Positions 1 to 64,000 of a stretch of 64,000 nt of DNA are shown here, in pieces. The stretch is taken from the NCBI GenBank assembly GCA_965217775.1, contig CBDCJH010000002.1, forward strand, positions 5,568,001 through 5,632,000, given 5' to 3'. Position 1 is the stretch's first letter; each line of letters begins with the position of its first letter. A program made the translations under genes and the position numbers. The notes below the pieces were generated by a model. That model saw only the letters and a list, made by a program, of their open reading frames with translations. It had not been told where the DNA came from and ran no database searches. Source of the DNA: Acidobacteriota bacterium (GTDB taxonomy: Bacteria; Acidobacteriota; UBA6911; RPQK01; JAJDTT01).

Positions 1-273
1 GCTGGCGTGCTTGGTCTGGCGCTGGTCCATGCAGGACAGTTGACGTGGCAAGGATTCGGATCCCTGTGGGTTCTGCTTCTGGCGTTGACCTATTTTCAAC
101 TCGGGCTGCACTTGGAGCGGCGATTGTTGCCTATCGGAGTTCTGATGGGGGCCGGGTATCTGGTCACGGTCTGGGTGCCGAAATTCGGCTGGACCGCCAC
201 CGGAGTCGTGCTTGCCATCGCGCTCGTGACCGGAGCCTATCTCGGAGCACCGAAGAGTGAAACCGCCGGCTGA
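1..273 (+). CDS. Membrane protein, 3' part (5' end probably outside the window)
   Basis: Several hydrophobic helices; stop overlaps the start of the downstream wHTH regulator. Confidence 0.65.
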   Translation, partial: AGVLGLALVHAGQLTWQGFGSLWVLLLALTYFQLGLHLERRLLPIGVLMGAGYLVTVWVPKFGWTATGVVLAIALVTGAYLGAPKSETAG

Positions 274-586
274 TCCCGATCTGCCCGCACTGGATGAGCT
301 GGAAGTGCTCAGCGGGCTCCTCGAGCATCGCGTGCGGCTGGCGATTTGCGTCCTGCTCTCCAAGTATGACGCCATGTCGTTCACTCGCCTCAAGCAGGTG
401 CTCGGCGAGACGGACGGGAGTCTCGGCGCTCATCTCCGCAAGCTGGAGAATTCCGGCTATCTGGACGTGGAGAAGGCCTACCGCAACCGGAGACCGGTCA
501 CCTGGTACCGGCTCAGCACCGTCGGGCGGACCAACCTGAAACGGCACCTTGCCGTCCTGACCCAACTGATCGATCGAGCGGAATAG
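257..586 (+). CDS. Winged-helix transcriptional regulator (HTH_34, ArsR/MarR-like)
   Basis: HRVRLAICVLL..MSFTRLKQVLGETDGSLGAHLRKLENSGYL..TWYRLSTVGR. Confidence 0.85.
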   Translation: MKPPADPDLPALDELEVLSGLLEHRVRLAICVLLSKYDAMSFTRLKQVLGETDGSLGAHLRKLENSGYLDVEKAYRNRRPVTWYRLSTVGRTNLKRHLAVLTQLIDRAE

Positions 587-600
587 CCGCGGCTGACCTC

Positions 601-1119
601 TCATGCCGGGTCAGACGACCCCCTCAAAGACTCGATTCGTTTGGAGATCTCGTGTTGAGGGAGGAAGACCGTGTTGTCGCTCTGCCAGGCCCGCAGGGCC
701 TCGATCAGCAGGGATGTCGCGCAGGCTCCGGCAACGGCCAACTCGTCAATGACCCAAAGCACGCCGTGGACGTGAAGCCCTTTATCCGTAGCGACTCTGC
801 GTAGCAGAACATCGCCCGTCAGCAAGATCCCCCGGTTAGCGAGTGCGGTAACAAGACAGAAACAGTCGTTTGCGGACAGGGCGCGGTGCTGCTCCCTGAG
901 AGCGAAGGCACGCTCGACCTTGGCGGCTGTCAGGTCGTGTGTGATCAAGCCGTGGTCGTCGAGGTGCTTCCATTGCCGGTCGGAGAAGTCGAGGACTTCC
1001 GACGCGCGTACGGTCAGCGGAACCACGAGTCGGTACGGCAGGTTGGAAAGGACTTCCAGCAACCCCCCTTTGCGGAGGTCGATCAGGCACGAAGCGTCAT
1101 TGACAAGTACACGCGTCAC
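601..1119 (-). CDS. PIN-domain protein (putative toxin/RNase)
   Basis: N-terminal VLVNDASCLIDL, LSANDC and LLTGD acidic PIN motifs; GTGA overlap with the upstream HTH-ImmA gene. Confidence 0.8.
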   Translation of the reverse strand: MTRVLVNDASCLIDLRKGGLLEVLSNLPYRLVVPLTVRASEVLDFSDRQWKHLDDHGLITHDLTAAKVERAFALREQHRALSANDCFCLVTALANRGILLTGDVLLRRVATDKGLHVHGVLWVIDELAVAGACATSLLIEALRAWQSDNTVFLPQHEISKRIESLRGSSDPA

Positions 1120-2195
1120 CGAATAGCCGGACCACTGATCTGCTGCTCGACCGCATCGAGGGACTCGTTGAGGAGAGCGGCCGCACGGACCGGCGAGATC
1201 AGCTCTTCACCGACGGCGCGCCAGACAAGTCGCTTGAAACGTTGTGGCTTCTCAAACGCCGCAAATCCTTGATCGGGGCGGATAGGCGCTGGTTCCCTCT
1301 TGCGCCAGGAGCGGGCGAAGGTTCTAAACGCGCGCTCGACTGCAACAGGACGCAGGACGCCGACTTGGCCGAGGCGGACCAACATGGCCGCCGCCGAGAC
1401 GCCGTAGGTGTGCTTGAGGTCGATAATCTCGTAGGAGGTGACGCGGTGACGGCTCGCCCCGGCTTGCTCGCGAAGATGTCGGCCTGGAACAAGGAAGGCC
1501 CCTGCGAAGCGGTTCATTGCCACCTCCAACTTGATGGCGGGGTTTGCGGTGGATCGAATGATCCGGTGTGCGAGTTCGTGGGCCAGGGTGAAGCGTTTGC
1601 GCTCGACGTTCGTCCGCTTTGACACCGCAACCGCATCGGCGACGGGCCTGCCGCCTCGCATGACGCGGCACGCCAAGCCGTTGATGCGCTCGGGGAGGTC
1701 GGCTTCGACCACCTTTATCCTCTTTTCCTCCAAGAGAGCGCAGAGGCTGGGCACCGGATCCATGCCGAGGTCCCATGCCTTGCGAAGTTCATCGGCCTTG
1801 TCGTCAATCTGATCTTCGGTAGCGACGCCGTCGTAGCGGCGGTCCTCGAACGAGTCGCTCGTGGACGGTATGCCGAGAACCTCCTCGATGGTCAGATACC
1901 GCTCGAGGTTGTCGATCAGGACGGCCTCGGCTCTGGCGCGGTCGCGGGCGGGGGTGCTGGCGTGCTTACGGAACACAAGACCGTCGAGCGTCTCGACCTG
2001 AGCGCTCATGAGGAAATCCAGCGATACATCGAGCGCCCTGGCGAGGCCAACTAGAACCGCCGAAGAGGGCATCATCTTGCCCGCTTCGTACTTGCTGATG
2101 GACTGCGCCGTGATCTTCGGGTCCATCCGCTCGGCAAGTGACCGCATGGAAAGTCCAGATCGCTTACGGGCGAGCCGGAGTCGTCTTCCAAACAT
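1116..2195 (-). CDS. XRE-HTH + ImmA/IrrE (M78) Zn-metallopeptidase fusion
   Basis: N-terminal HTH_3 (RLRLARKRSGLSMRSLA..SISKYEAG); RFTLAHELAH HExxH; NRFAGAFLVP. Confidence 0.9.
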   Translation of the reverse strand: MFGRRLRLARKRSGLSMRSLAERMDPKITAQSISKYEAGKMMPSSAVLVGLARALDVSLDFLMSAQVETLDGLVFRKHASTPARDRARAEAVLIDNLERYLTIEEVLGIPSTSDSFEDRRYDGVATEDQIDDKADELRKAWDLGMDPVPSLCALLEEKRIKVVEADLPERINGLACRVMRGGRPVADAVAVSKRTNVERKRFTLAHELAHRIIRSTANPAIKLEVAMNRFAGAFLVPGRHLREQAGASRHRVTSYEIIDLKHTYGVSAAAMLVRLGQVGVLRPVAVERAFRTFARSWRKREPAPIRPDQGFAAFEKPQRFKRLVWRAVGEELISPVRAAALLNESLDAVEQQISGPAIR

Positions 2196-2223
2196 GCCGT
2201 TCGTTCCTTTGGTGCAATTTTAA

Positions 2224-2260
2224 GTTTACGAAATAAAGAAAGATACCATATTTTGTCAAC
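2224..2260 (-). promoter_or_regulatory. Putative sigma70 promoter with imperfect inverted-repeat operator for the HTH-ImmA operon
   Basis: TTGACA (minus strand 2259-2254) in an AT-rich tract; GTTTACGAAA...TTTTGTCAAC inverted repeat (8/10); -10 box is weak. Confidence 0.45.
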
Positions 2261-2507
2261 CTCAGGTTGATCGTGTTTGGATTCAAGCGAGGCCGTGGGT
2301 TGTGTGTGCTGCTCGGCGAGTGGTGGAAGGACTACCGGGATAGCTGCGAGAGTTTCTTGCTAAAGTGGTCGGACAGCCGTTCCTGCCTGATATCGCGTGA
2401 AATCGAAATGGATCATGAGCAGATAGTCCCAGGCGTCGCAGTAAACAATTTGCGCCGTCCGGTCACGCCGGGCCAATTCGTGCAATTGAAGGTTGAGGCG
2501 AGAGCCG

Positions 2508-2873
2508 TCAGTTGTGGCGAGTAACAGACATCGGCCAAAGTGACAGGAGCGCGACGATGCTCGCTGAAACGCCCAGCAATGCCGGCCAAGAAACGCTCGT
2601 CTGAGAAAGCGGAAGGATGGCCTCCAAACCAGATGTCGCATCGTTCCACCAGAAGGTCATGAGAACAGCGATAGTGCCGACCACCAGAATCTCCGACCAA
2701 GCTTGAATTGTTGCGAGCTTCGACTGTCTCCGATTGTACTCAGCGATTCTTGCCATCAGCAGGACGAGTTCCGGGTTGGGGACCTGGTCGCGCTGTGCTC
2801 TGATCTCGCTATCGAAGGTTGCTCGAAGGAGAGCCTTTAGTTCATCGTCACGCCGATTCCGAAGCTCAGTCAT
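2508..2873 (-). CDS. Putative membrane anti-sigma factor
   Basis: ATG at 2873 overlaps the sigma stop (ATGA); soluble N-terminus plus two TM helices. Confidence 0.65.
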   Translation of the reverse strand: MTELRNRRDDELKALLRATFDSEIRAQRDQVPNPELVLLMARIAEYNRRQSKLATIQAWSEILVVGTIAVLMTFWWNDATSGLEAILPLSQTSVSWPALLGVSASIVALLSLWPMSVTRHN

Positions 2874-3394
2874 GAGCTCTCCCCATAGGCAGTTTGGTTC
2901 GGCCGGGTCAGGTACTTGGAAAGCTTCTTCCTGGCACGAAACGCCAGGACCCGGACGCTCCTCCTTCTGAGGTTCATGATCCCTGCAACCTCCTTGTGGG
3001 AGAAGCCCTCTGCGTACAACAACCAAAGCATCTGCTGCTCGCGCTTTGACAGCGTGCGGAGCCCCTCGCGCAAGGCAAGAATTTCGGCAACGCTCGTGGT
3101 TGGCTCAGTTGCCACGACTTGATGTTCCGGTCCCTCCAGTCTGTTGCGCTTTTGCAAACTGCGGCCGTGATCCACGATAGCGTTTGAAGCGATACGGTAC
3201 AGGTACGCTCGCGCCTCGGGCGCGTCTGGAGTCGTCCCCATCCGGCTCGCCAAGAATTTGACATAGGTGATCTGAAACAGGTCATCGACCGAGTCCCGAT
3301 CGCTGCAATGGCGGAGAATGTAAGCGCGGATAACCGCTGCGGTGGCGTCGTAGAACCGTCCGAACGCATAGTCGTTCGAGCCGGACTGCTCCAT
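2870..3394 (-). CDS. ECF RNA polymerase sigma factor
   Basis: Region 2 (DDLFQITYVKF, AYLYRIASNAIVDHGR) and region 4 (LSKREQQMLWLLYAEGFSHKEVAGIM..RARKKL); start reassigned to ATG 3394 with GGGAG RBS. Confidence 0.9.
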   Translation of the reverse strand: MEQSGSNDYAFGRFYDATAAVIRAYILRHCSDRDSVDDLFQITYVKFLASRMGTTPDAPEARAYLYRIASNAIVDHGRSLQKRNRLEGPEHQVVATEPTTSVAEILALREGLRTLSKREQQMLWLLYAEGFSHKEVAGIMNLRRRSVRVLAFRARKKLSKYLTRPNQTAYGESS

Positions 3395-3422
3395 CACTCC
3401 CAGACTTGTGCTTCGGGACTTG

Positions 3423-3899
3423 CTAAAGGCTGTCCACGTCTGCGGAAACGCGCATGTTTCCACGGCCGTTTGCATTGGCATCGGCGCTTTCATCACTGTC
3501 ACGCTCTTCAGCGCGCCACATGACGTAGGTGGACAGGGCAAGGGCAACACCGACTGCCCCTATGATGACAGCGGGGATCAGAAAATCCTCGTCCCGCAAA
3601 AGCGCCAGGATAGCGAATCCGATACCCATAAACGTCAGAATCGAAGCCGGGACGAACAGTCCCTTCCATATCTTCGAGGGTTTCTCACTCTCCAACGTGA
3701 GCGCGCTGGCGAGCTTGGATCCCACGGGCCCTTGGATCGCCTGGGCGAAGGCTTCTCCCGTCGAGAACTTTTCGATCATCCGGCGGATTATTTCCGCCCG
3801 TTGCTCCTGCGCTCTCCTTCGAGTCACATGGCTGAACCAAAGAATAAGCACCACCATGGCGAAGACTCCAAGTGGTACCAGTGTGTTTTGCATCCACAT
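3423..3899 (-). CDS. Membrane protein (DUF6249-like), first gene of the ECF operon
   Basis: N-terminal TM, RAEIIRRMIEK helix, two C-terminal TMs; GGAGG RBS. Confidence 0.7.
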   Translation of the reverse strand: MWMQNTLVPLGVFAMVVLILWFSHVTRRRAQEQRAEIIRRMIEKFSTGEAFAQAIQGPVGSKLASALTLESEKPSKIWKGLFVPASILTFMGIGFAILALLRDEDFLIPAVIIGAVGVALALSTYVMWRAEERDSDESADANANGRGNMRVSADVDSL

Positions 3900-3982
3900 T
3901 ACTGCCTCCCTTCAGACTTACTCGTATGACGTTTGAACGTGGGCAATCGTTAACTGTAGTCGCAGTCGCAGCCCCGAATCCG
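3828..3982 (-). repeat. Copy 1 of a ~155-bp duplicated segment (ECF promoter, RBS and first codons); copy 2 at 12864..13023 (+)
   Basis: Manual alignment, roughly 80% identical; shared core ACAGTTAACGATTGCCCA.GTTC.AACGTCATA. Confidence 0.9.
3926..3954 (-). promoter_or_regulatory. Putative ECF-sigma promoter (GTTAAC-N17-CGTCAT)
   Basis: AAC...CGT ECF signature upstream of the ECF operon; conserved in the second copy at 12891-12919. Confidence 0.65.
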
Positions 3983-4109
3983 GCACGACTTGGGCACGTT
4001 GCTCGCCACGGTCAGCGAACCCGAGTTGATTCACCTCGACGAACCAGAACGAATGCGTCGGAACCCGTAGTTGGGGATTCAGGACAGGACACGTTACGAT
4101 CAGCTACCG

Positions 4110-4877
4110 ATGAGAGGCGTAACGTCACGGTTCCGAAGGTGGGTCCTTGCCTCGCTGGCTATTGTAGTCGTTCTCGCAGTTGTTCTCGTGGCGGTCGTTC
4201 TCGCTGTGTTCCGCTTCGGCGCCTTGCCTCTCGACGAAGGGACGACCATAGGCGGCGGCCGCGTCGAGGCTGTGGTGGAAGAATTGGGCCCGATAGCGAT
4301 TGGGTCGTACTTGGTCGCTCTGGTGAACGGCGGCTACGCCCTGGTAGATGCCGGGATGGATTCGGAAGCCCGCGCGATCCGATCAGTCCTGCAGCGCCGA
4401 GGCGCTACGGCCCAAGACGTGAAGTTCGTCTTTGTGACCCACGCTCACGGAGATCACATGGGCGGGATCCAGTCGTTTTCCGCCGCCGAGGTCTATGCCA
4501 TCGAGGCCGACGCGAAGGCCATTCGCCGCACGGGTTCACGTACCGTCCAAGGGCTGGCGGACGGCGATGTGGTCAAGGCTTCGGGCACGGAGGTGGAAGT
4601 TTTCGCATTACCGGGCCACACACCGGGCAGCGCTGCCTACTTGGTGTACGGCGTCCTGTTCCTTGGGGATAGCGCTGCCGCCGCGTACGACGGGTCGGTC
4701 CAAGCAAATTGGCTCTTTTCCGAGGATTCCGAGTCGAACGAGGAGTCGCTTGCTGCTTTGGCGCGCCGCTTGAAGGGCAGAGCGGGCGACGTGCAGCAGA
4801 TCGCATTCGGCCATCAGGGGCCGGTCAACGGTCTCGGGCCTCTTCTCAAGTGGGTCTCCGATCGCGGACTGCGGTAA
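4110..4877 (+). CDS. Metallo-beta-lactamase fold hydrolase with N-terminal TM anchor
   Basis: LVDAG, THAHGDH, PGHTPGS, LFLGD and FGH motifs; start uncertain (4071 or 4110). Confidence 0.85.
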   Translation: MRGVTSRFRRWVLASLAIVVVLAVVLVAVVLAVFRFGALPLDEGTTIGGGRVEAVVEELGPIAIGSYLVALVNGGYALVDAGMDSEARAIRSVLQRRGATAQDVKFVFVTHAHGDHMGGIQSFSAAEVYAIEADAKAIRRTGSRTVQGLADGDVVKASGTEVEVFALPGHTPGSAAYLVYGVLFLGDSAAAAYDGSVQANWLFSEDSESNEESLAALARRLKGRAGDVQQIAFGHQGPVNGLGPLLKWVSDRGLR

Positions 4878-4923
4878 GGAAAGCAATCGTGGCGAGTGCC
4901 CGGACGCCGCCCCGCCAGAGTTC

Positions 4924-5727
4924 TCAGCCCACTCGCTCTCCGTTCTTGAAGGTGACCATTTCCTGGTTGCCTTCCTTGTCGCGAAGGATCCAGCTGCCGT
5001 GCATCTTGCCCTCGACAAAAGAGCCCTCCTGGACTTGACCGTCAGCGAACCGGAGGATCCAGCGCCCGTGATGCTGTCCATCTACATAGGGACCTTCCTG
5101 GATGCTCCCGTCGTCCCAGCGCTCGATCCAGTGTCCGTTCCGCTTCCCATCCACATATAGGCCTTCATGAACACCCCTGCCGTCCGTCCAACGTTCGACC
5201 CACTGCCCATGCCGCTTCCCATTTGCTCGGGGGCCTTCATGGACGCTCCCGTTCTGAAAACGTTCGACCCACTGGCCGTGTTGCTGATCCTCCACAAAGG
5301 GGCCACCCGACACGTATCCAGCTGCGTCGCGAAAGACCCAGTTCCCATGGCGCAGACCCTCTGCAAAGGGGCCTTCATGGAAGTTTCCTCTCGCATCGAT
5401 TCCGCCCCAGTGACCGTGCTGTTTTCCTTGTTTGAAGTGACCGAAAGAATCCAGAATCTTATGGCCACTTCCAGAGAATTCGATTAAGGTGCCCGGTCCC
5501 TCGGCAAAGTCGCCGTCACACCCCCCGGTCCAAGTCCTGGCTTGATCCGGGATGAAGTGCGAGTTCCAGACGTAGCATCCCGGCTGGTTGGACAACTCCA
5601 TCCAGCAGGACGCATTTGGGGGCTTTCCCTGGCACCGGTCCTGTTTGGGTGGAGCGCTCTGTTCCCCACCCACCTGGAGGACGTTGAACGAGACAAGAAT
5701 TACGAGAAGCGAGAGGACTCTTGGCAT
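4924..5727 (-). CDS. Secreted MORN-like repeat protein
   Basis: Signal peptide; Cys-containing N-domain; tandem ~23-aa repeats EGPxxxGxxHGxWVER. Confidence 0.8.
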   Translation of the reverse strand: MPRVLSLLVILVSFNVLQVGGEQSAPPKQDRCQGKPPNASCWMELSNQPGCYVWNSHFIPDQARTWTGGCDGDFAEGPGTLIEFSGSGHKILDSFGHFKQGKQHGHWGGIDARGNFHEGPFAEGLRHGNWVFRDAAGYVSGGPFVEDQQHGQWVERFQNGSVHEGPRANGKRHGQWVERWTDGRGVHEGLYVDGKRNGHWIERWDDGSIQEGPYVDGQHHGRWILRFADGQVQEGSFVEGKMHGSWILRDKEGNQEMVTFKNGERVG

Positions 5728-5866
5728 GGTCTCCCCCCTGATTTCTCAGTTCGCTCGGGCGAGGTGCAGTTGCATCCAATTTTACCAGAAACCGACCCAG
5801 CAATAGCTGTGCCGGGGTAAGGGATGGGGAGGATTGCCCGATCGTCAGACCTTCTACTCGGGATGC

Positions 5867-5892
5867 GAGAAGGGGACAGTCACGTTCTCACG
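5867..5892 (+). repeat. GAGAAGGGGACAGTCACGTTCTCACG dispersed repeat
   Basis: 25/26 identical to the reverse complement of 49504..49529; related copies at 7520..7545 and 50192..50226. Confidence 0.85.
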
Positions 5893-6070
5893 CCCCTTTG
5901 AGATGGTTTTCGTTTCCCTTAAGGATCTCCTCGTGCATCTCCAACGGTATCTTGGTCTGCTGCTTAAAAGCACGTTCCACGAGCCAGTCCCAGAATTCGG
6001 GAATACGAGTGATTGGGTAGTAATCCCGGTTCGCGTCGATGAGGACATTGGCGGCGAGGAAATAGACCAA
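5888..6070 (-). pseudogene. Truncated DUF4411-like PIN protein
   Basis: YFLAANVLIDANRDYYPITRIPEFWDWL resembles the DUF4411 N-terminus; only 60 aa, stop lies inside the 5867..5892 repeat; the usual first Asp appears as Ala. Confidence 0.65.
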
Positions 6071-6080
6071 AGGTCGACTC

Positions 6081-7304
6081 CTACAACGCCCTGGCGGGGC
6101 GCAGTAGTTTGCCCACTTGCCTGGGCGTGACGCCCAAGATTTTGGCTGCCTTGGTCGTCGACAGTGCGCCTGATCTCATCATGCGCCCGGTGAACCATAG
6201 CAGCGCCTCCCCGACCCGGTGACGGCATACGACGTAGTAATTGGGACCACCTTCCGATGCGCGTGTGCTCTCGCGCCGTCGGTCGCGCTCGCGATTCAAC
6301 CAATCGGAGAAATCTGCACGGAGGCGGTTGAAGTTTTTCTGATCGATGCGGCCGGAGCGAAAGAGCCGATAGGCTACCATCGTGTGGCCCAGATTCCGCC
6401 GCCGGGCGAACTTGCCAATGCGTTTCTGTTGCTCGGCAATGTCCTGGTTCAAATCAATCTCGATCTGGTCGAGTTCCCCTGCAGGCAGTAACCACTCCGC
6501 GGCGACGTTGTTGCAGAACTCCTCGACTCCGCTTCCAGGATTAGCCCCACTAATGCCGGTCTGGCCGAGTAGCAGATGGACGAGTTCGTGTAGGAGCGAG
6601 AAAGACCAAGCTGGTGTTGAGTCCTGGTCGTTGATGACCAAGAAAGGAGCGACGTCGTCCGCTATGGCGAAACCACGGAAAACATTCACAGGAATGGCGG
6701 TATGGTAGCTGCCCAAATCTCCCTTGAGCAGGACGAACACACCGGCATCTTCGGTTCGGGACCGGAGCAGAGAGAACGCTTCGTTTGGGGTGGGCTGCGC
6801 GTAGAATTCGGCGGCGTTCAACTCGTTTCCCAGCACTTGGCGCAACGTCTCCGCAGCGCGTTGGGCCATTCGATCGGTGCCGTCACGAACGCCTTCGCTC
6901 CCTGCCAGAGCACCCACGAACGGAAGGGCATCAGTCTCGCCCTCCGCTTCCAGGACGGCTCGAATCATGCTTTGCCGGCTCCGCACATCGCGGACCAGCG
7001 CATCGATCAGGGCATCCATCTTGCGGGATCGTGCCACTGGAAGCGTGCGAAAGTCGGCGCCACGATCACCCTGTAGTGGTGGCTCAGCCAAGTAGAAAGC
7101 GAGTAGCGGTCGGCGATAGTGCCGTGCCATCCTGACGAGTACCGAACGGGTTGGCTCTTGCTCACCTCGTTCTAGAGCGGCGAGCCGGTCTACAGCCGTT
7201 ACGCCCCGAGCATCTCCAATGCCGACTTTCACGACGGCATCATGGAGGGTCATTCCTGCGGTCTCGCGCGCCCAGAGGAGGATCTCGGGATTCACTGCTG
7301 GCAT
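6081..7304 (-). CDS. XRE-HTH + ImmA/IrrE Zn-metallopeptidase fusion
   Basis: VNPEILLWARE..ADFRTL; FSLLHELVH HExxH; EEFCNNVAAEWLLP; start reassigned to ATG 7304. Confidence 0.88.
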   Translation of the reverse strand: MPAVNPEILLWARETAGMTLHDAVVKVGIGDARGVTAVDRLAALERGEQEPTRSVLVRMARHYRRPLLAFYLAEPPLQGDRGADFRTLPVARSRKMDALIDALVRDVRSRQSMIRAVLEAEGETDALPFVGALAGSEGVRDGTDRMAQRAAETLRQVLGNELNAAEFYAQPTPNEAFSLLRSRTEDAGVFVLLKGDLGSYHTAIPVNVFRGFAIADDVAPFLVINDQDSTPAWSFSLLHELVHLLLGQTGISGANPGSGVEEFCNNVAAEWLLPAGELDQIEIDLNQDIAEQQKRIGKFARRRNLGHTMVAYRLFRSGRIDQKNFNRLRADFSDWLNRERDRRRESTRASEGGPNYYVVCRHRVGEALLWFTGRMMRSGALSTTKAAKILGVTPRQVGKLLRPARAL

Positions 7305-7494
7305 CGCTTTTAGCAATAGGTTAACAGCGGACCGAAACTCAGACGAACTCAGACGCCGAGGCGACCCATTGTCGGTGTGGCCTCCGGAGGTCGACGCTAC
7401 CAGTTGGGTTTGCGGAACACTTAATCTCAGGGTTTCTACACTACGTGGCCCTGCAGAGGTTCTCACACTCCCGGTGGTGGGTCGCCGTAAATAG

Positions 7495-7545
7495 CAGCGC
7501 TGAGAGGGGGACCAGCGCTGAGAGGGGGACAGTCACGTTCGTGAC
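7495..7545 (+). repeat. 18-bp tandem duplication CAGCGCTGAGAGGGGGAC x2 running into the GGGGACAGTCACGTTC repeat
   Basis: 7495..7512 equals 7513..7530; GTCACGTTCGTGAC hairpin at 7532..7545. Confidence 0.85.
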
Positions 7546-7863
7546 CTAGCAGATTCTGTCCATGAGGAAGAAGCCACGGGACAATCCTATGGCCAACCTA
7601 CTTGTTTGGACCCGCAGACCGTGGCGAGTTAGCATCAAACCAAAGGTCCCCTCCTGATGACAAGAGTGCCATGGGTGCTCTCTCCGGTGACGGAGTAGTC
7701 AGGGGGGTCATCATTTGTATTCCCCCTTGTTCCTCTTGAGATCGTCGATTTTGGAACGTGTGGGAAGTTTGGTTTCTGCCGCGTCGAGCGAGTACCTCCG
7801 GGATCGGGGATTATCATCCCCTCATGCGCACAAGCTCGACTCACCTAACTGTCTTCAGGTCAT

Positions 7864-9201
7864 CTACCCGGCGGCCTTTTCACCGGAACCGTTCCCACCC
7901 GGATGCTGCAACTTCCGAATCGGCACCGTCAGCATGAGCAGCGCAGCAGCTAGCGGAAGCGTCCCGATCAGCCAGAAGACGAGGCTGTAGAGTTGGAGGT
8001 CGATGAAACGGCCGATCAAGCTCTGGACGATAACGGCGCCGATGGTGCCGGCACAGCCCGCCATGCCGAACAGGGTGCCCACCGAATGGGCTTCCGTCAT
8101 ATCGGTCGCCACGGTCTGGACGTTCACGGACCAGATGGCGAAGGCGCAGAAGACGACGCACATCAGCAAGATGATCATGTACGGATTGGAAACACTGTTG
8201 ACCAGGATCCCCAGCGGCACCACCAAGGTGCCTCCCAACATGCAGACCTTTCGGGTTTTCGGGATTCCCAGGTTGCGCCGGATGAGAAAGGTGGAAATCC
8301 AACCGCCGAGAAGGAGACCCAGATCGCTGGCCAGGAATGGAATCCAGAGCAGCCCGCCGATCATCTCCATGCTGAAGCCCCGTTCCCGCATCAGGTACTC
8401 GGGCATCCAGAAGAGGTAGAAGTACCAGGTGCCGTCGGCCAAGGAACGCGCTCCCAGCAGCGTCCAGACTCCGCGGAAACGCAGGAAGTCCCTGACCCTC
8501 ATCTTTTGACCGGTGTCGTCTTGGATCGCATTGGCCGATTCCTGGAGGTATTCCTGCTCCTCTTCCGTCAACCGAGGATGCTCTTCCGGTTTTCGATAGA
8601 TGAAGGTCCAGGGCAGCAACAGCAGAAATCCCAGCAATCCGGTGATCAGGAACATGGCGCGCCAACCGACATTCAGGGTGAGCCAACTGACCACCGGCGG
8701 ACCCAGTAGCGCACCGATCCCCAGCCCCAGCAGCATGATGCTGATGGGCTTGCCGCGGTCGCGGGGATGAAACCACTCCGAAATGGCCTTGACCCCGGTG
8801 GGGAAGAATCCCGCTTCGCCCAGACCCAACAGAAATCGATAGGCGCAGAGGGAGTAGAGCCCCTGAGTCAGGGTGTGGAGACAGGCGGCGATGGACCACC
8901 AGGTGACGGTCACGTAGTAGCTGACCCGTGTCCCCAGGAAGTCGGCCAATTTGCCGCCAAACCCATAGGAAAAGGTGTAAGCGACCAAAAAGACGTTTAC
9001 CACGAGCGCGTAGTCGCTGGCGCTCAGACCGAATTCGTCCCGGATCATGGGAGCCACGATGGACAGGGTGATGCGGTCCAGGTAGTTGACCACGCTGCCC
9101 ACGAACAGCATCCCCACGATCCACCAGCGGACCGGGATCCGCCGCCGAATGGGTGTGCCGGGAGTTCCGTGAGCCGCATGATTTCCGTCTCTCAGTTGCA
9201 T
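7864..9201 (-). CDS. MFS transporter (ACS/ExuT-like sugar-acid family)
   Basis: VNYLDR, GGKLADFLGTR, RFLLGLGEAGFFP, EWFHPRDRG; about 12 TMs. Confidence 0.88.
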   Translation of the reverse strand: MQLRDGNHAAHGTPGTPIRRRIPVRWWIVGMLFVGSVVNYLDRITLSIVAPMIRDEFGLSASDYALVVNVFLVAYTFSYGFGGKLADFLGTRVSYYVTVTWWSIAACLHTLTQGLYSLCAYRFLLGLGEAGFFPTGVKAISEWFHPRDRGKPISIMLLGLGIGALLGPPVVSWLTLNVGWRAMFLITGLLGFLLLLPWTFIYRKPEEHPRLTEEEQEYLQESANAIQDDTGQKMRVRDFLRFRGVWTLLGARSLADGTWYFYLFWMPEYLMRERGFSMEMIGGLLWIPFLASDLGLLLGGWISTFLIRRNLGIPKTRKVCMLGGTLVVPLGILVNSVSNPYMIILLMCVVFCAFAIWSVNVQTVATDMTEAHSVGTLFGMAGCAGTIGAVIVQSLIGRFIDLQLYSLVFWLIGTLPLAAALLMLTVPIRKLQHPGGNGSGEKAAG

Positions 9202-9210
9202 GAGATGTCC

Positions 9211-11031
9211 TTACTTCGTGCTTCGTTTTCTCATTGCGGCCAAGGCCTCCTGCGCGCCTTCGGCCTCCCGGGACATGCCCAATTGACGGTACGCGTCGAC
9301 CAGAGCGGCGAGGGCGTGCATTGCCGTCGGTGAAGACTTTTCGAGTCGCACCACTTCCTTCAAATGAGTCACGGCATCCGCCCGCCGGCCCGCGTCCAGA
9401 TAGGCCCCGGCGGCGATCTGGTGCGCCCGTGAGTTCGCTCCAGTTTCCGTTCCCGCCAACAGCTTCGCCCGGCGCCAGACCGCATCATGGTCGGATAGCT
9501 GGACGTACGCGTGCAGAAGAGCCCGGTTCGCATCCGGGGTGTCTGCCGGGGCCTGGAGCAGATGGCTCTCAAGCTCCTTCGCAGACTCCTGATATCGCTC
9601 CAATGCCAGCAAAGTGAGTCCGAGCCAATAGCTCAACTGGGGGGTGTCGGGCGCCAGTTCCCGCGTCTTTCGCAACGAGGACAAAGCGCCTTCGAATTGG
9701 GAGGTGAGATAGAGGTCCATTCCCAGAAAATAGTGAGCCGCGGGCTGTCTGGGGTCCAGACGGATTGCGGTCCGAAGCCGGTCGATCGCCGCGTCCAATC
9801 GATTCAGATCATGCAGGAGCAGGCCCAGATTCATCTGTGCTTCCGCGAAACCGGGCGCCTCCCGCACGACCTCGATATAGGCGGCCTCCGCCTGGGGGTG
9901 GTCCCCCTGCTTGTGGGCTTCGACACCTCGTCGAAACGTCTGGAGGACGGGACTTTCGGGGTCCAGCCGCCGCACCTCGTCGGTGCCGGTGTCTCGAATC
10001 AGCAGGCCTTCCGCGGGTGCCGCCTCGGCCTGGCGAAGTTCCTCCGCCCTTGCCAGTTCTTCTCGGGCCTTCTCGATCTCTCCGGTCTGGCTGTACAAGA
10101 GCCCCAGCGTGTAGCGGGATTGGCGGTAATCCGGGTCCAGGCGAATGCTGCGTTTGAGAAGTTCTTCCGCCTGCTGTAACCGGCCGTTCTTCAGAGCCAA
10201 GCGGCCCAGCGCCGCAAGTGCTTTGGCATGGTTGGGGCGCAGGTTAACGATCTCGCGATAGAGTTTTTCCGCCCTCCCTGAAAATCCGTCGCTCTCGCTG
10301 ATCTTGGCCAGAAAGAACCTGGCGGTGGTGGAATCGGGAGCCAGGTCGAGACTTCGGCGCAAATGTTTCTCGGCCGCGGCGAAACGTCCCGCCTTGTACA
10401 AGTAGTACCCGAGGGAGAAATGGGTTTGACCGTTGGAGTCTCTCTCCACGGCTTCACCCAGGATGTCCAGGGCGCCTTGGACGTCGCCTCTCGCATGGAG
10501 GCATGCCGCCAGCAACGTGGTGTGCGGCTGGTCCAGCCGATTCGGTTCCTGAATCCGGCGCAGAGCCTGGATCGCTTCCTGGTAGAGGCCTCTTCCGTAC
10601 GCTTCTTCCGCCAGTTCATATAGGACGGGGTCCGTGGCCTCCACCTTCAGGGCCCTGAAGAAATAGGGGTCCGACTCCTCCGGAGGTCCGGTCTTCCGCT
10701 TGGCTCGCCACATCCACAAAAGGGCTTCACCGGAGTCGGGAGTCCGTTGCAGAGCGCTTTCCAGGGGACCTACCGCGTCGTCGGGCCGACTGGACTCGAC
10801 CAGGGTCCGTCCCAGGAGAATGAGCGCGCCGGCGTTCTCCGGCTCCCGTTCCAGCAGGCTCTCCAGAATCGATCGAGCCTGGGACAGATCGCCCCGTGCG
10901 AGGGCCGTCCGGGCCTCGCGCAGGCGGTCACTCGGAGGCGACGGGGAAGGGAAGGCGCGCTGCACCGGCCAGAACAGGAGTCCGGCCAGAATCAGAAGGG
11001 ATGAGGCTCGACGAACCGAAAGGCTTGGCAT
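9211..11031 (-). CDS. Secreted tetratricopeptide repeat protein
   Basis: Signal peptide and many TPRs (AEAQMNLGLLL, AAHYFLGMDLY). Confidence 0.88.
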   Translation of the reverse strand: MPSLSVRRASSLLILAGLLFWPVQRAFPSPSPPSDRLREARTALARGDLSQARSILESLLEREPENAGALILLGRTLVESSRPDDAVGPLESALQRTPDSGEALLWMWRAKRKTGPPEESDPYFFRALKVEATDPVLYELAEEAYGRGLYQEAIQALRRIQEPNRLDQPHTTLLAACLHARGDVQGALDILGEAVERDSNGQTHFSLGYYLYKAGRFAAAEKHLRRSLDLAPDSTTARFFLAKISESDGFSGRAEKLYREIVNLRPNHAKALAALGRLALKNGRLQQAEELLKRSIRLDPDYRQSRYTLGLLYSQTGEIEKAREELARAEELRQAEAAPAEGLLIRDTGTDEVRRLDPESPVLQTFRRGVEAHKQGDHPQAEAAYIEVVREAPGFAEAQMNLGLLLHDLNRLDAAIDRLRTAIRLDPRQPAAHYFLGMDLYLTSQFEGALSSLRKTRELAPDTPQLSYWLGLTLLALERYQESAKELESHLLQAPADTPDANRALLHAYVQLSDHDAVWRRAKLLAGTETGANSRAHQIAAGAYLDAGRRADAVTHLKEVVRLEKSSPTAMHALAALVDAYRQLGMSREAEGAQEALAAMRKRSTK

Positions 11032-11177
11032 CCTTTACCGTGGCGATCCGGGCCAGTCTACTACGGGGACGAGGTCCATCCCACCGGGCGCCGGGAAATC
11101 CGGGTCCGGCCCGCAGTCCGGTTTTGCCGTGTCCGGTTATGATAGCGACGGCCGGGGCCGGCGAAAGCGAGCATTCC

Positions 11178-12860
11178 ATGTTTCTTGTCCGCACCTGGAC
11201 ACTCCCGATTCTGCTCCTCTTCACCAATGCCGGAATCCCCCTCCTCGTTGGAGAGGGATCCTCTCCCGGCTGGCCGCTGTTCGTCGACGTTTCGGAAGAC
11301 GGCGGGGTCCCGTTTGTCCACCGTGCTTCCGCCACCCCCAAGAAGTTCCTGCTGGAGACCATGGGTTCGGGAGTCGCGGTGCTGGATTACGACGGGGACG
11401 GGCTCCTGGACATCTACCTGCTGAACGGGGCCAGACTGACCCCCGGCATGGCCCCGGGATCGATTCCGGAAAAATCTTCGCCCGAATACTGGAACCGGCT
11501 CTACAGAAACAACGGTAACGGGAGCTACACCGATACTACCGATGACGCCGGGGTAGCGGGCCGCGGCTATGCCATGGGCGTGGCGGTCGGGGACTACGAC
11601 AACGACGGCCGGCCCGATCTCTACGTCACCAACTACCCCTCGAACCAGCTCTTCCGCAATCAGGGCGACGGGACCTTCCGGGACGTGACCGGGACCGCCG
11701 GGGTCCGCGGCGGGGGCTGGTCCAGCAGCGCCGGGTTCTTCGACTACGACCGGGATGGTGATCTGGATCTGTACGTCTGCCGCTATATGCAGTGGGATTT
11801 CGACGATGTCTTCTGTGGCCGTTCCGACCTGCGGGCCTACTGCGACCCGAAACACTTCCGCCCCATTTCCAACCTGCTCTATCGGAACGACGGGGACGGG
11901 ACCTTCACCGATGCGACGGAAAGCAGTGGTGTCGGTGCCCACCCGAGCAAGGGCCTGGGCGTTGCCTTCAACGATTTCGACCGGGACGGCTGGCCGGACG
12001 TCGTCGTGGCCAACGACGGGGTGCCGCAATCCCTTTTCCTGAATCAGGGAAACGGCTCCTTTCGGGAGGAGGCTCTGCTCAAGGGATTGGCTTTCGACGA
12101 AGACGGGAACACCTTCGCCGGGATGGGTGTCCACTTCGCCGACTACGACCAGGACGGGTGGCCCGACGTGCTCATCACGACCCTCTCGCTGGAGACCTAC
12201 GCCCTTTTCCGCAATCTCTCCGGACGGGCCTTCGACTACGTTTCGAAACGCTCGGGCGTGGCCGCAGCCACCCGGCTCTACTCGGGTTGGGGAACCTTCT
12301 TCTTCGACGCGGACAACGACGGCCGGAAGGACATCTTCGTCGCTCAAGGGCACGTCATGGACACCATCGAGTCCACCAACTCGACCCTGAGCTATCTCCA
12401 GCCGCCCCTGCTGCTCCGGAACCGGGCCGATGTCTTCGAAGATGTCTCAGCCGAAAGCGGCCGCCCCTTTTGGAAATCCCATGCCGGCCGGGGAGCCGCT
12501 TTCGGAGACCTGGACAACGACGGCGACCTGGACCTGGTGATCGTCAACATGGACCGCCGGGTCCAGATTCTCCGCAACGAAACGGCCGGGGCGAACTGGA
12601 TCAGCTTCCGGCTGAAGGGGAACCGCTCGAATTCCGAAGGAATCGGAGCCGAGATCCGGATCACGCCGGACTCGGGAAACCGCCAGTTCGCCCGGGTGAC
12701 CCGGGCTTCCAGCTATCTCTCCTCCAACGACGTCCGGCGCCACTTCGGTCTGGCGGGCCATACATCCATCAAGGAAGTCAGAATCACCTGGCCCAGCGGA
12801 GTCGTGCAGACACTTCGATCAGTTGGTGCGAATCAGTTCCTCGAGATCAAGGAACCATAG
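11178..12860 (+). CDS. CRTAC1-family protein (FG-GAP/VCBS repeats + ASPIC/UnbV)
   Basis: Repeated DYDxDGxxDL motifs; C-terminal SNSEGIGA, SSYLSSND..HFGL, WPSG; start likely ATG 11178. Confidence 0.92.
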   Translation: MFLVRTWTLPILLLFTNAGIPLLVGEGSSPGWPLFVDVSEDGGVPFVHRASATPKKFLLETMGSGVAVLDYDGDGLLDIYLLNGARLTPGMAPGSIPEKSSPEYWNRLYRNNGNGSYTDTTDDAGVAGRGYAMGVAVGDYDNDGRPDLYVTNYPSNQLFRNQGDGTFRDVTGTAGVRGGGWSSSAGFFDYDRDGDLDLYVCRYMQWDFDDVFCGRSDLRAYCDPKHFRPISNLLYRNDGDGTFTDATESSGVGAHPSKGLGVAFNDFDRDGWPDVVVANDGVPQSLFLNQGNGSFREEALLKGLAFDEDGNTFAGMGVHFADYDQDGWPDVLITTLSLETYALFRNLSGRAFDYVSKRSGVAAATRLYSGWGTFFFDADNDGRKDIFVAQGHVMDTIESTNSTLSYLQPPLLLRNRADVFEDVSAESGRPFWKSHAGRGAAFGDLDNDGDLDLVIVNMDRRVQILRNETAGANWISFRLKGNRSNSEGIGAEIRITPDSGNRQFARVTRASSYLSSNDVRRHFGLAGHTSIKEVRITWPSGVVQTLRSVGANQFLEIKEP

Positions 12861-12863
12861 GAA

Positions 12864-13023
12864 CGGATTCGGGGTACGACTACGACGACAGTTAACGATT
12901 GCCCAGGTTCGAACGTCATAGGAGTAGATCCGAAAGGACGCAGGAATGTGGATGTGGTTGCAAAACATTCTAGTACCGCTTGGGGTCGTTGCCGTGGTGG
13001 TGCTCATGAGTTGGCTCAGCCAT
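12864..13023 (+). repeat. Copy 2 of the duplicated ECF promoter/gene-start segment; promoter GTTAAC(12891)-N17-CGTCAT(12914)
   Basis: Aligns with the reverse complement of 3828..3982. Confidence 0.9.
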
Positions 13024-13026
13024 TGA
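12946..13026 (+). pseudogene. 26-aa remnant or small membrane peptide MWMWLQNILVPLGVVAVVVLMSWLSH
   Basis: Homologous to the N-terminus of 3423..3899 (MWMQNTLVPLGVFAMVVLILWFSH). Confidence 0.7.
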
Positions 13027-13082
13027 GCTCTCCCGGTTGGAGAACTGCATTTGCCGCCTATCTTCAGAACTCGCTGGGAGCC

Positions 13083-13982
13083 ATGAGCATGACCTCAATG
13101 ATTCACTCTCGTCCAAGCATGTCACTCGGTCTTCTCCTTCTGCTGCCAGCGGCTGCGTGTTGGGGCGAAGTGGGTTTGGAGCGGACCGAGGTTTCTGAGC
13201 AAACCTACCCGGCATCCGCGATCCAAATCGTCTCGCTCGAAAACAGAAACGGGCGCATTCACCTACAAGCCTGGGACAGGGATGAAATTCAGGTGAAGGC
13301 GACCAAGAAGGTGAAAGGGTGGGGGCTGGATAAAGCCGAGGAGATCCTGAAAGAAATCAAATTCGAACTGATTCACGAGGGAGAGACCTTGACGATCCGT
13401 ACTGCTTTGCCCAATCACTGGCGTCGGTGGGGCCGTTCCGCATCTGTCCAGTATGAAATCAAGCTGCCCCGCAGGATGAACGTGGAGGCGACCTCGACCA
13501 ATGGGCGTGTTATCGCCTCCGGCCTTGAAGGAAAGCAGCGTTATTCCTCCGCTAATGGAAAGATTCAGGTTCAGGGAAGTAAAGGTTCCTTGGAGGCTCA
13601 GACCGTGAATGGTGCCGTCGAGATCGATGGCGCCAGTGGTGTTCTTGATGCTGAGACCAAGAACGGCTCGATTCATACTCAGAATATCAATGGCCGTCTT
13701 CGGGCCAAGACGGCTAACGGAAGTATCCGAGCCAGTTTTTCCACCCCACCGGACGGTGAGGTGGCGTTGAATACTACAAACGGCTCGGTTCGTCTGACCT
13801 TGCCGGCCCAGACCCACGCCAATGTGGTCGCCCGGACTGCCAACGGATCCATCGCAACCGATTTTCCACTTATGGTTCAGGGAAAAATCGGGAAGAAATT
13901 GGAAGGTAAACTCGGCGAAGGCGGCCCGCCCTTGACACTTTCCACCGTTAACGGCAGCATCCGGATTTCCAGATTGGAATAA
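13083..13982 (+). CDS. DUF4097 family beta-strand repeat protein
   Basis: Signal peptide; repeated TxNGxI/V motifs; GGGAG RBS before ATG 13083. Confidence 0.88.
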   Translation: MSMTSMIHSRPSMSLGLLLLLPAAACWGEVGLERTEVSEQTYPASAIQIVSLENRNGRIHLQAWDRDEIQVKATKKVKGWGLDKAEEILKEIKFELIHEGETLTIRTALPNHWRRWGRSASVQYEIKLPRRMNVEATSTNGRVIASGLEGKQRYSSANGKIQVQGSKGSLEAQTVNGAVEIDGASGVLDAETKNGSIHTQNINGRLRAKTANGSIRASFSTPPDGEVALNTTNGSVRLTLPAQTHANVVARTANGSIATDFPLMVQGKIGKKLEGKLGEGGPPLTLSTVNGSIRISRLE

Positions 13983-13984
13983 AC

Positions 13985-14008
13985 CCCGAATCAGCCTCCC
14001 GATTCGGG
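13985..14008 (+). terminator. Stem-loop after the DUF4097 gene (CCCGAATC-N8-GATTCGGG)
   Basis: 8-bp perfect stem; no U-tract, so function is uncertain. Confidence 0.4.
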
Positions 14009-14086
14009 TGCGCGACACTCGATCGAAGCACAATACGTCATCTGCTGACCACGCGGGTCGCTCTTCATCTTGCCCGGCGAGGAGAC

Positions 14087-15319
14087 ATGATGATCGACGG
14101 ACCGCAAGAGCCCCTGAAACCAACGCCGTTGCGAGAAAGGATCCGCTCGCTGGATCTGCTGCGCGGGTTCGCCCTGCTCGGCATTCTGATCGTGAACATT
14201 CAGTCTTTTTCGATGATCACGGCCGCCTACCTCAACCCCACGGCCTATGGGGATCTGAGCGGCAGCAATGGCTGGGTCTACATTTTGAGTAATGTCCTTG
14301 CCGAGCAGAAGTTCATGACGTTGTTCACGATTCTCTTTGGCGCCGGCATCGTGCTGATGACCTCACGTGTGGAAGCCCGCGGGGCCAGCGCCGCGGTTGT
14401 TCACTATCGCAGGACGTTCATTCTGTTGGTGTTCGGGCTCTTGCACGCCTATCTGCTATGGGCTGGTGACGTGCTGGTCTCCTACGCACTCTGCGCGTTG
14501 CTGGTCTTCCCATTTCGCAAGTTGTCTCCCAAGACTCTGCTGACATTGGGCCTGGGGAGCGTGCTGATCGGGTCCATCATTTATCTGTTCATCGGTCTGA
14601 CGATGGGGTACATCCCGCCCGACGCGATAGCCGAGATGATGAGCATCTGGAGGCCGTCCGCGGAACTGGTGAAAGAGGAGGTGACGGCTTACCGGTCGGG
14701 GTGGTTGCAACAGATGGAGAAACGAGTCGACACGGCACTCGTCATCCAAACCAGAGCGTTTCTGATGTGGGGGCTCTGGCGAATCGGGGGACTGATGCTG
14801 GTCGGGATGGCACTCTTCAAATGGGGAGTCTTGGCGGCTGCCCGCTCGAGTCGATTCTACATCGGTCTGGCCGTCGCGGGTCTGAGCCTGGGATGGGCCC
14901 TGTCGAGCTACGGCCTGGTTCGCAATTTTTCCAGGAACTGGTCGCTGGACTGCTGGTTCATCGGCAGTCAGTACAATTATTGGGGAAGCACTCTGGTGAG
15001 TTTGGGCTACCTCAGCCTGGTGATGTTGATCTGCAGATCACGGCTGGGGGGACGTCTCTTGCAAGCCATATCGGCAGTCGGACGCACGGCGTTGAGCAAC
15101 TACCTGCTCCAGACTGTCCTTTGCACGACGCTGTTTTACGGACACGGTCTGGGACTCTTCGGGAGCGTCGAGAGAACGGTACAGGTAGCCGTCGTCTTGG
15201 CCGTCTGGATCGTTCAACTCATCGCCTCTTCCTGGTGGGTCAAGCGGTTCCGTTACGGGCCCATGGAATGGGTGTGGCGCTCTCTGACCTATGGGCAACT
15301 CCAAATGGTCCTGCCATAG
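14087..15319 (+). CDS. DUF418 (YeiB-like) membrane protein
   Basis: RIRSLDLLRGFALLGILIVNI, LFTILFGAG, GRTALSNYLLQT, FRYGPMEWVWRSLTYG. Confidence 0.92.
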   Translation: MMIDGPQEPLKPTPLRERIRSLDLLRGFALLGILIVNIQSFSMITAAYLNPTAYGDLSGSNGWVYILSNVLAEQKFMTLFTILFGAGIVLMTSRVEARGASAAVVHYRRTFILLVFGLLHAYLLWAGDVLVSYALCALLVFPFRKLSPKTLLTLGLGSVLIGSIIYLFIGLTMGYIPPDAIAEMMSIWRPSAELVKEEVTAYRSGWLQQMEKRVDTALVIQTRAFLMWGLWRIGGLMLVGMALFKWGVLAAARSSRFYIGLAVAGLSLGWALSSYGLVRNFSRNWSLDCWFIGSQYNYWGSTLVSLGYLSLVMLICRSRLGGRLLQAISAVGRTALSNYLLQTVLCTTLFYGHGLGLFGSVERTVQVAVVLAVWIVQLIASSWWVKRFRYGPMEWVWRSLTYGQLQMVLP

Positions 15320-16286
15320 AGGAATACGGTCGAGATCCATGCGGAGGCGGGTGCTCCCGTAGCTGGTCACCAGCAGTTCCTCGCGCCTGAGCCTCGAGCT
15401 TGCGCGGACAGCCAGCTCACCCGTCCCCATCAAGCGGAAAGTCTCCCAGCCCACCTCGTCCTCCGGCTTGCTTTGCACCGGTACCAGGAGCCACTGGAAG
15501 ACTTCGGGTATCTGGCCCATCACCCTCCCGACCTCTTCCTTGAGACGGGTCTCGGCCTGCTTGGCCTGGAACGGGTCGAGATTCAGGGTCTCCCTCTCCG
15601 CAACGATCGATTGCCAGGCGAACGCTGGGGTCGTCGGGAACATCCCCGGCCTCGCGCGGGAAGCAGTGAACGGCGTGAAAGTCGCCCCGCTTGGCCGCAT
15701 CGGCCTGCACCCGCCGCCTGATCTCCTCGGCAACCTTGTCGGGATCGCGTTCCAGTTGCGCGGCCCTGTCCCTCGCGAGCTTGGTGACGGTGGGCTGCGT
15801 GTCGTACCAGACACGGGATTCGTCCTGGTACGGATGAGTCGCTTCTCCGGCCAGGCGGCGCAACGCGTCCCCGAAGATTGCCGACGATTCCCCCGGAAGT
15901 ACGCAACCGAGCTTTACCCGTCGGTCGTCCATCCCTTTGCGGGCCGCATCCTTCAAGGGAGCCGACCCCAGGTAGACGGTTCGGGCGACGCGTCGGCAGG
16001 CGGTCAGTCTCGGTCAACGTCTGGGCAAAGGTGAACTGTGTCTCGAAGCTGCCGGCCGGCAGGTCGCTGCGATGATGCAACTGGCGCGCGTAGGCCACCC
16101 ACTCGTCGATGAGCACCACGCACGGACCGAAGTCGTTGAGGAGGCCGCGAAGGGCGTCGCCGGGGCTCGTGCCCTTTTCGTCATCGGCGGCGATACTGTG
16201 GTAGCCAACCCGCCCGCCCAGTTGCCAGGCGAGCTCGACCCACAGAGTATCGCCTTGCCGACGCGTTCGTGATTGGTGATAGCCAT
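15310..16286 (-). pseudogene. DUF499 ATPase remnant with several internal deletions and frameshifts
   Basis: N-terminus MAITNHERVGKA, then fragments in different frames: VLIDEWVAYARQL..GSFETQFTFAQTLTE; GESSAIFGDALRRL..WYDTQPTVTKLARDRA; AWQSIV..LNLDPFQAKQA..LDRIPLW. Confidence 0.8.
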
Positions 16287-16289
16287 GGG

Positions 16290-16862
16290 TCAGTCCTGGT
16301 GGGTGGATGGGAGCCGCGAGGCGAGTCGTTCGACTCCGTTCATCATCGCTTGAAAACTTGGCGAACAGTTGCGCTCCCGCGTCAGGTGGTAGGCGAGAAG
16401 ACGTGCTCCGGAGATCTTCTGGTACTCCGGAACGAGCCTGGCGATCTCCCTGGCTGGATATGCGACTGCGTCCGGCAGACGAAACCTTGCCCGGGCACCG
16501 ATCTCGCGGAGCGATTCTCTTCCGAATGCCTCGGCCAACGCGTCGGGCTCACCCAGATACCATGCCTCGAGCTCTTGACAAGCGACGCGGATCAGACAGT
16601 GCTCTTCATTACGGACCGAGCACAGCTCCCGAAGGTGCTCCTTGAGAGCCTTGCAGTCCCCCCGGTCATTGTCCCTGACTACCACGAAACGGACGCCGGG
16701 CTCTCGCCAACCGCGCAGTTTCCGCGGGATGCTCTTCTCCAGATCGTTCTTTCCGTCATGAGGCACACACTGGAAGAGCAGATCTGGAAAGAGACGTGGA
16801 AGAAGGATGTCCGGAAGCGTCTTCATCGAGGGCTCCTCCAGCAGGAAGATCATCCGAGTCAT
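16290..16862 (-). CDS. DUF4276-family (TOPRIM-like) protein
   Basis: IFLLEEPSMK, VVRDNDRGD, ELEAWYLG, NCSPSF; coupled to the ATPase. Confidence 0.8.
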   Translation of the reverse strand: MTRMIFLLEEPSMKTLPDILLPRLFPDLLFQCVPHDGKNDLEKSIPRKLRGWREPGVRFVVVRDNDRGDCKALKEHLRELCSVRNEEHCLIRVACQELEAWYLGEPDALAEAFGRESLREIGARARFRLPDAVAYPAREIARLVPEYQKISGARLLAYHLTRERNCSPSFQAMMNGVERLASRLPSTHQD

Positions 16863-18034
16863 CGCGGGGCCGCGCCTTCGAAGAGCCCCTGCCTCCAGAG
16901 CGTGCCCAGCTTGTCGCCCTCGTCCACAAGCTGCTTCAGCAACCGGTCGGTGGACGCCCGCCGCACTTTCGCGAAGCCGTGCTCCTTCGCAAACCAGTAC
17001 ACCTCGTTCAGCCCTGCGCCGTTGAGGAAAAACGGGGAATGGGTCGACACGAAGACCTGTCCGCCGCGCCGTGCGTAGTCTCTGAACTCTTCGACGAGTT
17101 CCAGCAGGAGGTCGGGGTACAACTGGTTCTCGGGCTCCTCGACGGCGAGAAGCGGGTGTGGTACGGGGTCATAGAGCAGAATCAAGTAGGCGAAAATCTT
17201 GATCGTGCCGTCGCTGACAAAGCGGGCGACAAATGGATCTTGAAACGCGTGATCCTTGAAGCGGAGCACCAACCGGCCGTCTTCCGTCGGTCTCGCCTCC
17301 ACTCCGCGCACGCCGGGAACTCTCGCACTCATCGCCTGCAGAACCCGGTCGAAACACTCGGGGTGATGCTGGTAGAGGTACTGTGCGACCTGCGCTACGT
17401 TGTCGCCTCTGGTAGACAGATGCTCCGCGTACCCCGCTTCCACGCTGGGCCTCGCGTCCGAGATGTGGAAATCCGAGATGTGCCAGTTCTCGATCAGGCT
17501 CCGGAACTCCGACACCACTCGAAATCGTTGGAACTGTCCCAGCCCCTTGATGGCCAAAACACTGGGGTCGTCCAGCTTGAAATCCTCCCGCTCCTCCTCA
17601 ACGCCCTCCTGTCCGTAGACCGACTCATTGGTGATGGCAGATCCCTCGCCGCTGCTGAAGTCGACGAAGTGCCAGGGCCTTCCGTATCGCCCCCGCCGGT
17701 ACCGAAGCACTTCGCGGGCTACGACGACCCGTCCATTCTCGCTGGCGATCCTGAGAAGATACGTTGCCAGGCGCCCACCACTCTCCCGAAACTGGACCGT
17801 GATCCCGATCGGTCCCTCGCTGCCGCGCGAGACCACCTCCCGAAATCCGCCTCGCCGCGTCACGGCGGCCGCAACGTTTTGGGTCAGGGCGTCCTTGAGG
17901 AACGTGAAGACGTCGAACAGGGTCGACTTTCCCGACCCGTTTGCGCCGACGACGATGGCGAGTTGGGGGAGATCCTCGAACTTCACACTGCGGAACACGC
18001 GGTAGTTTTCTATCTTGATGTTCTCGATGCGCAT
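16859..18034 (-). CDS. AAA_15/AAA_21 ABC-type ATPase
   Basis: Walker A GANGSGKS, VSDGT signature, Walker B AVEEPEN, STHSP. Confidence 0.92.
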   Translation of the reverse strand: MRIENIKIENYRVFRSVKFEDLPQLAIVVGANGSGKSTLFDVFTFLKDALTQNVAAAVTRRGGFREVVSRGSEGPIGITVQFRESGGRLATYLLRIASENGRVVVAREVLRYRRGRYGRPWHFVDFSSGEGSAITNESVYGQEGVEEEREDFKLDDPSVLAIKGLGQFQRFRVVSEFRSLIENWHISDFHISDARPSVEAGYAEHLSTRGDNVAQVAQYLYQHHPECFDRVLQAMSARVPGVRGVEARPTEDGRLVLRFKDHAFQDPFVARFVSDGTIKIFAYLILLYDPVPHPLLAVEEPENQLYPDLLLELVEEFRDYARRGGQVFVSTHSPFFLNGAGLNEVYWFAKEHGFAKVRRASTDRLLKQLVDEGDKLGTLWRQGLFEGAAPR

Positions 18035-18066
18035 CTGTCAGCTCTCGGGTTCAAGGATCTCGGCAT

Positions 18067-18590
18067 TCACGGATTCCGCCACCCGGAAAGCTTTGCCTGC
18101 ACTGCAGGGGCTTTCGCGCCCGCCAGTTGCCTGATCTCGACCCAGCTCCCGACCAGAGCATTGTACTGGAGCGCTTCTGCGGCCCGCTTCTTCCGCTCCG
18201 AGATCGAGTAGAGCCGATAGGCGAGGTCGCGCGCCACATCGGCCACGCTCCCGAGGCGCCTGACAAGATCCGCGGCCTCCTGTTCGCCGCCGCAATCCAG
18301 CAGCCGGATCAGATGGTGGACCATTTCCCAGGTCGTGAGGCGGGCATCGGAAGACGGGTCCCATTCGGAAGGCAGTTCGGCAGGTCGTAGCAGACGAACC
18401 TTGCCCGCACGGGATTCGAGGATGCCGGCCTCCACCAATCCTTTGATGCTCGTGTTCTTGGCCTTGGACAGCGTCTCCGCTACACCGAACTCGCCCTCCG
18501 CGAAGCCGCGCTCCTCGAACCAGGCCAGAGCCCGACGGGTGTCCGCGTCGAAGTCGCCTTCCTGTTCCGCCAGCGACTCATCCAGGATCT
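18067..18590 (-). pseudogene. C-terminal fragment of a DUF1156-family DNA methyltransferase
   Basis: EQEGDFDADTRRALAWFE..AETLSKAKNTSI..GKVRLLRP..ARDLAYRLYSISERKKRAAEALQYNALV; catalytic N-terminal part absent. Confidence 0.78.
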
Positions 18591-18741
18591 GAGTGAGCAG
18601 TATACACCCGCTACGGGTGGTGCCTCCTGGTCGGCATCAGGCTCCAGCGAACGAGCTGGCAGATGCCAACCGACTGCAGCTCATGCGATTGGCTCAAAGC
18701 GGCCTGACGAAGCAAGGCATCGGTCAGAACCCCTCACCCTA

Positions 18742-21700
18742 ATGAACCTCGAAGATCTTCAGCCCCACGCCCAGGTCGGAGGTATTGATCCGGAAGGGCC
18801 GGTAACGGTAGTCGCCGCGAAGTGGTTGGGGTCGCGGGCTGTCGAGGTCGCTTACAGAACTCCTTCGAGCAGAGCAGCCACCAAGGCCCTGCGCCGGAGC
18901 GATCAGCAAAGTCTCGAAGCAATCTCCGAGTCTCTCTTCTTGGACCTTCGACGCCGGCGGCACGCTATTCCGGCTCGTCTCCGAGGCCCAACGCATCCGC
19001 CTCGCCCACCTCTTCGATCCCCTGCTGGCCGTCCATACCTCCCTGGTCGAGCCGCTGCCCCACCAGATCACGGCGGTCTACGAGTCGATGCTGCCGCGCC
19101 AGCCCCTCCGCTTCCTCCTCGCCGACGATCCAGGCAGCGGCAAGACGATCATGGCGGGGCTGCTCATGAAGGAGATGATCGTCCGGGGTGACCTCGAACG
19201 CTGTCTGGTCGTGTGCCCCGGGAGCTTGGCCGAGCAGTGGCAGGACGAACTGGAGCGCCGGTTCCAGCTTCCCTTCGCCGTCTACACCAGCGAGGCGCTC
19301 CAAGCGGCACGGCCCGACAACTGGTTCGAGCGGAACGACCTGATCATCGCACGCCTCGACATGCTCTCCCGCAACCAGGAGGTCCAGGAACTGCTCCGGG
19401 CTCCGGAGTGCCGCTGGGACCTGGTGGTGTGCGACGAGGCCCACAAGATGTCGGCCAGCTACTTCGGCCGGGAGGCCAGGTACACGAAGCGCTACGGGTT
19501 GGGAGAGCTGCTCGGCCGACTCACTCGTCACTTCCTCCTCATGACCGCCACACCCCACAACGGCAAGGAGGACGATTTCCAGCTTTCCATGGCGCTGCTC
19601 GACGACGACCGGTTCGAGGGACGCTTCCGCCCCGGCGTTCACCGCCCCGACACCTCGGACCTGATGCGCCGCATGGTCAAGGAGAAACTGTTCAAGTTCG
19701 ACGGAACGCCGCTTTTCCCCGTGCGCCGCGCCTACACCGTTCCCTACAAGCTCTCCGAGGGCGAAGCAGCACTGTACAAGGCGGTTACCCAATATGTGCG
19801 GAGAGAGTTCAATCGGGCGGAGCGCCTCGATGCCAGGAAGCGGACGACCGTCGGATTCGCGCTGACCATCCTGCAGCGTCGCCTCGCCTCGTCGCCCGAA
19901 GCAATCCACCGATCTCTGCGCAGGCGTCGCCAGCGTCTGTAGGACCGGCTGCGGGAGATGGAGGACCTTCTCAGTGGCCGGGCAGTGGCTTCCTCGCTCG
20001 TGCCGGGCGGTCCCGAACTGGAATCGGAAGATATCGAAGATCTGGAGGACGCGCCCGAGGGCGAAGTCGAGGCGGCCGAAGCCGAGGTGCTGGACCAGGC
20101 GACTGCCGCCCGTTCGATTCCCGAGCTGAAGGCGGAGACCGAGACGTTGCGGGAGCTGGAACGGCTCGCCCGCAAGGTTCTGAACCGAAGCGACGACACC
20201 AAGTGGCGGGAACTGGCCGGTCTGCTGGGCAAGGTCTTCACACCTGCCGGTCTGGCGCCGCACGTCAAGGAGCCTGGAGTGCCCTACGGAGCGGGGGAGA
20301 TCCCGCCTCCCCAGTCGTCGCCCGGCCAGAAGTTGGTCGTCTTCACCGAGCACAAGGACACTCTCAACTACCTGAACGACCGCATCAGGACCCTGATCGG
20401 GCGGCCCGAGGCCGTGGTCGTGATTCACGGCGGGCTGAACCGGCGCGACCGGCTCAGGGCGCAGGAGGCCTTCCGCCACGATCCGGAGGTCAGGGTGCTG
20501 CTGGCCACCGACGCCGCAGGGGAAGGGATCAACCTGCAGCGCGCGCACCTGATGGTGAACTACGACCTGCCGTGGAACCCCAACCGCCTCGAACAGCGCT
20601 TCGGGCGCATCCACCGCATCGGTCAGGCCGAAGTCTGCCACCTGTGGAATCTCGTCGCCGCGGACACCCGGGAAGGGAAGGTCTATCAGACGCTGTTGGA
20701 CAAGCTGGAGACCGAGCGGCAGGCCCTGGGCGGCCAGGTGTTTGATGTGCTCGGTCAGGTCCGGTTCGAGGGGAATTCGTTGAAGGATCTGCTGGTCAAG
20801 GCGATCCGCTGCTCGACGCCGTACTCGATCTGACCCTGGAACGGAACCCCACGGTCCTCAAACGCGGCGCAGTGCTGGTCGACGACCGTGACCCTGGGGT
20901 GGAACCGCGGGTCCTCATCAATCTGGAGCACGCTGTTCACGACGCCCGGCCGGCAATGGACGGAGCGGAGCGGACCATCTCCATGCATATGATCTACCTC
21001 GACTTCGGTCCGGAGGGCGTGCGAGGCTGCGTCCAGTTCGCGCCGTACCTGGATTTTCGACCGCTCCAGCCGCACGAACCCTCGCCCGGCGAGATCCTCG
21101 GCCGACAGGAGTGCGCGTGGATCGGCCGCGAGCTTGAGCGTCAGGCGGCGGCGTACGCGGCCGAGAAGGTCGTTCCCGAGCACTTGGCGGAGGTCGGCAA
21201 GGCCAGGCAGTCCGCCATCGACAGGACGGAGGCGGCGGTCAAGGACCGGCTCACGAAGGAGATCTCCCGTTGGGACCACCGCGCCGAGGATCTGAAGCTC
21301 CGGGAGAAGGCCGGTCTTGCCAGTGCCGGCCGGAACTCGCGGGAGGCCGCGAAGTATGCCGATCAACTTCAGGCCAGGCTCAAACGGCGGCTCGATGTGC
21401 TGGCGCTGGAACGGCGCATCTCGGCGGGGCCGCCGGTCGTGCTCGGCGGAATGCTGGTCGTGCCGAGGGGTTTGCTCGACAGGATCGCCGGTCTCAAGAC
21501 CAGGAGCAAAGCCGCCGCCGACACGCAGGCGATCGCGGCGCGAGCCCGCGCCATCGTCATGGAGGTCGAGCGCGGCCTGGGCTTCGAGCCAACCGACCGG
21601 GAGTTCGAGAGGTTGGGGTACGACATCGAGAGCCGGGTTCCCGAGACCGGCCGTCTGCGGTTCATTGAAGTGAAAGGCCGGGTCGAAGGCGCGCCGACGA

Positions 21701-21900
21701 TCACGGTGACGCGCAACGAGATCCTGTTCTCGCTCAACAAGCCGGACGGCTTCATCTTGGCGATCGTCGAGTTCCCGGACGAGGGAGGGCACCGCGTCCA
21801 CTACCTGCGGCGGCCATTCCGACGGGAGCCCGACTTCGGCGCAACCGGCGTCCTGTACGACTTCTCGGACTTGCTCGCGCGGGCGGGAGAGCCGTCGTGA
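18742..21900 (+). pseudogene. SNF2-family helicase with C-terminal DUF3883, disrupted
   Basis: [57 protein letters not shown]; frameshift near 18940, in-frame TAG 19940-42, frame change/deletion near 20810. Confidence 0.88.
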
Positions 21901-22183
21901 GGTGGCGGGCAGATCGTGCATCTGCACCGGCACAGGCGGCAGCGGGTGCGGGCAGTATTGGGGGCGGGCCGGGTTCACTACGAACCGGAGGGTGGATCAA
22001 CGCAATGAGCTTCGGAGCATCGGGGCTTTCCGGCGACTGGTCTCGAAGCTGGGACTGGCGCGGGAGATCGACCTCTGGCTGAAACTGCTGAAGCAGCCCC
22101 TGCCAGATTACGAGCCGGACGACAACTCCAGCAACGAAGCGGTAACGCCGTTCCGGGCCATCCCCGGATTGGCGGAACTCCGT

Positions 22184-23797
22184 TCACCGCTTCAGCAGCT
22201 CATCCAGCGACAGCTTCTCGAAGACGAGGTCCGACCGGCTCCCCTCGTAGACGATCCCCACGTGCCGATCGTCGACCCGGGTGATGCCGGGATAGCCGCG
22301 CCCCCGGCCCTCGTCCAGCAGAATCTGGTAGTCCTCGGGCCAGGTCATGCCGTCGTCGAAGCTGACCTTGATGGTGTGGTGATGCCGCCCGTCCGTGGCG
22401 TTCGGATTGGCAAACAGCAAGATGTGTTTCGACTCGCCCTCTTCCTGGTAGTCGAAACGGAAAAGACTGGCGTTGCAATTCGGTTCGATCAACGCCTTGC
22501 GGTTGGTTTCGTGCGGTATCCAGCTGAGGCCCAGATCCCAGGTCACATAGATGGCCCGGTACGGGTCCGGCTTGTCGTTGCGCATGTTCAGCATGATGGA
22601 TCCGTTGCCGAGCTCCACCGCCAGGGTTTCGTTGCCTCCACTGAAGGACGGGCTGCTCACCGTCCAGGTGGCGCCATGGTCGCGGCTGTAGGTGATATTG
22701 CCAAAGGGGTATCCGGTCTCGTCCCGCCCCTGAGTCGGCATGATGAGGGTCCCGTCGGAACGAGTGATCCCACGGTTCGGCGCCGGCGCGAAGAGCCACC
22801 ATTCCGATTTCTTGAATTTACGCGTGAGGTTCTCGGGCTCGGTCCAGGTGAGGCCGTCGTCCTTGGAACGGACCATCAGGAACTGGGCGGTCTTTCCGAT
22901 TTCGTATCCCGGCTCGGAGCCGTCCTCGCGCCATTGGTGCTTGCCCGGTTTGCCCCACATCCAGACGGCGGTGACGAAGATCTCCCCGGTGTTCTGGTCC
23001 ACGAGGATGCCGGGGTCGCTGACCCCGTTCTCCTCCTGGGGCAACCCGCCCCATTCCTCCATGTCCATGATCGCCCGCTGCGGCTCCCAGGTCTGGCCGC
23101 CGTCCATGCTGCGGATCAGCCCGATATCGATGTCTTCCTGCAAGTCTCGCGACTTCCGCCACCGCATGTCGTAGACGCACAGCAGGGTGCCCTTGGGCGT
23201 CGTGGCCAGCGCCGGGATGCGATAGGTGTGGACCCCGTCGTCCAGGTGTTTGCGCAGGGCCACGCCGATCCGTTTACGGACTCCGGGAGTTGCGTCCACG
23301 GGAGTCAGCACTCCTGCCGAGGTGTTGACGGAAGTGCAGACGGCATCGGTTTTGTGTCCCAAGTCGGCGGTTGCCCGCAACCGGACGGAGAGCCAGAAGA
23401 CATTCTTCCCTGGCGACAGTTCCTGATTTCCGGTGAAGATGACTTCCTTAGCTGGGCGAGCGAGATCGCCGAACCTGTTCTCAACCCCGAATTCCTCCTT
23501 GTCACCCGAGTAGAACAACTCCAGGGACTCAATGTCGTTCAGATCGTCCGTACCGCTAAGCCTAAAGAGGAATAATCCGGCGGTGTGGCCGGCGGCCTGT
23601 GCTTCGACAGACAGTCGCAGCAGCGGATTGTGTTCATTTCGGATCAGCACCGGATGCACTCGTTGGGACGCGGTGATTTCCAGGCCGCCGAAGAACGTTC
23701 CGCTACATCCAACGAGAGTCAGCAGGAGCAGGATGGAAGCCGCATGTCCCATCGCGATCAGACGAGTCGGTTTCGGAAATCCTCTTCCGGTTTTCAT
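22184..23797 (-). CDS. Exo-alpha-sialidase (GH33), probable lipoprotein
   Basis: YRIP motif; Asp boxes SMDGGQTW, SKDDGLTW, SRDHGATW, SFDDGMTW; LVGC lipobox; GGAGGAG RBS before ATG 23797. Confidence 0.9.
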   Translation of the reverse strand: MKTGRGFPKPTRLIAMGHAASILLLLTLVGCSGTFFGGLEITASQRVHPVLIRNEHNPLLRLSVEAQAAGHTAGLFLFRLSGTDDLNDIESLELFYSGDKEEFGVENRFGDLARPAKEVIFTGNQELSPGKNVFWLSVRLRATADLGHKTDAVCTSVNTSAGVLTPVDATPGVRKRIGVALRKHLDDGVHTYRIPALATTPKGTLLCVYDMRWRKSRDLQEDIDIGLIRSMDGGQTWEPQRAIMDMEEWGGLPQEENGVSDPGILVDQNTGEIFVTAVWMWGKPGKHQWREDGSEPGYEIGKTAQFLMVRSKDDGLTWTEPENLTRKFKKSEWWLFAPAPNRGITRSDGTLIMPTQGRDETGYPFGNITYSRDHGATWTVSSPSFSGGNETLAVELGNGSIMLNMRNDKPDPYRAIYVTWDLGLSWIPHETNRKALIEPNCNASLFRFDYQEEGESKHILLFANPNATDGRHHHTIKVSFDDGMTWPEDYQILLDEGRGRGYPGITRVDDRHVGIVYEGSRSDLVFEKLSLDELLKR

Positions 23798-23828
23798 AGG
23801 TTCTCCTCCATTGGCCTGGTCGGGCTTG

Positions 23829-23988
23829 GCAGCCCGTGGCAAAAGTCGTCACGGCATTCGACCGTCCCTGCATCCCGGCGGACTGCGTTGCGATTCGGTC
23901 ACATACTCCCGGTATGCTCCCTCATCGCGCCTTGTCCGGCGGGCGCAGGAACGGTCTCGGTGCTCGCGAGACTTTCACCACGGACTGC
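23829..23988. mobile_element. MITE-like element, ~160 bp
   Basis: Terminal inverted repeats GCAGCCCGTGGCAAAAGTC (23829-47) and GACTTTCACCACGGACTGC (23970-88), 16/19; no ORF. Confidence 0.7.
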
Positions 23989-24082
23989 TGGGTCCGCAGG
24001 GAGTCGATTCTACTCCCATTGGGGCCGCTCCTCTCGAGTCTTGACCCTGGCTTGGGAACGAGGCCCAACCCGGAAGGCTCGG

Positions 24083-25096
24083 TCAGAGGCGGATTCTGGC
24101 CAAGTAGATGCTGGTCTTTCCCTCATGGGAAGAGTAGTAGCTGATCCAGAGAAGTCCCTGGTACCAGACCATCCCCGGGTAGCTCGTGTCGCCGCCGCTG
24201 GGCAGCTTGAGCACAGGTTCGTAGCCGCTCAACGTCAATCGGGCCAGGACGGTGAAGGGCTCTCCCCGGGTCCAGGCTCCGATCACGGGCGTTCCGGGCG
24301 GATACCCTCGGGACGCGGCCCACAATGATCCGTCGGGTACCCGGATGAAATTGGGACCTCCCAGACGGTGCTCCAGCTTGTGAAACGTCCATTCCCGGTA
24401 GGGTGGCGGGCTGCTTCCAACCCAACCCGGCCGGATCAGAGCCACCATCCGGTCGTCCGGCAGGAAACGGACGGTGGTTTCGCTGGGAGCCGTCTTTCGA
24501 GCCTCGGGCGTCAGGCCGGGCAGCTTGAATTCCGTGATCCAGTTCCACTCGATCCCGTCGGTGGTCCAGTAGAGGAAGGCACGTCGAGGAGTGGGAGTCT
24601 CACCCAATTTGGAGACGCCGTAGCCGCGCCCCTTGTGCCAGGTCACGCGCCACACCCAATGATCCTCCGCCAAGACACGGCGGGGCGATGACCAGTCGAA
24701 TCCGTTCCCGGAAAAGGCCACCCGGGGCGCCCGCGTCAGGTACCGGTCCCCGTCGTACAGGCTGCCACCGGAGATGAGGAGAAGGCGTCCGTCCGCCATC
24801 ACGGACAATTTGGGATCCCTCAGATCCACACCCTCTTCAGTCACCAGTGCGGCCGATTCCCACCCTTCACCATCCTGGGAAACGAGCACCCGCAACTGGC
24901 CGTGCCGGCCTCCCGCGTGGCGCTCCCCCTCCCGGAAGGTGCAGAACCACTTTCCCTGAAAGCGGACCAGATCCGTGAAGGCGTTATGAGGCGCCCGGTC
25001 CCAGATCTTCCGGACCGATATGATCTCCGGCGCACCGGCGCTCACGACGGCAGTGCCCACCCACCAGAAAAAAAGCATGCGGAGAACAGGTGCCAT
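24083..25096 (-). CDS. Secreted sialidase-like/BNR beta-propeller protein
   Basis: APHNAFTDL, CTFREG, SQDGEGW, DLRDPKL, GGDTSYPG, SYYSSHEG. Confidence 0.8.
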   Translation of the reverse strand: MAPVLRMLFFWWVGTAVVSAGAPEIISVRKIWDRAPHNAFTDLVRFQGKWFCTFREGERHAGGRHGQLRVLVSQDGEGWESAALVTEEGVDLRDPKLSVMADGRLLLISGGSLYDGDRYLTRAPRVAFSGNGFDWSSPRRVLAEDHWVWRVTWHKGRGYGVSKLGETPTPRRAFLYWTTDGIEWNWITEFKLPGLTPEARKTAPSETTVRFLPDDRMVALIRPGWVGSSPPPYREWTFHKLEHRLGGPNFIRVPDGSLWAASRGYPPGTPVIGAWTRGEPFTVLARLTLSGYEPVLKLPSGGDTSYPGMVWYQGLLWISYYSSHEGKTSIYLARIRL

Positions 25097-25169
25097 CTCC
25101 CGCTCCTCCTGTCCGAAAGGATGTTCTCGGCTCGGAACGTTTCATGCCAATCTAGCACTGCAAAATACC

Positions 25170-25220
25170 GTCCGCCAGGATGCAGGCCCGGTCGAATGCC
25201 GTGACGACTCTTGCCACGGG
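25170..25220 (-). repeat. Partial inverted copy of the MITE left end
   Basis: Reverse complement matches 23833..23883 with about 4 mismatches. Confidence 0.85.
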
Positions 25221-25273
25221 GTATTGACGGACCGGACACTGCACGTACCAACGACACCGCTGTCCCCTGATTG

Positions 25274-25303
25274 TTGACAGTGTCGGACGACATCCCTTAG
25301 ACT
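25274..25303 (+). promoter_or_regulatory. Putative sigma70 promoter for the TBDR (TTGACA-N18-TAGACT)
   Basis: Consensus -35 and near-consensus -10; TGTCGGACGACA imperfect palindrome in the spacer. Confidence 0.45.
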
Positions 25304-25471
25304 TCCGAAATCCCAGGGTTGGTCGAACTCTAAATGCTCGAGGCAGAATACGTTGATCCTTTCTATTCGACCAATCCCACCGAGTACGCCACAGCAAGAG
25401 GAGCACGGCGCAGTCGCGCCGGGTGGTTTCCCTCAGCTTCCTTATTTCCCACCGATTCGGAGGAAAAGGTA

Positions 25472-28400
25472 ATGCGACGTAGTTCAATGGCCGTAATCAT
25501 GTTGGTCGCGATCGTTCTGGCGTCGGCTGGCGGTCTCCGGGCCCAGGCAGAAGGGTCCGGGACCATCACGGGTACGGTGCGCGACAATAGCGGTGCCGTG
25601 GTTCCTGGTGCTGACTTGGCCGTTGCCAATGAGGCGACGGGCCTCAGACGAACCGGCATTTCCGGCGAACAAGGGGCTTTCACTTTCGCCGCCTTGCCGG
25701 TCGGCTTGTACAACCTCAGTGTGGAGATGCCCGGCTTCAAGAAAGCGGTCGTGGAAGGGATCCAACTCGAGGTATACGCCGTGGTGGATCACACCCTGAC
25801 TCTTCAGGTGGGTGAAGTCAGCGATACGGTGTTGGTCACGGCCGAGGCTACGGTGGTGGACCGAAGAACCGCCGAGCTGGGGACCGTGATCGGGAAAGAG
25901 TTGGTCGAGGAACTGCCGCTGAACGGCCGGGGTTTCTTGCAGCTCGCCGGGATTCAGGCTGGCGTGCAGGACGGTAATGCTGCTCCCGGCGTAGCGCAAT
26001 GGGCTTACGGTCCTCGCCAGACCTCGGCGTCCATTTCCGGAACGCGGGTGAGTTCCACGTCGTTCGTATTCGACGGGATTCCTTTCAAGGAGCATTTTTA
26101 CGGTGCCCCGGGGGCCCTCGTTCAAGTCGATGCCATCGCGGAATTCAAGGTGCAGAAGGGCTTTTTCACGGGCCGCGGTGCAACCCCAGGAGTGATCAGC
26201 GTCGTCACCAAACAGGGAACGAACGTGGTTCATGGGAGCGCCTGGTTTTTTCACCGTAACGACAACCTGGATGCCAGAAGCTTCTTTGAAAGAGAGATCG
26301 GAGAGTTTCGGCAACACCAGTGGGGCTTCGAGGTCGGGGGGCCGGTACTGAAGGACAAGCTGTTCTGGTACACCTCTTTGGAGGGGTTGGATTCCAGCCG
26401 GTTCAACACCCAGTTCCTCACCGTACCGTCGACCGCGTATCTCCGGGGGGATTTTTCCTCGTTGTCGACTCCCATCATGGACCCGATGACGGGCGAGGCC
26501 TTTCCCAACAACCAGATTCCGTCCAATCGCATTCACAAGTGGGCCCAGTTGTATATGGAGGATGGCCTCATTCCAGCGCCCAATCTTCCAGTAACCGCCA
26601 ACAACTTCACCGGTGCCGCACCGACCAATCAGACTGACAGGAAATGGATCTGGCGTGGAGACTGGCAGATCTCGGACAATGATAAAGTCTTTGCCCGGGT
26701 GATCCACTCCGACTCGCAACTGTACGCCAGTAGAATCAACAAAGGGGCGAATGTCGAGTATCCGCTGGATGGAAGAAATGCCGTCGTCAACTGGACCCAC
26801 GTTTTTGCCAATAATCTGATTCTGGACGCGCGCGCCGGACTGAACCGCGCCGTGATGTCATTGGCGCAGAACCTGGAACGGGACACGGACCCGATCTGGT
26901 CCGAAAGGTACGGGATCAGAAACATCAACACGACCCGGACTTGCAACTATGCTCCAGGTGCACGAATGGTCGGCTATTCGAGCTTTGGGGGCGCCGGCAA
27001 CTGCATCGTCCCGGTCAACAACGACCTCTACTACATGGCCGATATGAGCTACACCCAGGGTCGGCACGAAATGACCTGGGGTATGACCATCATCGACCGG
27101 TTCACACAGCAACTGGCGGCCTCGTGGACCCAGGGGAACTTCCAATTTTCAGGAATCATTACCGGGAACGACGTGGCCGACTTCCTATTGGGGCATCCTG
27201 AGAATTCTACGGGCGCCGCGGCGGCTGGGGCGAATCGGGTGTCCATGTGGTGGGACGCGTATTTCGAGGACCGCATCCGCGTGACCCCCAATCTCAGCCT
27301 GACCCTGGCTCTGCGCTACCAGGTGCATCCCTGGCTCGCTCTGGAGGTTGGACCGGAAGGCGGCAACTATCTGGATATAATGGACTTCACGCGTCCGCGC
27401 GGAGGCGTGATTTTCGGAGGGCCGGGAAGTCTGATCGATACCGACTTCAACGATTTCGCGCCACGGATCGGGTTTGCCTGGACACCCACTGCCAACCAGA
27501 ATTTCGTGCTCCGGGGCAGCTACGGTGTCTTCTATGACGAAACCCCGGGCAACGACTTGGCGTGGGACAGCTCCGGTCCGCAAAATGCATTCATTAACAA
27601 TGCGATCAGCCGGGATCCGAGGAACCCCGTAGACATCGGCACGCTGTTTAAGGATCCTCCCGTATTCGATCCGGACAACTTCAACGAAATTCTGGATATG
27701 AGCGATCCCATCGGATATGTCTCACTGATTACGGATGAGAGACGGAGTCCGTATCTGCAGAACTGGACCTTGAGCATTCAGAACATGCTTCCGGGGCAGG
27801 TTCTGCTGGAGACGGCTTATGTCGGATCGACCGGCAGGAAACTGTCCCAGCGGCAGGAGTTGAATCGTCCACTTCCCCAACTCGGCGCGCCCCCCTTCGA
27901 GCAGGAGCGCCGCCCCTGGCCCAATATCGGCTTCAATATCCAGGACGCCGGTGCGGGGATGTCCGATTACAATGCACTTCAAGTCACCGTCAGAAAATCC
28001 AGCTCCAAACTCAGCTTCCTGATGGGCTATACCTGGGGGAAGACAACCGACTGGGATTCCTTTGGGTCCGTGACGACGTATCGGCTGACCGACACCAACA
28101 ACGCCCGAAGCGATTGGGATATGGGACACCGTTTGTCCTTCAGTTGGAACTACCTGCTTCCGAAGATGGAAGGCCAATCCGGCGTTATTCGGAATATCTT
28201 GGGTGGCTGGCAGTTTGGTGGGATTACTACGATAAACAGTGGACTGCCGATTACGGTTGGCATGTCCAGCGACAATTCCAACACGGGATCCACCTATAAC
28301 GCACGTCAGCCGAACCGGTTGCGCAACGGCACCAAGGGAACCCCCACGATCGAACAATGGTTCAATACGGCTGCTTTTGCGGAAAATCCTCTGAATACCT

Positions 28401-28654
28401 ACGGGAACAGCGGCCGCAATATCCTTGATCGAGACGGGATCATCAACCAGGATCTGGCCCTGATCAAGAACTGGAGTCTTCCCATGTTGCCGACCGAGGA
28501 AGGACAGTTGCAGCTCAGATTCGAGTTCTTCAACGCCTTCAACCACCCGAACTTCGGCGGTCCAAGCTCCAATATTCAGAGTGCAGCCTTCGGAAGGGTC
28601 AGCGGCGCGTTGTCCGGCCGAGTCATACAAGCCGCTTTGAAGATATATTTTTGA
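25472..28654 (+). CDS. TonB-dependent receptor (Oar-like, N-terminal carboxypeptidase-regulatory-like domain)
   Basis: GTITGTVRDNSGAVVPGA, ELPLNGR, RNDNLDARSFF, NDFAPRIGFAW, LRFEFFNAFNHPNF, C-terminal Phe; GGAGG RBS. Confidence 0.93.
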   Translation: MRRSSMAVIMLVAIVLASAGGLRAQAEGSGTITGTVRDNSGAVVPGADLAVANEATGLRRTGISGEQGAFTFAALPVGLYNLSVEMPGFKKAVVEGIQLEVYAVVDHTLTLQVGEVSDTVLVTAEATVVDRRTAELGTVIGKELVEELPLNGRGFLQLAGIQAGVQDGNAAPGVAQWAYGPRQTSASISGTRVSSTSFVFDGIPFKEHFYGAPGALVQVDAIAEFKVQKGFFTGRGATPGVISVVTKQGTNVVHGSAWFFHRNDNLDARSFFEREIGEFRQHQWGFEVGGPVLKDKLFWYTSLEGLDSSRFNTQFLTVPSTAYLRGDFSSLSTPIMDPMTGEAFPNNQIPSNRIHKWAQLYMEDGLIPAPNLPVTANNFTGAAPTNQTDRKWIWRGDWQISDNDKVFARVIHSDSQLYASRINKGANVEYPLDGRNAVVNWTHVFANNLILDARAGLNRAVMSLAQNLERDTDPIWSERYGIRNINTTRTCNYAPGARMVGYSSFGGAGNCIVPVNNDLYYMADMSYTQGRHEMTWGMTIIDRFTQQLAASWTQGNFQFSGIITGNDVADFLLGHPENSTGAAAAGANRVSMWWDAYFEDRIRVTPNLSLTLALRYQVHPWLALEVGPEGGNYLDIMDFTRPRGGVIFGGPGSLIDTDFNDFAPRIGFAWTPTANQNFVLRGSYGVFYDETPGNDLAWDSSGPQNAFINNAISRDPRNPVDIGTLFKDPPVFDPDNFNEILDMSDPIGYVSLITDERRSPYLQNWTLSIQNMLPGQVLLETAYVGSTGRKLSQRQELNRPLPQLGAPPFEQERRPWPNIGFNIQDAGAGMSDYNALQVTVRKSSSKLSFLMGYTWGKTTDWDSFGSVTTYRLTDTNNARSDWDMGHRLSFSWNYLLPKMEGQSGVIRNILGGWQFGGITTINSGLPITVGMSSDNSNTGSTYNARQPNRLRNGTKGTPTIEQWFNTAAFAENPLNTYGNSGRNILDRDGIINQDLALIKNWSLPMLPTEEGQLQLRFEFFNAFNHPNFGGPSSNIQSAAFGRVSGALSGRVIQAALKIYF

Positions 28655-28656
28655 CA

Positions 28657-28717
28657 GGAGGGGGGACTATCGTCCCCCCTAACCCCCCCTAATCGGCGGC
28701 AAGAAAGCCGCCGCTCC
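28657..28717. repeat. Inverted REP doublet between convergent genes
   Basis: GGAG-GGGGGAC-TATC-GTCCCCC (+) and GGAGCGGCGGCTTTCTTGCCGCCGA (-, 28693..28717); may also act as a terminator. Confidence 0.75.
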
Positions 28718-29599
28718 CCAATCCGCCAAATCGACACCTGACCGCTGCATGTAGTCGCGGATGTATTCGAGGGTGTCCTCCTGCCCGTGCCCCGCGTCTC
28801 GAAACCGGGTGATGAGCGTTTCCACGAGCGGGCCGACTTCCAGCGGCACGCCGAGTTCTCTGCCCAATTCGACACCCAGGCGCATGTCCTTGACGGCCCC
28901 GTCAGTGACGAAGTGCAGCGGTTCGCCGTCGAGGAACAGCTTCATGCTCCTTTCCAGGAAGGTGCTGTGGCCCATGCTCGGCTTGACGACATCGAGCAGA
29001 GTCCGCGGATCGATGCCCGCCTTGACACCCATGGCCATCCCTTCGCAGGCGCCGATGAAGTTGATGTACATCATCAGGTTGTTCACCAGCTTGGCGACGT
29101 TTCCGGAACCCGCCGGCCCAATGTGGACCACGGTCTTTCCGAAGCACTGGAGGAGGGGGCGGTACTTTTCGAATGTCGCCTGTTCTCCGCCGACGAATAC
29201 GGTCAGCGTGGCATCTCGCGCACCCCATATGCCTCCGCTGATGGGCGCATCCAGGACCTGAATGCCCCTGGATGCGCCGGTTTCTCCGATGCGGCGCATG
29301 ACCTCGGGTGCGTTGGTGCTGGTATCGATGCAGGCGCCTCCCGCGGCCAGACCGGCAAAGACGCCGTTCTCGCCCAGGACGACCGATTCCACTTGCACCG
29401 GACCGGGAAGCGACAGCAGCACCACGTCGGACCGGACTGCCGTCTCCTCAGGGCTCGTTGCCCACGTCGCACCTGAGTCCTCGAGATTTCGACCATGCTC
29501 GCGACGGATGTCGTGGATGGTCAGTTCGTGTCCGGCCTGCTGCAGGTTGGCTGCCATGGGATTCCCCATGGCCCCCAGGCCGATGAATCCGACTCTCAT
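28679..29599 (-). CDS. NAD(P)-dependent oxidoreductase, 3-hydroxyisobutyrate dehydrogenase family
   Basis: GFIGLGAMGNPMA, DAPISGG, AKLVNN, KDMRL. Confidence 0.9.
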   Translation of the reverse strand: MRVGFIGLGAMGNPMAANLQQAGHELTIHDIRREHGRNLEDSGATWATSPEETAVRSDVVLLSLPGPVQVESVVLGENGVFAGLAAGGACIDTSTNAPEVMRRIGETGASRGIQVLDAPISGGIWGARDATLTVFVGGEQATFEKYRPLLQCFGKTVVHIGPAGSGNVAKLVNNLMMYINFIGACEGMAMGVKAGIDPRTLLDVVKPSMGHSTFLERSMKLFLDGEPLHFVTDGAVKDMRLGVELGRELGVPLEVGPLVETLITRFRDAGHGQEDTLEYIRDYMQRSGVDLADWGAAAFLPPIRGG

Positions 29600-29669
29600 T
29601 TCGGTACCTCTCTACCGGTCCTGATTCTGTGAGGAACACGGACGGCGTGAAGGACGGACCGGTGTGGAT

Positions 29670-30458
29670 TTATGGGGTGCTGCGCCGATCGCCGCCGTCC
29701 ATGTAGATGGAGCTGCCGAACATGTAGGAGCACACGTCCGACGTCAGAAAAGCGACGACGTCCGCAATCTCCTCCGGCTCGGCGATCCTTCCGGCGGGCA
29801 GTCGACTGCCGAGATCCTTCAGGACATCCTCCACGTCCCGTCCCTCTTCGTCCGCCTTGCCCTGAAACAGATCACGCGCCCTCTGCGTGTTGGTGAAGCC
29901 GGGGCAGATGGTATTGACCAGGATACCGTCCCCTGAGACCGCGTCCGAGAGTGCGCGGGTCATGTTGAGAATGGTGATGTTGGCCAGGCTGACCGGGATG
30001 TTGCCTTGGGCCGGACTCGCACCTGCGCTCCCCGCGATGTTCACGATACGCCCCCAGCCGTTTCGTTTCATATGGGGGATCACGAGTTGGGACATGCGAA
30101 GATAGCCGTAGCTCTTCAGGCCCAGCGCATCGTCGATCACTTCGGTGGGAAGATCCAGGATATCGTGGGCACGTGCCGCGCCCGCGCAATTCACCAGGAT
30201 ATCGATCCCTCCGAACTGTTCCACCGATTCGTCCACGACGCGGCGGCACGCCTCCAGAGCCGTAAGATCGGCCGAAACCGCATATCCTTCGCCCCCCGCC
30301 TCGTTGATCTCCCCCACGGTCCGGTCCAGCAGGCTCTGGTTGCGAGCCGTGATGCATACTCGCGCCCCCTCTCGGGCCAGCGCCAGGGCGCAACACCGTC
30401 CGATACCGCGATTGCCGCCGGTTACGATAGCGCGCTTTCCTTTTAGTCCGAGGTCCAT
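29670..30458 (-). CDS. SDR family oxidoreductase
   Basis: TGGNRGIG, LVNCAG, GRIVNI, GRIAEPEEIA, MDGG; canonical YxxxK not evident. Confidence 0.88.
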   Translation of the reverse strand: MDLGLKGKRAIVTGGNRGIGRCCALALAREGARVCITARNQSLLDRTVGEINEAGGEGYAVSADLTALEACRRVVDESVEQFGGIDILVNCAGAARAHDILDLPTEVIDDALGLKSYGYLRMSQLVIPHMKRNGWGRIVNIAGSAGASPAQGNIPVSLANITILNMTRALSDAVSGDGILVNTICPGFTNTQRARDLFQGKADEEGRDVEDVLKDLGSRLPAGRIAEPEEIADVVAFLTSDVCSYMFGSSIYMDGGDRRSTP

Positions 30459-30502
30459 AGATGTTCCTTTGTCTACGGTGTGCCGTATCGATGAATAGCG
30501 GA

Positions 30503-33058
30503 TCAGTTGCGGACTACTTCGAGTAGGGTGATCTCCCAGGGCTCGAGGGTCAAACGAAGGTCGTCCCCAACCAGATCCCGGTACGTGCCCTCGGTGTCCC
30601 TCGGCCAGTGGCGCCTGACCTGCCAGCGACCGCTATCCTCGAAGGAGCATTCGGCATCCAGTTCGAGGGAAGCTTCTGACGGGCGCGGGGAGCCATTGTT
30701 GAGTGCGATGAAACCCCGGTTCCCCGAGAAACCGAGATACCCGTAGAGCTCGTCCTTCCAGGGGTTGCCCAGAATGAAACGCCGATTGCGGAAGCACTCG
30801 GGGTAAGTCTTCAGAAGCCCGACGAAGTGGGCGAGATCCTCCCTCTCCTGCGTGGTGAGCCATTTCGGATGGGTCCAGATCTGTGCCATCAGGCTGCCGC
30901 GGGAGATGTCCATGACGAAGCCTTCCTGCCAGCGCTCCTGGCCGATCTTGCTGTTCCAACTGGTCGGGGAGAGCCATACGCCGAGCGAGTCCTTGAGGAG
31001 GGAAGGGATGTCGCCTTCTTCCGAGGTGTACCACTCGGCCTGATCCAGGATTCTCGTCACCGAGTCGCGCTGGTACCGGGTGGGCCAGTAGCTGGGCTGG
31101 CCGGCTTCGATCAGCAGCCCCGGGTCCCAGATATTGTCCATCCAGAGGAGCCACCAGGGAGAGCTGAAGCAGCCCTGTCCCATGATCAGGATGTCCGGGT
31201 TCTCCTTGTCGACGGCTGTCCAGGTGTCGATGGCGGCGTCGAATATCGATCGGGTGGAGTACTTGCCCGTTTCATGCCCGTGTCCGGTGTTGCGGCACAC
31301 CAGGCACATGCCGTCCTGGATCAGCACCGAAACCAAGCCTGAGCTTGCATAGCCGACCATGCTCTTCTTGATCGAGTCCGCGTATATTCTGGAGCCTCGG
31401 CATAGGCCTGTGGGGCGGCGGCCGGAGGGGCCTCCCGCTCGAACCTGATCGATGGAACAGACCGCGAACTCCGGATTCCTGGAGCATTCCCAGGCGTGCT
31501 GAGCCTCGAAGCCGATCATGATGGGCACCCCGATCTGACGCGACCTTTCGAACACGCGATCCGGACCGTCGGGCCACCCGCTCCTTCGGAACGGTTCCAG
31601 ATCCCGAACCTTGTAATCCACGATCAGATGAGGAGCCTCCTTCCCACTGCGGTAGAAGGTGCTGTAGTCGTGCTTCGTGTCCCAGAAGAACCCGATCGAG
31701 ACTCCATCCAGTTTCAGATTCTGGTCCCGCTTCATCTCCTCGATCCCATCCAGGATCCCCATCATGTGCTGCTCGTCGTGCCAATCCCCGTGCTCGTCCG
31801 TTTCCCAGGAACCGTAGCTCATCAACAGGGCGTGGGGTTTGTCATGGCCTCGCCGGATCCGCCGCGACCGTTGCTGAATATGGTTCCGAAACGCCGCTGC
31901 GCTCTCACCTCGCTCAGCCACCCCGATCACCACTTCGCTCAGGGCGAGTTCCTCGCCGCTGTCCAACTCGGCGGCCGGAAACTCGCGAAGGCGGACCCGT
32001 CCTTCCCCCCCTTGGACCAGACCGGCCGGGTGGGCGATTCCGAAGAAGATCTGGCCATTGACGTGGACGGGAAAGCCTTCTCCTCCCTCACTCGCGGTGC
32101 CGCCGGTCTGGTAGTTGCCCAGATCGACGTCGAGCACGCGGATCGGATCCGTTCCCCGGTTTGCGATGCTGACAAACTTGCGCAAAAGGGGACTGCCCTC
32201 CCGCCAGGTGTAACGCACCTCGCCCTGTATGGAATCCCCCTGGCTCTGCACCTCGAGAATCAGGGAGTTGCTTTCTCCGTCGCGCTCCAGACGGTGCGAC
32301 GTCACGCCAAAGTTGGCCTTGCGCATCGGCTCTCCGATGGTCACGAACTGGTCGAAGTTGGACTGATAGCCGATGGGCTGGGGAAGTTGCTGGCGGTTTC
32401 GGGAATCCAGGTTCTTGAGTCGGCGCAGCCGCTCACCTCCGGCATTCATCCCCTTCAACTGGAGCACGAGCAGGTTGTCGCCGCCAAACTTCAGAAGATC
32501 GTAGGCCTTTTCGCCGGATTCAAGCCGGAATACGCGAGGCTCGCGCCAGAACCCCGATTCCACCCGTGTCCCGATCTCCGTTCCATTGAGGAAGACCCGC
32601 ATCCAGTCGGCGTCGTTGAGCCCGTGGCCGCCCAGCACGATGTGGACCGGCCGGCCGGCGGCGTCCGGGAGGTGGAACCGGGTCCTGCCCCAGACGTGCC
32701 TGGAGCGATCCGCCAGGACAACGGGAGAGGATTCCCAGTCCGCGTCATCCACTTCGAGGGCGAAATACCGTTTTTCATAGCCCGGATCCCGTTCCGGGGG
32801 AGTCGAACCGAATCCGGCAAACTTCGACGTGACCGTCCGTTTCCACGGACCGAGTTCGATTCGGGAGTCGGAAGCATCGAGGTAGACGGCCAACTCCTCC
32901 CCGTGGCCCAGGGAACAATATTCTCCGGTGAGTTTGTTCGCCATGCCGATGGCCTTGAACGTCTGGAGATCCAAATCCCATCGGAAATTCTCGTTCTCTA
33001 CGGAAACACCTGTCTTGCTGGTGCACGCGGCGAACGTCAGGGCCGCCAGCAGAATCAT
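30503..33058 (-). CDS. Large lipoprotein, glycoside-hydrolase-like (sugar-binding domain + GH27/36-like barrel)
   Basis: FAAC lipobox; beta-sandwich (RVFLNGTEIG, LKFGGDNLLVLQ); barrel-like C-half; family uncertain; start may be an in-frame ATA at 33085. Confidence 0.6.
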   Translation of the reverse strand: MILLAALTFAACTSKTGVSVENENFRWDLDLQTFKAIGMANKLTGEYCSLGHGEELAVYLDASDSRIELGPWKRTVTSKFAGFGSTPPERDPGYEKRYFALEVDDADWESSPVVLADRSRHVWGRTRFHLPDAAGRPVHIVLGGHGLNDADWMRVFLNGTEIGTRVESGFWREPRVFRLESGEKAYDLLKFGGDNLLVLQLKGMNAGGERLRRLKNLDSRNRQQLPQPIGYQSNFDQFVTIGEPMRKANFGVTSHRLERDGESNSLILEVQSQGDSIQGEVRYTWREGSPLLRKFVSIANRGTDPIRVLDVDLGNYQTGGTASEGGEGFPVHVNGQIFFGIAHPAGLVQGGEGRVRLREFPAAELDSGEELALSEVVIGVAERGESAAAFRNHIQQRSRRIRRGHDKPHALLMSYGSWETDEHGDWHDEQHMMGILDGIEEMKRDQNLKLDGVSIGFFWDTKHDYSTFYRSGKEAPHLIVDYKVRDLEPFRRSGWPDGPDRVFERSRQIGVPIMIGFEAQHAWECSRNPEFAVCSIDQVRAGGPSGRRPTGLCRGSRIYADSIKKSMVGYASSGLVSVLIQDGMCLVCRNTGHGHETGKYSTRSIFDAAIDTWTAVDKENPDILIMGQGCFSSPWWLLWMDNIWDPGLLIEAGQPSYWPTRYQRDSVTRILDQAEWYTSEEGDIPSLLKDSLGVWLSPTSWNSKIGQERWQEGFVMDISRGSLMAQIWTHPKWLTTQEREDLAHFVGLLKTYPECFRNRRFILGNPWKDELYGYLGFSGNRGFIALNNGSPRPSEASLELDAECSFEDSGRWQVRRHWPRDTEGTYRDLVGDDLRLTLEPWEITLLEVVRN

Positions 33059-33264
33059 GACTCTTATGGTCCTGAAATTATTTATATCTGTATCCTCCCC
33101 TAAGAATGTATATTCGAGCAGTTGAGCCGAGACATTAATAAAATCGCCTCTTCGTATTTACGTATTTCTATCTCAAGACGGCGGCTACATCAAGCAAAGA
33201 TCGTGATATTCCAGCAAGGGCGTGGGATCGGTGCGTTTATAGCAATGCATGCTAAGATGTTCCC

Positions 33265-35181
33265 ATGCTCCACGTTCCAACAGTGATGGCTCTGGTCGGG
33301 ATCCTGCTACTGGCGCAGGCTGTCGGCGGCCGGGCCGGAGCTCAAGTCGAGCCGGAGCAGGCGCTACGGCGGGCGCTGGAACTCCAGCAGGCCGACGATG
33401 TGGACGGCGCCATCGAGCAGTACCGGGCCTTGCTGGCCCGATACCCGGACCATGCGGAGGCTCGCGTCAAGCTGGGCAACGCCTACTCTACGATCGGCCG
33501 CCATCAGGATGCCGTCACCCAATACGAGCAGGCTCTCGACCAAGGCGGCCTCAGGGATCCGACCGGTGTCAATTACGCCCTGGGGTGGGTCTATTTTCGA
33601 ATGGCCGAGTACGAAAGGGCCAAGCCGATCCTGGTCCGGGTCGTCGCCTCCGGCTCCAAGGGCAGGGAAGCCGTTCAACTGCTGGCATCCTGTTATTTCA
33701 ACTTGGGCGAATGGCGGAAGGTGATCGGCCTTCTGTCTCCGCATGAAGCGGAACTGTCCGAGTCGCCCGCTCTGACCTATCTGTTGGGCGTCGCGCTGGA
33801 AGAAGACGGTCAGATCGAGAGGGGAACGCCACTCGTAGAGACCGCCCTGAAAGAAACCGACTGGCCGACGGCACGGTTTCGGTCTGAGATGCGCTCGGAT
33901 TGGCTCAATCGACTGGCTCGTCGAGGAAGAAGCCTGATGGAGAGCGGGGACTACCCTGGGGCCGCCAGGCATTTGGAAAGAGCCCTCTCGCTCGATCCGA
34001 GGGTCCCCTCGTTGAACGTCACTTACGGGAAGTTGCTCCGGCTCATGAACCGGCACGCCGTTGCGGACCTGGCCTTCCTGCAAGAGCTTGAAATCAATCC
34101 CGACGATTACGATGCCAATTTGTTTCACGGCATCTATCTCTTCGAGAACGAACAGAAATATGAGGAGGCCCTGGCCTGCTTCGAACGGGCGTTGCGCACG
34201 CGGCCCGGCGCTGCCGATGCACGGTTTCAGATGGGACTCGTGTACAATTCCGCCAACCGGATTGAAGAGGCCATTCAAACCGTGAAGGGTGTGGTGGAGG
34301 AGAATTCCAATTTCCTGGAAGGCCATGTCACTCTCGCCGGCCTTTACTTTCGGTTGGGAAAAGAGGAGGAAGCCGAAAGCCACCGGGTCGCGGCCGAGCG
34401 GCTTCGAACCAGCAGGGACGGGCAGCACTTGATCAAGCTGGGGCAACTCTCGCAGGCCTCGGAGCTGTTCCAGCGCCAGAAGGAGGCGGACCCGTCGGAC
34501 CCCGAACCTTACTTCCATGAGGGCGTGGCCCTCTGGCAAGCGCAGGATTGGCAGGGTGCCGCCTCCGAATTCAAAGAGGCGGTGCGATTGGGCGACGGCG
34601 ATCTCAAATACACTCTCTACTATTCGAATGCGCTGGCCCAGTCGGGTCGGCATGAATTGGCGCGGACCATCGTGGAGTCCCTGCATCGGGATTGTTGGCG
34701 CCAACTGGACTCCCGTCAGGCCTGGATTCTGGGAGACACTTATTTTCAGATCGGAGAGCATGACCAGGTTCTGAAGGTCTTGGATTTCCTGGCTGGGAAG
34801 GACCCGAAGAATGCGCGGGTCGATCTGATGCGAGGCCAGATCCTTCTCCGTAAGGGAAACTACGAACGGGCACGGGCGTCCGCTGAAGGGAGCATCAGGA
34901 AACAGCCGGACAATGGCCTCGCCCACGCTCTGTTGGGAACAGCCCGGTATCTGCTCGGGGACCTGCCTGGGGCCAAGGAAGCCTTTCTCAAGGCCGTGGA
35001 ACAGGATCCCGGCAATCCGAATCATCTGCGCAAGCTGGGTGCGCTCTACCTGGAGTTGGGAGAGTATGAGCCGGCCATCGCGACTCTTGAGGGGGCCAGA
35101 CCAGCCGCTGCCAACATTCCCAGTATCCGCCGTCTTCTCGAAAGGGCGTACCAGGCAAGGGGAACCGGTTCCAAGGAATAA
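33265..35181 (+). CDS. Secreted tetratricopeptide repeat protein
   Basis: Signal peptide; many TPR units. Confidence 0.88.
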   Translation: MLHVPTVMALVGILLLAQAVGGRAGAQVEPEQALRRALELQQADDVDGAIEQYRALLARYPDHAEARVKLGNAYSTIGRHQDAVTQYEQALDQGGLRDPTGVNYALGWVYFRMAEYERAKPILVRVVASGSKGREAVQLLASCYFNLGEWRKVIGLLSPHEAELSESPALTYLLGVALEEDGQIERGTPLVETALKETDWPTARFRSEMRSDWLNRLARRGRSLMESGDYPGAARHLERALSLDPRVPSLNVTYGKLLRLMNRHAVADLAFLQELEINPDDYDANLFHGIYLFENEQKYEEALACFERALRTRPGAADARFQMGLVYNSANRIEEAIQTVKGVVEENSNFLEGHVTLAGLYFRLGKEEEAESHRVAAERLRTSRDGQHLIKLGQLSQASELFQRQKEADPSDPEPYFHEGVALWQAQDWQGAASEFKEAVRLGDGDLKYTLYYSNALAQSGRHELARTIVESLHRDCWRQLDSRQAWILGDTYFQIGEHDQVLKVLDFLAGKDPKNARVDLMRGQILLRKGNYERARASAEGSIRKQPDNGLAHALLGTARYLLGDLPGAKEAFLKAVEQDPGNPNHLRKLGALYLELGEYEPAIATLEGARPAAANIPSIRRLLERAYQARGTGSKE

Positions 35182-35202
35182 GACCCCCGCCACCCGGGGA
35201 AG

Positions 35203-36921
35203 CTAATCTCGTTCCTCGACCCTGAGAATCTGGTCGGGGGCGACCTCTCTAAGTACCTGCAGCTTGCCCGAAGCCCAGCGGACCTCCAGCGACTCGATGT
35301 CCTCTTCCTTCCCCAGGCCGAAGTGAACCCGTCGGTCCGGTGAGGACATGAGACCCACCGTGGAGGAAACATGGTTCAGGAGGGTCCTGCCCGAGGCCGT
35401 CCGCAGTAAGACGGTGGCTCCGATCGCATCCCGATTGCTGGCCCGGCCGCGAAGGTCGACCATCAGCCAGTGGTTCCCGTTGTCTCCCGAATTTTGCAGA
35501 ATCCTCGGATTCTGGTTCAGAGAAGTGACGACGATATCCAGGAATCCGTCATCATTCAGATCTCCGAAAGAGGAACCGCGCTGGTAGGCAATACGCAGAA
35601 AATCCTGTCCCAGACTCTTCGAAACGTCGGCAAAGGTCGTTCCGTCCAGGTTTCGCAGCATGGTGTCATGCTGGGCGGTATCGGGGCTCAGATATTCCAG
35701 GCCCCCGTTGGCCGAATAGATGTCTTTCCAGCCGTCGTTGTCAAAATCGATGAATCCGCTGCCCCACCCCGTGAACTTGCGGCTCAGTTTGGCCACCTGA
35801 GTCCGGTAACTGACATATTCGAAGTACCGCCCTCCCTGGTTCTGAAAGAGCCCGTGGAGCTGATTTTTGAGGTCGTTGTAGAAAATGTCGACCTGTCCGT
35901 CATTGTTGAAGTCCTTGGCGTCGGCACCCATGCCCGAGCCGGCCACCGCAGAGCCCTTGTAGGCGACGCCTAGGAAAAACGATGCTTCCCGAAAGCTGCC
36001 GTTCCCCTGATTCAGATAGAGAAAATTCTGCACCGTGTCGTTGGCGACGAATACGTCCGGGCGGCCGTCCCGATTGAAATCGGCAATTCCCAGTCCCATG
36101 CCTTTGCCCAGCGCATTGGTGAGGCCCGCTTTCTGAGAGACATCGGCGAATCTGCCGCCGCCCAGGTTCCGGTAGAGCGTGTTGGAAACGCTGCGGACGG
36201 TTTTGGGACTGCAGTAGAACGGAGTTCCGTCGGGAAACGCACAAGGCTTGTCGGTCTTGGCATTCCAGTAGGTGTATTGGGAGACGAACAGGTCCAGCAG
36301 GGAATCCTGGTCGTAGTCGAACCAGGCGGCATCTACGCTCAGCAGATCGTCCGGTTTGTTGTCGAGGCCCGATCCGGCCGTCACCTCGGTGAAGGTGCCG
36401 TCTCCGTTGTTCCGATAAAGGGCGTTGGGTCCGGCATTGCCGATGAACAGGTCACGGTCGCCGTCGTTGTCGTAATCGCCGACGGTCACCCCGAAACAGT
36501 AGCCCAGACCGACTCCGGTCAGGCCGGCCTTCTGCGTGACGTTCTCGAATCTGCCGTTTCCCATGTTGCGCAAGAGGCAATTGTGAAACGAACGGTCCGT
36601 CTTCTCGACTTCCGGCAGCTTGGCGCCGTTGGTCAGAAAGATGTCCTGCCTGCCGTCGCCGTCGTAGTCGAAGATAGCCACGCCGCCGCACATGGGCTGG
36701 GGAAAGTACTTGCGGCCGGTGAAACTGTTATTGGACTGGTAGCGGATATTCGATCCGGGTGCGATGTCGGTGAACCGAATGGACCCTGCGTCGTTCCCGC
36801 GCGCGTTATTTTCGGATTGGGCACCAAGGACTCCCGTGACTGGGGTCGCCAAGACTGGAATGAGTACGTAACTCCACACCAGGGCCCATCCTGCGGGATG
36901 CATGTGCGTATGGTACGACAA
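35203..36921 (-). CDS. CRTAC1-family protein (FG-GAP + ASPIC/UnbV)
   Basis: DYDGDG/DYDNDG repeats; SNRDAIGA, VHFGLG, WASG. Confidence 0.92.
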   Translation of the reverse strand: MSYHTHMHPAGWALVWSYVLIPVLATPVTGVLGAQSENNARGNDAGSIRFTDIAPGSNIRYQSNNSFTGRKYFPQPMCGGVAIFDYDGDGRQDIFLTNGAKLPEVEKTDRSFHNCLLRNMGNGRFENVTQKAGLTGVGLGYCFGVTVGDYDNDGDRDLFIGNAGPNALYRNNGDGTFTEVTAGSGLDNKPDDLLSVDAAWFDYDQDSLLDLFVSQYTYWNAKTDKPCAFPDGTPFYCSPKTVRSVSNTLYRNLGGGRFADVSQKAGLTNALGKGMGLGIADFNRDGRPDVFVANDTVQNFLYLNQGNGSFREASFFLGVAYKGSAVAGSGMGADAKDFNNDGQVDIFYNDLKNQLHGLFQNQGGRYFEYVSYRTQVAKLSRKFTGWGSGFIDFDNDGWKDIYSANGGLEYLSPDTAQHDTMLRNLDGTTFADVSKSLGQDFLRIAYQRGSSFGDLNDDGFLDIVVTSLNQNPRILQNSGDNGNHWLMVDLRGRASNRDAIGATVLLRTASGRTLLNHVSSTVGLMSSPDRRVHFGLGKEEDIESLEVRWASGKLQVLREVAPDQILRVEERD

Positions 36922-36957
36922 TCATTGGGGTTGGCGGGGACACGGGATATCGGAGCG

Positions 36958-38589
36958 TTACGGCCGCTGCTGCCAGATCTGAACCAGCTCCCACTCCACC
37001 CCTTCCCGGGCCAGGCCGAAGTTTCCCAGGATGATATCGGTGTGGCCGTCCCCGTTGATGTCACCCAGTTCCAAGGTTATGTAGTCGCACGGAATTCCGG
37101 TCAAAGACCGGGGTTGGAAGGATCCGGGTTGGGTCTGTTCGTACCAGACCACTCCCGAAAGATTGGTCTGACGGCGCAGCTCCTCGGTCAGATTGGGAAG
37201 GTACGAGGACGCAACCAAGTCGAGATCGCCATCCCCGTCGAGGTCCCCCGCTTCGGCCCGGAGGGCGCCGTAGTAGACGTCCACCCGGTGGTGGACAAAG
37301 GAAAGCTGGCCCCTGTTCTCCAGCCAAGACAGCCCGTGATAGGGCCTCATCTGTGCGCTGTCGTCCAGGGTATCTCCGTGGGTGAAGATCACGTCCAGGT
37401 CCCCGTCTTGATCCAGATCGATGACCTCGATTCCGCTTGAACCCCAGTGAGGGTGAGGAGCCTTGAACAGGTTCTTCTTTTCAAACACTCCAGATCCCCG
37501 ATTGAGGAAAGCAACGACCGCTTCATGTTCCTGGGACAGCAGGGCGATGAAGTCGGGCCGGCTGTCCCGATCGATGTCCACGATGGGAATGTGGATCGCG
37601 CCGGCACGAGCGTCCAATTCCACGGGTCTGAAATCGTCGGCTCCGAGTTTCGAGGCGTTCTCCGGATGGGACTCGTTCTCCAGGTAGTGGATGCCGCCCA
37701 CTGTCCTCCAGCCGAACTCGGCGACGATGACATCCAGGTCCCGGTCGCCGTCAAAGTCCGCCGCCCGGACATCGGCGACCCTTCCGACCCCGGTGAGCAG
37801 CCGGTGAACCTCGAACTCGCGCCTCCCGGTGCGCCGGAGCCAGGACACGGATCCGGTTCGTTGGTCGGTCGGCTTGGGCCATCCGAGTTCGGCAACCAGC
37901 AAGTCGATCCTGCCGTCCCGGTCCAAATCAACGGCCTCGGCATGGCATGGATTGTTGAGTTGAGCAATGGGCTGGAGGTCCATTTGACCGTCGTCGGGAT
38001 CCGTCCAGCTCACCCATCCGGAGATCATGTCGCTGACCACCAGTTCGGGGCCCTTCCGGTCTGAAAACAGCTCCAGAAGGCGGACATTCGCTGCCCCGGG
38101 CTGGAGCCCGCGAACCGTCTTGCCCGGCAGGAGCCGGCGACTGAACTGAAGCTCCGGACCCCCGCGCTTCGCCGTCCAAGGCGGCGTCTCCAATTGGGCA
38201 GGCGCCTTCGACCGGAAGTAGGAAGCCACCTGTAAGGCGTCGATATCCCAGATCGGCTTGTTGTGGGATTGGAGGAGGGAGAGATTGGCCAGTCTGAATT
38301 TCCTCTGAATCAGGCCGGGCCATTCCTGCTTGGGGAGGATCTCCGGAGGAGTCCATTCGTGGCACTGGGTACAGGCCTTCCGGATCTTTGTTTCCAAGGC
38401 CTCCTCTTCCGTCAGCTGGAGGCTGGAGTGTGAGGAAAGTGAGGGGAGTCCGGGTGAGCGCCCGCCGGCGACGGATCGGCCGGGCAAAAACAAGAGGACA
38501 ATCAGACACAGAACCGGGAGGCAGCCAACGGACTGACCTCGTGTCTTCAGGTTCGAAATAGTAGCTGCTGACATCAGCCTGACTTCCAC
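36958..38589 (-). CDS. Secreted FG-GAP/VCBS repeat protein with an N-terminal CxxCH motif
   Basis: CTQCH after the signal peptide; DLDRDG, DFDGDR, DLDQDG, DLDGDG, DINGDG repeats. Confidence 0.85.
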   Translation of the reverse strand: MEVRLMSAATISNLKTRGQSVGCLPVLCLIVLLFLPGRSVAGGRSPGLPSLSSHSSLQLTEEEALETKIRKACTQCHEWTPPEILPKQEWPGLIQRKFRLANLSLLQSHNKPIWDIDALQVASYFRSKAPAQLETPPWTAKRGGPELQFSRRLLPGKTVRGLQPGAANVRLLELFSDRKGPELVVSDMISGWVSWTDPDDGQMDLQPIAQLNNPCHAEAVDLDRDGRIDLLVAELGWPKPTDQRTGSVSWLRRTGRREFEVHRLLTGVGRVADVRAADFDGDRDLDVIVAEFGWRTVGGIHYLENESHPENASKLGADDFRPVELDARAGAIHIPIVDIDRDSRPDFIALLSQEHEAVVAFLNRGSGVFEKKNLFKAPHPHWGSSGIEVIDLDQDGDLDVIFTHGDTLDDSAQMRPYHGLSWLENRGQLSFVHHRVDVYYGALRAEAGDLDGDGDLDLVASSYLPNLTEELRRQTNLSGVVWYEQTQPGSFQPRSLTGIPCDYITLELGDINGDGHTDIILGNFGLAREGVEWELVQIWQQRP

Positions 38590-38649
38590 CGGGGCATCGT
38601 CTACACCATCGAACTTCGGTGCAGTGGCCGTTTTTCTTCCTGACCCGAA

Positions 38650-40839
38650 TCACCCGATGGTCAACACCCCTGCTCCGTAGGCCGGCAAGCGGACGCTGAG
38701 CGATACGGTGTCGCCGCGGCGGGCCAGTGACACCGGCTTGGGATCCTCGCCTTCCACGAAGAGCGACCCGGTGGTTCCGACCGATCTGCCGAGGGTCTCG
38801 GGAGAGAGCGAGACCTTCACCGTGCTCGGCCGGGGCCGGCCATTGGCCAGAGTCGCCGCAACACCGCCGGGCGACGTATAGACGTAGCCCTTGCCCCCCT
38901 CCACTTGCAGGCCGCGGTCGTCGCGAAACTGTCCATGACTCACAAAGGGCGCAGTGGCCTTGCGCAATCGCGCCAGACGGGCGACCTGCGCGGCGAGGTC
39001 CGGGTCGTCCGAGAGCAGCCCCGTCATGTCTTGAGTGGCGATGGCCATGTAGCTGCCCAGGCCAAAGGCGTCGGCGATGACGTCACGCTGGTTCTCGTCA
39101 ATGCACCAGCAGGGGACCATCGAGGGCAGGACGTACCGAAAGACATGCAGCAGGTCTTCCTCAGGCTTGCGCCAGCCCCAGATCCACCACAGGTCGATAT
39201 GCTGAGTGTTGTAGAGATCCGGAAGCTCGGCGAGGGTGTAGCTGCCGGGGTGTCGTTCCCGGGTCGTGCGAGTGAGTTCGGCATACCATTTGTAGGTGCG
39301 GTCCCACGCCTCCCACGGCGAGGCATGGCCGTGGTCGCGCGAAAGGCAGTAGTTCCACTCCGACGCCTGGTCGATGGAAATCATGTCGAAGCCGAGATCG
39401 AGGGTGCGCTCGAGGACCCGGCGCGCGAACGGAAGGAATCCATCCGCGCCGCAGCAGACGGCATGCGACCCCATTTCGTAGCCGGGATCGTTGTACCAGC
39501 CGCCGTCCAATGTTCCGCACGGAAAACCGAATATGGGGATGCCGAACAGACTCTGCTGGACCAGCGGCTTCAGCTCCTCCCAGGAGCTGTTGTATTCCAC
39601 CGCCAGGCGATAGTTCGTATAGGAGGTGAGGGAACAGCCGAGACGCCGCAACTCCTTCACGGCACGCCGCAGCGCGGCTTCCCGGTCAGCCGACATCTCC
39701 CAGAAGCTGCCGCGGTCCGGCCGGTAATACACCGACGCGGTGTGATCCCAGATCATGAGGTCGCTCACGCCGTACTTCATCGAATCTTTGGCGATGGCGG
39801 GAAGCTCGGAGAAATCGTGGTAACGCTCGCCCGAGGGCCCGTGGGTATGAATGTGGAACAGCCCGATCTTTTCCCGCAGCGCGGGGGGCGTGTCGCAGGG
39901 TTTCCACCATCCCGACAACCAGTCCCGGAGGCGGTCGGCCGTGGCATGCCAGTCGCCCTGGTGGACCCCCACCCCAAACTCGCAACTGGTCCAGGTCTCC
40001 CCCGGCTCGACAAACACGCCTGTGGCCCAGGTCCAGGTCAGGGAGATCTCCCGGGTGACGTAAAGAGCGTTCTCGAATACGAGGATGTGCGGCGAGGGGC
40101 GCTGCTCGTACTTGATGAAGGAGAGGCCGCCGCCGTCGTAGCTCAAATCCATCATCGGCAACTGATGGATCGGAACTTCGCCCAGCCGCAGGTGATGGTG
40201 TCCGAACGAATGGGTGCTGGTCCCCATCTCGGCGATTGTGGCGTAGATGTCGGGGTACAGTTTCTTGCTGGTGGTGATCAGATCGCGGGACTGACCAGGC
40301 TTGGCCAGGCGTCCGCCGATCCAGGGGAACCACATTTCGTGGACGCGAAAGGGACTCTCGTTGCGGATCTCGGCCGTGAAGAGGGCCTCCGAACTGCCTT
40401 CGGGCAGGCGCACCCGTACGGTCAGGAACACGCCGTACTTCCGGCCGCGAAACTGTAGCTCCGGAAAGTCGATCTCGAGCTGATCGCCGTTTCGGTTCAG
40501 GGACGGCCTTCCCGCCTGGTGCGACCTCAACGGCACCGAGTTGTGTTCGGGCGTCGGCACTACCAGCTTCGCCAGCCGGTGTCCGCGCGGGTCGTTCAGA
40601 TATTGCCGGCCCGTCTTGCGGTCGGTGATCTGGAGCAGGCTCCCAGTCCCCTCGTCGAACTCGAAACTCACCAGTCCGTTGTCCAGTAGCGTGACGGGCG
40701 GATTCACCTGCACGCCGGCGCCGCGCTCCGGCGTCCTCGGTCCCGGCGCAACTCCTGCAGCGGCACGACCCTCCACCAACCCGTAGGCTCCGGTCCCACC
40801 GGCGATCTTCATCAGTTCTCTGCGGTTGATCCTGGACAT
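38650..40839 (-). CDS. Tat-exported DUF6259-like (GH-like) protein
   Basis: NRRELMK twin-arginine leader; HQGDWHATADR motif; barrel-like C-half. Confidence 0.7.
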   Translation of the reverse strand: MSRINRRELMKIAGGTGAYGLVEGRAAAGVAPGPRTPERGAGVQVNPPVTLLDNGLVSFEFDEGTGSLLQITDRKTGRQYLNDPRGHRLAKLVVPTPEHNSVPLRSHQAGRPSLNRNGDQLEIDFPELQFRGRKYGVFLTVRVRLPEGSSEALFTAEIRNESPFRVHEMWFPWIGGRLAKPGQSRDLITTSKKLYPDIYATIAEMGTSTHSFGHHHLRLGEVPIHQLPMMDLSYDGGGLSFIKYEQRPSPHILVFENALYVTREISLTWTWATGVFVEPGETWTSCEFGVGVHQGDWHATADRLRDWLSGWWKPCDTPPALREKIGLFHIHTHGPSGERYHDFSELPAIAKDSMKYGVSDLMIWDHTASVYYRPDRGSFWEMSADREAALRRAVKELRRLGCSLTSYTNYRLAVEYNSSWEELKPLVQQSLFGIPIFGFPCGTLDGGWYNDPGYEMGSHAVCCGADGFLPFARRVLERTLDLGFDMISIDQASEWNYCLSRDHGHASPWEAWDRTYKWYAELTRTTRERHPGSYTLAELPDLYNTQHIDLWWIWGWRKPEEDLLHVFRYVLPSMVPCWCIDENQRDVIADAFGLGSYMAIATQDMTGLLSDDPDLAAQVARLARLRKATAPFVSHGQFRDDRGLQVEGGKGYVYTSPGGVAATLANGRPRPSTVKVSLSPETLGRSVGTTGSLFVEGEDPKPVSLARRGDTVSLSVRLPAYGAGVLTIG

Positions 40840-41062
40840 GCGGCACCCCCCTTTATGACATAGATTATCCTCGGTTATTCTGACGAATGAAAGAGCAGAT
40901 TATTAATTTAAATTAATCGGGAAGGAGCGCGTATCGGTTGTAATGATTTTGTCGAATCCGAATTAAAGGGGATTGCAACCAACATATTTTCGGTTTCGTT
41001 GGAAGCCGTTCCAATATGCATCTATTAAATATGCATATGTAACTATATATCGTCGTAACGTA

Positions 41063-41091
41063 TTGACGTTATGTCGATGATGTATCATAAT
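41063..41091 (+). promoter_or_regulatory. Sigma70 promoter TTGACG-N17-CATAAT, 7 nt before ATG 41099 (possibly leaderless)
   Basis: Direct motif match; no Shine-Dalgarno before 41099. Confidence 0.6.
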
Positions 41092-41098
41092 TCCCACT

Positions 41099-44000
41099 AT
41101 GCCCAGGAAACGTCGGGGCGCCCGCAACCGGCAGAGGAAGAGAAGACGAGTTCAAACGACCTCTGCGAAAAGGCGTCCGAGCGTCCGCAAGACCCGCCCA
41201 CAATCCGCACCGGAGAAACGGTCACCGGAACGAAGGCCCAAGAGTCTCTACCTGGGAATGTCAGTCCTGGGCGCGGTTGTGGCAATCGGGGCACTCTATT
41301 TCTTCAAGGATCGAGGTGAGCCCTTTCCCGGCAGGGTCTGGTCACAGGAGTACACGATCCCTCCCAGGAATCTGCCGCTGGGCGACGTGGAGAAGGCCTT
41401 GAAGAAAGTTCCGGAAGGGGCTGACGAATGGGATTCCGAAGAGGTGGACGTCGAGATCGAGAACAGGCTCCAGGAATTCGCCAGTGTGCTCAAGGGCGAA
41501 TCGGGTGCCGAATCGTTTCTGCCCGGGTTTCTCGGTTCCGACTTCAAAGGGACGCCGCTGGAGCCGTCAGCCACCCGGAAGGTCAAGGCTGAGGAGGGGT
41601 TGGAGATCTTCCGAGGCGAGCCGGACAGCGAGGAAAGAGTCACGGCGGCGGCGTTTCCGTCAGAGATCGCAAAGTTATTGCGTGAAGCCGCACGGATAGA
41701 AGACGTGAAATTCAAGGTGACGAGGATCGAATCGCCCCGGCTTCCGGGATCGACCGTCGTCAGCGACGTCAAATACACCATTCTGGGTCTGGACAAGGCC
41801 GGCGAATCCTTGCAGTGGATGGGAGACTGGCAACTCGACTGGCAAAAGGACCACTTGGGCCAATGGAAGCTCTCACGGCTGAAAGCTCTGTCCACTTCGC
41901 AAGGACGGAGTGTCCGCAACGCCTTCATGGAGGTCACTCAGCGGGCGCTGGGGAAGAACGACTCCTACCGGCAACAGCTTCTGCTGGGAGTCGAGTATTG
42001 GCAGGGAATCCTCGACTACGTCGCCGGAATGGACATCTATGGTCACAACGGCGTCTCGATTGCCGATATCGACGACGACGGCGACGAGGATTTCCATGTC
42101 TCTCAGCCGGCGGGCCTACCCAATCTGCTGTTTCGCAACCAGGGAGACGGAACCTTTCTGGACGTCACCGAAAAGGCGGGAGTCGACGTCCTGGACAATA
42201 CGGCGTCCAGTTTTTTTGCCGACACGGACAACGACGGGGATCCGGACCTCATCCTCATTGGCGCCAGCTCACTGCTTTTTCACAACGACGGCTCCGGCCG
42301 CTTCCGGCTGGCTCCCGATTCCGGGTTCGAGGCGATCGATGACACCGGCGGGAGCAAAGTGTCCGCTGCCGTGGCCGACTACGACCTGGACGGACATCTG
42401 GACATTTATGTCTGCTCATACGCCTTTTGGCAGGGACAGGAAGAACTGGGCAATTATCCCTTTCCCTACCACGACGCCAACAACGGCGCCCCCAACATCC
42501 TCTTGCGGAACCAGGGGAACGGGTCGTTCCGCGACGTCACCCGGCGATCCGGAATAGATCAGAATAATCTGCGTTACAGTTTTGCCGCGGCGTGGGGGGA
42601 TTACAACGGCGACCGATATCCGGACCTGTACGTCGCCAACGACTTCGGCCGCAACAACCTCTATCGAAACAACGGTGACGGCACCTTTACCGACGTGGCC
42701 CGAGAGGCGGGAGTGGAAGATATCGGAGCGGGAATGAGCGCGGCTTGGGAGGACTATGACAACGACGGCCGCCTGGACCTCTACGTGGGAAACATGTGGT
42801 CGTCGGCGGGTCAGCGGATCACTTCACTGCAGCAGTTCCAGACCCAGCGGCCGCAAGAGGAGATCCGGAGCTATCGACGCCATGCCAAGGGCAACTCCCT
42901 GTTCGCAAATCGGGGTGACGGAACGTTCGAGGAAGTCGGCGCCCAAGCGGACGTCGAGTTGGGCCGGTGGGCCTGGAGCAGCGATTTCTTCGATTTCGAC
43001 AATGACGGTCATGAAGACCTGTACGTGGTGAACGGCTTCATCACCAACGAAGACACGAAGGACCTCTGAAGCTTCCTCTGGCGGCAGGTCGTGTCGCAAT
43101 CGCCATCGCAGGATGCCGTCGCTTCCGCCCCGTCCGGAGCGCGGATCGGCTCCGAATACCGGAATGGGTGGGACGCGGTGAACTTGCTGATCCGGCAAGG
43201 CGGATCCCTGAGTGCGCGCGAGACCAACAATTTCTATATCAACTGCGGCGACGGAACCTTTGCCGACGCCTCGGGCATCACGGGACTGGACTTTCCCGAA
43301 GACGGACGTGCCTTCGCCACCGGCGATCTCGACCAGGACGGCGACCTGGATCTCATTCTAAAGAATCGAAATTCGCCGCAGCTCCGGCTGTTGCGGAATC
43401 AGGGCGGGAGCGGCTACAACGCGGCCAGTTTCGATCTCAGGGGCACGCGCAGCAACCGGGACGCCGTCGGAGCGAGAATCACCATCGAGACCGACGCGGG
43501 CTCCAGGTCGAAATTCGTCAAGATCGGATCGGGTTTCCTGTCCCAGAGTTCTCGCCGGGTCTGGTTCGGACTGGGGAACCAAGAAGGGATCCGGCAAGTC
43601 AAGATCGATTGGCCCAGCGGGGAAGTCCAGACTCTTCGTGATCTACCGGCCAACCACCGGATCGTGATCGTCGAGGGGGTGGGCAGAACGGAGACCATTC
43701 CTTTTCGGTCTTCCCAGCAGGAGGACGCCAGGGCGGGCGACGCGAGGGAAGCGCCTGCTGGTGATCCTCCGCTATACAGTGGAACCTGGCTGCTGGAGAA
43801 ACTTGCCGCCCCCAAGTTCCGGTTGCCCAGCGTGAATGGAAGGCATTATGGCTTGGGCATGTACCAGGGCCGCCGGGTGTTGTTGAATTTCTGGGCGACC
43901 TGGTGCCCGCCGTGCCGGGAAGAGTTGCGCGACCTGCGATCCCATCGGGAGGATCTGAAAGACCTCGGCGCCACGATTCTGGCGATCTCCGTCGATGATC

Positions 44001-45181
44001 CTTCAGACCGCGCGAAGGTACGAGAGTACGCCCGGCAGGAAGAGCTCCCGTTCCCGATCCTGCTTGCCGACGAGGACGTCATCGCTGCGTACAACCTGGT
44101 CAATCGCTTCCTGTTTGAAAAAATACGCGACTTGGCCGTACCCACCTCCATGCTTCTGGACCGGGACGGGAACATCGTCAAAATCTACCGGGGCAGAGTT
44201 CCCGCCCGGCAGATCATCCGGGACATTCAGAATATCCCTCGATCCGAAGAAGAGCTGGTCCGGGCGGCCTTTCCTTTTCCGGGTCAAACCTTCGGCATGG
44301 AATTCGTCCGGGACTACACGGTGATTGCGGACGCATTCCGAAGGGCCGGACTCAACGACCAGGCGGCGGATTACTACCAGCACCAGCTACTGGAGCAGGG
44401 CCACGACACGCCCCAATCGTGGAACAGCCTCGGGCTCCTCCATGAACGTGAGGGTAAGTTGGTCCAGGCTCGTGAGGCCTACGAGAAGGCCCTCCGTCTG
44501 AATCCCGACTACGCGGACAGCCACAACAATCTCGGCGCGATTCACTTGAAAGCGGGGGAAATCGACAAGGCCGTAGACAGCTACCGAACTGCCGGCCGCC
44601 TGGCTCCCTGGTCAGCCGACGTCCAGAACAACCTCGGCCATGCGCTGGTGGAGAAGGGTCTGTTCGGGGAGGCCATCCGGGCGTACCGGCGGGCCCATGA
44701 GATCGACGGTCAGGCTCCTCAGCCGCTGATCAACCTTGGAAACACTTACCTTAAAATGAAGCGTTTTCAAGACGCGATCTCAGCATACGGCAAGGTCTTG
44801 CAGATTTTTCCGGATTCCGCGGATATCCATCACAACCTGGGTTTCGCGTATCTGGAGTCAGGGCGACTCGACGACGCTTTGGCGTCGTTCGACAGTGCGC
44901 TTCGGCTTCGGCCTCAATACGCAAGCGCCCATAACAACAAGGGGACGGTCTTTTTGCGAAAGGGCAGGTTTGAAGAGGCGGGACGTGCGTTCAAGGGGGC
45001 GATCCAGGTCGAATCCGGGTTCAGGGCCGCCTACATCAACCTTGCCATGACGCACCTTCGAGCAAACGAAATTGAAAAAGCCGTGGACGTGCTCCGCCGC
45101 CTGCTCAAGGTGAATCCGGACGATCCCATGGCGCTGGACCTATTGGCACAGATCGAGCAAGTGAAGTCCTCGGCACCGTAG
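41099..45181 (+). CDS. Putative selenoprotein: TM - FG-GAP propeller - Sec - ASPIC/UnbV - TlpA/AhpC-like redoxin (WCPPC) - TPR; ~1360 aa with TGA 43067-69 read through
   Basis: Both ORFs share a frame; junction reads EDTKDL*SFLWRQVVSQSP; the stop falls inside the propeller; SECIS-like hairpin 11 nt downstream. Confidence 0.72.
43067..43097 (+). promoter_or_regulatory. In-frame UGA plus bacterial SECIS-like hairpin
   Basis: UGA-AGCUUCCUCUG (11 nt)-GCGGCA[GGUCG]UGUCGC; 6-bp stem with one G-U pair and a G-rich loop. Confidence 0.68.
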
Positions 45182-45246
45182 AAGGAAAACCGCAGGAGCT
45201 GGTCAGATCCTGCTCGATCGTCCGGCTCCGCGGTGAGAAACGCGGG

Positions 45247-45633
45247 TCAGCGCGATTCGTCGTGGGTCTCGAACTCGGCCGGCATGGTGATCTCCAGGAC
45301 CTGCCAGTCGTCGGAGTATTCCAGCACCTGATGTTTGATCCCGGGCGGCTGGTACCAGGCGTCTCCCGCCTCCACGCGGATCTCGCCGATATCTTCGAAG
45401 TAGAGCAGCGCCCAGCCCTGGATCAGGTAGACCATCTGGAATTCCAGATCGTGTGAGTGGTAGTCCATGGGGCCCCCGGACGGTTGCTCGGCCCGGATGA
45501 CGTGCGCCAGCACCCTGCCTTCGGTGGCATCCTTGATTCCCAGGTCCCGGTAGGCGAAATAGGGCCGCAGGTCCCTGCCCCACCGGGCATCCTTTGCATG
45601 CGCCGCAAATGATTGGGTCCGCTTGTCGGTCAT
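45247..45633 (-). CDS. Cupin domain protein
   Basis: YHSHDLEFQMVYLIQG, GDAWYQPPGIKH. Confidence 0.88.
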   Translation of the reverse strand: MTDKRTQSFAAHAKDARWGRDLRPYFAYRDLGIKDATEGRVLAHVIRAEQPSGGPMDYHSHDLEFQMVYLIQGWALLYFEDIGEIRVEAGDAWYQPPGIKHQVLEYSDDWQVLEITMPAEFETHDESR

Positions 45634-45765
45634 GGAACAACTCCTTTTTCGGTATCGTCAGCCGATTCTACGGGGCACCGATGGTAGCTGCAAGTTCCCA
45701 AGTTCTTGCAATACAGCGACTTCGATCTCTTCAGGAACTTCTATTCTCCGCTCGCATTGCGACCC

Positions 45766-46836
45766 TTACGCGTCGAGGACCACTCGTTCCGCACGGCCGC
45801 CGCCCGCCGACCGGTAGGCCGCCTCCAGCAACTCCACGGTGCGCGCGGAGATCTCTCCCGGCGACCAGTTCTCCCGGCTCCGGCCGAGGATCAGATCGAT
45901 GAACCGGTTGGGCGGACCGTCGCAGGCGTAGTCCCCCTCGCCCAGCTCGACCTCCAGCTCGAAATTGTCGCCGTCGTGGCGGTGGATGGTCAGGTGCTCA
46001 TGAAAGAGATCGAGACTCAACTCCCCCTCGCTGCCGTAGATGCGGATGTCCATCTCATGCTTGGGCTTGCTGGAGGGCTGGGTTCCGGCGGCGGAAATGG
46101 TCGCGATGGAGCCGTTGTCGAACTTGGCCACGATGGCGTCGTACATCTCGACCGGCGCGCCGGCTCCACTCATGTAGGCGAACACCTCGCTGCCGCGCAG
46201 GCCCGTGAGCCAGAACAGGATCGCCACGCTGTGAGACAACTGGGAGTATCCCTGCCCGCCGCCGGCGAGATCGGGATCACTGTAGAAGGCTTCGGGGTCG
46301 GGGATATTTTCCATGGGATAGGGCCATTTCTGTCCCATGTAGAGAGCCCGCAGGGCCGAGCCCATGTGGCACACGACGTACTCGACTTCGCCGACCGCTC
46401 CCTGATCCATCCTCTCTTTGGCGGCGACGACCATGCGGTTGTAGTGCCAGCCGGTGGGAATGGAGAGCGCCAACCCGTTCGCTTTTGCCGTCTCCACCAG
46501 GTCCCAGGCCTCGGCGGCCCGTAATGCCATGGGCTTCTCCACCAAGACGTGACGGCCCGACTCGAGGCTGGCCTTGGATTGCTCGTAATGGAATCCGTGA
46601 GGAGAGGCGATCACCACCGCGTCGATGGGCTGTTCGAGCAGTTCGCGGTAATCGGCCGTGGCGTAGGGGAAGCCGAATCTCCTCACCGCCAAGTCCCGCG
46701 AGTCCTTCGTGGGCGTGGCGACGCCCGCCAACACCACGTCCTCATGGGCCTGCAAAACAGGCATGTGATTCGTCTGCGCCCAGTTTCCCGCGCCGATGAA
46801 TCCCACTCGGACCTTTTGACTCGTCGCTGATGTCAT
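45766..46836 (-). CDS. Gfo/Idh/MocA family oxidoreductase
   Basis: VGFIGAG, DAVVIASPHGFH, HVLVEKPMA. Confidence 0.92.
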   Translation of the reverse strand: MTSATSQKVRVGFIGAGNWAQTNHMPVLQAHEDVVLAGVATPTKDSRDLAVRRFGFPYATADYRELLEQPIDAVVIASPHGFHYEQSKASLESGRHVLVEKPMALRAAEAWDLVETAKANGLALSIPTGWHYNRMVVAAKERMDQGAVGEVEYVVCHMGSALRALYMGQKWPYPMENIPDPEAFYSDPDLAGGGQGYSQLSHSVAILFWLTGLRGSEVFAYMSGAGAPVEMYDAIVAKFDNGSIATISAAGTQPSSKPKHEMDIRIYGSEGELSLDLFHEHLTIHRHDGDNFELEVELGEGDYACDGPPNRFIDLILGRSRENWSPGEISARTVELLEAAYRSAGGGRAERVVLDA

Positions 46837-46852
46837 AATTCTATTGCCTCTA

Positions 46853-46954
46853 GGAGGGGGGACATTCCTGTCCCCCAGTCTTCATTCCCAACCTTTCACG
46901 TTCGCATTGCCAAACGACACCCTCCAGTGTTCGGCGACAAGAAAGCTGCCGCTT
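46853..46954. repeat. Inverted REP doublet
   Basis: GGAG-GGGGGAC-ATTCCT-GTCCCCC (+, 46853..46876) and degenerate AAGCGGCAGCTTTCTTGTCGCCGA (-, 46931..46954). Confidence 0.65.
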
Positions 46955-47030
46955 GTCTGTTTAAATAAAGAAATTACATCGTTGATTCCAGAGCCGGTTC
47001 GTGGACGCAGGCTCGAAAACTCTAGTTTCC

Positions 47031-47774
47031 CTATCCGTCGATGACACCTTTCTCTTGCAATCTGCCAACCGCATTCTCCATAGACCTATCGCCCTTCACC
47101 TTATTGCACGCCGAACAGAGTAGTTGGAGATTAGAGATCTTGTCGATACGCTTCTTTTTCTTAGGTAGGATGTGGTCTTTTTCCAGATTCCTCAGCGGGA
47201 AATCATGAGCGCACAAGACGCACTTTCCATTCTGTTGTTCGTAGAGGTACTTGGCGATTTTCTCGTCGCCCATCCAAGGATGCCATTGAGCCATCTTGCC
47301 GCTTGGCGCGTGCAGGTAGATTCTCCCCCTGATATGCGACTCCGTGTGGACGTAGAAGTACCCATCACTCGTCGACCTGGCCCATCCGCCCGACTCGACG
47401 AAGGCATCCTCTTCTACGAGTCCCCTCTTCGTGGCGATATTCGCGGCGCGCAGGAATCTTTTCCGATACCGCCCAACATCATCGGACTTCGCTATTGCCT
47501 TGCCCAATCGCGTATCGGGTAGGCTGTGTCTTGGCGGGTCTGGCTTGTCGGGACTCAATGACGAAGTCTTCAGCCATCGGGCGACTCGGTTCCCGTCAAG
47601 GTGGTGATAGTAGTATTTGGTCACTCGAGCCCATCCTGCGATTTCCTCAAAGACTTCCACCTGCTGACCTCGATATAGTCGGTTGACTACCTCGGCATCC
47701 TCGGAAGGAGCAAGATGTTCGCTCGCAACTTCGTCCCTGACGAATGCCGCGGGAGCTTGGTGCTGTCTGTTCAT
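47031..47774 (-). CDS. SH3b-like domain + HNH endonuclease fusion
   Basis: N-terminal VVNRLYRGQQVEVFEEIAGWARV; C-terminal CVLC..DHILP..NLQLLCSACNKVKG; start ATG 47774 with AAGGA RBS. Confidence 0.75.
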   Translation of the reverse strand: MNRQHQAPAAFVRDEVASEHLAPSEDAEVVNRLYRGQQVEVFEEIAGWARVTKYYYHHLDGNRVARWLKTSSLSPDKPDPPRHSLPDTRLGKAIAKSDDVGRYRKRFLRAANIATKRGLVEEDAFVESGGWARSTSDGYFYVHTESHIRGRIYLHAPSGKMAQWHPWMGDEKIAKYLYEQQNGKCVLCAHDFPLRNLEKDHILPKKKKRIDKISNLQLLCSACNKVKGDRSMENAVGRLQEKGVIDG

Positions 47775-47869
47775 TCCTTTTTTCCTTGCGCTCAGATGTT
47801 GATGCCGGTGCCTATGAACACGTCCGCTTGCGTCCTCGCTCCGGCCGGCGGTTAGGAAACCGCCGCTCC

Positions 47870-49384
47870 TCACCGTGGCTCACGCCGGAGGACGACCGGA
47901 CGGAGTCCGGGAATCTCATCCTGCGCCGGGAAATAGGGGCCCTTGAGCTCTGTGTACCGAACGTGGCGCAAAATCGCCGGGGTTGGGCCCGGCGTATCCA
48001 GCACCAGTGCCTCCGTGAACTTCCTCTCATAGCCGACACGGTAGTTCATGGGATTCTTGACTACGATGAACTTGGCGTTTCGAGTGTCCATGCCCACGGA
48101 CCGGTATTGCTCGTCGGCCCAATCGTAGGTGGGAAAGGTGCAGATCAGCACTTCGACCGAGCCGATCCGGAGCCGCACCGAGGGACCCATGTCGGCGACT
48201 TGGCCTCCCCAAATGCCGCCCGAGTAGACGAACTTCCCATCAGTCAGCTTCTCGATCCGCCCGGTCACGGACATGGACCGGCCCCAGCGCGGATCCACCC
48301 TGTGACCCAGAGTCAGTCGGATCTCGGAACCCTCCGTCTCCTGATGGCATTTGGCTGCGGCTTCCGGATCCACCACGGGAACCAGGGCAGGAACGGAAAT
48401 GAAGTTCTCCAAGAGCGCGCGCAAGGTAGCCACGCTGTCCCCGGCGGCGCCACCCCCGACGGAATCCGCGGTCTCCAGCAGCAGGACGGGGCCACCCTCC
48501 ATCTCCAGTCCACGGACGATCGCCTCCCGCGGACTCCAGACTTGGGGTTCCAGGTCGAACCTTCGCTCCCAGTACATCTCGGCGACCTGCGTCGACAACT
48601 CGACGGCAGCGGTGATGTCGCCGTCGGTGATGACCAGGCCGCCGCCCCCCATGCCGGGATGATCGAGATACGGCTGGACCAGGAAGCTGCTCGTCGACAG
48701 CACGTCGGGCCGCTGCTCCATGGCCTTGGCGAAGCGCATCACGTCGGCAAAGGGCGCCGAACCTTCGGTAGAACCCATGATCCCACCCACGATGACCGGC
48801 ACCTTGGCCATGGCCATGGCCGGCCGAACCTTCCCGTCGAGGATGTCGAGCAGCATCCTAACGCCGCGGACTCCTGTGGTGTACGTGTCGCGGTGGGGAT
48901 AGGTCTCCCAGGCCACCAACGCGTCGGTGCATTCGACCATCCTCTCGCTGACGTGGGCGTGCAGATCGAGCGTCCCGACGATGGGGATCTCGGCTCCCAC
49001 CTCGTTACGCACGGCTTCCACCAGATCCCCTTCAAGGTCGCCGATCTCTTCGACCGCCGCGCCTCCGTGCAAGGGGAGCAGCACTCCGCCCACCGGCTTG
49101 GAATCCCGTAACCTTTGTAGAAGCTCCGTCTTCAGCGTGAGGTAGCAGTCCCGGCTCAGGATGCCCCCCGGGACGGCGGTGGCCACCAGCAGCGGCACAA
49201 TGTCCGCGCCACGTTCCCTCAAAGCGGACAGCATTCCCCCGACGACACCGTCCGTCGATTCCAGGACCTGTTGCCCCCGGCGCAGCTCCGTTCGTTCGAA
49301 GCAGGCCAGATCGGTGAACGTGCCGACCAGGTGATTGGACTCCGTAAAGATGGTGCCGACGGCGATTCGATACGGTTGGCTCAT
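47870..49384 (-). CDS. M81 family metallopeptidase (MlrC-like)
   Basis: FTESN, LPLHGG, DLEGDL, TLDLHAH, TYPHRD, ADSVGGGAAGD; start ATG 49384. Confidence 0.9.
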   Translation of the reverse strand: MSQPYRIAVGTIFTESNHLVGTFTDLACFERTELRRGQQVLESTDGVVGGMLSALRERGADIVPLLVATAVPGGILSRDCYLTLKTELLQRLRDSKPVGGVLLPLHGGAAVEEIGDLEGDLVEAVRNEVGAEIPIVGTLDLHAHVSERMVECTDALVAWETYPHRDTYTTGVRGVRMLLDILDGKVRPAMAMAKVPVIVGGIMGSTEGSAPFADVMRFAKAMEQRPDVLSTSSFLVQPYLDHPGMGGGGLVITDGDITAAVELSTQVAEMYWERRFDLEPQVWSPREAIVRGLEMEGGPVLLLETADSVGGGAAGDSVATLRALLENFISVPALVPVVDPEAAAKCHQETEGSEIRLTLGHRVDPRWGRSMSVTGRIEKLTDGKFVYSGGIWGGQVADMGPSVRLRIGSVEVLICTFPTYDWADEQYRSVGMDTRNAKFIVVKNPMNYRVGYERKFTEALVLDTPGPTPAILRHVRYTELKGPYFPAQDEIPGLRPVVLRREPR

Positions 49385-49472
49385 CCTTCGAGGTTCGCTC
49401 CGGCAGTTGCGAGGATTGGACATCTGGGAGCGAGGGTTGTCCAACCCCCGGAACAAGTAAACCAGAAGCACC

Positions 49473-49495
49473 GGGCGACTGGAAAGTCCCCCTCC
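49473..49495 (-). repeat. REP-like hairpin GGAG-GGGGAC-TTTCCA-GTCGCCC
   Basis: Same GGAG-foot architecture as the other REPs. Confidence 0.55.
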
Positions 49496-49503
49496 TGCGA
49501 GTA

Positions 49504-49529
49504 CGTGAAAACGTGACTGTCCCCTTCTC
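49504..49529 (-). repeat. GAGAAGGGGACAGTCACGTTTTCACG dispersed repeat
   Basis: 25/26 match to 5867..5892; 4 nt from the YafQ stop. Confidence 0.85.
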
Positions 49530-49533
49530 AGGA

Positions 49534-49806
49534 TTATTTCTTGAAGAGATCCGAGTGTGTCCCGGTGCGGACCAAGTGCAATTCGTCGCCCTCTACACGG
49601 TAAATCACGAGCCAGTCCGGTTCGAGATGCGCCTCGCGGTACCCTTTCCAAATTCCCCGTAACGGATGGTCGCGATGCCGCGCGGACAGCGGCTCCTGCA
49701 CGATCAATGAGGACAGGAACGACCGCAGCTTCGTCAGATCCTTGCCTCGCACCCTGGCTTTTCGCACATCGCGTTTGAACTGCGATGAGCGTACCGGGGT
49801 CAACAT
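49534..49806 (-). CDS. yafQ: YafQ-family toxin
   Basis: SQFKRDV, RDHPLRG, REAHLEPDWLVIY, RTGTHSDLF. Confidence 0.92.
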   Translation of the reverse strand: MLTPVRSSQFKRDVRKARVRGKDLTKLRSFLSSLIVQEPLSARHRDHPLRGIWKGYREAHLEPDWLVIYRVEGDELHLVRTGTHSDLFKK

Positions 49807-49807
49807 G

Positions 49808-50065
49808 TCAGAGGTCGAGGTCCCGGAATAGTTCCTTGGCGCTGTCGAAACGCCGGCCCTTGCCGTCGTCCAACTCCTTCATGGCTTTGACGGTCGCGGC
49901 ATTTGGGACTTGGATGGAGAAGGGCAATCGCTTCTCGTCCGCTACGCGCAACAAGAGCAGGCGAATCGCATCGGAAACCGTCAAGCCCATGGCTCGGAGC
50001 GCCTCGGTAGCGCGTGCTTTGGTGCTGCTGTCGATTCGAGCGCGCACAACGGTGTCTGAACTCAT
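49808..50065 (-). CDS. dinJ: RelB/DinJ-family antitoxin
   Basis: VVRARID..MGLTVSDAIRLLL..LPF..PNAATVKAMKE; AGGAGG RBS. Confidence 0.9.
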   Translation of the reverse strand: MSSDTVVRARIDSSTKARATEALRAMGLTVSDAIRLLLLRVADEKRLPFSIQVPNAATVKAMKELDDGKGRRFDSAKELFRDLDL

Positions 50066-50085
50066 CTTCGATTTCCTCCTACGTG

Positions 50086-50122
50086 GTAGCCTCAATGTAG
50101 CTACAAAGGACGTTCCTGTCAA
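50086..50122 (-). promoter_or_regulatory. TA promoter TTGACA-N17-TACATT with overlapping palindrome TGTAGCTACA
   Basis: -35 at 50122-50117, -10 at 50099-50094; palindrome 50096..50105 is a likely autorepression operator. Confidence 0.75.
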
Positions 50123-50191
50123 TAAGGACTCCAGCGAACGAGTGCCACGGGCAGAATACCCGCGCGAGAACGGGACCGAGAACGCATTCTA

Positions 50192-50226
50192 GACAGTGAC
50201 TGTCCCCTTCTAACCTGGTCCCCTTC
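50192..50226 (-). repeat. GAAGGGGACCAG-GTTA-GAAGGGGACAGTCACTGTC doublet repeat
   Basis: Same GGGGACCAG...GGGGACAGTCAC architecture as 7502..7545. Confidence 0.75.
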
Positions 50227-50303
50227 CAGCCTGCATTTGAGGGGTACATGCCTGATATAGTCAGAATTCAAGGTTGTTCCATGATTTCAGCAAGGAGATT
50301 CGC

Positions 50304-51083
50304 GTGACCGTTGTTGTGATCATCTCAGCCAATATTGAATGGAACGCCGTCAGGAGAATTCTTTCCGAAGCTGCCCCCCAAGCATCTCCTTATGGAGAAT
50401 GGTTTGAGACCCAGCTTGACACTGAAGATGCCCGGCAGTCCGTCATACTTTTTCACGGTGGACGGGGCAAGATTTCGGCGGCAGCATCAGCGCAATACGC
50501 GATCGATCGATGGTCTCCGGATCTGGTGGTGAATCTGGGCCCTTGTGGTGGATTTGAGGGAGAGGTCGAAAAGGATGCCGTCGTGCTGGTTGAGCGGACG
50601 GTGGTATATGACATTATCGAGCAGATGGTGGATGCTGAGGAAGCAATCCGAGATTATGCAACGGAGATCGATCTTTCGTGGTTGAGTGAGCCCTATCCCC
50701 ATCCTGTGTTGAGAACCGTTCTGGTATCGGCAGACCGGGATCTCAGGCCGGAAGATATTTCAGACTTGAAGTCCAAATACGGTGCAGTGGCAGGAGATTG
50801 GGAATCGGGTGCAATCGCCTGGGTGGCCAACCGAAACCAGGTCCGATGCCTCATTTTGCGTGGGGTTACGGATCTGGTGGGTGATGGAGGCGGCGAAGCT
50901 TATGCGGGCAGGGTGCAGATCTATGTAGAAAATACGGAGCGGATCATGAACGATCTGGTTCTGAACCTTCCCCAGTGGATAGTATATATGGACGCCAAAA
51001 AATCCGGACCAGTGTACGAAGTTGATAACCGGGTGGTGAGTAGACTGTCGATGACCCAACGATCGAAATGGGATTCCTGTTGA
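50304..51083 (+). CDS. MTA/SAH nucleosidase-like (PNP_UDP_1) protein
   Basis: IISANIE, GRGKISAA, VNLGPCGG, DWESGAIA, LRGVTD; AAGGAG RBS before GTG 50304. Confidence 0.85.
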   Translation: MTVVVIISANIEWNAVRRILSEAAPQASPYGEWFETQLDTEDARQSVILFHGGRGKISAAASAQYAIDRWSPDLVVNLGPCGGFEGEVEKDAVVLVERTVVYDIIEQMVDAEEAIRDYATEIDLSWLSEPYPHPVLRTVLVSADRDLRPEDISDLKSKYGAVAGDWESGAIAWVANRNQVRCLILRGVTDLVGDGGGEAYAGRVQIYVENTERIMNDLVLNLPQWIVYMDAKKSGPVYEVDNRVVSRLSMTQRSKWDSC

Positions 51084-51100
51084 AGGCCGAGCGAGGTTCC

Positions 51101-52738
51101 ATGTCTCTTCCGGGCCGGCGGCTGGTCTGTGCAGGGTTTTTTCTGCTCGGCCTCATTTATTGCGCACACTCGAGCCGCGAGGCCTCGCTTTCAGTTCGCA
51201 TCCTCGATGCCGGCACCGGTCAACCTACGCCGGTGCGGGTCTTGCTGACGGACTCGGACGGCAACACTCCTCGGGTCACGGGGGCCTTGGCGGTCTCGGA
51301 ATCTGCGCTCCCCATCCCGGACGCCGCCATTCCGGTCATGTACGGGCGCTACGATCGCGCGGAAGGGTATCTGCTCCAGCCCGACGGCTCCTTCTATGTC
51401 GATGGGTCCTTCGAGGCACAACTGCCCCCGGGGCCGTATTCGCTCAAGCTGTCCAAGGGATATGAGTTCGTTGCGCAAACCGTGAAGCTCGATCTCAACC
51501 CGGGCGAGAGCCTTTCCCGAGAGTACAAGCTGGAACGATGGATCGACATGCCCCGGCGTGGCTGGTACTCGGGGGACGATCACATTCACCTGCGGCGGTC
51601 GCCGCGCGACGATCCGGCCATTCTTCGCTGGACGGCGGCAGAGGATGTGCACGTGGCGCATCTTCTCCAAATGGGGGATTTCTGGGCGACTTATTACTCT
51701 CAATATGCTTGGGGCGGCAGGGGCCGTTACCGCGAAGGGGACTACATCCTCTCGCCCGGTCAGGAAGGCCCCCGGACGCCCGAGATCGGTCACACTATTT
51801 CGCTCGGTGCGGAAGAGTTCGTGCGATTTCGGGACGACTACTACAATTACGGCCGTGTTTTCGACCAGGTGCACGAGCTGGGAGGCATTACCGGCTTCGC
51901 CCATCAAGCGATGACCTTTCACGGTTATCGTGGAATGACACTCAACGTGTTGCGAGGGAAGCTTGATTTTCTCGAGGTGATGCAGTTCTGTCCACGGGAA
52001 GGGCCGCTGGCGCTGAAGCACTATTATCATTTCCTGGATCTTGGATATCAGCTTACGGCGTTAGGTGGCTCAGACTTTCCCTGGTGTGGGCGAGGACCTC
52101 GCTTCGGCCTGGAAGAGGGGTGTTCCCAGATCGGCGACGCCCGGTTCTACACCTATACCGGCGACAGCCTCTCGTTTGACCGCTGGCTGCAGGGCGTCAA
52201 GGCCGGCCGCACCTTCGTTACCAGCGGACCGATGCTGGAGTTTACGGTGAACGACCGGCTTCCCGGAGCGACGCTGGATGTCGAATCGGGCACTGTAATC
52301 AGGATCTCAGCCAAAGCCTACGGGAAGGCGTCTCAGATCCCCTTACGCCAACTGGAAATCGTAGGGCATTCCAAAACGCTGAAGAAAGTCTCTGCGGGGG
52401 AGCCGGGACAGAGTGAAGAGTTGCTCTCTATAGAGATGGAGTTGCCGGTGACACGTGGGATCTGGGTCGCCGCCCGGACCGATGCCGCCCACACCCAAGT
52501 CGCCCATACGACGCCAGTCTACGTCAGAGTGAACGGAGCGAGCTTCCACAACCCGGCAACGGCTGATCACAACCTCGAGCTTTGTCGCAGCTACCTGAAG
52601 GAGTTGGAAGAGGATCTGGCCCATCCGGGGGAAAGAAACGACAATCAGGCTGTCCGACACAAACAGAACCTGGAACGGCAGATCGTTGAAACCAGAGCCG
52701 CGCTAAAGCACTTGGCATCGCGTCTGGGCCGGGAATGA
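51101..52738 (+). CDS. CehA/McbA-family metallohydrolase (PHP-like), secreted
   Basis: GWYSGDDHIH, GFAH, GGSDFP, GRTFVTSGP, AHTTPVY. Confidence 0.85.
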   Translation: MSLPGRRLVCAGFFLLGLIYCAHSSREASLSVRILDAGTGQPTPVRVLLTDSDGNTPRVTGALAVSESALPIPDAAIPVMYGRYDRAEGYLLQPDGSFYVDGSFEAQLPPGPYSLKLSKGYEFVAQTVKLDLNPGESLSREYKLERWIDMPRRGWYSGDDHIHLRRSPRDDPAILRWTAAEDVHVAHLLQMGDFWATYYSQYAWGGRGRYREGDYILSPGQEGPRTPEIGHTISLGAEEFVRFRDDYYNYGRVFDQVHELGGITGFAHQAMTFHGYRGMTLNVLRGKLDFLEVMQFCPREGPLALKHYYHFLDLGYQLTALGGSDFPWCGRGPRFGLEEGCSQIGDARFYTYTGDSLSFDRWLQGVKAGRTFVTSGPMLEFTVNDRLPGATLDVESGTVIRISAKAYGKASQIPLRQLEIVGHSKTLKKVSAGEPGQSEELLSIEMELPVTRGIWVAARTDAAHTQVAHTTPVYVRVNGASFHNPATADHNLELCRSYLKELEEDLAHPGERNDNQAVRHKQNLERQIVETRAALKHLASRLGRE

Positions 52739-52867
52739 CTTTGCCCGCGGCGATGAAGCAAAACTCTTGTGGGGCCGCTGTCCGGCCGCCCCTGGTTCGG
52801 CCCTGATCTTGAAGGTGACGCCGCTCCAGACGACTGCGTCCGGTTGGGGTAGAATGGAAACCTCAAG

Positions 52868-54469
52868 ATGAAGCAGGCGGCAGCGGCCATTTGTTTCCTG
52901 GCCTTCACACTCTCCTCCCTGTTTTCCCTGCCGCATGCGTTCGCCCAATCGCAGGAAGAGCAGATCGATCCCTATGCAAAGTGGCTGAAGGAGGACGTCT
53001 TCTACATCATCACCGACGACGAGAAGAACGTCTTCCAGAAGCTGACGACGGCCGTCGAAAAGGAGAACTTCATCGAACAATTCTGGCGGCGGAGAGATCC
53101 GGACCGCTCCACCAACGAGAACGAGTTCAAGGAAGAGCACTATCGACGCATCGCGTACTCCAACGAGAATTTCCGGTACGCCGGAATCTCCGGGTGGGTG
53201 ACGGATCGGGGCCGCGTCTACATCATTTTCGGTGAGCCCCAGAGCCGCGAGCGATACTCGTCGGGATCCATGTATTTCCGGCCCCTGACCGAGGGCGGCG
53301 GGAGGACTCGAACCTTCCCCTACGAGAGGTGGCACTACAACCACCTGCCGGGAATCGGTCAGGGAATCGATCTGGAATTCGTCGATCGGTCCCAGACCGG
53401 CGACTACAAGTTGGCCTTGCGCCCCGAGGAAAAGGACGCCCTGCTGATGATTCCGGCAGGCGGTTGGACGTTCTACGAAATGATCGGTGCGGAGACCCGG
53501 GCCGGGCGGCTCATCACCAGGGATCTGATGCGAACTTCAGGGTTCGACGGGGAAGGACATCACCGTACGTCATCGAATCCCTTTCGGATGCTGGAAACCT
53601 ATTTTCAGGTCCAGAGGCCTCCCAAGATCAAGTTCGAGGATCTCCGGGCCGCGGTCCTGACTCGGATCACTTACGACGAGCTTGCCTTGCAGGTGACCGA
53701 TTCCTACCAGGTGTTGAACCAGAAGACATTCCTGGTGCCGGTGACCGTAGTGGTGCCAGGTGCGCAGTTGACCTACGAGGACATGGCTGACGGGACGCGC
53801 CGCGCCACGATCGAGCTGTACGGGTCCATCACCGCATTGGGTGGCCGGGTGGTCCACGAGTTCGAGGAATCGATCTACCGGGACCTGAAGAGCGAACGGG
53901 AACGCGTTGCTCGTGACGTCTATTTCCAGAAGAAGCTTCCCCTCCCTCCCGGGCTCTACAAACTCAACGTCATCGTCCGCGATCACCAGAGCGGCCGGAT
54001 GGGAGCGATCCAACGGCGGCTGGGTCTTCCCATGAAGGTGGCCAGTAATTTGAATCTCTCTTCTCTGACTTTGGCCGAATACATCGTCCCGGCGAAGGGG
54101 GAAACGCTCTCTGCGCCTTTCGTCACGCCGCTCGGCTGGAAAGTCTACCCCTCGATGGACGGAGAGTTTCAGCCCGGAGATCCGCTGGGAACCTATTTCG
54201 AGATCTACGGTTACGCCGTCGACGGCAGCACCCAGGCTCCGGATCTGGGTATTCACACAAAGATCTGGAACCGGAAAGGCAAGGCGATTCTCGAGTCTCC
54301 CGGACAGAATCAGGTCGTTCCCTTCTCCGACCGGGTGCTGGTCGCTCAGGTCTTCGACCTCAAGTCATTGGAACCGGGAGATTACCGGTTGGAGATCAAG
54401 GTCGAGGATCGGATCGGCGGCGCGGCCGCGGCCGGGGAGGCCCTCTTCCAGGTCAAGCCTCCGGAATAG
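52868..54469 (+). CDS. GWxTD domain-containing protein
   Basis: KWLKEDVFYII, FWRRRDP, EEHYRRIAYSN, GWVTDRGRVYIIFG. Confidence 0.92.
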   Translation: MKQAAAAICFLAFTLSSLFSLPHAFAQSQEEQIDPYAKWLKEDVFYIITDDEKNVFQKLTTAVEKENFIEQFWRRRDPDRSTNENEFKEEHYRRIAYSNENFRYAGISGWVTDRGRVYIIFGEPQSRERYSSGSMYFRPLTEGGGRTRTFPYERWHYNHLPGIGQGIDLEFVDRSQTGDYKLALRPEEKDALLMIPAGGWTFYEMIGAETRAGRLITRDLMRTSGFDGEGHHRTSSNPFRMLETYFQVQRPPKIKFEDLRAAVLTRITYDELALQVTDSYQVLNQKTFLVPVTVVVPGAQLTYEDMADGTRRATIELYGSITALGGRVVHEFEESIYRDLKSERERVARDVYFQKKLPLPPGLYKLNVIVRDHQSGRMGAIQRRLGLPMKVASNLNLSSLTLAEYIVPAKGETLSAPFVTPLGWKVYPSMDGEFQPGDPLGTYFEIYGYAVDGSTQAPDLGIHTKIWNRKGKAILESPGQNQVVPFSDRVLVAQVFDLKSLEPGDYRLEIKVEDRIGGAAAAGEALFQVKPPE

Positions 54470-54472
54470 GTG

Positions 54473-54497
54473 GGAGCGGCGGCTTTCTTGCCGCCGA
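54473..54497 (+). repeat. REP GGAGCGGCGGCTTTCTTGCCGCCGA
   Basis: Identical to 63346..63370 and to the reverse complement of 28693..28717; 3 nt after a stop codon. Confidence 0.85.
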
Positions 54498-54592
54498 ACT
54501 CCCAAAGCATCAGACGGGCAACAAAATTCGTTTGACGAAACCGCAACAACGGAGAATGCCGCCATTTTTCTTTCCAAAGGGAGATTCTGACC

Positions 54593-56032
54593 ATGTCATC
54601 GACCCTCTACGCAGGCGTTGCCCGGCGTGTGATCAATCCCGAGATCGGCACGGCCATGGGAGGACTGAGACTGTTCGGGAGTCCGATCCAGGCCATCGAG
54701 AGCGACTTGACGGGAACCGTTCTGGTGCTGTCGAACCAGACCACCAAGGTGGCCATCGCCGCTCTGGATCTTGCCGTGCTCTCCCCGGCCGAGGGCCTCG
54801 CCATGCGCAAGAGCATGGGAAACGCCATCGGTGTCCCCGCGACCAACGTCATGCTGAATCTGAGCCACAACCACAGCTCGCCCTGTCTGCCCGGTTGGGT
54901 TCCGGACACCGACGAGCAGACCCGGCTGAAGACTCGATACCGGGACCACCTGAATGAGTGGCTCGTAGAGGCGGTGCAAGAGGCAGATTCCGGTCTCCAA
55001 CCGGCGCGCATCGGTGTCGGCTGGGGAGAGAGCGACATTGGGATGTATCGGCGTGAGACCGGACCCGACGGCCGGGACGTCTTGGGGGAAGTGCCGGAGC
55101 ACCCCATCGATCCGGCCGTGGGTGTGGTCCGGGTGGACGACCTGGACGGCAACCCCATCGCGGTCCTGTTCAGCTATGGTTGCCATCCGGTCACGGTAGG
55201 ACCACGTTCCATGGTGGCCTCGACCGACTTTCCCGGTCCGGCGCGAGAGGTGTTGGAGACGTGCCTGGGTACGACGGCGGTCTTCCTGCAGGCGTGCGGG
55301 GGCAACATCAATCCCCGGCCCGGTATCGGTTACGAGGTGGATTGCCGGGACGTGAAGGAGCGTATCGGAAAGGCCTTGGGGGCAGAGGCTCTACGGGTCG
55401 CTGCCGGGATCCGGACCCACCTGGAGCCCGGAGATCGAATCCCGTTCGGCAACATTCCAAACATCCTGTTCAGGCCCTGGCTGCACCTGCAAGGGGACAC
55501 CTGCAGCTACCTGGGGGCCGTTGAAGAGACCATCGGGCTCGAATACGGGACTCTTCCTTCCCGCGAGGACGCTCAGCGGATCCGCGACCAATGGAAAGCC
55601 GAGCTGGAGCGGCGAAAAACCGGCAATGCGCAGCAGTGGGAGATTCGTGTCGCGGCCCGGTTTGCAGAGTGGTCCGAGAATCTGCTGGCGGCTGCCATAG
55701 CGGACAAACCGACGCTGGATTTGGAGGCGCAGGCCATTCGGGTCAATGACATCGTCCTGGTGGGCATGAACATGGAGATCTTCTTCGAGACCGGACTGGC
55801 CATCAAGGCGCGGTCGCCCCTGAAGCACACTCTCCCGTTGGGGTACACCAACAGCTCCATCAGCTACCTGCCCCGAGAAGCGGACTATCCCGAGGGCGGA
55901 TGGCAACTGGGTGAGACCTACCACGTGCCGGACCTGTTCTTCCAATCCTATACCGTGCCGGTCGCACCGCGGCCCGATGCCGAGCAGAACGTCGTCGAGA
56001 GAGTGTCGGCGCTGGTTCGGAAGCTGGTGTAG
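54593..56032 (+). CDS. Neutral/alkaline ceramidase N-terminal domain-like hydrolase
   Basis: AGVARRVINP, SHNHSSP, YGCHPV, STDFPG, LQACGGNINP. Confidence 0.8.
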   Translation: MSSTLYAGVARRVINPEIGTAMGGLRLFGSPIQAIESDLTGTVLVLSNQTTKVAIAALDLAVLSPAEGLAMRKSMGNAIGVPATNVMLNLSHNHSSPCLPGWVPDTDEQTRLKTRYRDHLNEWLVEAVQEADSGLQPARIGVGWGESDIGMYRRETGPDGRDVLGEVPEHPIDPAVGVVRVDDLDGNPIAVLFSYGCHPVTVGPRSMVASTDFPGPAREVLETCLGTTAVFLQACGGNINPRPGIGYEVDCRDVKERIGKALGAEALRVAAGIRTHLEPGDRIPFGNIPNILFRPWLHLQGDTCSYLGAVEETIGLEYGTLPSREDAQRIRDQWKAELERRKTGNAQQWEIRVAARFAEWSENLLAAAIADKPTLDLEAQAIRVNDIVLVGMNMEIFFETGLAIKARSPLKHTLPLGYTNSSISYLPREADYPEGGWQLGETYHVPDLFFQSYTVPVAPRPDAEQNVVERVSALVRKLV

Positions 56033-56037
56033 CCGCC

Positions 56038-56865
56038 CTAACCTGAAGCGCTCAGGTAATCCATCCTTCCCCCGTCGACGGTCAGAATCTGGCCGGTCAC
56101 GAAGCGGGCCTCGGAGGAGGCGAGGAAGGCCACTGCGGCGGCGATGTCGGCCGGTTCACCGATCCGTCCCAGGACGCTGCGTCCGGCGAACTCTTGAATG
56201 ACCCGCTCCAATTCCTGGGGGGGGGTGAGCTGCACCAGGAGATCGGTTCGAACCAGACCGGGCGCCACGGAATTGACGTTGATGTTGTCGGGGCCGAGTT
56301 CCAGGGCGAAGCGTTTGGTCAGGTTCATGACGGCCGCCTTGGTCGCGCTGTAAAAGGTCCTCAGTGGGGAGATGTTGCCAAAGCCGGCGATGGAGGCGAT
56401 GTTGACGATGGAGCCGGAACGCCGTTTCCGCATCTGCGGCAGGACCGCCCGGGTGCAGTTGATGATTCCCCGGACGTTGACCCCCCACATGGCATCCAGG
56501 TCCCGCTCCAGGTCCTCATCGGAGGCGTATGAGGTCAGGTCCCCGTCGAGCACGATGCCGGCGTTGTTGACCAGGACGTCGATGCGGGAAAATCTCTCCA
56601 GAATCCGGTCGACCATGGCCTGGACGGTGGAGCGATCGGAGACGTCCGCCTGCACCGCCTCAGCCTCGGTTCCGAGGCGGTTCACTTGCTCGACGGTCTC
56701 GGCGGCGGCCGGCTCGTTGCTCACGAAGTTGATCCCGACCCGGGCGCCTTCCTGAGCCAGACGCAGGGACACGGCCCGGCCGATCCCTCGCGACCCCCCG
56801 GTCACGAGAGCCACCTTTCCCCGGAATCTCCGACCTGGATTGCCGCTGTCGGTCCGCGTCGTCAT
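56038..56865 (-). CDS. SDR family oxidoreductase (FabG-like)
   Basis: TGGSRGIG, NNAG, YSATK, VAPG, VDGG; start about 56865. Confidence 0.92.
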   Translation of the reverse strand: MTTRTDSGNPGRRFRGKVALVTGGSRGIGRAVSLRLAQEGARVGINFVSNEPAAAETVEQVNRLGTEAEAVQADVSDRSTVQAMVDRILERFSRIDVLVNNAGIVLDGDLTSYASDEDLERDLDAMWGVNVRGIINCTRAVLPQMRKRRSGSIVNIASIAGFGNISPLRTFYSATKAAVMNLTKRFALELGPDNINVNSVAPGLVRTDLLVQLTPPQELERVIQEFAGRSVLGRIGEPADIAAAVAFLASSEARFVTGQILTVDGGRMDYLSASG

Positions 56866-57080
56866 CGGGCTTCTCTCCGGTAGCCTATCAGTCCCGCTTG
56901 CCGCCATCAAAATGGGGGATCGAATCCCGCCCAATGAGCCCCGGCGGGGAAGACATTTCTTGCCAGGATAGTCTAGAATTGTTCCTGGTTGGCTCGCTCT
57001 CGGCCCGGGAGGGCGTGGCTTACTGTCAAAGTCCGAGACCCGAATCGCGGGGGAGTCCCAAGTTCAAGGGAGACAGCCCT

Positions 57081-59396
57081 TTGTCCTCTGTCAGACGTCG
57101 ACTCGCAGTCCTGATCCTCCTGCCGGTGATCGGCACTGGGATCTTGAACGGGAATGACAAGGGTGTTCGCCTTCCCCACCTGGAAGCCATGCGTCCCATT
57201 GGGGGGCAGGCTGGCGCCCAGGTCGAGGTCGTACTTCTGGGAGACATGCTCTCCAACGCCGAATCGGTCGAGTTCGATTGCGAAGATCTCGACTTCACCT
57301 TGACCAAGGCGACGGCGGAACGAATCGAGGGAACGATCCGGATCTCGAAGCATGCCCCCCTGGGACAGCACATCTTGAGGGCCAAGACCAAGGACGGCTA
57401 CACCACCGCCCTCTGGTTCACGGTGGGGCAATTCGAACCGGTTCCCGAACAGGAGCCCAACGAGACCCTCGCCGGCGCTCAAGCCATCTCTCCACCCTGT
57501 GAGATCTACGGGACCATGGAGAAGAAAGAGCGCGATTTCTATGCTCTCAAGGCGAAGAAGGGGGACCGTTGGATCTTCGAAGTTCGGAGCATCCAGTTCG
57601 GATCCATGTTCGAAAGCTATCTCAATCTGCGAGACGAAACCGGGAGAGAACTGGTCTTCAACGACGATCGCGCCGATTTCGACGTGAACTCGCTGATCGA
57701 TCACACGTTCGAGAAAGACGGCACCCATTTCATCGAGGTCGATTCTTTCCGGGGCGTTCGGGGGTGGGGTTTCACCAAGAACAACGGATACGTTCTGCGT
57801 GTCTCCCGGGTCCCCCTGATCGACCACGTCTCGCCTCTGGGAGGCCGCGCGGGCAGCCGGGTCACCGTCCGGTTTTCGGGTCGGGGCTTGCAGCAGGTGG
57901 AACAGGTCTACCTGTCACCCACGCGCCGGGGGGAGCATGTCACCCTGACGATTCCTTGGACCATGGACGTCCGATTCGCCGACGATTATTCCACCGCGTC
58001 GGCCATCCCCAGGGTGGAGGGGAACATTCTGCGTCGAGCATCTGAGGCTATGGAAGTCGAGTTCGACCTGCCGGAGGAACCACTGGGCATCTGGTCGCTC
58101 TTTGTGAAGGACACGAATGGGATCGCGGATCCCAAGTATTTCGAGGTCACACAGTCAGAGGAGATCGCGGAAACCGAATCCAATGACCGGCGCGACGAAC
58201 CGCAGGAATTGCCTTTTTCGGTCGGCAAGAACTTGGTGGTCAACGGCAGGCTTGAGCGGCGAGAGGTTACGGAGCTGAGTCAGGACAAGGATTTCTATGC
58301 CCTCGACGCCAAGCAGGGCGTGTCGCTACGGATTCACACCAACGCCTACCAGCTCCTGTCGCCCAGTATCGACACCGTCGTCAGCCTGTTCGATACGGAC
58401 GGAAAACTGTTGGCGGAGAGTGACGATCTGACGCACGGTCGTGGGTTCTACACGGGAAGTGTCGACAGCAACCTGTATTACATCCCCGAACGGGATCAAA
58501 AGCTCGTCATCTCCGTATCGGACCGGGTCGGCCGAGGCGGTCCCGGGTATGACTACCGTCTCCATGTCAAGTCGGAGGAGCCGGGGTTTCTCCTCATCGT
58601 CTCCCCGCAGTTCGGACTACAATCGATCTCCCTGTCCAACTTCACCGTGGAGCAGGGGGGAGAGAGCAACATGGTGGTGGGCATGATCCGGATGCCCCCC
58701 AAGATTCATTCCGACGATCCAGTTCCCGCCGCCCTGGCCCCGCCTCCCGGGGCCGTTATGGAAGGGGAGGTTCGGGTCTGGGTCGAGGGGCTTCCGCCGG
58801 GGGTGACCGCCGAGGAGCATCGGTTTCGCGCCGATGAGATCGTCGAGCCGGGCGGGGATGGAGCCACCTTCATGGTGCCGGAACGGCTGCTCACGATTCG
58901 CGCCGGTGACGCGGTGCCGCCTGGAACTTACCCCTTTCGTGTTTTGGGCGAAGTCGTTGGAAATGAAGGGGTCACCGCAGTCGGCAGAGCCATGGACTCC
59001 ATGGGCGGCATCACCGAGCTGTACAATTTTCCGGGCCGGCCCGTCGCCGAAACGGCTCTCACCGTCATCGAGCCGGGTGCGGTGACCGTTGAACTGGATG
59101 CGAAAGAGGACAAAGTCGTGGTGATGCAGGGGGAGACCTCCCTGGTCGGGATCAAGAACCGGCTACCCGTCGGGGCGGGCGATAAACCGAGCGTCTGGCT
59201 GACGAACGCCCCTGAAGGTGTTTCGGCGCATCTGGATTCGGACCCGGAGGGGAACCTGCTCGTGGGCTTCCGGGCGGCGGAGGAGACGGGGATCGAGTCC
59301 ACCGAGAATGTCTACGTTGAGTTCGACGTCGGCAGGCGAGTCGTCTCGAGCCACCGCTTTACCGTCCAGGTCGTTGCGAGGGAGCATATGCCGTGA
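57081..59396 (+). CDS. PPC (pre-peptidase C-terminal) domain protein of a DUF1501 operon
   Basis: PIGGQAGAQVEV, EQEPNETL, ETESND, DKDFY motifs; start uncertain (TTG 57081 with AGGGAG RBS). Confidence 0.75.
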   Translation: MSSVRRRLAVLILLPVIGTGILNGNDKGVRLPHLEAMRPIGGQAGAQVEVVLLGDMLSNAESVEFDCEDLDFTLTKATAERIEGTIRISKHAPLGQHILRAKTKDGYTTALWFTVGQFEPVPEQEPNETLAGAQAISPPCEIYGTMEKKERDFYALKAKKGDRWIFEVRSIQFGSMFESYLNLRDETGRELVFNDDRADFDVNSLIDHTFEKDGTHFIEVDSFRGVRGWGFTKNNGYVLRVSRVPLIDHVSPLGGRAGSRVTVRFSGRGLQQVEQVYLSPTRRGEHVTLTIPWTMDVRFADDYSTASAIPRVEGNILRRASEAMEVEFDLPEEPLGIWSLFVKDTNGIADPKYFEVTQSEEIAETESNDRRDEPQELPFSVGKNLVVNGRLERREVTELSQDKDFYALDAKQGVSLRIHTNAYQLLSPSIDTVVSLFDTDGKLLAESDDLTHGRGFYTGSVDSNLYYIPERDQKLVISVSDRVGRGGPGYDYRLHVKSEEPGFLLIVSPQFGLQSISLSNFTVEQGGESNMVVGMIRMPPKIHSDDPVPAALAPPPGAVMEGEVRVWVEGLPPGVTAEEHRFRADEIVEPGGDGATFMVPERLLTIRAGDAVPPGTYPFRVLGEVVGNEGVTAVGRAMDSMGGITELYNFPGRPVAETALTVIEPGAVTVELDAKEDKVVVMQGETSLVGIKNRLPVGAGDKPSVWLTNAPEGVSAHLDSDPEGNLLVGFRAAEETGIESTENVYVEFDVGRRVVSSHRFTVQVVAREHMP

Positions 59397-62038
59397 CCCT
59401 CAAACTCCGAACCGCCAAGCTGACAGCCGTCTCCGGATCCGGCCCGAGACCCAGGCACACACGGGGGATCCTGAGGATCGCAGCAACGGCCATGGCCGTT
59501 TTCTGCCTGATCGGTTTTCCGGGTCGCACGGTGGCCTTGCCGGGGGCTGCGTCAGAGAATCGGGGAGAAACGGCGAAGCCGGATACGGCAACAACGGACG
59601 CCCCTCAAGCCGCCGAGTCGGCCACGAGCGTACTGACCGACCCGACAGCCGGTCTGAAGCGAATCGTCCTGGAACCGGCGGAACTCGTTCTGGCCCATCC
59701 CGGCGCGACCCAGCGATTGGTGGTCACGGGTTACTACGCCGACGGGACTTCCCACGACGTGAGCCTCTTCTGCCGCTATGTCTCATCCTCTCCTCAAGTC
59801 GTCTCGGTCAGTTCCGATGGCGTCGTCCGGGCTCTGACGCCGGGACGCGCCGAAGTCGAAGCCTGGCTGGGGAAGGCTCGCTCCGGCCTCCAGGCACGCG
59901 TCTCCGATCAGGCCACCGAGGTGAGCATCAACTTCAGTCAGGACCTGCTGTCCATCTTTACTCAAAGGTCCTGCAACACTCCCACCTGCCACGGCGCAAT
60001 CACCGGGCAGGCCGGCTTCAAGCTCTCGCTGTTCGGTTACGATCCCCAAGCCGATTACGGGATGATCGTCGAAGCGGACGACGGCCGCCGGGTCGATCTG
60101 GAACACCCGGAAAAGAGCCTGCTTCTGATGAAGCCGACATTCAGCGTGCCCCACGGTGGTGGCAAACGGCTGACCCTGGACTCGGCCGAATATGGCACGA
60201 TCGCCACTTGGCTGAAGCAGGGAGGCCGTTACAACTCGGACGGACCTCGGGTGACCGACATCGCCATCTATCCCCGGGAGCGGATCCTGCTCGGTTTGGG
60301 GACCACCCAGCGCTGGGTGGTATTGGGGCGCCTGTCCGACGGGACCACGCGGGACATGACCGGGGAAGTCAAGTATCAGGTGGGAGACGACAACGTCGTC
60401 CAGGTGACTCCGGAGGGGGAGTCGAAGGCGGTCGGGCGCGGCCAGACTCACGTGATGGTCCGGGCTATGGGCCGGGTCGCGGTGGCCAGGGTTGGCGTTT
60501 TGGATGAGCCCCCAATGGCGGACTATCCTCCCCTGCCGGCTCACAACTTCGTCGACGAGGCCATGATTCGGCAGTGGAAAGAGCTGAATCTGGTCCCGTC
60601 GGAGATCAGCAGCGACGAGGAGTTCCTGAGGCGGGTCTATCTGGATGTGATCGGGTTGCTGCCGACAGTGGAAGAGAGTGAGCGCTTCCTGGCGGACCCC
60701 CGAGCCGACAAGAGGGCGGCCCTGATCGACGAACTGTTGGAGCGGGACGAGTACGCCATCTACTGGACGACCAAGCTCGGAGACAGTTTCCGCGTCCACC
60801 AGACAAACATTCCCAGTCGTGCGCAGGGATTATTCAAGAGATTCATCCGGACCTTTCTCAGGGAAGACCGCCCCTACGATGAGTTCGTTCAGGAGATACT
60901 GACCAGCACCGGAGACCAGACCAGGAATCCTGCAGCCATGTTCTGGTCCCCCATGTCCAACACCGTTCTGGACATCACCAATGTCAATCAGGTGACGACC
61001 ACGGTCAGCCGCCTCTTCCTGGGTATCCGGATGGAGTGCGTGGAATGCCACAATCATCCCCTGGAGAATCTGACCCAGGACAACTTCTTCGACTTGAGTG
61101 CGTTTTTCGGACAGTTGCGTCAGAAACGGGGATACGAGACCTACCGCCGAGTCTGGTGGCTGGACCCGAAGTCCCATTTTGTGCACCCGCGGACCAAAAA
61201 GCCGGTGCAGCCCAGAATCCCCTTCGACCCGGATTTTCCGGTGAGGACCAACGGGGACCACCGCAAGGACTTGGCGGCGTGGATCACCTCACCCGAGAAT
61301 CCCTTTTTCGCCCGGTCCATCGTCAACCGCATCTGGAGGGAGTATTTCAACCTGGGAATCGTGGAGCCCTACGACGATTTCCGAACCACCAACCCTCCCT
61401 CCAACGAGGCCCTGCTGGACGGATTGGCCCGGCATCTGATCGACAACGGATTTCGTCTGAAGCCGGTGCACCGGGCGATCCTCAACTCCATGACCTACCA
61501 GCGGACGTCCTCGCCCAATCCCCTGAACAAGCTGGATGCCCCTCACTTGTTCACCCGTTACAACATTCGGATTCTTCCCGCCGAGGCCATGCTCGATGCC
61601 TTGTCGCAAGTCGCCGGAGTCGAACACTCCTTCCAAGTCAGTCCCAAGGGAACCCGGGCCCAGGAGGTCATCTACTCCGACTACGCGGGTTATTTCCTGA
61701 GTATTTTCGGTTACCCGGAACGCTTGAGCTTGGAGGAGCGGCCCAAGGAACCCACGCTGAGCCAGGCCCTCCACATGAGATTCGGCGACACGGTCATGGA
61801 CAAGGTCCAATCGGATCAGAATGTGGTGGCCAAGTTGCTCGAGTCCGGCAAGTCCGATCGCGAGATCTACGATCATGTCTTCATGAGCGCCTACAGCCGC
61901 AGGACGACGGATCGCGAGTGGGACCTCGCCTCCAACTACCTCGCCAGCATGGATTCGCAGGGCGTGGAACGGAAGCAGATTCTTGATGACCTGCTTTGGA
62001 CCGTGATAAACTCCCAAGAATTCCTAGTCAATCATTAG
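59393..62038 (+). CDS. DUF1549/DUF1553 protein with Ig-like domains
   Basis: CNTPTCHG, DEEFLRRVYLDVIGLLP, LGIRMECVECHNHP, NPFFARSIVNRIW, NSQEFLVNH. Confidence 0.92.
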   Translation: MTLKLRTAKLTAVSGSGPRPRHTRGILRIAATAMAVFCLIGFPGRTVALPGAASENRGETAKPDTATTDAPQAAESATSVLTDPTAGLKRIVLEPAELVLAHPGATQRLVVTGYYADGTSHDVSLFCRYVSSSPQVVSVSSDGVVRALTPGRAEVEAWLGKARSGLQARVSDQATEVSINFSQDLLSIFTQRSCNTPTCHGAITGQAGFKLSLFGYDPQADYGMIVEADDGRRVDLEHPEKSLLLMKPTFSVPHGGGKRLTLDSAEYGTIATWLKQGGRYNSDGPRVTDIAIYPRERILLGLGTTQRWVVLGRLSDGTTRDMTGEVKYQVGDDNVVQVTPEGESKAVGRGQTHVMVRAMGRVAVARVGVLDEPPMADYPPLPAHNFVDEAMIRQWKELNLVPSEISSDEEFLRRVYLDVIGLLPTVEESERFLADPRADKRAALIDELLERDEYAIYWTTKLGDSFRVHQTNIPSRAQGLFKRFIRTFLREDRPYDEFVQEILTSTGDQTRNPAAMFWSPMSNTVLDITNVNQVTTTVSRLFLGIRMECVECHNHPLENLTQDNFFDLSAFFGQLRQKRGYETYRRVWWLDPKSHFVHPRTKKPVQPRIPFDPDFPVRTNGDHRKDLAAWITSPENPFFARSIVNRIWREYFNLGIVEPYDDFRTTNPPSNEALLDGLARHLIDNGFRLKPVHRAILNSMTYQRTSSPNPLNKLDAPHLFTRYNIRILPAEAMLDALSQVAGVEHSFQVSPKGTRAQEVIYSDYAGYFLSIFGYPERLSLEERPKEPTLSQALHMRFGDTVMDKVQSDQNVVAKLLESGKSDREIYDHVFMSAYSRRTTDREWDLASNYLASMDSQGVERKQILDDLLWTVINSQEFLVNH

Positions 62039-62052
62039 GGATACAGTACGCC

Positions 62053-63342
62053 ATGAGAATCTATCCTGCAGAGTTGTCCTGCAGTCCGTCCCGAAGGGAC
62101 TTCATCCGCATCGGCATGGTGGGTCTGGGAGGCTTGAGTCTCACCAGCTTGTTGCGGCAGCAGAGTGCATTGGGATCGAAGAAGAGAGATCTCAACTGCA
62201 TCGTGCTGTTCCAGGCGGGCGGTAACAGTCAGGTCGACACCTGGGATCCCAAGCCGGACGCCGAGGCGGAGATTCGAGGCTATTTCAAGGCGATTCCGAC
62301 CGTGATCCCGGGGATCCATTTCTCCGAGTTGTTGCCCGAGTCGGCGAAGCGGCTCGACAAGTACGCGGTGATCCGGTCCATGTACTCGGACGATGCGGTC
62401 CACGAGAGCGCCCAGCAATACGTGATCAGCGGCACCAAGCGTAGAAATGACCTGGTTCATCCCGCTCTGGGTTCGGTCCTGGCTCATGAGTGGGGCTCCT
62501 CGGCAGGCCTTCCACCCTATGTCGCCATTCCCAAGAACAGCCGTTCCGGTGGAGCCGGTTTTCTGGGTTCGGTCTATGATCCCTTCCAATCCGGAGATCC
62601 CAACCAGAAGAACTACTCGGTCAAAGACCTGACTCTGCCGCTGGGAATGAAACTGGATCAGGCCCGGGCCCGATCGGAGCTGCTGAACGCTTTGGACAAC
62701 CGTTTCCGCAAGGTGGAGAGCTCCGGTCTGCTGGATCGGATGGATCAGTTCTCCCAGAAAGCCCACGACCTGGTGAGTTCGCCCGCCGCCAAGAAGGCCT
62801 TCAACATCTCCGAGGAGAGCGAAAAACTGAGGGACGCATACGGGCACACCACGGTGGGACAGGGATCCCTGCTGGCGCGCCGGCTGATCGAATCCGGCGT
62901 TCGTGTGGCGACGGTCTTCCACGGCGGCTACGACACGCACTTCGACAACAAACCCGGGATGGAGAAGGTCAACATTCCGTTCGACCAGGCCTTCGGCGCG
63001 CTCTTGGACGATCTTGAGAATCGCGGCCTTTTGGAAACGACGCTGGTCCTGGTCCTCTCGGAGTTCGGACGGACGCCGCGCATCAACAACCAGGCAGGAC
63101 GGGATCATTGGCCACGATCGTTTTCCGTGGCTCTGGCTGGAGCCGGAATCAGCGGAGGAGTGGTCTTGGGCAGCACCACACCGACCGGTTCCGATCCCCA
63201 CGACCGGCCGGTGTCGGTGGAAGATCTGATGGTTACGGTCTACCGTATCCTGGGAATCGACCCGGAAGGGGAGTTCCATGCCGGCGGGCGCCCCGTCAAG
63301 ATCGCCACCAACGGCAAGTTCGTCCACGAGTTGTTCTCGTAA
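62053..63342 (+). CDS. DUF1501 domain protein (Tat leader)
   Basis: SRRDFI, GGNSQVDTWDPKP, LLARRLIESGVR, SEFGRTPRIN..GRDHWP. Confidence 0.93.
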   Translation: MRIYPAELSCSPSRRDFIRIGMVGLGGLSLTSLLRQQSALGSKKRDLNCIVLFQAGGNSQVDTWDPKPDAEAEIRGYFKAIPTVIPGIHFSELLPESAKRLDKYAVIRSMYSDDAVHESAQQYVISGTKRRNDLVHPALGSVLAHEWGSSAGLPPYVAIPKNSRSGGAGFLGSVYDPFQSGDPNQKNYSVKDLTLPLGMKLDQARARSELLNALDNRFRKVESSGLLDRMDQFSQKAHDLVSSPAAKKAFNISEESEKLRDAYGHTTVGQGSLLARRLIESGVRVATVFHGGYDTHFDNKPGMEKVNIPFDQAFGALLDDLENRGLLETTLVLVLSEFGRTPRINNQAGRDHWPRSFSVALAGAGISGGVVLGSTTPTGSDPHDRPVSVEDLMVTVYRILGIDPEGEFHAGGRPVKIATNGKFVHELFS

Positions 63343-63345
63343 ACA

Positions 63346-63370
63346 GGAGCGGCGGCTTTCTTGCCGCCGA
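63346..63370 (+). repeat. REP GGAGCGGCGGCTTTCTTGCCGCCGA
   Basis: Identical to 54473..54497; 3 nt after a stop codon. Confidence 0.85.
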
Positions 63371-63489
63371 TCTTACGACCGGGCATCAGGCAAAAGACGA
63401 CTGGCAGGTCGTCCCTCCAGATCACCCCTTCGATACGCTGGGCACGAGCCACGCCGCCACCCAGATGCGGCGGAAGCGTCAAAATTGCC

Positions 63490-64000
<511 letters not shown>

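What the first reader, a model, noticed from the sequence alone, without database searches (positions are those of the whole stretch)
41099..45181. Candidate unannotated selenoprotein: in-frame UGA with a SECIS inside a CRTAC1/ASPIC-UnbV propeller
Seen: the 656-aa and 696-aa ORFs share a frame and are separated only by TGA 43067-69 (..NEDTKDL*SFLWRQVVSQSP..). The intact paralogs at 11178 and 35203 continue from the equivalent DxDNDG repeat through one more FG-GAP repeat into ASPIC/UnbV; here that part lies after the stop, so the TGA splits one domain. The downstream ORF has only a GTG start, no clear SD and no signal peptide. Exactly 11 nt after UGA is the hairpin GCGGCA-GGUCG-UGUCGC. Known: the E. 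coli fdhF SECIS upper stem also starts 11 nt after UGA and contains GCAGGUC. No other lesion is visible in 4 kb. Inference: Sec insertion gives a ~1360-aa protein; I know of no characterised selenoprotein in this family.
Basis: partly seen in the sequence, partly recalled or inferred. Interest (0 to 1): 0.9.

Follow-up and report, generated by a model that had tools for sequence, protein, structure and literature searches.

The report
Unannotated selenoprotein in FG-GAP propeller gene
The "stop" codon that splits this large exported propeller-redoxin-TPR gene is very probably a conserved selenocysteine codon with its own insertion hairpin, marking a widespread selenoprotein family that gene callers cut in two and that the papers searched here do not mention.

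Summary
One TGA (43067-69) joins two same-frame ORFs into a 1360-aa protein: membrane anchor, FG-GAP propeller, ASPIC/UnbV, CPPC redoxin, TPR.

- **Conservation.** The TGA sits at the same column in 20 of 20 related loci examined, including a second copy in this genome. A scan of 185,579 species genomes that allowed TGA, TGC or TGT found TGA in 80 of 81 matches, in Acidobacteriota, Planctomycetota and Verrucomicrobiota.
- **Hairpin.** A hairpin starts 11 nt after the TGA. All 6 pairs form in 113 of 126 distinct TGA forms and in 0 of 13 non-TGA homologs that encode the same or nearly the same peptide. Pairs are kept through changes on both sides. E. coli fdhF has the same geometry.
- **Machinery.** The genome has selA, selB, selD and a tRNA-Sec with anticodon UCA.
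- **Selection.** dN/dS is about 0.1-0.2 on both sides of the TGA.
- **Oddity.** Sec-less homologs carry A/S/N/G/E there, almost never Cys. They have also mostly lost the redoxin CxxC (kept in 11/117, against 94/97 of Sec forms).
- **Annotation.** Public records truncate these genes at the TGA.

Selenium incorporation itself is not shown, and no 3D model could be made.

The parts
41099..45181 (+). Whole gene read through the TGA: 1360-aa multidomain protein (stop codon included in the end coordinate)
   Evidence: Orthologs in 8 same-genus genomes keep a 1332-1400-aa open frame with exactly one TGA.
41246..41296 (+). Hydrophobic segment LYLGMSVLGAVVAIGAL (residues 50-66) after a very basic N-terminus. 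Inferred membrane anchor or export signal that puts the rest of the protein outside the cytoplasm.
   Evidence: Kyte-Doolittle mean 2.1 over 17 residues. 56 of 73 Sec forms with a complete N-terminus have such a segment in the first 90 aa. Topology is inferred.
42026..43378 (+). FG-GAP / VCBS beta-propeller repeats with DxDxDG motifs (approximate limits). The TGA lies inside this region.
   Evidence: Pfam FG-GAP_3 E 3.6e-46 with 6 stretches, FG-GAP E 5.1e-18. PDB 9etn_A (cartilage acidic protein 1) E 5.4e-17.
43067..43069 (+). In-frame TGA, residue 657: proposed selenocysteine codon
   Evidence: Same column in 20 of 20 loci. TGA in 80 of 81 TGH-pattern matches. Unchanged in contigs of other runs.
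43070..43080 (+). 11-nt spacer between the TGA and the hairpin
   Evidence: Same spacing in E. coli fdhF and in this genome's UxxC redoxin gene.
43081..43097 (+). Proposed bacterial SECIS upper stem-loop: GCGGCA / GGUCG / UGUCGC, lying in the codons for W-R-Q-V-V-S
   Evidence: 96.8% of cells paired over 98 distinct sequences; pair 24-34 occurs as GU 42, AU 25, GC 15, CG 11, UA 1. 6 of 6 pairs in 113 of 126 TGA forms against 0 of 13 non-TGA forms.
43244..43246 (+). Cys716 (59 residues after Sec, in ..FYINCGDG..): candidate partner cysteine
   Evidence: Any Cys at +30..+70 in 85 of 112 Sec forms against 15 of 120 Sec-less homologs. The role is inferred.
43463..43663 (+). UnbV_ASPIC domain (residues 789-855), downstream of the TGA
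   Evidence: Pfam E 3.3e-18.
43805..44203 (+). Thioredoxin-fold AhpC-TSA / Redoxin (TlpA/ResA-like) domain
   Evidence: Pfam AhpC-TSA E 3.6e-24, Redoxin E 1.9e-20. NCBIfam ResA subfamily E 8e-22, below its cut-off.
43904..43915 (+). CPPC active-site motif (Cys936, Cys939; +279 and +282 from Sec)
   Evidence: CxxC kept in 94 of 97 Sec forms against 11 of 117 Sec-less homologs.
44375..45163 (+). C-terminal TPR repeats
   Evidence: Pfam TPR_1 E 1.3e-49 and other TPR families, best stretches within residues 1106-1352.

Best explanation
TGA 43067-69 is a selenocysteine codon. The 17-nt hairpin that starts 11 nt downstream is a bacterial SECIS. SelB bound to Sec-tRNA(Sec) recognises it while the ribosome sits on the UGA, so one 1360-aa selenoprotein is made instead of a 656-aa fragment.

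The product is an exported or membrane-anchored protein. Sec lies at the start of a subfamily-specific insertion (DL-U-SFFWRQVV...) late in an FG-GAP/CRTAC1-like propeller. An ASPIC/UnbV domain, a TlpA/ResA-like CxxC thioredoxin-fold domain and TPR repeats follow.

I propose that Sec is a redox-active nucleophile. It may act with a nearby Cys, and it is re-reduced within the same chain by the fused CxxC domain. The TPR part would hold a partner or substrate.

Shown here: the conserved UGA, the hairpin whose pairs survive changes on both sides and which is tied to the UGA, the Sec machinery, purifying selection across the UGA, and the co-retention of Sec, nearby Cys and CxxC.

Inferred: actual Sec insertion, topology, the redox relay and the substrate, which remains unknown.
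For: 1. **Machinery.** selA 443 bits, selB 311 bits (cut-off 242), selD 298 bits, tRNA-Sec 69 bits. ARAGORN calls it tRNA-SeC with anticodon tca.

2. **Conservation of the TGA.**
- The 37 best matches among 41 related genomes each hold exactly one in-frame TGA inside an open frame of 681-1400 aa.
- The TGA is at the same column in 20 of 20 loci. These include a paralog clade at 40-44% identity and a second copy in this genome.
- In a whole-collection scan that allowed TGA, TGC or TGT there, 80 of 81 matches in the 80 loci read were TGA, 1 was TGC and 0 were TGT.
- In an even sample of 301 genomes of the phylum with the codon left free, 32 of 40 matches were TGA.

3. **Hairpin.**
- Over 98 distinct TGA forms, 96.8% of cells are paired. 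Two pairs have changes on both sides and one pair shows five standard pair types. 0 of 500 shuffles reach the covariation score, and slid registers give 17-67% paired.
- All 6 pairs form in 113 of 126 distinct TGA forms. They form in 0 of 13 non-TGA homologs that encode the same or nearly the same peptide, SFFWRQVV in 12 of the 13.
- The one Cys (TGC) form lacks the hairpin.
- The geometry matches E. coli fdhF and a UxxC thioredoxin-fold gene of the same genome.

4. **Translation across the TGA.**
- dN/dS is about 0.08-0.2 for 300 codons on each side, with dS up to about 1.
- The eight codons right after the TGA, before the only candidate restart (GTG 43091), encode the most conserved peptide of the family and vary synonymously.

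5. **Not an assembly error.** Contigs of two other runs keep the TGA beside synonymous variants at 43051 and 43063.

6. **TGA is otherwise a stop.** 11 of 33 long ORFs of the window end in TGA, this one included.

7. **Redox coupling.** CxxC is kept in 94 of 97 Sec forms against 11 of 117 Sec-less homologs. A Cys follows S[GA]xExx in 79 of 109 against 4 of 69.

8. **Other phyla.** selA is present in 4 of 5 genomes of other lineages that carry a TGA form.
Against: - Cys at the Sec column is almost absent. The column reads A45 S39 N15 G13 E6 L1 C1 in 120 full-length homologs, and 0 Cys among 8 non-TGA matches. Nearly all known selenoproteins have Cys homologs (passage of PMC12013277).
- The hairpin's folding energy is not better than shuffles (z 0.64).
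- No Rfam family matches.
- selA was not found in G009 and G012 (95% complete), which carry the TGA paralog, though both have tRNA-Sec. It was also not found in a 1.7-Mb Flavobacteriaceae-labelled MAG.
- Sec-less relatives in the same class also have selA, so presence or absence of the machinery does not discriminate.
- The Sec/CxxC correlation rests on only two inferred loss events on a FastTree tree, so it is not statistically independent.
- No selenium, peptide or expression evidence exists. The one RNA-library contig across the TGA could be DNA carry-over.
- No 3D model could be made.
Confidence: 0.88

Rival explanations
1. The UGA is read through, but not as selenocysteine. The downstream hairpin would stimulate near-cognate or suppressor decoding (Trp, Cys, Arg or Gly), giving a full-length protein without selenium.
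For: Homologs tolerate many small residues at this column and Cys is nearly absent. selA was not found in G009, G012 and G411, which carry TGA forms.
Against: The hairpin has the spacing and GGUC-type loop of the E. coli fdhF SECIS and of a UxxC thioredoxin-fold gene in the same genome. A full sel machinery is present here, in 39 of 41 relatives and in 4 of 5 genomes of other lineages. G009 and G012 keep tRNA-Sec. If a standard residue would do, a sense codon would be expected to replace a costly UGA over dS of about 1, yet the UGA is kept across phyla. Loss of the UGA goes with loss of the CxxC and the nearby Cys, as expected for a redox residue.
Confidence: 0.06
2. The UGA terminates translation. 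The locus is a conserved split gene making a 656-aa propeller fragment and a separate 696-aa ASPIC-redoxin-TPR protein restarted at GTG 43091.
For: Gene callers annotate it this way: 56 of 114 new top hits in the public protein collection end exactly at ..DL. A GTG lies 8 codons after the TGA.
Against: The codons between the TGA and that GTG encode SFLWRQV, the most conserved peptide of the family, in the frame of the upstream ORF and with synonymous variation. The split would cut a propeller before its last blade and its ASPIC domain, which are contiguous in paralogs and in 120 single-ORF homologs. The two ORFs never drift out of frame or apart in more than 100 genomes.
Confidence: 0.04
3. 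It is an isolated nonsense mutation (a young pseudogene) or an assembly or sequencing error.
For: My first comparison suggested this. The column is variable (A/S/N/G/E) in 120 homologs, and a single base change from GGA or TCA gives TGA.
Against: The TGA is at the same column in all 8 same-genus genomes, in other families and phyla, and in a paralog. dN/dS is 0.08-0.2 on both sides. The TGA is kept in contigs of other runs.
Confidence: 0.01

Closest known systems
Bacterial Sec decoding as in E. coli formate dehydrogenase H (fdhF)
   Same: An in-frame UGA is followed after 11 nt by a short stem-loop whose apical loop carries GGUC; both contain GCAGGUC. selA, selB, selD and tRNA-Sec are present.
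   Different: The protein is unrelated. This genome's own FdhA homolog has no in-frame TGA. The stem here is a plain 6-bp helix. The bulged U of the fdhF element (recalled, not tested) is not evident.
CRTAC1 / ASPIC-UnbV family of FG-GAP beta-propeller proteins (PDB 9etn, cartilage acidic protein 1)
   Same: FG-GAP repeats plus a UnbV_ASPIC domain. Sequence match to 9etn_A at E 5.4e-17. NCBI names Sec-less relatives 'CRTAC1 family protein' or 'FG-GAP-like repeat-containing protein'.
   Different: The stretch holding Sec was not among the parts aligned to 9etn_A and is much shorter in the window's own paralogs. No family member is described as a selenoprotein or an enzyme in the papers I searched. 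Here a CxxC redoxin and TPR repeats are fused on.
TlpA/ResA-like periplasmic thiol-disulfide oxidoreductases, and thioredoxin-fold selenoproteins such as NCBIfam 'ResA-like WAxxUGC motif-containing protein'
   Same: The fused domain matches AhpC-TSA/Redoxin and, below their cut-offs, ResA, TlpA and the WAxxUGC family. The same genome holds a classical UxxC thioredoxin-fold candidate.
   Different: In those selenoproteins Sec replaces the first Cys of CxxC inside the thioredoxin fold. Here the thioredoxin fold keeps CPPC, and Sec lies about 280 residues upstream in another domain.
Glycine reductase selenoprotein A (GrdA), cited as the selenoprotein long thought to lack Cys homologs
   Same: Cys homologs are near-absent at the Sec position. 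PMC12013277 (passages read) says homology-based finders need Cys homologs and names GrdA as the one earlier exception.
   Different: The fold, size and biology are unrelated. Here Sec-less homologs are abundant but carry A/S/N/G/E.

Membership tests
Bacterial selenoprotein gene (UGA plus SECIS, SelB-dependent) | In-frame UGA conserved at one alignment column among homologs | tested here: met
   20 of 20 loci. 80 of 81 TGH-pattern matches. 32 of 40 matches with the codon left free.
Bacterial selenoprotein gene (UGA plus SECIS, SelB-dependent) | Stem-loop immediately 3' of the UGA, with conserved spacing and loop, supported by covariation | tested here: met
   Same geometry as fdhF and as the in-genome UxxC gene. 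No curated bacterial SECIS model matched in Rfam. bSECISearch was not available.
Bacterial selenoprotein gene (UGA plus SECIS, SelB-dependent) | selA, selB, selD and tRNA-Sec in the same genome | tested here: met
Bacterial selenoprotein gene (UGA plus SECIS, SelB-dependent) | Cys-containing homologs at the Sec position | tested here: not met
   Cys in 1 of 120, 1 of 81 and 0 of 8 non-TGA matches. Two isolated Cys forms exist, so it is not strictly zero. This is a usual criterion rather than a mechanistic requirement.
Bacterial selenoprotein gene (UGA plus SECIS, SelB-dependent) | Selenium shown in the protein (75Se labelling or mass spectrometry) | not testable with these tools
CRTAC1 / ASPIC-UnbV FG-GAP propeller family | FG-GAP repeats followed by a UnbV_ASPIC domain | tested here: met
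   Pfam PF13517 E 3.6e-46 and PF07593 E 3.3e-18, the latter only in the read-through. 9etn_A E 5.4e-17.
TlpA/ResA-like thioredoxin-fold oxidoreductase domain | Thioredoxin-fold domain with a CxxC motif | tested here: met
   PF00578 E 3.6e-24, PF08534 E 1.9e-20, WCPPC at residues 935-939. NCBIfam ResA and TlpA models match below their cut-offs, so it is domain-level membership only.
Pseudogene | Lesion not shared by relatives and relaxed constraint downstream | tested here: not met
   The TGA is shared across phyla. dN/dS is 0.08-0.2 downstream.

The most novel reading that the evidence does not exclude
This gene would belong to an undescribed family of exported multidomain selenoproteins, spread across Acidobacteriota, Planctomycetota and Verrucomicrobiota. 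Sec would lie in an insertion of an FG-GAP/CRTAC1-like propeller rather than in a thioredoxin-like fold. It would be ancestral to the family and have essentially no Cys counterpart. It would act as a redox centre serviced by a fused TlpA-like CxxC domain. Lineages that lost Sec would have let the whole relay decay. In genomes like this one, where FdhA and SelD carry no in-frame TGA, these genes could be a main reason the Sec machinery is kept. They could also explain Sec-decoding bacteria reported to lack known selenoprotein genes.
Probability: 0.5. Interest if true: 0.85.

Novelty: new member of a known kind. Interest (0 to 1): 0.72.

Why it matters
If it is real, a large and taxonomically broad selenoprotein family has been systematically cut in two by genome annotation. 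56 of 114 new top database hits end exactly at the TGA and are named only as VCBS/FG-GAP repeat or hypothetical proteins.

It would also have escaped selenoprotein finders. By their authors' own account these rely on Cys/Sec pairs (PMC12013277, passages read).

The family would put selenium into a protein class, the CRTAC1/ASPIC propellers, that the papers I searched do not describe as enzymes or selenoproteins, and give it a testable redox role. It would enlarge the selenoproteomes of abundant soil and marine phyla. It offers a natural experiment: Sec-bearing clades against Sec-less clades whose CxxC has decayed.

Practically, it argues for adding this family to annotation pipelines so that the roughly 1300-aa protein is called whole.

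Tried and rejected
**Nonsense mutation (my first reading).** The column is A/S/N/G/E in 120 full-length homologs, and the hairpin lies in codons of a conserved peptide. I rejected this once relatives' DNA showed the TGA conserved and the hairpin absent from non-TGA homologs that encode the same or nearly the same peptide.

**Co-occurrence with the Sec machinery inside the class.** This was uninformative. selA is in 39 of 41 relatives and in 5 of 5 genomes with Sec-less forms.

**Rfam.** No match in 42900-43300 at E up to 10.

**Single-sequence folding.** z-scores are not significant for the window, the paralog or the true fdhF element, so this test has no power here.

**Structure.** No model, no fold search and no Sec-to-Cys distances were obtained. 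The PDB sequence search found only 9etn_A, and none of the aligned parts covers the Sec region.

**Other selenoproteins in this genome.** Two crude scans of the laid genome recovered both FG-GAP genes but produced mostly off-frame noise. I draw no census from them. FdhA and SelD have no in-frame TGA, no Rdx family match was found, and one UxxC thioredoxin-fold candidate was found.

**Neighbouring genes.** They gave no functional lead: GFO/IDH/MocA oxidoreductase, HNH, M81 peptidase, and three ORFs without a Pfam match.

**Reads.** All four runs were laid as contigs. Stretches without cover in the two RNA-library runs, and the many short 'joints', are not findings.

**Literature.** The 11-nt spacing of the fdhF SECIS was not found stated in a paper, so I checked it on the E. 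coli sequence itself. Supplementary tables of the selenoproteome papers are closed and may list families that I could not see.

**Unpublished genome.** G016 contributes loci L034 and L201. That is one TGA-form example at 58% identity. It enters the counts and one row of alignment A3. No conclusion depends on it.


Full report
**Observation.** The window holds two same-frame ORFs, 41099-43069 (656 aa, ATG) and 43091-45181 (696 aa, GTG). They are separated by a single TGA at 43067-69. Read through, they give 1360 residues with no other stop.

Pfam finds FG-GAP repeats, a UnbV_ASPIC domain (residues 789-855), an AhpC-TSA/Redoxin domain (903-1035, with WCPPC at 935-939) and TPR repeats. The ASPIC domain therefore lies after the TGA. 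In the window's intact paralogs (10896-12860 and 35203-36921) it follows the repeats within one ORF.

Eleven nucleotides after the TGA comes the hairpin GCGGCA-GGUCG-UGUCGC, at 43081-43097. In K-12 the TGA is followed by 11 nt and then GGUUGCA-GGUC-UGCACC.

**A false start.** The best 120 full-length homologs in the public protein collection are 50-58% identical, about 1270 aa long, and mostly titled Acidobacteria. At the TGA column they read A45, S39, N15, G13, E6, L1, C1, set inside the strongly conserved DL-x-SFFWRQVV. That looked like an isolated nonsense mutation, with the 'SECIS' a by-product of coding W-R-Q-V-V.

**The TGA is conserved.** I searched 41 related genomes in six frames with the junction protein.
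- The 37 best matches each carry exactly one in-frame TGA within an open frame of 681-1400 aa. They include all 8 same-genus genomes (93-96% identity), another genus (84%), more distant homologs (50-58%) and a separate paralog clade (40-44%).
- In 20 of 20 loci examined, the TGA is at the same column. Orthologs read ..KDL-TGA-SFLWRQVVS, and the paralog clade reads ..KDT-TGA-SFFWRHVVA.
- This genome has a second copy at G000:C2:1465789-1468590.
- In the class (137 genomes held), 15 of 21 strong matches have the TGA and 6 do not.
In the 80 loci I read first there were 81 matches: TGA 80, TGC 1, TGT 0.
- By record title these come from Verrucomicrobiota, Planctomycetota and Acidobacteriota, plus one Flavobacteriaceae-labelled MAG.
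- With the codon left free, an even sample of 301 genomes of the phylum gave 40 matches: 32 TGA and 8 sense codons (GCC, GCA, AGC, GGC, GCC, GGC, AAT, AAC).

**The hairpin is tied to the TGA, not to the peptide.**
- On 98 distinct 60-nt segments, the six proposed pairs are formed in 96.8% of cells. Slid registers give 17-67%. Pair 24-34 occurs as GU 42, AU 25, GC 15, CG 11, UA 1. Pair 22-36 occurs as CG 91 and AU 2. No shuffle out of 500 reaches the covariation score.
- Some of these changes cost an amino-acid replacement, for example Ser to Pro, Thr or Ala.
- Across all loci held, all six pairs form in 113 of 126 distinct TGA forms. Seven have five pairs. For two of the poorer fits I checked (L070, L106), folding gives a hairpin in a register shifted by one base, GGCGACA-GGU-UGUCGCC.
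- None of 13 distinct non-TGA homologs forms all six pairs (five have 2, three have 3, four have 4, one has 5). Twelve of them encode SFFWRQVV and one encodes SFQWRDV.
- The single Cys (TGC) form also lacks the hairpin.
- Related sequences inflate shuffle statistics. The contrast with non-TGA homologs is the stronger control.
- Folding energy alone has no power: z is 0.64 here and -0.49 for the true fdhF element.

**Machinery and in-genome control.** G000 (6.43 Mb, 2 contigs) has selA (443 bits), selB (311 bits, cut-off 242), selD (298 bits) and tRNA-Sec (69 bits; ARAGORN tRNA-SeC, anticodon tca).

Its FdhA and SelD homologs have no in-frame TGA. One thioredoxin-fold gene does, near C2:1863298. 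It reads ..FFSPG-TGA-GACIAEFP, a UxxC motif. Its hairpin UGCGGA-GUU-UCCGCA again starts 11 nt after the TGA. So a classical-looking selenoprotein gene of the same organism uses the same geometry.

TGA is otherwise an ordinary stop here: 11 of 33 long ORFs of the window end in TGA, this one included.

selA is present in 39 of 41 relatives. It was not found in G009 and G012 (95% complete), which nevertheless have tRNA-Sec at 71.6 bits. It is present in 4 of 5 genomes of other lineages that carry a TGA form, and was not found in a 1.7-Mb MAG.

**Translation runs across the TGA.** Against six orthologs, dN/dS over 300 codons is about 0.08-0.1 upstream and 0.13-0.22 downstream, with dS from 0.23 to about 1.3. 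The eight codons between the TGA and the only candidate restart (GTG 43091) encode the family's most conserved peptide and vary only synonymously within the genus.

Contigs of two other sequencing runs cover the site. They keep the TGA and show synonymous variants beside it: 43051 A>G (GAA to GAG) and 43063 C>T (GAC to GAT). A 172-nt contig of an RNA library spans 43049-43220 without a difference, but it may derive from DNA.

**What the protein may do.** Seven Sec forms from four phylum labels show the same plan of FG-GAP, UnbV_ASPIC and usually a Redoxin/AhpC-TSA domain and TPR. 56 of 73 complete N-termini have a hydrophobic segment. This suggests an exported or membrane-anchored protein.

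The Sec column opens a stretch that is much shorter in the window's paralogs and was not among the parts aligned to the solved CRTAC1 structure 9etn.

Three possible redox residues go together:

| Feature | Sec forms | Sec-less homologs |
|---|---|---|
| CxxC at +230 to +320 | 94 of 97 | 11 of 117 |
| Cys after the S[GA]xExx motif (about +47) | 79 of 109 | 4 of 69 |

In this window the nearest Cys after Sec is Cys716, at +59.

On a FastTree tree of 205 junction regions, the Sec/non-Sec label needs only two changes. Rooted on the Sec-bearing paralog clade, the Sec-less proteins form two nested, derived clades (116 rows with support 90; 3 rows with support 99).

My reading is that Sec is ancestral and redox-active and is serviced by the fused CxxC domain. 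Where Sec was lost, the site drifted among small residues and the relay decayed. This rests on two loss events, a quick tree and an assumed root. The substrate is unknown, and no 3D model could be made.

**Is it known?** Public gene calls truncate these genes. No same-genus full-length protein appeared among the best 120 hits, the best being 58% identical. 56 of 114 new top hits to the N-terminal ORF end exactly at ..DL. The few of those hits that carry a source's name are called 'VCBS repeat-containing protein', 'FG-GAP repeat domain-containing protein' or 'hypothetical protein'. NCBIfam has no model for the propeller part among the 25 families shown.

Literature searches:
- 'selenoprotein' with 'FG-GAP' gave 4 papers, none relevant (search listing).
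- selenocysteine/selenoprotein with ASPIC, UnbV, CRTAC1 or VCBS gave none relevant among those ranked first (search listing).
- Two further searches for prokaryotic selenoproteome papers.
- Word look-ups in the main texts of PMC13188914, PMC12013277, PMC2398784, PMC5029168, PMC1794560 and PMC4807772 found no such family (passages only).
- Supplementary tables are closed and could list it under another name.

PMC12013277 states that current finders depend on Cys homologs and that only GrdA was thought to lack them (passage). That would explain how this family was missed. PMC5029168 notes Sec-using organisms without known selenoprotein genes (passage).

**Verdict.** I put the chance that this is a genuine Sec codon with a SECIS at about 0.88. 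It would be a new selenoprotein family that uses the known bacterial mechanism, unusual for its fold, its exported multidomain build and its near-absence of Cys homologs. Selenium incorporation and the redox role still need experiments. One locus (L034/L201) comes from the unpublished genome G016, and no conclusion depends on it.

Noticed in passing
G000:C2:1465789-1468590 (outside the window; locus L053 1790-4591): A second, shorter copy in the same genome (934 aa; FG-GAP, UnbV_ASPIC, Redoxin with CGPC, no TPR). Its TGA is at the same column (KDT-TGA-SFFWRHVVA) and its hairpin is GGCGCCAC-GUC-GUGGCGUC. It belongs to a paralog clade found across the order.
   Followed up: yes
G000:C2, TGA near 1863298 (Pfam match at 1863199-1863540; outside the window): A TPR-like N-terminal region is fused to an AhpC-TSA domain with ..FFSPG-TGA-GACIAEFP (UxxC). 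A hairpin UGCGGA-GUU-UCCGCA starts 11 nt after the TGA. This is probably a classical thioredoxin-fold selenoprotein, also cut by the stop codon.
   Followed up: partly
window 10896-12860 (+), 33265-35181 (+), 35203-36921 (-), 36958-38589 (-), 38650-40839 (-): The gene sits in a cluster of Sec-less FG-GAP/ASPIC paralogs (27-37% identical to it), a TPR protein and a 729-aa ORF without any Pfam match. Whether they work together was not examined.
   Followed up: partly
G009 and G012 (same family, 95% complete): Both carry the TGA paralog and a tRNA-Sec (71.6 bits), but no selA was found (best E about 1e-10, to other matches). Either selA lies in unassembled sequence or these genomes make Sec-tRNA differently.
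   Followed up: partly
L106 (contig titled as a Flavobacteriaceae MAG; genome handle G411, 1.7 Mb): This is the only Bacteroidota-labelled carrier of a TGA form among the loci listed. No selA was found in the small genome. The contig may be mis-binned, or the MAG is incomplete.
   Followed up: no
L117 (Bryobacterales MAG) and protein P0014: These are the only two Cys forms seen at the Sec column. L117 (TGC) has lost the hairpin. They could be recent Sec-to-Cys conversions and would be useful natural controls.
   Followed up: partly
protein P0134 (public collection, 649 aa): A same-genus N-terminal fragment diverges just before the junction (..FDNDGHEDPGPSHARNI). It looks like a frameshift or an assembly error in that record.
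   Followed up: no
G000:C2:3904674-3906704: The genome's formate dehydrogenase alpha homolog (825 bits) has no in-frame TGA. The commonest bacterial selenoprotein is therefore not a Sec form here, although the full Sec machinery is kept.
   Followed up: partly
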